Positions 1 to 32,000 of a stretch of DNA of 32,000 nt are shown one piece after another (within the stretch, counting starts at the first letter, position 1; each line of letters opens with the position of its first letter). The stretch is taken from positions 300,001 to 332,000 of the forward strand of contig OW818675.1 of NCBI GenBank assembly GCA_942493095.1, given 5' to 3'. Made by a program: the position numbers and the translations under genes. The notes beneath the pieces were generated by a model, which had not been told where the DNA came from, did not search any database, and saw nothing but the letters and a program-made list of their open reading frames with translations. The stretch is from Candidatus Electronema halotolerans (GTDB lineage Bacteria; Desulfobacterota; Desulfobulbia; Desulfobulbales; Desulfobulbaceae).

Positions 1-966
1 GAGGATTTTGACGCAGTGCTGATGGATATTCAGATGCCGGTCATGGACGGGTATGAGGCGACCCGGAAAATCCGGCAGGAGCTGGGCAGAACTGAACTGC
101 CGATTCTGGCCATGACCGCTCATGCGGTGAGCGAGGAGCGGGACAGATGCTTCCGCATGGGCATGGATGATCATATTGCCAAACCGGTCAGCCGCAGCAT
201 GCTGTTCAAGGTTCTGGCCAGATGGATACGACGGCCTCAGCCTGCTGCGGAACAGGCAGAGCCGCAGCTTCCTGCCAAAAGCTGCGGCCCTTCCTGCCTC
301 AGCGCGCTGTTCCTGGAGGACAGGAAAAACGGTGCTCAGGCTGTCGAGCTTGATCTGGCCGGTGGGATGGAACGGCTGGAAGGCAATAAGAACCTGTACG
401 TGAAGCTGCTCAAGAACTTCTGCCAAGAGCAGGAAAACATCGAGGCCCGGACTGAAGAGCTGCTGCGGACAAACAGTGTTGAGGCGGCTGTCTGTTCGGC
501 CCACAGTTTGAAAGGCGTGGCTGGCAATATTGGCCTGCCCGGAGTGCAAAAAATGGCGGCCAAGGCTGAAGAAGCCTTGCGGGCTGGCTGGACAGCGGAA
601 TCACAGGCACAACTGCGTCAGTTGGCCAGGCAGGTGCGGCAAACGGTTGATCATCTCAGCAGCCGTCTCAGCCCGGCGGAGAACAGCGAGGAGGAACAGG
701 AAGTTCCAGAGAATTTTGACCGGCAGGCCTCCTTGCAGACTCTTCAGCAACTTGCCGCCCTGCTGGAGCAGGCAGACTACTCCTCGCTCCAGTTTCTTGA
801 AGAACATAAAAGCATGATCCGACCGCTGATGAGCAGGCAGCATTTTCTTCGTCTGCTCCATTGCATCGAAGGCTTCAGCTTTGAACAGGCCTTGACAGTG
901 ATCAAGGCCAAACTGCGGCAAGAGGAGCACGATGACTGCGCCGTCAGCTTGGAGGCTGCGGTCTGA
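1..966 (+). CDS. Partial phosphorelay protein (5' end outside the window): C-terminal part of a receiver domain plus an HPt domain, probably the end of a hybrid sensor kinase
   Basis: Frame 1 is open from base 1 (EDFDAVLMDIQMPVMDGYEATRKIR, PILAMTAHA, DDHIAKP are receiver-domain motifs). HSLKGVAGNIG is the HPt phospho-histidine motif. Stop at 964-966. Confidence 0.85.
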   Translation, partial: EDFDAVLMDIQMPVMDGYEATRKIRQELGRTELPILAMTAHAVSEERDRCFRMGMDDHIAKPVSRSMLFKVLARWIRRPQPAAEQAEPQLPAKSCGPSCLSALFLEDRKNGAQAVELDLAGGMERLEGNKNLYVKLLKNFCQEQENIEARTEELLRTNSVEAAVCSAHSLKGVAGNIGLPGVQKMAAKAEEALRAGWTAESQAQLRQLARQVRQTVDHLSSRLSPAENSEEEQEVPENFDRQASLQTLQQLAALLEQADYSSLQFLEEHKSMIRPLMSRQHFLRLLHCIEGFSFEQALTVIKAKLRQEEHDDCAVSLEAAV

Positions 967-1011
967 TGATTCGGCAATTTCTCAGCAGAAAATGGCGGAG
1001 ACAGCACTGCC

Positions 1012-1872
1012 TCAGCCCAGCTTGGCAGACAGTTTCGGCACCGTGTAAGGCACTTGCAGATACTCAAGAACCTTGGCGGCCTTGGGCTGCCCGTGCTGGC
1101 GGAGCAGGCGTGAAAAGTTGATGCTGACACCAAAGTAAAAATCTCTTTCTTTGTTAAGCTCCGGCGTGTCATAGCCGCGTGTGTAGTAGCCGCCGTGCAG
1201 TTCAAGCCAGTCAAGCCACGTGTCTTGCAGGCTGTCAAAACCGTCTAATTTGACCACCATTGCATAATACATGTTGGAGTAGTCATCAAAAAGACCTTTG
1301 ATTGGCGCATTGAAGGCGTATTCAACCCGGAAGTCGATCTTGCGGTCCAAGGCCGGATAATGCTCCATCAGCACGCTGGTCAACATGCCGACCGTGTTCA
1401 TGGTCATGTCGCCCCAGTCAAAGCCCTGGGTTTCGCTGGTCGCATCATCCAGCTCCATGATCGTCTGGACTGTCCATGAAGACAAGGCAGCATAGGTGTT
1501 AGCTCGTTGCCCATCATAGCCCCAATGTTTATACAGCCCGGTGAGCGCATCAGACAGGGCGTAGGTTGACCAAAAATGCCCCATCTTGTCTGCGCCGCCG
1601 TACTTTGCGTCTTTCTCAAACCAGCCTTCGTTGGCCCAGTGAAACTGGGCCGAGCCATAGTCCCAGTCGGCAAAGCCGTACAGGGTGATGAAGGATGCGG
1701 CGGCGATGTTGGTGTACAGGACTTTCTTCTCCTTGGGCAGACTGCACCACCAGCCCGCATCAGGACTGGAGCCGGGTGCGGCAGAGCTGGTTATCGGCCC
1801 GCTCTGACTGAAGGCGGAGCTGGCAAGCAGCGGACTGAGGAGGAAAAGAAACGTCAGAGCGGGCAATTTCAT
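1012..1872 (-). CDS. Secreted or outer-membrane protein of unknown function (possibly DUF2279-like)
   Basis: ORF 1012..1893. The preferred start is the ATG at 1872 (MKLPALTFLFLLSPLLASSAFS, a signal peptide), preceded by GGAGAG. The motif GGADKMGHFWSTYALSD recalls periplasmic lipoprotein families. The function is not established. Confidence 0.65.
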   Translation of the reverse strand: MKLPALTFLFLLSPLLASSAFSQSGPITSSAAPGSSPDAGWWCSLPKEKKVLYTNIAAASFITLYGFADWDYGSAQFHWANEGWFEKDAKYGGADKMGHFWSTYALSDALTGLYKHWGYDGQRANTYAALSSWTVQTIMELDDATSETQGFDWGDMTMNTVGMLTSVLMEHYPALDRKIDFRVEYAFNAPIKGLFDDYSNMYYAMVVKLDGFDSLQDTWLDWLELHGGYYTRGYDTPELNKERDFYFGVSINFSRLLRQHGQPKAAKVLEYLQVPYTVPKLSAKLG

Positions 1873-2092
1873 GTTCTGCTCTCCAAGAGGCAAAGTTTTG
1901 CAATCAGCTTTTCAGCAAGGTACCCTGCCTGATAAAAAAAATCAATACAGACCAAAGAAGGCAGCCCGCAGCCGTCCCTCTGATTCCCGACTGCATGAGA
2001 AAACAAGTGCAAGAAATTGCCATTCATGCTATTTTTGCGAATTCTCCGCAGGTTGCGGGCGCAGTCCTCAACAGAGCAAGACGCATCAGGCA

Positions 2093-2341
2093 ATGGCAAT
2101 GAACAAGCTGCATATCACCGGGAAAAACTTTGATTTGGGCAAGGGCGAGATCGGAAGGATCATCCGCTTCCTCCTGTGCGGCAAAATCATGCCGTTAGGC
2201 AATCTTGGCGGCGGAGCGCGGCTGCGGGGCCTGCTGGCGCTGCTGCTCTCTCATACCTTTGGCGGGATCATCTTTCCCCTGCTTGTCCCTTTTGAAGACA
2301 AGCTCCATCACCTCTACCAGCGGCTGCGAAAGCAGGCATGA
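2093..2341 (+). CDS. Small hypothetical protein (82 aa), possibly translationally coupled to the acyltransferase gene
   Basis: ATG at 2093 (MAMNKLHITGKNF...). Its stop overlaps the next start (ATGA at 2338-2341). No recognisable motif. The upstream part of ORF 1871..2341 looks non-coding. Confidence 0.35.
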   Translation: MAMNKLHITGKNFDLGKGEIGRIIRFLLCGKIMPLGNLGGGARLRGLLALLLSHTFGGIIFPLLVPFEDKLHHLYQRLRKQA

Positions 2342-3942
2342 TGCGCAGCCAAAAGGACTGGCTGGTCTTGACCGCCGCCCTGCTTCTCTATGCCGTGCTG
2401 CATATAGTTTGCAGCCGTGCGCTTTCCGGCGCGGCCTTTGTTGAAGTTGTGGCCGAGCTGGATCATCGCGACCGGTTCCAAGTCTTTTATTCAGGCGGCA
2501 GCGATTTCAGCGAGCAGCATTCATTTTTTTCCGCCATGATCGAGCCGGGTCAGCCGCAGACGGTGCGCATTGCCCTGCATTCCGCCTCAGTGCGGCGGCT
2601 GCGGCTTGATTTAGGCGAACAGCCCGGCACAGTCCGTCTCCACCAGATGACCGTGGCAGGCATCTTTGCCCAAGACGCAGCACTCTCAGCAGCAGATATT
2701 TTCCGGCTCTTCAGCAGTCATGCCCCAGATGCAGCCGTTCGTCTTGATCAGGATGCTGTGACAATCCAGACTGGCAAGGATTCCTATATTGTCTGCAATG
2801 AGCCGCTCTTGGGAACGCATTCCCTGCTGCTTTATTTCCTCCCGCCAGCCTTTGCGTTCTTCATCTTCCTCCTCCTCCAGCAGACAGCGTTCAGCAAACT
2901 GGCACCCTTTGCCGACCTGCGCGACAAGCGGCCATCTGTGGGGAAAAACATTGCGGCCTTGGATGGCCTGCGCGCCATTGCCGTGATTATGGTGGTGGCG
3001 GATCACACATGGGGTCTGTTTTCCGGTCTCGGAGCCAGCGGAGTGTGGATATTCATGACTCTGAGCGGCTTCCTGATTGCCCGACCCTTTATTCAGCAGC
3101 CGGAGCGGGCTGTCTCACTGTCGTATCTGCGCCATTTTTTCATCCGCCGGGCCAAAAGAATTCTGCCAGTTTATTGCGCCTACATTCTCGTGGTATTTGT
3201 CTTCAGCGGACGCTTTGACGAGGCAGCACTGCATCTTCTCTTTCTCAAAGGCAGCGGCCATCTCTGGGTGGTGCCGCAGGAAATGCTCTTTTATCTGCTC
3301 ACGCCGCCGCTCATGCTGACAAGCTGCCTGCTGCTTGGCAGCTATCCGCTGCTTGTCATTCCCGCGCTGACCGCGCTGATGCTGGCGGCCAACCGCTTTC
3401 TCGATCAGAGCGTCCTTGCCCTGCTCGGCATGGACAATGTCTGGCTGCGGCTTTATCTTGGCGTTTTTCTGGCTGGAGTCATTGCCTCTTGGCTGCATCA
3501 CGGCATCTGGCTGAAAAAGATCAGGCCGGACCTGCGGCAGAGATGCCGCTCCTGGGCAGCAGGCGCAGTCATTGCCATTCTCCTCTTTTTCCTCCTCTGC
3601 TCTGAAGAGCATCTCTGGGGCGGCAAGCGAATATTCACTCAGATATATTTCCCTTGGTTCGGCGCGGCAGCGGCAATGCTGATTCTCGCAGCCTTGGCAG
3701 CAGAGGACGCAGTCGCAGTGCGCTTTCTCTCCAGCCTGCCCCTGCGGGCACTGAGTTTGGTCTCCTTCAGTGTTTATATCTTTCACACTCTGATCTTGGA
3801 CATTCTCCGCAAAGGGGCGGAATTGTACTGCGGCAGGCATCTGACCGGCGCACCGCTGTTCCTTCTCACCCTTTTCGGGAGCTATCTCTTCGCCTGCATC
3901 ACTTATTCCCTGATCGAGCGGCCTTTTCTCCGCCCGGCATGA
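2338..3942 (+). CDS. Acyltransferase family 3 (OafA/YrhL-like O-acyltransferase) with an extra N-terminal TM plus extracytoplasmic domain
   Basis: LDGLRAIAVIMVVADH and RRAKRILPVY are typical acyltransferase-3 motifs. About 10 hydrophobic segments. Roughly 190 aa of N-terminal extension. Confidence 0.85.
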   Translation: MMRSQKDWLVLTAALLLYAVLHIVCSRALSGAAFVEVVAELDHRDRFQVFYSGGSDFSEQHSFFSAMIEPGQPQTVRIALHSASVRRLRLDLGEQPGTVRLHQMTVAGIFAQDAALSAADIFRLFSSHAPDAAVRLDQDAVTIQTGKDSYIVCNEPLLGTHSLLLYFLPPAFAFFIFLLLQQTAFSKLAPFADLRDKRPSVGKNIAALDGLRAIAVIMVVADHTWGLFSGLGASGVWIFMTLSGFLIARPFIQQPERAVSLSYLRHFFIRRAKRILPVYCAYILVVFVFSGRFDEAALHLLFLKGSGHLWVVPQEMLFYLLTPPLMLTSCLLLGSYPLLVIPALTALMLAANRFLDQSVLALLGMDNVWLRLYLGVFLAGVIASWLHHGIWLKKIRPDLRQRCRSWAAGAVIAILLFFLLCSEEHLWGGKRIFTQIYFPWFGAAAAMLILAALAAEDAVAVRFLSSLPLRALSLVSFSVYIFHTLILDILRKGAELYCGRHLTGAPLFLLTLFGSYLFACITYSLIERPFLRPA

Positions 3943-3963
3943 TTATTTTCCCACAAACATCCC

Positions 3964-5913
3964 ATGCAGTTTTCCTCCCTGTTCAGCTATTTTTTTCCGG
4001 CCCGGCCCTTGCACGGCCTCAATCTGCTGCCAGCGGCAGCTAAAGAAGAGGCACCGTCCAAGGTCCAGCCTTGGCTCTTTCTCCTGATTTTGACCGCTGT
4101 CTTCAGCGCGGCCTATTATTTTCTTATTTTCAACCGCGCCCTTGTCGAACTGGAGCTGGAAACGGACACCCGCACCGTGCTCAAATTCTACTGGCCTGAC
4201 CAGCAGGGACAATACAGCGAGAAGAAATCAGCCCAGCTCCTGCTCAAGCCGGGGCGAAGAACCTACAGCATCCGGGTCACAGACATCTCCGGCCTTAATC
4301 ATCTGCGCTTGGATCCGAGCGAGAACAAGACCGCCATCATCAGCATTCACCGCCTTGCAGTGCGACAGATCGGCTTTCCTCTCTGGGAGCTGCGCAGCCA
4401 GGCTGATTTTGCCGCCCATCTGCGGGTTCTGACTGGCGTGGAGGCCATGAGTTTGCTGCCCAAAGGCGGCATCCGTCTTTGGATCAAAGATATTGATCCC
4501 CAGCTGGAGCTTGTCCTGCCGAACATGGTGCGGCACATTCCTTGGCTGCACGTGCTGGAGCACGGGCTGGGCATTTTCCTGCTGGCCTGCGGCTGCCTTT
4601 TCCTCTCCCGCCTCTTTTCGCCGCAGCTTGAGTTCATCCCGCTGCTGGCGGTCTTTGCTTTGGCCCTGATCATGGTCATGGCCGCGATCAGCGGTTTCAA
4701 CACCCATCCTGATGAATCCGTGCATGCAGCCGCAGGCAGCTATTACATCAATCACAGCCTGCCGCCCAGAGTCGGTGATCCGGCCATTGCTGACACGTAC
4801 AGCGTCTATGGCGTTTCCCGGCTTCATTCCGGTGAAATTTACTATCTGCTGGCCGGAAAGTTCCTCCGCCTGCTCAAGCCGCTTCATCTGCCAGCTTATC
4901 AGGGGATGCGCCTCTTCAATGTCCTGCTTTTCTTCATCCTGATTGTGGCGGCGGGCAGGGCGGGCTTCCGGCCTTTTTTCCTGCCGCTGCTGATTTCTCC
5001 CCAGATTTGGTATCTGTTCAGTTATGCGGACTCTGAGGCATTGTCCTTGTTTTTCAGCCTGCTGGCCGCCTGGCAGCTGGCCGCGCCTGATTCGCCTCTC
5101 AACCGTCTGCTGCGGAACGAGCCGGAACAATTTGCCTGGCTCACGCCCCTGCATCTTGGCCTCCTGCTTGGCCTGCTGCTGCTCCAGAAGCTGAATTTCT
5201 ATCCTCTCTACGTGTTCTTTTTCTGCTATTTCTTCTGGCGGCTCTGGCTGACCCCGCCAGTCTGGAGCAGGAGAACCATCGCCCGTTTTCTTGCCATTAT
5301 TCTGATTGGCGGCTTCTCTTTCAGCGCAGTCAAAATCACGGATGTCTGGGTCAATGACTTTAAAAAAGGCGAGTTGGAGCTGGCCGTCCGGGAGCAGCGG
5401 GCCGAGTACATGTACAAACCCAGCACACCGTTGGCGAAAAAGCATCCCTATCTTCAGCTCTGCGACCGGGGCAAGACCCTGCGGCAGATGCTGGAGGTTG
5501 ACCGCTGGGGCGAGAACTCATTCCGAACCGCTTTTGGGGTCTATGGCTACACCCAGTATTCAGCTCCGTTCGCCTATTACGACTATGTGCGGGTGATCGG
5601 ATTGCTGCTCCTGCTGGTGCTGGCCATTGCCCTGCTGCGCGCCGGGCTGCCCGGCCTGAGCCTGCTCGGTCTGGCCGCAGGCTGGAGCCTGTTTTTTCTT
5701 GCCGTTTTGATCTATCATGCCTGGACCGAGGATTTTCAAGCCCAAGGCCGGTATCTGCTGCCCATGCTGCCTATGCTGGCCATGCTCTATTATCACTGCC
5801 AGCGGGTTCTGAGCCGACCGCTGTTCTACAGTGTATTTGTTCTTCTCTTTCTGCTTTCAGTGTATAACTTCATCTTCATCGGCCTGCATGACATTGGCAG
5901 GTCTTTGCTGTAA
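3964..5913 (+). CDS. Polytopic membrane protein, GT-C-like (polyprenyl-phosphate-sugar dependent glycosyltransferase fold suspected)
   Basis: 649 aa with many TM segments. HPDESVHAAAGSYY is an acidic loop motif after an early TM, as seen in ArnT/PMT-type enzymes. Same strand as and 21 nt downstream of the acyltransferase gene. Confidence 0.7.
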   Translation: MQFSSLFSYFFPARPLHGLNLLPAAAKEEAPSKVQPWLFLLILTAVFSAAYYFLIFNRALVELELETDTRTVLKFYWPDQQGQYSEKKSAQLLLKPGRRTYSIRVTDISGLNHLRLDPSENKTAIISIHRLAVRQIGFPLWELRSQADFAAHLRVLTGVEAMSLLPKGGIRLWIKDIDPQLELVLPNMVRHIPWLHVLEHGLGIFLLACGCLFLSRLFSPQLEFIPLLAVFALALIMVMAAISGFNTHPDESVHAAAGSYYINHSLPPRVGDPAIADTYSVYGVSRLHSGEIYYLLAGKFLRLLKPLHLPAYQGMRLFNVLLFFILIVAAGRAGFRPFFLPLLISPQIWYLFSYADSEALSLFFSLLAAWQLAAPDSPLNRLLRNEPEQFAWLTPLHLGLLLGLLLLQKLNFYPLYVFFFCYFFWRLWLTPPVWSRRTIARFLAIILIGGFSFSAVKITDVWVNDFKKGELELAVREQRAEYMYKPSTPLAKKHPYLQLCDRGKTLRQMLEVDRWGENSFRTAFGVYGYTQYSAPFAYYDYVRVIGLLLLLVLAIALLRAGLPGLSLLGLAAGWSLFFLAVLIYHAWTEDFQAQGRYLLPMLPMLAMLYYHCQRVLSRPLFYSVFVLLFLLSVYNFIFIGLHDIGRSLL

Positions 5914-6120
5914 TTTTCCTGACAATCCATGCTGCGGGCGGTGTTTTTTGTCAGTAAAACCATTAAAAGACCGGAGAAGTTTGTGTAAATGAAAAGTGCT
6001 GAAAGTGTCGAAGAAGTATCGAAGTGCTGCATGGCCTGATCAGGACACCAAAAAAGCCATAATTACAACTATCTGATTTATCAAAAACAAGTCATGCGTT
6101 TGTCTTGGAATAATGCCGGG

Positions 6121-6837
6121 TCAGTCGGTTGAAAAACGGTATTTGAGGATGCAGTACAGGGCGCGGAAGCCGTCCTTGATGCCGATCTTCTTGCCTTCAG
6201 CATAGGTGCGACCGCTGTAGGAAATGCCGACTTCGTAAATCGGGCAGCCAGTTCTGGCCACTTTGGCCGTGATCTCCGGCTCAAAGCCAAACCGGTCTTC
6301 CCGGATGGTGATGTTCTGCAGCACCTCCCGCCGGAAGACCTTGTAGCAGGTTTCCATGTCGGTCAGGTTCAAATTGGTGCATATATTGGAGAGCAGGGTC
6401 AGGAGGCGGTTGCCGACCATGTGCCAGAAATACAGCACCCGGTGCGCTTCTGAACCGACAAAGCGGGAGCCATAGACCACGTCGGCCTTGCCATCAAGAA
6501 TCGGCTGGAGCAGCTTGGGATATTCTTGAGGATCGTATTCCAAATCCGCATCCTGAATCAGGATGATATCGCCGGTCGCAGCAGCGAAGCCGGAGCGCAG
6601 GGCCGCGCCTTTACCCTGGTTTTGCTCATGAAAGACCCGGACGATGTTGCTGTCCGGTAGCTGCTCCATGATTTGCCTGGTGCTGTCAGTGGAAGCATCG
6701 TCAACAAGAACAAGCTCCTTGGCCAACGGCAGCTGCACCGCCTGCACGGTCTTGACCACGGTTTGCAAGGTCTTTTCTTCGTTATAGGCGGGAATGACAA
6801 TGGACAGTTTGGCAAAGCCTGCGGCGGGGTTCTTCAT
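6121..6837 (-). CDS. Glycosyltransferase family 2 (polyprenyl-phosphate sugar synthase type, GtrB/ArnC/DPM1-like)
   Basis: [23 protein letters not shown] and QDADLEYDP (DxD) motifs. ATGA overlap with the upstream methyltransferase stop (6834-6837). Confidence 0.9.
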
Positions 6838-7403
6838 CGTACTTTTCTCATCACACAGAAGTTGTTCATGCCAAGCTGAAAGGAACGATGCTTGACGATT
6901 GCAAATCTGCCGTCAGCCGCAGCAAGCTGACGCAGTTCCGGCAGGTCATAGTATTTTTTATGATCCGCTATCTCGGCCTGGCTGACAAGGCCCAGTTTGA
7001 AGGCGAGAAACTCCAGCACAGGTTTGGCCCGTTTTCCCGGCACAGTCAGAACTAATTTGCCGTCCTCCTGCAAGACTCGGCCTATTTCCGCCAGCATTTC
7101 CTGCGGTTTTTCCAAGTGCTCAAGCACGGCCAGCATGGTCACGGCATGGAACGAGTGGTCGGCAAACGGCAGCGAGGCATCCAGCCGGGCTTGGATAGTG
7201 CGGATTTTACCAAAGGAGGCGGCAGGGACTTTGAAGTCGATCCCTGTGCCTTGGGCAATATGCGGGGCAATGGTTGACAAAAACTTATGATTGAAGCCGC
7301 AGCCGATATCTAACAGATTGCAGTCTGGAATTGCTCTGATCTCATCCAGCACCCTGCCGATTCGCATCTTTCTGAGAATCGGCTCCATGATCGCCTCGTG
7401 CAT
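6834..7403 (-). CDS. Class I SAM-dependent methyltransferase
   Basis: LLDIGCGFN (motif I) and [10 protein letters not shown]. The start is uncertain (7403, 7388 or 7367). All candidates overlap the 3' end of the upstream membrane-protein gene. Confidence 0.85.
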
Positions 7404-9123
7404 TGCTCATCATCTCCCAGACCGGCGGCACAAGCAGAACCAGCAGCAGTGGCAGCACCTGCACGGTCAGCCGGTTCCAAGCCGTGCCGATCTGCCAGTA
7501 TATTTCGTTGCTGCTGCAAAGAATAATGGCAAGATAACCGGCCAAGAGAGCAATTGGCAAGAACAAAGGCCGCAGATCATCTTTGCGCCTGAACAGTATT
7601 GCGACCAGAGCAAAGATGATGCCAAAGCCGACAAGGTTCCATTGCCGGACATCCTTCCACATTACGTAGATCGCCTTGCCTGCTGGCAGCAGCCGTCCAG
7701 CGGCATGACGCAGGCTGGCGGCTTGCCAATGCAGGCCCGCAGCAGCTTGGGAGCTGAGATCAAGATGCAGCCGTGACCACCAGAACCAGAAGGCGGTGCA
7801 GCCTGCAAAGGTGAGCAGATAGAGCACTGCCGCCTTCAGCTGCCCGCTACCAAGGAGCATCAAGCCAAGCAGCAGGGCAAAGAGCAGACCTTCGTTTTTT
7901 GTCAACGCTGCTCCGGCGGCGAACAAGGCGGCAAGCACCGCATCAGCTAATCTGCTGTCGCTTTGCCAGCGCAGGAATGCGGATAAGCCGCAGGTCATCA
8001 TCAGCCAGAGTGGGGCCTCGGCATAGCCCCATGAGGCGACCAGCGGCACATTGGGAACAGAGACAAACAAGGCGGCGGCAAAAAATCCGGCCAGCTGGCT
8101 GCCGCTCTGCCGCCTGACCGCAGCCAGCATCTCCCAAGCGCAGAGCAGGAGAAAGACTGCGCCCCAGCCCTTGCTCCAGCATTCCTCCCAGCCGCCAGCC
8201 AGCCAGCCGGACAAAGCCCAGATTGTCGGCCAGAGCAGCGGATAATCCGGGTGGCCGAACCGGGTCACATCTTTGAGCGGGCCGCTGCCCAAGGCCAGCA
8301 CTTTGGCCTTGCTGCCCCACATTGCCCACGCATCCCAGTCATCCGGGACCACAACCACAGCCATGAGGAAGCTCCACAGCACTGCCAGCAGAATGATCAG
8401 GCCCAGCAGCCCGGCCAAGAGCCGTTCTCGTCCGGGCATGGCCGCAGGAGCGGGACGAGCCGGAGGAGACAGTCTGCTGACAAGCGCATTGCCAAGCAGC
8501 ATGGCCCAGCCGACAAGTGCGAGAATGATTGCCCCGCCAAAGGCTGGGGCGGCGGAAAGAAAAAACAAACGGCTCGGCAGTGCCAAAAGTGTGATGAAAA
8601 GGCAGGCCAAGGCCAGGCATTCCGGCCAAGTGGCCCGTCCGCGCCACATTTTGCGGAGCAAGGCGGCCCAGCCGAGCAGCACGGCAAAGGACAAAATCAG
8701 CCCCTTGGGACTGCTGCGTTCTTCCGACAGGGAAGCCGTGTCAGGCTGTCCGGCGGGCGGGCCGCTGACAGTCAGAGTGCCGCCTTTGACATCAAGGATG
8801 TGCTCGGCTTTTTTGACCGGAATGCGGGGAATCAGCAGATACTGGATGTAGGAGAGCGCGTTTGCGTCGCCGCGTGCCTTATAGCGGAGAGCAGCAGGCC
8901 ACTGCGCTGCCAGCTCTGCTGTCTTATCTGCCAAGACCGGAGGCAGACCGGCCCGCTCAAAGACAATCCGCCGCTGTTCGGCAGGACTTTTGCCAAAATA
9001 GAGCACCCGTTCGCGCTGCTGCCAGAGCTGATACATGCACGCCAAGGCGGCAAAGGTCACAAGCAGCCAGCAGCCGATAGACACTTTGAGCAGCATGTTT
9101 TTGGCCTTGCCGCTCATAAGCAC
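7342..9123 (-). CDS. Polytopic membrane protein, GT-C/ArnT-like suspected
   Basis: 593 aa with more than 10 TM segments. Acidic periplasmic motif VVPDDWDAWAMWGSKAKV. First gene of a minus-strand operon with the methyltransferase and GT2 genes. Confidence 0.7.
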   Translation of the reverse strand: MLMSGKAKNMLLKVSIGCWLLVTFAALACMYQLWQQRERVLYFGKSPAEQRRIVFERAGLPPVLADKTAELAAQWPAALRYKARGDANALSYIQYLLIPRIPVKKAEHILDVKGGTLTVSGPPAGQPDTASLSEERSSPKGLILSFAVLLGWAALLRKMWRGRATWPECLALACLFITLLALPSRLFFLSAAPAFGGAIILALVGWAMLLGNALVSRLSPPARPAPAAMPGRERLLAGLLGLIILLAVLWSFLMAVVVVPDDWDAWAMWGSKAKVLALGSGPLKDVTRFGHPDYPLLWPTIWALSGWLAGGWEECWSKGWGAVFLLLCAWEMLAAVRRQSGSQLAGFFAAALFVSVPNVPLVASWGYAEAPLWLMMTCGLSAFLRWQSDSRLADAVLAALFAAGAALTKNEGLLFALLLGLMLLGSGQLKAAVLYLLTFAGCTAFWFWWSRLHLDLSSQAAAGLHWQAASLRHAAGRLLPAGKAIYVMWKDVRQWNLVGFGIIFALVAILFRRKDDLRPLFLPIALLAGYLAIILCSSNEIYWQIGTAWNRLTVQVLPLLLVLLVPPVWEMMSNARGDHGADSQKDANRQGAG

Positions 9124-9500
9124 TTCCTTTCAGGTCGTGGAGTCAGGCAGCTCAAGGTTGTTTGCTCTCCGCAGCAAGGCCCTGCTCGACGTTTTTTCAA
9201 AATCAGAAATTCTTTTGATGTCTCCTGTTGCCAAAGACAGGGCGGCCCGCCAATAACAATGTCAGCCTTTGGATAAACAGTATCAACAGTCAGGGTTTTT
9301 TGAACACATCTGCCGAGCAAGTTGCGGTTGTATGTTTCTGCTGCGTATTCCTCCATTTCATAGCCAATGGTTTTAAATCCATTAGCTTCAAAACCAAGTG
9401 ACAAACCGCCGCACCCTGCAAAAAGATCAATGACTGTTTTGTTGAGCGCAACATCAATCCAAGGAGTTAATTCTTTCTTTATTTTTTCCCAGTATTCCAT
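9114..9500 (-). pseudogene. Truncated DNA (cytosine-5) methyltransferase: N-terminal fragment only
   Basis: DLFAGCGGLSLGF (motif I, SAM binding) and IVIGGPPC (motif IV). The sequence after PPC (LWQQETSKEF...) loses all similarity to the expected QxFS and ENV motifs. Only about 87 aa are methyltransferase-like, against the 300+ aa expected. Confidence 0.65.
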
Positions 9501-9511
9501 CTTTGCTTTTA

Positions 9512-9540
9512 AAGGGGCAGATGCTAAGGCATTGCCCCTT
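9512..9540 (-). terminator. Hairpin downstream of pycB (8-bp GC-rich stem AAGGGGCA/TGCCCCTT, 13-nt loop); no clear U-tract
   Basis: Inverted repeat read directly at 9512-9519 and 9533-9540, 18 nt after the pycB stop. Confidence 0.35.
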
Positions 9541-9557
9541 GTTGTGCAAGAAAAATG

Positions 9558-11462
9558 TCAGGCCTTGAGATCAATCTTGACGATCTTGTCGCCCGGCTGG
9601 AGGCTCTGGCCAACCTTGACGCTGACGGTTGCGACCACGCCCGCCGCTTCAGCAGTGATCGGGGTCTGCATCTTCATGGCCTCAATCACGACAAGCTGAT
9701 CTCCGGCAGCCACCTCCTGCCCCGGCTTGACATTGACCTCGCTGACGCTGGCGGCAAAAGGAGCGCGCATGTCGCCGGATGCAGCCAGTTCGGCAATTTC
9801 TTCCTTGGACAGCTTGGCCGCTGCCGGAGCCGCGCCTACAGGCTGTTCCGGCTCAAACACATAAATCCGCTCGTGGTGATCCACATTGAGATAGGCATTC
9901 GTATGGCCATCCTCAGTCTTCTGCACCGGCCCGACCTCAATCAGATGCTCCTTGCCAAAGTGGTCGCGGAAGGTGAGGGTCTCTCCAAGCGGGAAGCCGC
10001 CCAGCCGCAGGAAGATCGACGGCGGCAGCACATAAGACTTGCCGAACTCGGCCTCAAACTTGTAGAAGTTGACTGCGTCGTTGGGATGCTGGAGATAGAC
10101 CACAAGCTGCTGCTCGGTCGGCTCATAGCCGAGCCGCTCGGCCAAGGTCTGCCGCTCCTGCTCAATGTCCATGTCGGCAATGGCCTCAGCCCCGCCCTGC
10201 TCCTCCACGATCTTCTGCCAATCCTCGCCAAAGACCTTCTCATAAATCCAGTCCGCAGGCTTGGAGAACGGGAACGGCCCGTACTTGCCGAGGAGCAGGT
10301 TCTTCAGGTCGCCGGAGGGCGATTCATAGCGGCCATGCTGGACGTTGGAAACCGCTGTGGTCCACAAAATCTGCGAGCCGGGCGTGACACTCCAGAAGTT
10401 GCCCAGCTCCTCCTGCACTTTGGGCAGCTCCTTGTGGAGGATGTCCGGCATCTTATCCAAAAAACCGCCTTTGACCGCCTGCTCCAAGCTCGAACCCATC
10501 GCCCCGCCCGGCAGCTTGTGAATCTGCACCGTGGGCTGGAAGCCCTTGATCTGCGACTCGAACTGGGCATAGTGCTGCCGCTGGTCGCGCAGGACTTCGG
10601 ACGTGGCGATCACCGCCTCCTCGTCAATGCCGACTGCTGTCTTGCCGTGCGCCTTGAGGGCCTGAATCACGGTCAGAATGGGCGGCGGGCCATAGAAGCC
10701 GGTAAAGGCATGATCAGAAGCATCAACAATCTTGGCTCCGTTGAGCACGGCCTCAGTGATCCGGCCCACGTCGTTGCCGTCGGTGTTGTGGCCATGATAG
10801 TGAATGATCAGATCAGGATAGCTCTGCTTGATCGCGTCAACTAACTCGCCGATGCGGCGCGGGGTGCCAAGGCCGCCGTGGTTCTTGATGCAGAGGGTGA
10901 CATCCTCGCCAGTCACGTCTAACAGCTCGCGCACCTTGGCCACGTAATAGGCATTGGTGTGCTCCGGCCCGGTGGAGAAGCAGATGCACGGCTCGTTCAG
11001 CTTGCCCGCCTTGCCCACCTCCTCGAACACGGCCTGCATGTTCGGCACATGGTTGAGAAAGTCAAAGGTGCGCCAGACATCCACGTACTTGGCAAACTCC
11101 CGCACCGTGAAGCGGATCACGTTCTGCGGATAGGGCCGGTAGCCGAACAGGTTCACGCCCCGGCAGAGGGTCTGGAACATGGTCTTGGGCATGGCCTCGC
11201 GCAGCAGCTCCAGCTTGAGGAAGGGATCCACCTGCTTGCGGAGAATATCAACATGCACCGAGGCCCCGCCGGTGATCTCCAGCGAAAAATAGCCTGCCGC
11301 CTCCCGCGTCGGCGCGGCCAACAGATCAGTGTGGAGCAGGATGCGGTTCTTGTAGTCCGACTGGGACATGTCCCGCGTCGTGTTGGTGATGTAGTAGCCG
11401 TCGGCGGCGCGCAAGGCGGCCAGCATCGAGGCGGTGTCCATGTCTTGGGTGATTCGTGTCAT
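9558..11462 (-). CDS. pycB: Carboxyltransferase plus biotin-carrier subunit of a two-subunit pyruvate carboxylase type enzyme (alternatives: oxaloacetate decarboxylase alpha, 2-oxoglutarate carboxylase large subunit)
   Basis: 634 aa. TIM-barrel carboxyltransferase region (HYHGHNTDGNDVG). C-terminal biotinyl domain with IEAMKMQT. Same strand as a biotin carboxylase gene. Confidence 0.85.
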   Translation of the reverse strand: MTRITQDMDTASMLAALRAADGYYITNTTRDMSQSDYKNRILLHTDLLAAPTREAAGYFSLEITGGASVHVDILRKQVDPFLKLELLREAMPKTMFQTLCRGVNLFGYRPYPQNVIRFTVREFAKYVDVWRTFDFLNHVPNMQAVFEEVGKAGKLNEPCICFSTGPEHTNAYYVAKVRELLDVTGEDVTLCIKNHGGLGTPRRIGELVDAIKQSYPDLIIHYHGHNTDGNDVGRITEAVLNGAKIVDASDHAFTGFYGPPPILTVIQALKAHGKTAVGIDEEAVIATSEVLRDQRQHYAQFESQIKGFQPTVQIHKLPGGAMGSSLEQAVKGGFLDKMPDILHKELPKVQEELGNFWSVTPGSQILWTTAVSNVQHGRYESPSGDLKNLLLGKYGPFPFSKPADWIYEKVFGEDWQKIVEEQGGAEAIADMDIEQERQTLAERLGYEPTEQQLVVYLQHPNDAVNFYKFEAEFGKSYVLPPSIFLRLGGFPLGETLTFRDHFGKEHLIEVGPVQKTEDGHTNAYLNVDHHERIYVFEPEQPVGAAPAAAKLSKEEIAELAASGDMRAPFAASVSEVNVKPGQEVAAGDQLVVIEAMKMQTPITAEAAGVVATVSVKVGQSLQPGDKIVKIDLKA

Positions 11463-11534
11463 GACCTGTGTCCGTGATGATGTTGTTTCGTGCGTTGGAT
11501 GGCCGCTGGGGCAGGGGCGGTTCGTGAACCGCCC

Positions 11535-11894
11535 TTACGGATTCTCTCTTTTGCTGTCCTGACGACGCATCAGGGCTTCAACTTCCTGCTGAAGGATCGG
11601 CAAATGCCTGACAATGACTCCCCAGATGATCGCGTCATCGATTTTGTCGTAGCCGTGAATCACCCGGTTTCTCATGGAGATGATCTGCATCTTATGCGAG
11701 ATGACAAGATCAGGCGCAATTTTGTCTATCCTGTTCATCGCTTCGCCGATGATTTCAAACTCCCGCTCCACAGCCCGGCGCAGCATTTTGTTGCCCGCGT
11801 AGCAGGTGAAATCCCTCTTCTCGCCAAGGTAACTGAAGATGGAAGCGGCGGCCTCACGAATGTCGTAGAGATATTTCCTGACCAGCTCATCCAT
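11535..11894 (-). CDS. hepT: HepT-type HEPN toxin (DUF86) of an MNT/HepT toxin-antitoxin pair
   Basis: RNRVIHGY matches the R-x4-H-x-Y HEPN motif. 8-nt overlap with the upstream nucleotidyltransferase gene. Confidence 0.85.
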   Translation of the reverse strand: MDELVRKYLYDIREAAASIFSYLGEKRDFTCYAGNKMLRRAVEREFEIIGEAMNRIDKIAPDLVISHKMQIISMRNRVIHGYDKIDDAIIWGVIVRHLPILQQEVEALMRRQDSKRENP

Positions 11895-12189
11895 ACAGCT
11901 TCACTTTGCTTCGGTTGACCGCTTCAATGAAGAAGGGATTGGCAAGGGAATTCTCAGTGAGCAGATCAACCTTGCGCTGAAAGAGCTGCTCCAATTCCTC
12001 GGCAAGGCGGAAAAAGTTGTCGGCATAGTCGCCAAAGTCCATCGGCTGAAAGGCGATCAGCAGATCAATATCACTGGCTGGGCTGAACTGTTCTGTGCAG
12101 ACCGAGCCGAACGCGGACAGCGATCTGACCTTTCTGCTGGCGCACAAGGCTTTGATCTTCTCCATGTTGTCGCTGATGATCCGGTTCAT
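11887..12189 (-). CDS. mntA: MNT-type minimal nucleotidyltransferase antitoxin
   Basis: FGSVCTEQFSPASDIDLLIAF (the GS...DxD nucleotidyltransferase motif). 100 aa. Paired with HepT. Confidence 0.85.
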   Translation of the reverse strand: MNRIISDNMEKIKALCASRKVRSLSAFGSVCTEQFSPASDIDLLIAFQPMDFGDYADNFFRLAEELEQLFQRKVDLLTENSLANPFFIEAVNRSKVKLYG

Positions 12190-12202
12190 AATTTCTTCCG
12201 CA

Positions 12203-12523
12203 TCACGTCGCCCTGCCTTCAGCAGAAAGGGCGCGGGCTGACGCGGTCAGCGGAAAAATGCCTGAAAGATTCACCCGGCTGCGGGCCTGCCAGAGGTCAT
12301 AGCTGTCCTGCATCAGCAGCCAGCTTTCCGGGCTGCGGCCAAGACATTTGGACAGCCGCAGGGCCATTTCCGGGCTGACCGCGCTCTTGCCTTTGATCAG
12401 CCGGGCAAAGGTTGACGGCGCGATGCCGAGACGGAGCGCAAGGCTCCTTGGAGAAAGCTCCAGCGGCTCAAGATACACTTCGCGGATGAATTCGCCCGGA
12501 TGGGGCGGATTGTGCATGGCCAT
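12203..12523 (-). CDS. higA: HigA antitoxin (XRE-family HTH)
   Basis: HPGEFIREVYLEPLELSPRSLALRLGIAPSTFARLIKGKSAVSPEMALRLSKCLG is a typical HigA/VapI HTH. 1-nt overlap with higB. Confidence 0.9.
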   Translation of the reverse strand: MAMHNPPHPGEFIREVYLEPLELSPRSLALRLGIAPSTFARLIKGKSAVSPEMALRLSKCLGRSPESWLLMQDSYDLWQARSRVNLSGIFPLTASARALSAEGRAT

Positions 12524-12801
12524 CAGTGATAATCCTCATAATCAACGAGATAGGCGTTGCCGTCCTCAAATTTGAAGACAAGCCGCCAGTTTTTATTCAC
12601 ATTGACCGCCCATAATCCCTGCCGGTCTCCTTTCAGGCTGTGCAGCCGCCAGCCCGGAGTGTCCATGTCCTCGATGCAGAATGCCGTGTCAAGAGCGATC
12701 AGCCGGAGCCGCAGCTTCTGCTTGTGTTCCGGCTGAATCCCTGTCACCTTGCCGGTTTCAAAAAATTTTTGCAGCCCCTTATGCCTGAACGACTTGATCA
12801 T
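12523..12801 (-). CDS. higB: HigB toxin (RelE/ParE superfamily, plasmid maintenance system killer type)
   Basis: MIKSFRHKGLQKFFETG...LHSLKGDRQGLWAVNVNKNWRLVFKFEDGNAYLVDYEDYH is the typical HigB sequence pattern. Toxin-first gene order. Confidence 0.9.
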   Translation of the reverse strand: MIKSFRHKGLQKFFETGKVTGIQPEHKQKLRLRLIALDTAFCIEDMDTPGWRLHSLKGDRQGLWAVNVNKNWRLVFKFEDGNAYLVDYEDYH

Positions 12802-12846
12802 GAGCAGATTATATCCGATTACGGACGTGATGCGCTGCTAAGGGAA

Positions 12847-13140
12847 GCTGATCTGGAACAGATCAGCTTCAATCTGTCCCGGATCAGCCTTGATCCGCTG
12901 CTCGCAAAACTTGAGGCAAAGCAGATGTGAACTGAACTGCCTCGGATTGAACTTGATCTGTTGCAGATGAAGCTCTGTTTGGCTTGCCTCAAGCTCAATC
13001 CAGCTCAGATCAGGCGCTGTTTATCGCAGATGAAACCTGATTTACAGCACCTCAAACCTTATCTGTCTCAGATTACGCTCAATGCGTGCCAATGCAAGCC
13101 TGATCCAGCGCAGCTCAAGTCTGTTCCGCAGCCGCTTCAG
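12847..13140. repeat. 14 tandem degenerate 21-bp units; column consensus CTTGATCYG-NNN-CAGATCAAG (a 9-3-9 palindrome)
   Basis: Cutting 12847-13140 into 21-mers aligns every unit. C is at unit position 13 in 13 of 14 units, and T is at positions 6 and 17 in 12 of 14. Units 1 (12847-12867) and 6 (12952-12972) are perfect or near-perfect palindromes. 7 GATC sites in 294 bp. Confidence 0.8.
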
Positions 13141-14576
13141 GCCGCGTAGGCGTTGCCGCCCTTGCAGTGAATCTCGGCGATCAGCTTGGCCAGCTTGTTG
13201 ACCTCACTGGTCTCCTCCTCATAGTCAAGCAGCTGCGGGTGGGTTTCAAGAAAGGAGGTGTCAAACTGTCCAGCCTGAAAATCCGGGTCGTTGATCAGGT
13301 TCAGATAAAAGGGAATGGTGGTCTTGGGGCCGCTGATGACAAAATTGTTGAGGCTGCGGCGCAGGCGGTCAACCGTCTCATTCCATGACCAGCCGAACAC
13401 GGTCATCTTGACCAAGAGCGAGTCATAGACTTGAGGGATGACAAAACCCTGATAGCAGAAGCCGTCCAGCCGCACTCCGTAGCCGCCCGGCGAGCGATAG
13501 ACATGCACGGTCTTGCCGCCCTCTGGCATGAAGTTGTTTTTCGGGTCTTCGGCATTGATGCGCATCTCCACAGCATGGCCGCGCAGGAGCACCTCCTCCT
13601 GACTGATGGCCAAGTCCTTGCCCAAGGCCAGCTTGATCTGGGTGCGGACAATGTCAATGCCGGTGATCATCTCCGAAACCGTGTGCTCCACTTGCAGGCG
13701 GGTGTTGATCTCCATGAAGTAGAACTGGCCCTTGTCAAAGAGAAACTCAACTGTGCCCGCGTTGAAGTATTTGGCCGCCTTGGCCGCCCGGACAGCGGTC
13801 ATGCTCACCGCTTCCTGCTGCTCCGGCGTGAGCTGGAAGGCCGGGGCAATTTCCACCAGTTTCTGATTGCGGCGCTGAATGGAGCAGTCGCGGGTGCCGA
13901 GGTGGATGGTGTTGCCCTGCTTGTCAGCAATAATCTGCACCTCAACGTGCTTGGGATTGACCACCGCCTTTTCCAGATAAACAGAGTCGTCGCCAAACGC
14001 GGCCTTGGCCTCGGTGCGGGCAATGCTGTACTGCTCCTTGAGCTGGCTTTCCTGCTCAATCTTGCGGATGCCGCGCCCGCCGCCGCCTGCCGTGGCCTTG
14101 AGCATGACAGGATAGCCGTGCTCCCTGCCGAATGCCACCGCCTCCTGCAAGCCCTCGTTGCCAGCTTGCAGATTTTGCGTGCCAGGCACCATAGGAATGC
14201 CTGCCTCAGCCATGATCTTGCGGGCCATGACCTTGTTGCCCAAGTTGTCGATCACGTCCGAGGGCGGGCCGATGAAGATGATGCCCGCCTTTTCGCAGGC
14301 GCGGGCAAAGTCGGCGTTCTCGGCCAGGAAGCCGTAGCCCGGATGAATGGCCTTGGCCCCGCTTTTCTGGGCTGCGGCAATCACTTTGTCAATATTCAGA
14401 TAGTCGCAGCGCGGGCCGTGCCCTATCCAGACCGCCTCGTCCGCAGTGCGGATGTGCATGGAGTCCCGGTCAGGCGTTTCATAAATGGCGACAGCCTCGC
14501 AGTTCAGCTCCTGAATGGCCCGGATGATGCGGATGGCGATCTCACCCCGGTTGGCAACAAGTATTTTGGTCTTCAA
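13137..14576 (-). CDS. pycA: Biotin carboxylase subunit (ATP-grasp) of the two-subunit carboxylase
   Basis: KILVANRGEIAIRIIRA and KATAGGGGRGIRKI are biotin carboxylase motifs. TTG start at 14576, 8 nt after GGAAGG. Confidence 0.9.
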   Translation of the reverse strand: MKTKILVANRGEIAIRIIRAIQELNCEAVAIYETPDRDSMHIRTADEAVWIGHGPRCDYLNIDKVIAAAQKSGAKAIHPGYGFLAENADFARACEKAGIIFIGPPSDVIDNLGNKVMARKIMAEAGIPMVPGTQNLQAGNEGLQEAVAFGREHGYPVMLKATAGGGGRGIRKIEQESQLKEQYSIARTEAKAAFGDDSVYLEKAVVNPKHVEVQIIADKQGNTIHLGTRDCSIQRRNQKLVEIAPAFQLTPEQQEAVSMTAVRAAKAAKYFNAGTVEFLFDKGQFYFMEINTRLQVEHTVSEMITGIDIVRTQIKLALGKDLAISQEEVLLRGHAVEMRINAEDPKNNFMPEGGKTVHVYRSPGGYGVRLDGFCYQGFVIPQVYDSLLVKMTVFGWSWNETVDRLRRSLNNFVISGPKTTIPFYLNLINDPDFQAGQFDTSFLETHPQLLDYEEETSEVNKLAKLIAEIHCKGGNAYAA

Positions 14577-14679
14577 TGGTTCAGCCTTCCTGTCAGTTGG
14601 TGATTATTCTTGCAGCCGGTCAGATACGGCGGCCCGGGTTCCGGCTTCCTTGGCGTGCGAAGTCAGACAATAACCTGAC

Positions 14680-14708
14680 AAGATAACAGAACTCTCAGCT
14701 CTTAGCAA
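14680..14708 (-). promoter_or_regulatory. Candidate sigma-70-type promoter for pycA (TTGCTA-17 nt-TATCTT on the minus strand)
   Basis: Hexamers read directly at 14703-14708 and 14680-14685 with a 17-nt spacer. No experimental support. Confidence 0.3.
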
Positions 14709-14906
14709 GTGAAAGCTCAGGACAGCGGGGTCTCTTCAGCTTCCTTGAGGCCCATCTGAAGATGTCTGGCAGGGCCGCCGCCATTGCCGTTGTCTGCGGC
14801 AGCTTTGAAAAACACTGGCGCTTGGCGCCGCAACCGGATAAATTGCGGAATCCACAACCGGAACATACCAAAAACCGCGTGATTGCCATGAAAATGCAGG
14901 ATAAGG

Positions 14907-14940
14907 CCGCCCTGCTTGAAGTCAACAACATGACCCACTA
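14907..14940 (+). repeat. Upstream copy of a 34-bp perfect direct repeat (a fossil livG 5' coding segment, ..ALLEVNNMTHY)
   Basis: CCGCCCTGCTTGAAGTCAACAACATGACCCACTA is identical to 16114-16147. It lies in an 18-codon ORF (14888-14944, MKMQDKAALLEVNNMTHY*). Confidence 0.9.
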
Positions 14941-14989
14941 TTGAAGAGGCTGAACAACTGATCACCGATAAGGTGAAGGAGAAAACACT

Positions 14990-16000
14990 ATGAACCCGGA
15001 GCTGCGCCCAGACTTTTCCCTTACGGGAGAAGATGACATCATCAAGGAAATGATCAAACTGACCATCGGCATGATGGAGGAATCCAAGAACGGCTGCCCG
15101 CTGCGTGTCCAGCACGCCAAGGCCGCCGCCTGTGTTACCGCGACCTTTGAGATCGCTTCGGACATCCCGGCTGATCTCCGGCACGGGGTATTCAGCCAAC
15201 TGGGCAGGGTATTTGAGGCCATTGTCCGCTTCTCCACCGCCCAGGGCAAGATTCAGCCTGACAGCGAGCCGACAGCACGGGGCCTGGCCGTCAAGCTGCT
15301 TGATGTTGACGGACCTCGGGCAATGGACGGCGATGCAGACAGCAGTCAGGATATCCTGTTAGTGGATCACCCGGTGTTTCCTTTTCCTAACCCAAAAGAG
15401 TATCGGGATCTTATAAAATACAAGAGCGTGCCGCTGATAGGCGACCTTCTCGCCCTTGCCCACCTCCAGTTCTTTGAACCTGAGCAGCTTGAGATTGTTA
15501 AGGAAATCAGGAGAAAAACTGTGGCCAGCCCGCTCAACATCACCTACTGGAGCGGTGCGCCGTACTGGCTCGGCGATGCTGCCGGCACGGCAGGGCAGGC
15601 TGTGAAGTATTCCGCCGTGCCGCCTGTGATTGCTGCAGGGCCTGCTGATCTGGACAAGCTGCCTGCGGACTACCTCAGAGATGCGGTTGCCCGGCAGCTG
15701 GCTGAAGGGGAGGCGGTGTTTGACTTCAGGGTGCAGCGGCAGGGTGATTCGGTTGCAATGCCGATTGAGGATGCCTCAGTGTATTGGGATGAGCATCAGT
15801 CAGTGCCTGTGACAGTGGCTACTCTGCGGATCGGCAAGCAGGAGGTCAACAGCAGCAGCGAACTGGAGCAGCGGTGCGAAGGCATGTCGTTCAACCCCTG
15901 GCATGCGCTCATGGAGCATCGTCCGCTGGGCGGAATCAACCGGCTGCGCAAAGCGGTGTATGAGGCCAGTTTCACCGAGCGTGAACGGCGGAAGAAATAA
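14990..16000 (+). CDS. Catalase-related heme protein (small catalase-core family)
   Basis: RVQHAKAAA (distal His context), RFSTAQG...ARGLAVKL (compare catalase RFSTV...RGFAVKF), and INRLRKAVYEAS (proximal Tyr context). RBS GAAGGAG 8 nt before the ATG. Confidence 0.75.
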   Translation: MNPELRPDFSLTGEDDIIKEMIKLTIGMMEESKNGCPLRVQHAKAAACVTATFEIASDIPADLRHGVFSQLGRVFEAIVRFSTAQGKIQPDSEPTARGLAVKLLDVDGPRAMDGDADSSQDILLVDHPVFPFPNPKEYRDLIKYKSVPLIGDLLALAHLQFFEPEQLEIVKEIRRKTVASPLNITYWSGAPYWLGDAAGTAGQAVKYSAVPPVIAAGPADLDKLPADYLRDAVARQLAEGEAVFDFRVQRQGDSVAMPIEDASVYWDEHQSVPVTVATLRIGKQEVNSSSELEQRCEGMSFNPWHALMEHRPLGGINRLRKAVYEASFTERERRKK

Positions 16001-16109
16001 CCGGCGAGCAACAAAGCAATTGAAGAGGACAGTACCTGTTTCCTGTTTATCCTGCGTCTGTCCTCAGAAAAACTAAGCAAGCGATGCGCATCCGAAAGAA
16101 CACCGAACT

Positions 16110-16883
16110 ATGACCGCCCTGCTTGAAGTCAACAACATGACCCACTACTTCGGCGGCCTGCGGGCGGTCAGCGGCTTCAGCCTCACGCTGGAGCCGGGCC
16201 AGATTCATGGCCTGATAGGCCCCAACGGCGCAGGCAAGACCACGGTCTTCAACCTGATCACCGGAGTGCATCTGCCCAGCGAAGGCGAGCTGCTGCTCGA
16301 AGGCCAGAGCATCCGTGGCCTGGAGCCGCACCGCATTGCCGCGCTTGGCATTGGCCGCACCTTCCAGAACCTGCTGCTCTGGCGGCACCTGAACGTGCTC
16401 GACCACATCCGCCTTGCCCATTACAGCCAGCTCCGCTGCGGCCTGTTTGGCGCATTCTTTGGCACGCCCGCCTGCCGCCGTCAGGAGCAGGAGATCGAAG
16501 AGAACGCCCGCCGCCTTTTGGAGACTTTTGCCATCAGCCATTTTGCTGATCAGCTCGTCGGCAGCCTGCCCTATGGTGCCCAGCGGCGGGTGGAGATGGC
16601 GCGGGCTATGGCGACCAAGCCGAAAATCCTCTTTCTTGACGAACCCACTGCTGGCATGACCCCGGACGAATTAGTGCAGATGATCGGGATCATCCGCCAA
16701 GTGCATGAGGAATTCGGCGTGGCCATCCTCCTGATCGAGCACCGGATGAAGTTTGTCATGGAGCTGTGCGATGCCGTCCAGGTCTTAGTCTTCGGCGAGG
16801 TCATTGCCCAAGGGCCGCCCTCAGCTATTCAGAACAATCCCAAGGTGATTGAAGCCTATCTCGGCAGGGAGGACATTCACTGA
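16110..16883 (+). CDS. livG: Branched-chain amino acid type ABC transporter ATP-binding protein (LivG-like)
   Basis: Walker A GPNGAGKTT, signature LPYGAQRRVEMARAM, Walker B ILFLDEP, and the LivG-specific insert after the Q-loop. Confidence 0.88.
   Translation: MTALLEVNNMTHYFGGLRAVSGFSLTLEPGQIHGLIGPNGAGKTTVFNLITGVHLPSEGELLLEGQSIRGLEPHRIAALGIGRTFQNLLLWRHLNVLDHIRLAHYSQLRCGLFGAFFGTPACRRQEQEIEENARRLLETFAISHFADQLVGSLPYGAQRRVEMARAMATKPKILFLDEPTAGMTPDELVQMIGIIRQVHEEFGVAILLIEHRMKFVMELCDAVQVLVFGEVIAQGPPSAIQNNPKVIEAYLGREDIH
16114..16147 (+). repeat. Downstream copy of the 34-bp perfect direct repeat, inside the 5' end of livG
   Basis: Identical to 14907-14940 and in the same reading frame. Confidence 0.9.
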
Positions 16884-17596
16884 TGCAGCTCACGGTGGAG
16901 CATCTCTCGGTTTCCTATGGCAACATCCGCGCCCTGCACGACATCAGCTTCACGGTCGCGCAGGGCGAGATTGTCACCATTATCGGCGCGAACGGCGCGG
17001 GCAAGAGCACGGCCCTGCGGGCCATCTCCCGCATGATTCCGGCGGAATCCGGTTCCAAGATTGAATTTATGGGAGAAAGCCTGCTCAACTACAAGGCCGA
17101 CAAGGTGGTGGCCCGGCTCGGCATTTCGCATGTCCCGGAAGGCCGGATGATCTTTGGCAACCTGACTGTGGCTGAAAATTTGGCTTTGGCAGCCTTTGCC
17201 CGCAAGGACAAGGCGGCGGTGGAGCGCGACAAGCGGTGGGTCTTTGATCTTTTTCCCCGCTTGGAGGAACGCCGGGATCAGCTTGCCGGGACCCTGAGCG
17301 GCGGCGAGCAGCAGATGCTGGCTGTGGGCCGGGCCTACATCAGCGGCAGGAAAATCATGCTCTTGGATGAGCCGTCCATGGGACTTGCGCCCCTGCTGAT
17401 GCTGGACATGTTCAAGGCGCTCAAGGAGATCAACCGCAGCGGCACCACCATTCTGCTGGTCGAGCAGAACGCCCGCCTTGCCCTCAAGTTTGCCGGGCGC
17501 GGTTATGTGCTGGAGAATGGCAGGCTGGTGCTGGAAGGCAGGGCTGCGGACTTGCTCAATGATCCGGCAGTGAAGCGGGCTTATCTGGGGGCGTGA
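16883..17596 (+). CDS. livF: Branched-chain amino acid type ABC transporter ATP-binding protein (LivF-like)
   Basis: GANGAGKST, LSGGEQQMLAVGRA, IMLLDEPSMGLAP. Its start overlaps the livG stop. Confidence 0.88.
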   Translation: MQLTVEHLSVSYGNIRALHDISFTVAQGEIVTIIGANGAGKSTALRAISRMIPAESGSKIEFMGESLLNYKADKVVARLGISHVPEGRMIFGNLTVAENLALAAFARKDKAAVERDKRWVFDLFPRLEERRDQLAGTLSGGEQQMLAVGRAYISGRKIMLLDEPSMGLAPLLMLDMFKALKEINRSGTTILLVEQNARLALKFAGRGYVLENGRLVLEGRAADLLNDPAVKRAYLGA

Positions 17597-17678
17597 GAGC
17601 GGGGCTGTTTGCAGGCGCGGATGCCTGTTTGGCCGCAGTTTGCTCATCTGCCGCAGAACAATATTTCCGCAAAACTGA

Positions 17679-17706
17679 TTGACAGGCCGCAGGCGGCAGC
17701 TATGAT
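17679..17706 (+). promoter_or_regulatory. Candidate sigma-70 promoter upstream of feoA (TTGACA-16 nt-TATGAT)
   Basis: -35 TTGACA at 17679-17684 and -10 TATGAT at 17701-17706. Confidence 0.45.
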
Positions 17707-17763
17707 AGGGCAAGAGCGGCAGGCGGTTCTGCGCTGCTGCGCCCCTTGATCCTCTTTGCTTGG

Positions 17764-18024
17764 ATGAGCAGCATGCCTGAAATCAATTTGCGCCAGATGG
17801 CGATCAATCAAAGCGGCACCATCACCGCTGTCCGAGTCAGCGGCGAGCTGGGCCGCCGCATCCGGGAAATGGGCCTTGTGCCTGGCACGGAAATCACGGT
17901 CAAGCAGCGCGCCCCGCTCAACGACCCCGTGGCCCTGCGGGTCATGGGCGGCACTCTCACCCTGCGCAACAGCGAGGCGGACCACATCATGGTTGAGGTG
18001 GCGGACAAAGCACCTGCGCCCTGA
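17764..18024 (+). CDS. feoA: FeoA-family small protein
   Basis: GTITAVRVSGELGRRIREMGLVPGTEITVKQRAPLNDPVALRVMGGTLTLRNSEADHIMV is a typical FeoA SH3-like domain. The start is 17764 or 17773. Confidence 0.8.
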   Translation: MSSMPEINLRQMAINQSGTITAVRVSGELGRRIREMGLVPGTEITVKQRAPLNDPVALRVMGGTLTLRNSEADHIMVEVADKAPAP

Positions 18025-18095
18025 AGCGTCCTGCCAACTTTTCGTTGACCGTTTTCCCTCCTTATGTTTTTCTGAAGACAGCCCTTGAGAATCCG

Positions 18096-18136
18096 GCTGC
18101 GCTTTCATGTCATGCGGCGCAGCTCTGTCTTTTTTT
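18096..18136 (+). terminator. Rho-independent terminator after feoA
   Basis: Stem GCTGCGC (18096-18102) / GCGCAGC (18117-18123), followed by TCTGTCTTTTTTT. Confidence 0.55.
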
Positions 18137-18185
18137 GACTCGGCAGACCTTGCACGTCCCTTTGCATTCATATCTTGGCAGACGG

Positions 18186-19964
18186 ATGCCGCCTCTTGTC
18201 CGCATTGCCGCGCTGCTTGCCGCCGCAGCATCTCTGTTCCTTCCTGCATACGCTGCCGCCGCTCCAGTCAGCATCACCGTGCTGGGCGTGAACAAGCCAG
18301 AACTGCAGCAAAACATCTTTGCCAGTCTGAAAATCGCCCAGCAGCAGGATGCCGCTGATCTCAGCACGGGCCGGATACGGCTTCTGCACAAGCAGGCCCC
18401 GGAGCAGATCAAGGCGGCCTTGGCTCCTTTTGGGTATTATTCCGTGCAGATCAAGAATGACAACGGACATGGCCTGCTGAAAAAGAACGGCGCGAACTGG
18501 CAGGCGGAATACGTAGTTGAGCTGGGGCCGCCGACCAAAGTCGCTGCTCTGAAGATCGAGGTCACAGGGCCGGGCAGCAAGGCAAAAACCTTGCAGGAGC
18601 AGGTGCTGCAGAAGAGTTTCCCGCTTCAGCCCGGCAGCCAGCTTGATGACGGCAAATACGAGGCAGGCAAGAAGGGCATCTTGCAAACTGCCTTGGAAGC
18701 AGGCTATGTCCGGGCCAGATTCACGGAAAGCAGGGTCGAAGTCCGGGCCAAGGAGCAGAAGGCGGCTGTCATGCTCCGCTTGGACACCGGCCCGCTCTAC
18801 GTCTTTGGCAAGACCAGCAGCAGCATGTACATTCTCAAGCCGGAGCTGCTTCAGCGGTATCTGCCCTATCAAACCGGCGAAGTGTATTCATTCAAAGCCC
18901 TGAATCAGCTTCAGTCTGATCTGTACGGCACCGGCTATTTCAGCAAGGTGACGGTGGAGCCGCAGCTGCCGCCGCCAGAGGATGCGAGAGAGGAAGTGCC
19001 AGTGGAGCTGCATCTCCAGCCTGCCCTGAAAAACCGCTGGAGCTTCGGCCTTGGCTATGGCACGGACACGGGCGCACGGGGCAGCATTGGCTGGAAAAAC
19101 CGGATGATCAACCGGCGCGGCCATCGGGCCTCCCTCAATGCCCAGCTCGCGGAAAAGGGCAGCAAGGCGGCGGCTGACTATGAAATTCCCGTGCCGATTC
19201 TTGATCTGCGCTACGACAGCCTCAACTTTGACACCCAGTATTCCGAGGAAAGCTGGGCCAACACGGATATCCGCCAGTTCACCTTGGGCGCGTCGGTCAA
19301 GCACAATGCGCCCAACTATCAGTTCGGCACTGGGCTGGAATATCTGCATGAGACCTACACAGTCAGCGGCAAGGATGACAGCACCTATCTGCTCATGCCC
19401 AATGCCTTTCTGACTCTGATTTTTGCCGAAAGCCGGGTGAAGACCGACAACGGTCTCCGCATCACCGGCAGTGTCCGGGGAGCGCAGGCTCCGCTGTTAG
19501 CCAGCACCAGCTTTTTTCAGTTCCGGGTTGGCGGCAAGGTCATTCTCAGCCCGTGGGACAAATGGCGTTTCATTGGCCGGGGCAGCTTCGGGGCCACGGC
19601 AATGGAATCCATTAACGAGCTGCCGCCTTCGCTTCGTTTTTATGCAGGCGGTGATCAGTCGGTGCGCGGCTATGGCTACAAGCAGCTCGGACCCAAGGAT
19701 GATTCAGGCCGGGTGGTGGGCGGTCAGTATCTGACTGAGGCCAGCGCCGAACTGGAGCGCAAGCTCTTCAGCATCTGGAGCGCGGCGGTCTTTTATGATA
19801 TTGGCAATGCCTACGACAACATTGATGCCCGTTTGCAGCAGGGCGTGGGCGTGGGGGTGCGCATGACCCTGCCTTTTGGCCAGCTTCGTCTTGACTTTGC
19901 CGAAGCCTTGTCTGAGCCGGGATTTTCTTTGCGGATTCACCTGACCTTGGGAGCGGACCTGTGA
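18186..19964 (+). CDS. tamA: Omp85-family outer membrane protein, TamA-like (translocation and assembly module)
   Basis: Start chosen at MPPLVRIAALLAAAASLFLPAYAAAAP (signal peptide). POTRA-like N-terminal part. C-terminal Omp85 barrel motifs (RFYAGGDQSVRGYGY, GVGVGVRMTLPFGQLRLDFA). Followed by tamB. Confidence 0.85.
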   Translation: MPPLVRIAALLAAAASLFLPAYAAAAPVSITVLGVNKPELQQNIFASLKIAQQQDAADLSTGRIRLLHKQAPEQIKAALAPFGYYSVQIKNDNGHGLLKKNGANWQAEYVVELGPPTKVAALKIEVTGPGSKAKTLQEQVLQKSFPLQPGSQLDDGKYEAGKKGILQTALEAGYVRARFTESRVEVRAKEQKAAVMLRLDTGPLYVFGKTSSSMYILKPELLQRYLPYQTGEVYSFKALNQLQSDLYGTGYFSKVTVEPQLPPPEDAREEVPVELHLQPALKNRWSFGLGYGTDTGARGSIGWKNRMINRRGHRASLNAQLAEKGSKAAADYEIPVPILDLRYDSLNFDTQYSEESWANTDIRQFTLGASVKHNAPNYQFGTGLEYLHETYTVSGKDDSTYLLMPNAFLTLIFAESRVKTDNGLRITGSVRGAQAPLLASTSFFQFRVGGKVILSPWDKWRFIGRGSFGATAMESINELPPSLRFYAGGDQSVRGYGYKQLGPKDDSGRVVGGQYLTEASAELERKLFSIWSAAVFYDIGNAYDNIDARLQQGVGVGVRMTLPFGQLRLDFAEALSEPGFSLRIHLTLGADL

Positions 19965-19969
19965 GTTTG

Positions 19970-20263
19970 ATGAAAAAAGTTTTTCTGGCCTTGCTACTTT
20001 ATTTCGTCTGTTTTTCTTCGTATATATTCTACGTGTTTGCTCTCGGCGAAAAAAGGATGAAGGCATTTTGCGGAGAACTGCGCATTGGCATGTCTATAGA
20101 TGCAATCAGCAACAAGGCGGCGGCGCATGATTACAAAATATTCACCAATGATCCCAATCAACCACTACTGATTGTTGACAGCGAAGCTATGGGTCGCTTT
20201 ATTTGTGAAGTGCATTTTGAACAGGGACGGGCCTCCAAAGTAACATTTGTTTATAATGATTAA
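19970..20263 (+). CDS. Small hypothetical protein with an N-terminal TM or signal segment, wedged between tamA and tamB
   Basis: MKKVFLALLLYFVCFSSYIFYVFAL... Visibly AT-rich relative to its neighbours. No recognisable motif. Confidence 0.5.
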   Translation: MKKVFLALLLYFVCFSSYIFYVFALGEKRMKAFCGELRIGMSIDAISNKAAAHDYKIFTNDPNQPLLIVDSEAMGRFICEVHFEQGRASKVTFVYND

Positions 20264-20268
20264 TAACG

Positions 20269-23200
20269 ATGCGTCTTTTTTCTATAATTCGCTCTGTTGC
20301 TGTTCGTTCGCTGCAATGTTTTGCCGTTCTGCTGCTGATTTTTTTCGTCAGTATAGCCGCGTTGTTCGGCACAGAAAGCGGTTTGCAACTAATCGTCCGC
20401 ACTGCTGACCAGCTTGCCGGGCCGTATTTTTCTGCCGAACAGGCGCAAGGTCGTCTGCTTGATAGCTGGCAGATCAGCAAGCTGCGGATTCAGATTAAAA
20501 ACGCGGTTGATATCAGCATAAATAAACTCGTATGGAGCTGGCAGCCAGCCGACTTGTTCCGCAGCAGAGAACTGCATGTCAGGCGGCTTGCTGCGCAGGG
20601 ACTGGCAATTCACATTCTCAAATCCGATAAAAAACACATTAAAGAACAGCTACATAAACAGGTCACGCTGCCGGAAATCCGTTTTCCGCTTGCTCTGCGC
20701 ATTGACAGGCTGCAAGTTGCGGAGAGCAAAATTGTCACGCCAGAAGGCAAGGATGCGCTCCTCATTCACGAGCTGCTGGCCCAAGCCGCTGTCCGCAATG
20801 ATCAAGTCGAAATCACTCAACTGAAAGCGGACACCTCGCAATTCGGCTGCGACCTGCACGGCAAGATTCGCTTCAGCGGCGCATGGCCGATGCAGGCGGA
20901 AGGCGGCTGGCAGGTGCCAGATCACGGCATCAACGAGCTGCGCGGCATGGTCAAGGTGCAGGGTGATTTTGACAAGGCCACTGTGAACGCGACAATGGTT
21001 TCTCCGGCGCAGGTGACGCTCAAAGGCGAAGCCACGGACATTCTCAACGAGCTGCACTGGCAGGCCGCCGCAAAAACTGGCCATTTCACGCTCCGCGACA
21101 TCAAGGTGAATGTGCCGGTGGACGGCAATCTCCGCATCATCTCGGCGGCTGGCACGGTCAAAAGTTATGGCGGGGTGCTGGCGGCAGATGTTCAGTATCA
21201 AGGCTATCCGCCCGTGCAGGCTGAAGCCAAGGTCGAGGCAACAGATTATTCCGGCCTGAAGATCGATTATCTCACCCTCCGCCACGAATTTGCCGAGCTG
21301 ACCCTACGCGGAGCCATGCGCTGGCAGGGCGGTTTTTCGTGGCAGGCCGAGCTGGCAGGCAAGGATATTGATCCTTCCCTGGCTGCTGCTGACTGGCCAG
21401 GGGCAATCAGCGGCACGCTGCGCAGCAATGGCTATTTGGCCGCAGGCCTGCAGAAGCTGGAAGTCAATTTGGACGGCATCAACGGCGAGCTGCGCGGTCA
21501 GCCGTTCCAGCTTGGCGGCAGGCTGGCTTTGGCTGACAAGAAATTGAAGATTGACGAACTGACCTTGAAGTCAGGGCCTGCTAATGCGCGGGTCAGCGGC
21601 ACCGCCGATGCGGCGCAAAACATCGATCTTGTGGTGCAGGCAGAAGTCAAGGATTTGGCTGCCTTTGTTCCAAACACAGGCGGTTCGGTCCGCTTGGAAG
21701 GCACGGCTGTCGGCGCGGCGGAAAATCCGGCTGTCAAGCTGACTCTCAACGGCTCGCAGCTTGCATGGCAGGAGCAGCGGCTTGCCAGCCTTGCGGTCAG
21801 CGCAGATGCTGCGCTCGACAAAAATAACAGCACCCTGCTCATCCATGATTTCCACGCTCTTGCCGATGGCAAAACGGTTCTTGATCTCAAGGGGCAGCTC
21901 GGCTGGAGCAACGGCCTGTCGTGGCAGGCTGAACTGAAGGCGGCAGAACTTGATCCCGGTCTGCTTGCCCCGGACTGGCCCGGCGCAATCAACGCCGAGC
22001 TGCGCAGCCAAGGCAGCAAGACTGCGGACAATCTGACTGCCGAAGTGCAGATTGACAGGCTGGCAGGCAAGCTGCGCGGCTTCCCGCTCAAGGGCAGCGG
22101 CACAGTCAAGCTGGCTGGCAAGGCTGTGGCTGTTGCTGATCTCCGCCTTCAGTCTGGCAGCACCTTTGTTCAAGCTGACGGCAGAGCGGATTTCAACAAG
22201 GAGCTGGCCTTGACTTTCAAAGCTGGGTCAGACGACCTGGCTAACCTTGTCCCGGACGCGGGCGGCAAATTCAGGGCTGAAGGCGAGATCAGCGGCAATC
22301 TCCAGCAGCCTAAGCTGCGCCTGCAAGCGAGCAGCTCTAAGCTGCGCTTTCAAGACTACAGCCTCAAAGATTTGCAGGCGGCAATCAAGGCGGATTTGTC
22401 CCCATCCGGGCAAGTGGATGGCGAAATCAACGCTGCTGGCATTCAAATTAAAGAAAAAAAAATTGACACAGCCCTTTTGCGGCTCAAGGGCGGCACGGAA
22501 CAGCACCAGCTTGAATTTACTGCGGCAAGCGATCTTGGCAAGCTCCGGCTGACAGCAGCAGGTGCTTGGCAGGAGCAGCGCTGGCAGGGCCAGCTCAAAG
22601 AACTTGCATTGAATAACAAGCAATTCGGCCAATGGAAGACGGAAAAAGCTGCGGATTTGACCTTGTCGGCTGATCATTGCGCCCTGTCTGATTTTGCCTT
22701 GAGGCAGGACAAGGTGCGGGCGGCAGTCAGCGGCCAATGGGAGAAAGCATCAGGCTGGAAGGCGCAGGCAACAATTGAGCACCTTGCCCTTGCTCTGGCA
22801 AAAAAATGGCAGCTACCTGTGCCGGAGAATTTCCCGGAAATGGCCGGAGAGTTGAACATTGCCGCAACAGCGCAGGGGCAGGGGGCAAAGCCGCAGCAGG
22901 CTGAACTGACTGTCGATTTGCCTAAATTTGCCTTGACCGCGCAAGATTACGAATCTGATGACGAAAACGGCACCACCACGTGGCAATGGCAGGGCAATCA
23001 GATCAAAGCCAATTTGCGGGATGATGTCCTGCATCTGACCGCCAAGAGCGAGTTTCAGGATCAAAGCACTGCCTTGCTGACCGCAGAGCTGCGCAACTGC
23101 GGCGATTTCACCCAGTTCGAGCAAATGCCGCTTTCTGGTCAGTTCACGGTGAAGGTTATGGATATTTCACCGATGACCCAGCTTTCCGGCTATGCAGTGC

Positions 23201-24426
23201 AGGGCCAAGGCGGTTTTGGCGGTGACATTGCTCTGCATGGCACGGCCCTGCATCCGAGAATGGACGGGGTGCTGATGCTGAAAAAAGACAGGAGCGGCAA
23301 GAGTGGAATTCATATTCCCGCCGCCGGAATCAACCTGCGGGACCTGCGGCTGGCAGTGGCAGGCGACGGCAGCCATAATCAGCTTGATCTGACTGCCCGC
23401 TCCGGCCAAGGCCAAATCCGGGCGCAGGGCACAATCAGCCGCAATCTCAAGCTGAAGGAGCCGCAGATTGAGGCTGAGTTCAGCATCACGGGCAAGGATT
23501 TTCAGGCCGCTGATCTGCCCGAATATCAGGTCAGCATCAGCCCTGATCTCCGGCTGCTCCACAGCGGCAAAGGCACTTCGCTCTTCGGCAAAATCCTTGT
23601 GCCAAAAGCGCGCATCGCCCCGCTTGGCTTCAGCGGGGCTGCCGCCGCATCCAAGGATGTGGTGGTGATTGACAGCGACACGCCGCTGCCCAAGCACAGC
23701 CTGCCCTTTTCCGCTGCGGTCACGCTGGAACTGGGCAAGGACGTTGCGGTGGATGCCTTTGGCACCAAAGGCTTTCTCGACGGCAGCCTGACAGTCAATG
23801 CCAAGGCGGCCCGGCCTGTGACCGCGCTGGGCAGCCTCTACCTCCGCGACACTTCTGTCGCCTTTGAAGGAGTCACACTGCAACTCAGCGAAGGCCGGAT
23901 TTTTTATCAGGGTGGCCCGATTGACAATCCCGGCTTGGACATCCGGGCCTCGCGGACGGTCAACAAGATCGAGGCAGGCATCCATCTCACTGGCAGCGCG
24001 GATGACATGAACATCAAGCTTTTTTCTGACACGCCGATGGAGGATTCAGCCATTCTCTCCTGGCTGCTCTCCGGGCAGAACGGAGTGTCGGCCAGCCGCA
24101 GCGGCGATGCCACCCTTTCTCCAGCAGCAGCAGCCCTGAGCAAGATCGGCGGCGGCGCGCTGCTCAAGTCAGTCAATCCGCTGCAAGTCCTTGACATGGA
24201 GGATTTTGTCGATGTCAGCATTGGCGGCGGCAAGGAGGCATCCGATGTTTCCTTGGTCATGAGCAAGGAAATCTACAAAGACCTCTACATCAGCTATGGC
24301 AAAGATTTGACCGGCGAAGGAGGCTCCTTCAGGGCAAGGTACGATCTTGGCCACGGCTTTTCCATTGAAAGCGAGACCAGCTCCAAAACGACGGGCGCAG
24401 ACCTGCTCTGGTCGCTGGAACGATAA
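20269..24426 (+). CDS. tamB: TamB-like translocation and assembly module inner-membrane subunit (DUF490 C-terminus)
   Basis: 1385 aa. N-terminal TM anchor, a long repetitive beta-rich body, and the C-terminal motif YISYGKDLTGEGGSFRARYDLGHGFSIESETSSKTTGADLLWSLER. Located downstream of tamA. Confidence 0.85.
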   Translation: MRLFSIIRSVAVRSLQCFAVLLLIFFVSIAALFGTESGLQLIVRTADQLAGPYFSAEQAQGRLLDSWQISKLRIQIKNAVDISINKLVWSWQPADLFRSRELHVRRLAAQGLAIHILKSDKKHIKEQLHKQVTLPEIRFPLALRIDRLQVAESKIVTPEGKDALLIHELLAQAAVRNDQVEITQLKADTSQFGCDLHGKIRFSGAWPMQAEGGWQVPDHGINELRGMVKVQGDFDKATVNATMVSPAQVTLKGEATDILNELHWQAAAKTGHFTLRDIKVNVPVDGNLRIISAAGTVKSYGGVLAADVQYQGYPPVQAEAKVEATDYSGLKIDYLTLRHEFAELTLRGAMRWQGGFSWQAELAGKDIDPSLAAADWPGAISGTLRSNGYLAAGLQKLEVNLDGINGELRGQPFQLGGRLALADKKLKIDELTLKSGPANARVSGTADAAQNIDLVVQAEVKDLAAFVPNTGGSVRLEGTAVGAAENPAVKLTLNGSQLAWQEQRLASLAVSADAALDKNNSTLLIHDFHALADGKTVLDLKGQLGWSNGLSWQAELKAAELDPGLLAPDWPGAINAELRSQGSKTADNLTAEVQIDRLAGKLRGFPLKGSGTVKLAGKAVAVADLRLQSGSTFVQADGRADFNKELALTFKAGSDDLANLVPDAGGKFRAEGEISGNLQQPKLRLQASSSKLRFQDYSLKDLQAAIKADLSPSGQVDGEINAAGIQIKEKKIDTALLRLKGGTEQHQLEFTAASDLGKLRLTAAGAWQEQRWQGQLKELALNNKQFGQWKTEKAADLTLSADHCALSDFALRQDKVRAAVSGQWEKASGWKAQATIEHLALALAKKWQLPVPENFPEMAGELNIAATAQGQGAKPQQAELTVDLPKFALTAQDYESDDENGTTTWQWQGNQIKANLRDDVLHLTAKSEFQDQSTALLTAELRNCGDFTQFEQMPLSGQFTVKVMDISPMTQLSGYAVQGQGGFGGDIALHGTALHPRMDGVLMLKKDRSGKSGIHIPAAGINLRDLRLAVAGDGSHNQLDLTARSGQGQIRAQGTISRNLKLKEPQIEAEFSITGKDFQAADLPEYQVSISPDLRLLHSGKGTSLFGKILVPKARIAPLGFSGAAAASKDVVVIDSDTPLPKHSLPFSAAVTLELGKDVAVDAFGTKGFLDGSLTVNAKAARPVTALGSLYLRDTSVAFEGVTLQLSEGRIFYQGGPIDNPGLDIRASRTVNKIEAGIHLTGSADDMNIKLFSDTPMEDSAILSWLLSGQNGVSASRSGDATLSPAAAALSKIGGGALLKSVNPLQVLDMEDFVDVSIGGGKEASDVSLVMSKEIYKDLYISYGKDLTGEGGSFRARYDLGHGFSIESETSSKTTGADLLWSLER

Positions 24427-24438
24427 AGAAGGCAATTC

Positions 24439-25617
24439 ATGATCAAACATTCGCGAGTAAACAAAGTCGTTCTCCTGCTCATGGTCCTGCTCATTTCGGC
24501 CATTTTTCTGGCCATGATCCGCTATTTTCTCATGGCAATCTTCATGGCCGGGCTGTTTTCCGCCATGTCCGTCCCGCTCCACCGCAGGCTGACCCGGCGG
24601 CTGGAAGGGCGGGAAACGCTGGCCTCGGCTGTGGTGGTGACAGGCGTTTTCTGTCTGATTCTGGTGCCGTTGGTGCTCCTGATTGGCGTTGTGCTTGGCC
24701 AAGCCATGTATGTGGGCCAGTCTGTGACTCCTTGGGTGGAATCCTTTGCCAAGGAGCCGGGCCTGTTGAGCGAGCATGCTGAAAAAATCCCCTATTATGA
24801 GTATATCCTGCCTTATCGCGACATGATTCTTGCCAAGGCGGGCGAGCTGGTCGGCAGCATCTCAAAAATGTTGATCAATTCGCTCTCCTCGCTCACCAAG
24901 ATGACAGTCAATGCCCTGTTCAATGTGGTGATCATGCTTTACGTGATGTTCTATTTTCTGACTGAAGGCGGCACGCTGCTGCGGAAGATTCTTTACTATC
25001 TGCCTATGGTTCATGAGTACGAGGAGCGTCTGCTGCGCCGCTTCACCTCGGTGGCCAGAGCAACCATGAAATCGACCCTGATCATTGGCTTTCTCCAAGG
25101 CGCGTTCTGCGGCCTGGCTTTTTTCTTTGTCGGCATACCAGGGGCTGCCTTCTGGGGCACGGTCATGGCAGTGCTGTCGATTATTCCCACCGCCGGAACC
25201 GCCTTGATCTGGGTGCCAGCCCTGATCATTCTTGTCGTCAAGGGCGAATTTTTCGGCGCAGTCATTCTGGCTGTGGTCTGCGGCGCGCTGGCAGGCAATC
25301 TGGACAACGTGCTCCGGCCCCGCTTGGTGGGAAAGGACACAGAAATGCACGATCTTTTCGTGCTTTTCGGCACCCTTGGCGGCATCAGCCTCTTCGGCAT
25401 GCTCGGCATCATCATCGGCCCGATCATTGCCGCCCTGTTCATCACCATCTGGGAAATTTATGGCGATGCCTTCAGCGAGTACCTGCCGGAAGTGAAGGAT
25501 TTGCAGATGGAGGAAGAAAGGGAGCCTGCTGCTGCGGGAGCAGCAGGAGCTGGCAGCGGCGGTCAGCCTCAAGGCAGGTCAGAGTCTCCAGCCGAGGGAC
25601 AGGATCGTCAGGATTGA
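24439..25617 (+). CDS. AI-2E family transporter (PerM/YhhT, UPF0118)
   Basis: Multi-TM protein with NLDNVLRPRLVG and LFGTLGGISLFGMLGIIIGP motifs. Acidic, Ala/Gly-rich C-terminal tail. Confidence 0.85.
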   Translation: MIKHSRVNKVVLLLMVLLISAIFLAMIRYFLMAIFMAGLFSAMSVPLHRRLTRRLEGRETLASAVVVTGVFCLILVPLVLLIGVVLGQAMYVGQSVTPWVESFAKEPGLLSEHAEKIPYYEYILPYRDMILAKAGELVGSISKMLINSLSSLTKMTVNALFNVVIMLYVMFYFLTEGGTLLRKILYYLPMVHEYEERLLRRFTSVARATMKSTLIIGFLQGAFCGLAFFFVGIPGAAFWGTVMAVLSIIPTAGTALIWVPALIILVVKGEFFGAVILAVVCGALAGNLDNVLRPRLVGKDTEMHDLFVLFGTLGGISLFGMLGIIIGPIIAALFITIWEIYGDAFSEYLPEVKDLQMEEEREPAAAGAAGAGSGGQPQGRSESPAEGQDRQD

Positions 25618-25752
25618 TTTGAGGGTTCCTCGAAAAATACAACATCCATTCTGCTGCATTTGTTTTGTTATTTTTTATTTTAATATTGAAATTTCAGTCT
25701 ATTATGTTATAATTTCGGCATCAATTCAACTCATGCTGCCGGAGATGCACAG

Positions 25753-25822
25753 ATGAACCAACTTGGATTTTTTGATTTTTATATTCGTCTTTCCCGAATT
25801 GACAAAGCAGGTGATCCTTTAG
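25753..25822 (+). pseudogene. 5' fragment of the copy-A transposase gene (MNQLGFFDFYIRLSRIDKAGDPL), cut off by the inner IS
   Basis: Identical to the first 23 codons of the intact transposase. It ends at the junction CCTTTAG|GGAACC. Confidence 0.85.
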
Positions 25823-27126
25823 GGAACCTCGAAAAATTTGAGATAAAGTTTTTTCAGCTTATCAATAGTGTCTTTGACAGTTGAAAATTTCAAATACATA
25901 AATTGTTATTTCCTGTTTTTTATTTATTTTGAGCAAACTTCCGTTGAAATATGTTCCTGAATGCGTTTCTTTTTTTTAAATCTTAAATTTTATTAAGAGT
26001 TCCGTACCTGTCAATATTGAACGTCAAGTTTCTCAAGCCTATTTTCGCAGCAGCGCGAATGAAACCTGTTCCTCGGAGAATCATATTGCCAGCACGTTGC
26101 GCCTGGATGCCGAAGACGTGTTCAATCCGGGAGCGAATTTTTGATCTTGTCCGATTTCCCTGCTTCTCCCATTCGGTCAGTTTCCGGCTTCGTGTTCCTT
26201 TGCGGTTCAGATGCTCTCTGTATCCATTCTCGTTCAACCAGTTGAGCTTTTTTTCAGATCTGTATGCCGAATCCGCATAGATATCCCGACTGGTGTTGTC
26301 AGGGTCAAGCAGCTCCTCAAAAATATTGCTGTCATGAACCTCGGCGCTGGTCACCGCATATTTTCGGATGAATTTATGCTTCACATCAACAGATATATGA
26401 TTTTTATAACCAAAAAAGCTTCTGCCGTTCTTTTTGGTCCAACGGGCATCAGTATCCTTCTGCGCCTGCTTATTCTCACTCCATCCTTCAGGCTGTTCAC
26501 CATTCTTGATCTGCTTGTTTTCCTTGCGGCTGTTACGCTGGATCGGGGCGTTGACTATGGAAGCGTCGACTATCTGCCCTTTTCTGGCTTGATATCCATT
26601 TTCATCAAGAAATTCGTCAAAAACAGAAAACAGTTCCTCGATTTTTCCTGCTTTGGTCAAAGTTTCACGAAAAAGCCATATCGTTGTCGCATCTGGAACT
26701 TTGTCAGCCGCCCGAAGTCCAAGGAATCTGGAAAACGAATATCTGTCAAGAATTTGATATTCCATCCCTTTATCAGAAAGATTGTATAATGATTGCAAAA
26801 TTAAAATTTTGAACATCATGACTGAATCATAACCTTTAGCTCCAGCATTTGATTTCACAGGCTTTCTTTTTGCTTCTTCAAGAATTGGCCGAAATATTTC
26901 CCAGTCAATAGCCTTGTTGATCTTAACTAAAGGATCACCTGCTTTGTCAATTCGGGAAAGACGAATATAAAAATCAAAAAATCCAAGTTGGTTCATCTGT
27001 GCATCTCCGGCAGCATGAGTTGAATTGATGCCGAAATTATAACATAATAGACTGAAATTTCAATATTAAAATAAAAAATAACAAAACAAATGCAGCAGAA
27101 TGGATGTTGTATTTTTCGAGGAACCC
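25823..27126 (-). mobile_element. IS5-family insertion sequence, copy B (intact), inserted in inverse orientation inside copy A
   Basis: Ends are (G)GGAACCTCGAAAAAT and ATTTTTCGAGGAACCC. It carries the complete 337-aa transposase ORF. Confidence 0.85.
25983..26996 (-). CDS. IS5-family DDE transposase (InsH-like N-terminal DUF772 domain plus DDE domain)
   Basis: GDPLVKINKAIDWEIFRP, YNLSDKGMEYQILDRYSFSRFLGL, VDASIV, IYADSAY, RSRIEHVFG (D, D, E contexts). Confidence 0.9.
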   Translation of the reverse strand: MNQLGFFDFYIRLSRIDKAGDPLVKINKAIDWEIFRPILEEAKRKPVKSNAGAKGYDSVMMFKILILQSLYNLSDKGMEYQILDRYSFSRFLGLRAADKVPDATTIWLFRETLTKAGKIEELFSVFDEFLDENGYQARKGQIVDASIVNAPIQRNSRKENKQIKNGEQPEGWSENKQAQKDTDARWTKKNGRSFFGYKNHISVDVKHKFIRKYAVTSAEVHDSNIFEELLDPDNTSRDIYADSAYRSEKKLNWLNENGYREHLNRKGTRSRKLTEWEKQGNRTRSKIRSRIEHVFGIQAQRAGNMILRGTGFIRAAAKIGLRNLTFNIDRYGTLNKI

Positions 27127-28070
27127 TTAAGATCAACAAGGCTATTGACTGGGAAATATTTCGGCCAATTCTTGAAGAAGCAAAAAGAAAGCCTGTGAAA
27201 TCAAATGCTGGAGCTAAAGGTTATGATTCAGTCATGATGTTCAAAATTTTAATTTTGCAATCATTATACAATCTTTCTGATAAAGGGATGGAATATCAAA
27301 TTCTTGACAGATATTTGTTTTCCAGATTCCTTGGACTTCGGGCGGCTGACAAAGTTCCAGATGCGACAACGATATGGCTTTTTCGTGAAACTTTGACCAA
27401 AGCAGGAAAAATCGAGGAACTGTTTTCTGTTTTTGACGAATTTCTTGATGAAAATGGATATCAAGCCAGAAAAGGGCAGATAGTCGACGCTTCCATAGTC
27501 AACGCCCCGATCCAGCGTAACAGCCGCAAGGAAAACAAGCAGATCAAGAATGGTGAACAGCCTGAAGGATGGAGTGAGAATAAGCAGGCGCAGAAGGATA
27601 CTGATGCCCGTTGGACCAAAAAGAACGGCAGAAGCTTTTTTGGTTATAAAAATCATATATCTGTTGATGTGAAGCATAAATTCATCCGAAAATATGCGGT
27701 GACCAGCGCCGAGGTTCATGACAGCAATATTTTTGAGGAGCTGCTTGACCCTGACAACACCAGTCGGGATATCTATGCGGATTCGGCATACAGATCTGAA
27801 AAAAAGCTCAACTGGTTGAACGAGAATGGATACAGAGAGCATCTGAACCGCAAAGGAACACGAAGCCGGAAACTGACCGAATGGGAGAAGCAGGGAAATC
27901 GGACAAGATCAAAAATTCGCTCCCGGATTGAACACGTCTTCGGCATCCAGGCGCAACGTGCTGGCAATATGATTCTCCGAGGAACAGGTTTCATTCGCGC
28001 TGCTGCGAAAATAGGCTTGAGAAACTTGACGTTCAATATTGACAGGTACGGAACTCTTAATAAAATTTAA
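27127..28070 (+). pseudogene. 3' portion (codons 24-337) of the copy-A transposase gene
   Basis: Identical to copy B from VKINKAIDW onward except for one substitution (TCG Ser in B at 26736-26738, TTG Leu in A at 27315-27317). The N-terminus in ORF 27090..28070 is read-through from the end of copy B. Confidence 0.85.
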
Positions 28071-28266
28071 GATTTAAAAAAAAGAAACGCATTCAGGAAC
28101 ATATTTCAACGGAAGTTTGCTCAAAATAAATAAAAAACAGGAAATAACAATTTATGTATTTGAAATTTTCAACTGTCAAAGACACTATTGATAAGCTGAA
28201 AAAACTTTATCTCAAATTTTTCGAGGTTCCCTTGAAGGAACACTGAAGCAGTAAATTTGAGCATTT

Positions 28267-28746
28267 TCAGTCCGCATTGCGCACTGTCACCACTTCGGCC
28301 TTACGGAGCATGCGATTCTCTTCCCTGTCAATGTAGCCTTTTTTGAGCACATCCAGAATTTCCTCATCCTCTTTTTCCGGCATCTGCTTGGTTTCAACAA
28401 TCCGGCACTGTTCAGCCTTGGCCTGTCTGCCGGACAAATCAAGCGGGACTATGTTGCGGGCCGCCAGCAGCCGGAGCAGTTTGCGCTGCATGGCCCGCAT
28501 GTTGTTGACCAAACTGAGGCTGGTCTTGTCCAAGGGCTGCCGCTTGCGCTGGATATTGTTTTCCAAACTGTCAAAGGCATCCAAGACCTCGAACAGCTCA
28601 GTCAAAATATCTAATTCACGGCAGCGGCAGGCTTCCTCCTCCTCGCGGCGGAGCCGTTTCAGCTCGGCGATCTCCCGCTGAAAGGTGACTAATTTTTCCC
28701 GCAGCAGCTCGTCGGGGCGGGGATTGCTGTTGTTTTTTTTCATCAT
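28267..28746 (-). CDS. grpE: GrpE-like nucleotide exchange factor (short, stand-alone)
   Basis: Coiled-coil N-terminus. ILTELFEVLDAFDSLENN compares with GrpE LLPVIDSLDRAL. C-terminal KKGYIDREENRMLRKAEVVTV compares with GrpE KGY..g.r.iR.A.V.V. Confidence 0.7.
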   Translation of the reverse strand: MMKKNNSNPRPDELLREKLVTFQREIAELKRLRREEEEACRCRELDILTELFEVLDAFDSLENNIQRKRQPLDKTSLSLVNNMRAMQRKLLRLLAARNIVPLDLSGRQAKAEQCRIVETKQMPEKEDEEILDVLKKGYIDREENRMLRKAEVVTVRNAD

Positions 28747-28788
28747 GCAATTTCCGGGTTCAGCCGCTGCAGCTCATCTTCCTGCAAC

Positions 28789-28804
28789 AGCATTGTTTTC
28801 GCCA
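28789..28804 (-). promoter_or_regulatory. Weak sigma-54-like -24/-12 element upstream of the grpE-like gene (TGGCGAAAACAATGCT on the minus strand)
   Basis: The GG and GC dinucleotides have the canonical spacing of TGGCACG-N4-TTGC. It lies about 43 nt upstream of the ATG. Motif match only. Confidence 0.25.
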
Positions 28805-28869
28805 GCAGGCTGAATCGTGAAAAAATTCTGGAAAATTAACGGGCCCCTGTTGGGCCGTACCCTCCTGTT

Positions 28870-29097
28870 CATCTTCCGTTCATCTTTGTTCTGCTATCCT
28901 GATAATAAAGGGAGACGGAAGATGTACCGCAACCTTTCAGAGTGCCTCTGTTCTGACTCCTCCTCTGCGCGCAACGTGTGTGCAGATTGAACAGAGGCAC
29001 CCTTTGTCAAGCAACAGCCTGCCTTTTCAGCATCTTTGCCCTCACTCCTCCTCCGTTCCATTGTGGATCGGACTTGGGCAAAGGTGCTGTTTTTTTT
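28870..29097 (+). ncRNA. Candidate structured small RNA: three inverted-repeat units (28870-28924, 28942-29000, 29031-29086) followed by T8
   Basis: Arms CATCTTCCGT/ACGGAAGATG, GTGCCTCTGTTC/GAACAGAGGCAC and CTTTGCCC/GGGCAAAG have spacers of 35, 35 and 34 nt. Two spacers begin T[GC]ACTCCTCCTC. A T8 run at 29090-29097 follows the last arm on the plus strand. No promoter was identified. Confidence 0.3.
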
Positions 29098-30722
29098 CAG
29101 CTATAAAAGGCGGCGGCAAAAAGCTGCCGAGTGTAGTCATGCGCTGGCCGGGCAAAAATCCGGTCTGCCGGGCCAGATTCAACAATTTTTCCCTGCCGCA
29201 TGACAGCCAGCTCATCAGCCAAAGAACGCAGCACCCGCAGATCGTGGGTGATGAAAATATAGGTCAGGCCATGCTTTTCCTGCAGCCGCCGGAGCAGGGC
29301 AATGATCTGGGCTTGAATGGTCACATCCAAGGCTGAGGTCGGCTCGTCAAGAATCAGCAGCTTCGGTTTGAGAATCAAGGCTCTGGCAATGGCGATGCGC
29401 TGCCGCTGGCCGCCGGAGAACTCATGCGGAAAACGGCCTGCCACAGCCGGGTCCAGCTCCACCTCCAGCAAGGCCTGCTCCACCGCCTCATGCCGCTCTT
29501 TCCGGCGCAGACTTGGCTCATGCACTTGCAGGCCCTCGCCAATGATTTGCTCCACAGTCAGGCGGGGCGAGAGCGAGGAAAAAGGGTCCTGAAAGACAAT
29601 CTGGAGATGACGGCGCAGAGGCCGAAACTGGCGGCTGTTCAGATGAGAAAGCAAAATTTCCTGCTCCGCCGGGCAGTAGCGGATAGTGCCTTGAAATGAA
29701 GTCAGGCCGAGCAGGCAGAGGGCCAAGGTGCTTTTGCCGGAACCTGACTCGCCGATGATGCCCAGCGTGGTGCCTTGACGAATGGCAAGGCTGACCTCGT
29801 CAACAGCTTTGAACCTGCTAATTTTGCGGCGTTTGAACAGGCCCTGCCACGTTTTTTTCACCGTAAAGGCGCAGGTGATCTCCTGCATGTCCACCAGCAC
29901 CTTGCCGCCCGCTGCCGGTGTTTTGCTCTCTTGGGGGATAGCCCGGAGCAGCTTGCGGGTGTAGTCCTGCTTGGGCGCGGCAAAGATTGCTTCCGTGTCG
30001 CCCTGCTCAACAATCCGGCCTTGGTGCATGATCGAGACTGTCTCCGCCGCCTGCCGCACCAAGGGCAGGTCATGGGTGATGAGCAGCACCGCCATCTGGA
30101 ATTCCTGCTGCAAATCCTTGATCAGCTCCAGAATTTGGGCCTGAATGGTCACATCCAAGGCTGTGGTCGGCTCATCGGCGATCAGCAGGGCAGGGCGGCA
30201 GGCTAAGGCCATCGCAATCATGACCCGCTGCCGCTGGCCGCCGGAAAGCTGGTGCGGATAGGCTTTGAGCCGGTTTTCAGGCTCTTGAATGCCAGTGCGG
30301 GCCAGCAGGCTGACTGCTTCCTGCCGCGCCTCTTCCGCCGACATCTGCCGATGGAGGAGCAGCGGCTCCACAAGCTGGCTGCCAATGGTATGCACCGGAT
30401 TGAGCGAAGTCATCGGCTCCTGAAAGATCATGGCGATCTCATTGCCGCGCACAGCCCGGATTTCCCGTTTGCTGATCTGAAGCAAGTCCCGGTCTTGGAA
30501 GAGAATCTGGCCCTGCGTCCGCACTCTGCTGACACCCTCCAGCAGGCGGAGAACGGACAGGGCGGCCACAGACTTGCCAGACCCGGATTCGCCGACCAAG
30601 GCATGGGTTTTGCCAGCCTCAATGCTCAGGCTGATGCCGTGCAGGACTTCAGTGTCGCCGCCAAGTTCCTGGTCAGCGAGAAAGGAAAGACAAAGCTGGT
30701 TGATTGCAAGCAGGGGCTTCAT
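29097..30722 (-). CDS. Fused double ABC ATPase (oligopeptide/nickel/microcin-C transporter type, YejF/DppDF-like)
   Basis: Two Walker A motifs (GESGSGKS twice), two signatures ([16 protein letters not shown]) and two Walker B motifs ([24 protein letters not shown]). Confidence 0.9.
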
Positions 30723-30779
30723 GCTGCGGAGTGTACCGCATGACTGAGGGGCAAGGCAAGGAGGGAGCGGGAAAAAATT

Positions 30780-31199
30780 TTATGCCGCTGTTGCCGGGAA
30801 GTCGCCTTTTTTCTGACATTCCGGGCAGATGCCGGTGAATTCCACATGATGGCGGACGATCTTGTAGGCAGTTTTCTTGGCCGCTGCTCTGACAAGATCA
30901 TAAATCACATCCATTTCAATATTTTCCACTTTGGAGCAGACCGAGCAGCGGATATGATAATGCGGCTCTGTGTCCGCATCAAAACGCTTCTGCGAGCCGC
31001 CCACCTCAAGTTTCAGAATGATGCCGCCTTCGGCCATCAACTCCAGATTCCGATAGACCGTGCCCAGCCCGATGCGCGGCAGCCGCTTCCGCACTATGTC
31101 GTACAGCTCGCAGGCCGTGGGATGATTCGCCTTAGTAAGCTCCTCCAGCAGAATCTGCCGCTGCGTTGTCATGCGAATGATGGGGTCTGCGGCCTGCAT
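30780..31199 (-). CDS. Fur-family metalloregulator (Fur/Zur/PerR subtype undetermined)
   Basis: Winged-helix N-terminus (RIGLGTVYRNLELM), HYHIRCSVC and CPEC cysteine pairs. GGGAAGGA precedes the ATG at 31199. An alternative start is at 31172. Confidence 0.85.
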   Translation of the reverse strand: MQAADPIIRMTTQRQILLEELTKANHPTACELYDIVRKRLPRIGLGTVYRNLELMAEGGIILKLEVGGSQKRFDADTEPHYHIRCSVCSKVENIEMDVIYDLVRAAAKKTAYKIVRHHVEFTGICPECQKKGDFPATAA

Positions 31200-31347
31200 G
31201 TCCTTCCCTTGCTGGCTAAAAAAATTGTCCTGATGAGGTCAGTATGGCATTTTTCAAATACAATTCCGCATGTTCCGTCAAGAAATATAAAAGAGCTATT
31301 GGGAATGAAAGAGGAATCCTGTTGCGCTGCTTGAATGGGCTGAACAA

Positions 31348-31849
31348 TCACTTGTAATGTTCTGAATAGGCATCAAGCAGTTTTTTGTATCATTTTTTGA
31401 TATTGCGTATGATGCTTTTCCGCTTCACGTTTGAAGAAATCGAGGCTTTTTCTGCTGAGAGTGAGTGTTATTTCAACGTGTCCCTCTTTAAAAAGAAGCT
31501 GCTCCGGTGGTGGCAGAAAATCTTCAATTATGCGAATATCGCCTAACGGTTCGTCTGTATATTCAATTTTTTTGTTTTCTTTGTCATATATTTTCTTCCC
31601 TTTTCGCCAATAGCCAGCACCAATTATTCGTATGGCACTGCCACGAAACGTAAAACGAACAGTTGCAATACCTTCCTGTATCCTGCCGAAACAGTAATAT
31701 CTTTTCTCATCTTGACTATGAGCCGTATCTTCAGCAATAATACGCTGCGGATCGGCAAATGCGTATTGAGCAAGCTCAAATGACACGCCATGCTTTTTCT
31801 GGTTCTGTTGATTTTTAGCTTTATCCTATTCAAACTTGACCTGTTTCAT
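31348..31849 (-). pseudogene. brnT: Decayed BrnT (DUF497) toxin / BrnA-like antitoxin locus: in-frame stop, toxin-antitoxin fusion and a 3' frameshift
   Basis: The reading frame from the ATG at 31849 gives MKQVKFE*DKAKNQQNQKKHGVSFELAQYAF. The TAG at 31826-31828 sits where the conserved FEWD Trp is expected. IRIIGAGYWRKGKKIY (BrnT end) runs directly into KKIEYTDEP...DFLPPPEQL...YQKMIQ (antitoxin-like). A shifted frame after the A6 run (31381-31386) reads LLDAYSEHYK*. Confidence 0.6.
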
Positions 31850-31851
31850 AA

Positions 31852-31950
31852 GGGTACCTCGAAAAATTGGTATTTTTGGCAGTTGTTGCGTTGTAAATGT
31901 CTGATTATTCGATCACGCCTTCGGCAAAATCGGTATTTTTCGAGGTACCC
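31852..31950. mobile_element. 99-bp MITE with terminal inverted repeats GGGTACCTCGAAAAAT, related to the IS5-family element at 25.6-28.2 kb; 4-bp target duplication ATAA
   Basis: GGGTACCTCGAAAAAT at 31852-31867 and its reverse complement at 31935-31950. ATAA at 31848-31851 and 31951-31954. No coding capacity. Confidence 0.75.
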
Positions 31951-32000
31951 ATAAATTCAGTTCATGTTTCTTTTCTCTCTGCGGTCCAATCAAATTTGAA

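Follow-up and report, generated by a model that had tools for sequence, protein, structure and literature searches.

The window analysed here, a 32,000-nt stretch of contig OW818675.1 of Candidatus Electronema halotolerans, carries a pycA-pycB gene pair whose spacer is occupied by an array of short tandem repeats, a set of toxin-antitoxin (TA) genes and a small perfect hairpin (Table 1). The order pycA, array, higB is the one given in an earlier note made from this sequence, and the TGA stop codon of pycA (13139-13137) falls within the first repeat unit. The TATAAT that the note had placed 6 nt before the higB ATG was confirmed at 12813-12808, and no good -35 element accompanies it by eye. Because neither a sigma-70 promoter consensus (in a scan) nor a terminator (by prediction) was found in the interval between pycA and higB, the array is probably transcribed with the operon, as part of a pycA-(TA)-pycB message. 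The hairpin located 3' of hepT is also present directly 3' of pycA in the Desulfobulbaceae MAG UBA5173 (L014).Table 1. Features of the pycA-pycB locus (positions in the window).
Feature	Positions	Strand	Basis
pycA, biotin carboxylase subunit	13137..14576	-	Pfam Biotin_carb_N, CPSase_L_D2, Biotin_carb_C
21-nt tandem array, 15 degenerate units	12826..13140	.	Periodicity, unit orthology, family HMM
Inserted segment (TATAAT junction, higB, higA, MNT, HepT), outside the repeat element	11535..12825	-	Pfam, comparison with L164
higB	12523-12801	-	Pfam
higA	12203-12523	-	Pfam
MNT	11887-12189	-	Pfam
HepT	11535-11894	-	Pfam
Perfect hairpin GGGCGGTTCACGAACCGCCC 3' of hepT	11515..11534	.	Also in L014
pycB, carboxyltransferase and biotin carrier	9558..11462	-	Pfam PYC_OADA, Biotin_lipoyl

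Cutting positions 12847-13140 into consecutive 21-mers aligned 14 units, as the earlier note had described, and alignment with orthologous arrays (L006, L011 and L094) revealed an eroded 15th unit at 12826-12846, so that the array extends one unit further. Its self-identity is 0.487 at a lag of 21 nt, 0.452 at 42 nt and 0.489 at 63 nt. In 2000 dinucleotide-preserving shuffles, the control for which the note had called, the lag-21 identity averaged 0.250 (sd 0.028), which places the array at a z-score of 8.5-8.6, and the highest value reached by any shuffle at any lag was 0.39. Minor self-identity peaks at lags of 5, 10-11 and 16 nt are due to the symmetry of the half-sites. By the same measure, no comparable 21-nt periodicity was found elsewhere in the 32-kb window. 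Tandem Repeats Finder, also suggested as a check, gave no row for the array, because its units are too degenerate (48% alike, versus 64-75% in the younger arrays L157, L093 and L097 described below).

The column consensus, CTTGATCTG-NNN-CAGATCAAG, reproduces the reported 9-3-9 inverted repeat, with arms complementary at 9 of 9 consensus positions; in the other register it reads CAGATCAAG followed directly by CTTGATCTG-NNN. The arms pair at 9/9 positions in unit 1 and at 8/9 in unit 6, again as reported, at 7/9 in unit 11 and at 1-5/9 in the remaining units. Within-unit Watson-Crick pairs (57 of 126) are not above the number obtained when 3' halves are swapped between units (63.5±4.5), which agrees with the view that the symmetry exists mainly at the level of the consensus. 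To our knowledge, none of the sigma-54, DnaA-box, Fur-box, CsrA (GGA), omega-heptad or LytTR-type motifs fits this consensus, as judged by eye.

The best matches to PycA among 185,579 species genomes come from Candidatus Electronema and other Desulfobulbaceae, at up to 90% amino acid identity, and the orthologous loci are made of chromosomal division/cell-wall and metabolic genes. Comparison of the pycA-pycB spacer in these relatives, as the earlier note had advised, showed that most are short and array-less: in 72 of 80 Desulfobulbaceae relatives the spacer is shorter than 170 nt, mostly 30-120 nt, and has no 21-nt periodicity. The array is therefore dispensable for the pycAB operon. It was recovered in L011, L094 and L164, and no window-type repeat was found in the other 80 Desulfobulbaceae relatives. 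The half-site search that the note had proposed came back empty: the pattern CTTGATCTG-N3-CAGATCAAG recurs neither elsewhere in the window nor within 0.87 Mb of sequence from relatives. A conserved near-match within pycA, at about codon 313, is explained by the coding sequence. The same region is occupied in other ways in other genomes. The spacer of E. nielsenii (L092) holds a different array, with units of about 23 nt (GTGACAC..GCTGTCAC). In Electronema sp. PJ (L018) it contains repeats of 23 nt, GTATGCGCCTCGGCATAC, and then an MNT gene. An array with a 23-nt period also lies just 3' of pycB in L013, and L014-L016 have a hairpin and extra genes. Short repeats and cassettes have thus landed repeatedly in the pycA-pycB spacer.

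An exact look-up with the HigB protein retrieved ten contigs, all from the same species, and contigs carrying the array without TA genes were reached via a profile of the spurious peptide encoded by the array. In L164, an array 94.6% identical to that of the window is directly followed by the pycB leader. In L011, about 13 units and about 100 nt precede the pycB ATG, and the 20-21.5-kb contig L094 has the same pycA-array-pycB layout. TA genes are lacking in all three, and pycB is thus the natural downstream partner of the array in these alleles. The TA genes were inserted after the last unit, at the junction between ...ATCACGTCCG and TAATCGGATATAAT..., and the cassette carries its own 24-nt upstream segment, which includes the TATAAT; this hexamer is part of the inserted segment. 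Since arrays of this kind, about 95% identical in L164, occur in TA-less alleles, the array is older than higBA and mnt/hepT. Both cassettes entered downstream of it, and TA-containing and TA-less states coexist at the species level.

These alleles rule out two proposals of the earlier note. One was an iteron-like relic of the mobile DNA that delivered the TA modules; the array is older, and the TA insertion lies downstream of its last unit. The other was an operator array through which HigA (or the MNT antitoxin) would control the adjacent TA operon. The array does adjoin higB, and a 9-3-9 inverted repeat is an arrangement that HTH dimers prefer. Such sites should nevertheless accompany the TA operon and lie within its promoter, whereas the array stands without any TA genes in L164, L011 and L094, the cassette brings its own upstream segment, and arrays of the wider family described below adjoin unrelated genes. 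We regard an operator for the antitoxin as extremely improbable.

Divergence and orthology were measured from an alignment at the level of units. The units of the window are one-to-one orthologous with those of L011, L094 and L006, with gain and loss of whole units: indels among orthologues measure 21, 42 and 21 nt, and a single 20-nt unit occurs in L006. The window and L011 arrays differ by 0.25-0.26, and the 4-fold degenerate sites of pycA and pycB by 0.25-0.30, showing that the array accumulates substitutions at about the neutral rate. Substitutions between orthologues are unevenly distributed, at 0.42 in loop columns versus 0.15 in core columns (Fisher p = 0.004, with columns chosen post hoc), and the six least-changing columns correspond to GATCTG (CAGATC on the family-forward strand). 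This unevenness could be due to weak constraint or to homogenisation among units.

On the sense strand, the 359-nt spacer has a predicted RNA folding energy of -147 kcal/mol (z = -5.0), compared with -135 kcal/mol (z = -4.3) for the antisense strand, and the 12 kcal/mol advantage of the sense strand is due to G-U pairs. Most of the structure is a single long nested fold-back, the form that alternating half-sites should give. Covariation supporting per-unit hairpins was absent, also when G-U pairs, the other strand and the unit junctions were considered. In favour of the suggested structured UTR, the intercistronic spacer folds well on both strands; against it, hairpins are not maintained unit by unit, and a non-palindromic array of the wider family described below folds no better than shuffles.

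Searches with the peptide profile also brought up ORFs called from arrays in unrelated contexts. A degenerate 27-nt pattern derived from three of these arrays, and not from that of the window, was then used to scan a metagenome collection; the three are L093 (some 15 repeats of CAGATGAAGCTTGATTTGCCA lying upstream of a GH172 gene), L095 (adjoining a PhdYeFM antitoxin gene) and L097 (adjoining a gene for a fibronectin type III-like, or fn3-like, protein). The scan returned 66 loci, 37 of which are true arrays, with 4-23 units on contigs of 38-65% GC. Their family consensus is CAGATGAAGC[G/T]T[G/C]ATNTG-YCR, where N is A, T or C among the consensi of individual arrays. Four subfamilies were distinguished: a non-palindromic majority (subfamily i, ..GCGTGATATG), a palindromic high-GC form (CAGATGAAG joined to CTTCATCTG), the L093/L095 form and the window form (CAGATCAAG joined to CTTGATCTG). 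Palindromic subfamilies differ symmetrically in both arms (ATG...CAT versus ATC...GAT). Core-motif spacings are multiples of 21 in 130 of 130 cases, also when the search was extended 400 nt past the array limits.

An nhmmer profile was built from 79 three-unit segments of non-Electronema arrays only and run against the window and 84 related loci (0.9 Mb). The best match in the window, at 13052-13105, has an E-value of 2.7e-6, further matches on both strands extend across 12849-13123, and the consensus of the window array agrees with that of the family at 17 of 21 positions. Throughout the 0.9 Mb, matches were confined to the pycA-pycB arrays, the next, unrelated match having an E-value of 0.15. 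Being matched by a profile that contains no Electronema sequence, the window array is a member of a family of 21-nt phased arrays found in many unrelated genomic contexts.

Non-palindromic arrays can be assigned a strand. About 19 independent arrays of this kind have the start of a same-strand gene within 350 nt downstream and about one shows the mirrored arrangement (binomial p = 4e-5); the distance from array to gene start is often 3-60 nt. Genes upstream are usually on the same strand too, so that many arrays are intercistronic. The unit of the window array is palindromic. Read on the plus strand, 7 of 14 units have C as the middle loop nucleotide, and this composition suggests that in the window copy the family-forward strand runs antisense to pycA and pycB. 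Many subfamily i arrays open with a 5' end module, GYGRCAAAGTARGCGTGAT, and close with a 3' end module, CAGATTAAACGGGCAAAAAGGCGTATAAGTCGTTTATTTTAAGGGAGTTAGG, which contains a Shine-Dalgarno sequence, while a second type of tail contains a fragment of the fn3-like gene. End modules are absent from both ends of the window copy, and likewise from the L011, L094 and L164 arrays.

The most frequent neighbour is a 202-aa protein with a weak fn3 match, which adjoins the array in 15 of 40 loci; this protein or its fragments occur in about 19 loci, often as two paralogues flanking the array, and these loci sit among polysaccharide genes (Wzz, DUF3485, flippase, GT4). Other downstream genes encode a DNA methylase, HSDR_N and GmrSD_N proteins and a DDE transposase (the L101 array abuts DDE_Tnp_1), and antitoxin genes also neighbour arrays. 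Judging from sequence only, the genes downstream of further arrays may encode an HsdM-like methylase and a PHP-domain protein, and small genes upstream of some arrays resemble GIY-YIG genes. The non-palindromic L157 array folds no better than shuffled sequences (z = -1.4 and +0.8), and RNA hairpins are therefore not a trait of the family. Rfam gave no relevant match to the window at E≤10 and, for ten family loci, only spurious miRNA-precursor matches far below the gathering score. A literature search on tandem repeats in cable bacteria, on tandem repeats of 21 nt and on the units themselves retrieved nothing relevant, and none of the papers searched contains the unit sequences. The earlier note had recognised no described repeat family here, in agreement with these results, and the family is apparently undescribed.

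Two further readings of the array can be weighed against this family. A cluster of GATC sites read by Dam methylation and a SeqA-like protein would require GATC to be a conserved, enriched feature. The count of 7 GATC in 294 nt given by the earlier note is correct and has a Poisson p of 0.0013 at the window's own rate. That rate, 5.4 GATC per kb, nevertheless predicts 1.6 sites instead of the figure of about one in the note, and several other 294-nt stretches of the window hold 6, so that the cluster is not exceptional. Only 7 of the 28 possible consensus GATC sites survive, the sites are not preferentially conserved, and most family members have GATG or CATC at the equivalent positions, the family consensus being GATG. 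The excess of GATC simply follows from the repeat consensus, and a methylation-dependent role is most improbable. A decayed gene for a heptad-repeat protein, (LDLxQIK)n, would account for a period of 7 codons and for a consensus that is stop-free in frame 0 on both strands; it is because the consensus lacks stop codons that both strands read as heptads, and gene callers have made 'proteins' of 57-229 aa from family arrays. The called ORFs contain no Pfam domain, though, and variation among units shows no third-position bias. In the six-frame translation of the window, the plus frame of the array has 1 stop and the minus frame has 2, and every frame is interrupted, while the 20-nt unit of L006 breaks any reading frame. 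Among 38 family arrays no frame is consistently open (the best is open in 17, mostly the shortest) and in-frame TAG is frequent. The intact heptad ORF that the note thought might exist in orthologues was not found, and its preference for a DNA- or RNA-level element over a gene is borne out; gene decay is very improbable.

Several known systems resemble these arrays. BrickBuilt, a MITE of Porphyromonas gingivalis, is an intergenic element of structure leader-(23 nt)n-tail, with IS5-like terminal inverted repeats (TIRs) and 19 copies per genome, known only from P. gingivalis and P. gulae (PMC4596501). The present family shares with it spacer-less head-to-tail repeats of about two helical turns (21 nt here), non-repetitive leader and tail modules in intact copies, a strictly intergenic location, a variable number of units and the lack of any Rfam or protein function. 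It differs in that no TIRs or target-site duplications (TSDs) were found, in having one copy per 20-32-kb contig and in spanning contigs of 38-65% GC; the window copy, in addition, lacks leader and tail. The pneumococcal BOX element, boxA-(boxB)n-boxC, varies in boxB number between strains and affects co-transcribed genes; boxB is 45 nt long, the element folds tightly with its ends paired, and more than 100 copies per genome occur in a few streptococci (PMC3049150). BOX elements and the present arrays are both modular, with a tandem internal unit of variable number, in intergenic regions that are transcribed (here presumably so). BOX is predicted to act through RNA structure, whereas the main subfamily described here has no significant fold.

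REP/BIME sequences of enterobacteria and pseudomonads are imperfect palindromic units of 20-40 nt clustered in the intercistronic spacers of operons, where they can stabilise the upstream mRNA or attenuate downstream expression. REPs alternate in orientation, have defined linkers, reach hundreds of copies and are linked to RAYT transposases. The window array likewise consists of imperfect palindromic units in an operon spacer; it is, however, strictly head-to-tail at 21 nt, of low copy number and without a visible RAYT, and most of its family lacks palindromy. Plasmid iteron and centromere arrays (the 12x43 bp of F sopC, R1 parC, the incA/incC iterons of P1) are phased direct repeats that adjoin rep or par genes on replicons and are bound cooperatively by one protein. 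The resemblance lies in the many phased direct repeats, some with an inverted repeat, and in a period near helical multiples. As opposed to these arrays, the window copy has no rep or par gene and no AT-rich unwinding region, its neighbours are pycA, TA genes and pycB, and it sits in a chromosomal housekeeping operon and evolves at the neutral rate. The interspersed tandem-unit repeat is a known kind of element, from which the present family appears to differ in breadth, exact phasing and gene-proximal orientation. Unlike the species-restricted BOX, REP and MITE elements, it extends across sediment bacteria of very different base composition, keeps an exact period of two helical turns, strongly prefers one orientation upstream of genes and often lies beside polysaccharide and defence genes.

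On balance, we favour the view that the window array is what is left of an old, eroding intergenic repeat element, modular and of the minisatellite type, like BOX and BrickBuilt: short head-to-tail units in variable number, with conserved end modules on either side in younger copies. The element entered the pycA-pycB spacer in one Electronema-like lineage, and would have spread by horizontal transfer or some mobilising activity and expanded and contracted by replication slippage or unequal recombination. Within the pyc operon it would be a passenger whose only likely effect is physical, as the alternating half-sites could let the RNA fold into a long imperfect duplex; by analogy with REP/BIME and BOX elements, this duplex could be a processing site or an exonuclease barrier between cistrons. 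In its original setting, the family may act as an orientation-dependent, phased cis-element upstream of genes. Against a mobile element, the window copy has none of the family's end modules, and neither terminal inverted repeats nor a target-site duplication nor a cognate transposase came to light. Comparison of the array ends with array-less spacers showed no distinct TIR or TSD, palindromic units making the ends trivially inverted. The 32-kb window, the 20-kb L094 contig and each metagenome contig have one copy apiece, and none was found in 0.87 Mb of other Desulfobulbaceae loci, whereas MITE, REP and BOX elements typically have many copies per genome. Without TIRs, target duplications or high copy number in the searched DNA, the element is not a proven MITE.

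Conservation of the unit across contigs of 38-65% GC, the orientation bias, the exact 21-nt phasing and the conservation of the core hint at a sequence-specific function rather than junk, and the first three keep two other explanations in play. In one, which we consider unlikely, the array is a set of phased DNA-binding sites: each 21-bp unit, two helical turns with two GAT-containing half-sites about 10.5 bp apart, would bind a protein, dimeric or arranged head to tail, along one face of the helix, and the resulting nucleoprotein filament would control the downstream gene or mark the locus, as centromere, iteron and operator arrays do. The invariant spacing, the persistence of the unit at very different GC, the symmetric changes in the arms of palindromic subfamilies, the slower change of core than of loop columns and the lack of an RNA structure signal in the non-palindromic subfamily all argue for it. 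However, no DNA-binding gene is consistently adjacent (the fn3-like gene is the commonest neighbour), rep and par genes are lacking nearby, the overall divergence of the window copy is neutral, and a symmetric operator would not require a strong orientation bias toward the downstream gene. That bias, together with the location of many arrays between same-strand genes a few tens of nucleotides or less before a start codon and the Shine-Dalgarno sequence in the 3' end module of the main subfamily, speaks for the other, an RNA cis-element of leaders and intercistronic regions. Such an element could present single-stranded motifs (CAGAUGAAG...) as a platform to which a small RNA or an RNA-binding protein attaches, or could be a processing or stability element that sets the ratio of the flanking cistrons, here pycA:pycB, and the strong fold of the window spacer, better on the sense strand, would fit. 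We nevertheless hold it to be quite unlikely: covariation is absent, L157 has no fold signal, the family-forward strand of the window copy would be antisense to pycA, most pycAB operons lack the array, and strict phasing is not expected of RNA sites. A broader reading, possible though doubtful, is that the window array is a stray, decaying member of a cross-taxon class of 21-bp-phased, orientation-dependent cis-elements which natively serve as a platform for a conserved DNA- or RNA-binding factor. Native sites would lie upstream of the 202-aa fn3-like gene of polysaccharide loci and of restriction/defence genes, where the platform would control or mobilise the downstream gene and the end modules would supply its ribosome-binding site.

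For the locus itself, the analysis does away with a tempting but mistaken association of the repeat with HigBA and dates the order of events, the repeat coming first and the TA cassettes later, with both states still segregating in one population. For the family, standard tools are of little help: neither Tandem Repeats Finder nor Rfam reports the arrays, from which gene callers yield hypothetical proteins. Should a factor that binds the units exist, they would constitute a new signal for regulation or mobilisation; otherwise the family would be useful for marking insertion hotspots, and a cause of spurious ORFs in catalogues of metagenome proteins. The window locus is ordinary in itself, and it is the family that deserves a proper census.

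The TA cassettes that separate the array of the window from the pycB leader (11535-12825, higB/higA and MNT/HepT) are polymorphic. Neither cassette is present in L164, an allele at the same species level. Electronema sp. PJ (L018) carries an MNT gene and a truncated HepT remnant at the matching position. HepT, as called, is 144 aa long in locus L001 versus 119 aa in the window. Within window 12801-12813, a TATAAT hexamer (TATACT in L006, a compared locus) stops 6 nt short of the higB ATG, and a transcript starting from it would therefore have little or no leader. It lacks a convincing -35 partner upstream of higB. A perfect hairpin, GGGCGGTTC(A/G)CGAACCGCCC, is located 3′ of hepT in the window and directly 3′ of pycA in the Desulfobulbaceae MAG UBA5173 (L014). 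It has no T-run, and was therefore ruled out as a consensus terminator. Elsewhere in the window (7342-9500), a 593-aa ORF without Pfam match is overlapped at its end by a 128-aa ORF. The latter matches the C-5 cytosine DNA methylase profile over just its first ~70 positions, and this may be a split or truncated methylase gene.

On several metagenome contigs, a small ORF is followed directly by an array of the 21-nt family and then by restriction or defence genes. These ORFs look GIY-YIG-like by eye; the single one tested, that of L163, gave no Pfam match at E≤0.01. In polysaccharide-biosynthesis loci, the array lies between tandem paralogues encoding a 202-aa protein (MARFPITEAE...AVNKAGEG) with a helical N-terminal part and a weak fn3 match, and pieces of this gene accompany arrays at other loci (L121, L125, L149).

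Coordinates of repeat arrays and associated features
Feature	Location	Details
~23-nt unit array	L092 (E. nielsenii) 1700-1845	unit GTGACAC..GCTGTCAC
~23-nt unit array	L018 6297-6369	unit GTATGCGCCTCGGCATAC
~23-nt unit array	L013 (compared locus) 9452-9545	unit GAATGCATGCATT
Two more 21-nt arrays	L018 4313-4545, 9787-10035	both orientations; unit about GCAGAACTCCTTTGCNGCTCG
Small ORFs directly upstream of 21-nt family arrays	L098 2016-2372; L109 549-851; L163 1061-1363; L108 5767-6024	
202-aa fn3-like paralogues with 21-nt array	L120 1772-3361; L157 1374-3109; L102 2142-3535; others	
Perfect hairpin	window 11515-11534; L014 7448-7465	8-bp stem
27-nt repeat	window 22304-22354	1.9 copies, 88% match; within 1385-aa ORF (20269-24426)

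In Electronema sp. PJ, two further 21-nt arrays bracket the pycAB operon, and every unit of these contains, on one strand, a Shine-Dalgarno-like AAAGGAG. These arrays probably belong to a different family from that of the window, because the family HMM matched them at E 0.15 only. Other Electronema genomes (L092, L018, L013) harbour, in or adjoining the same pycA-pycB spacer, tandem arrays of ~23-nt palindrome-containing units unrelated to the window array. The spacer appears to be a hotspot for arrays of short repeats.
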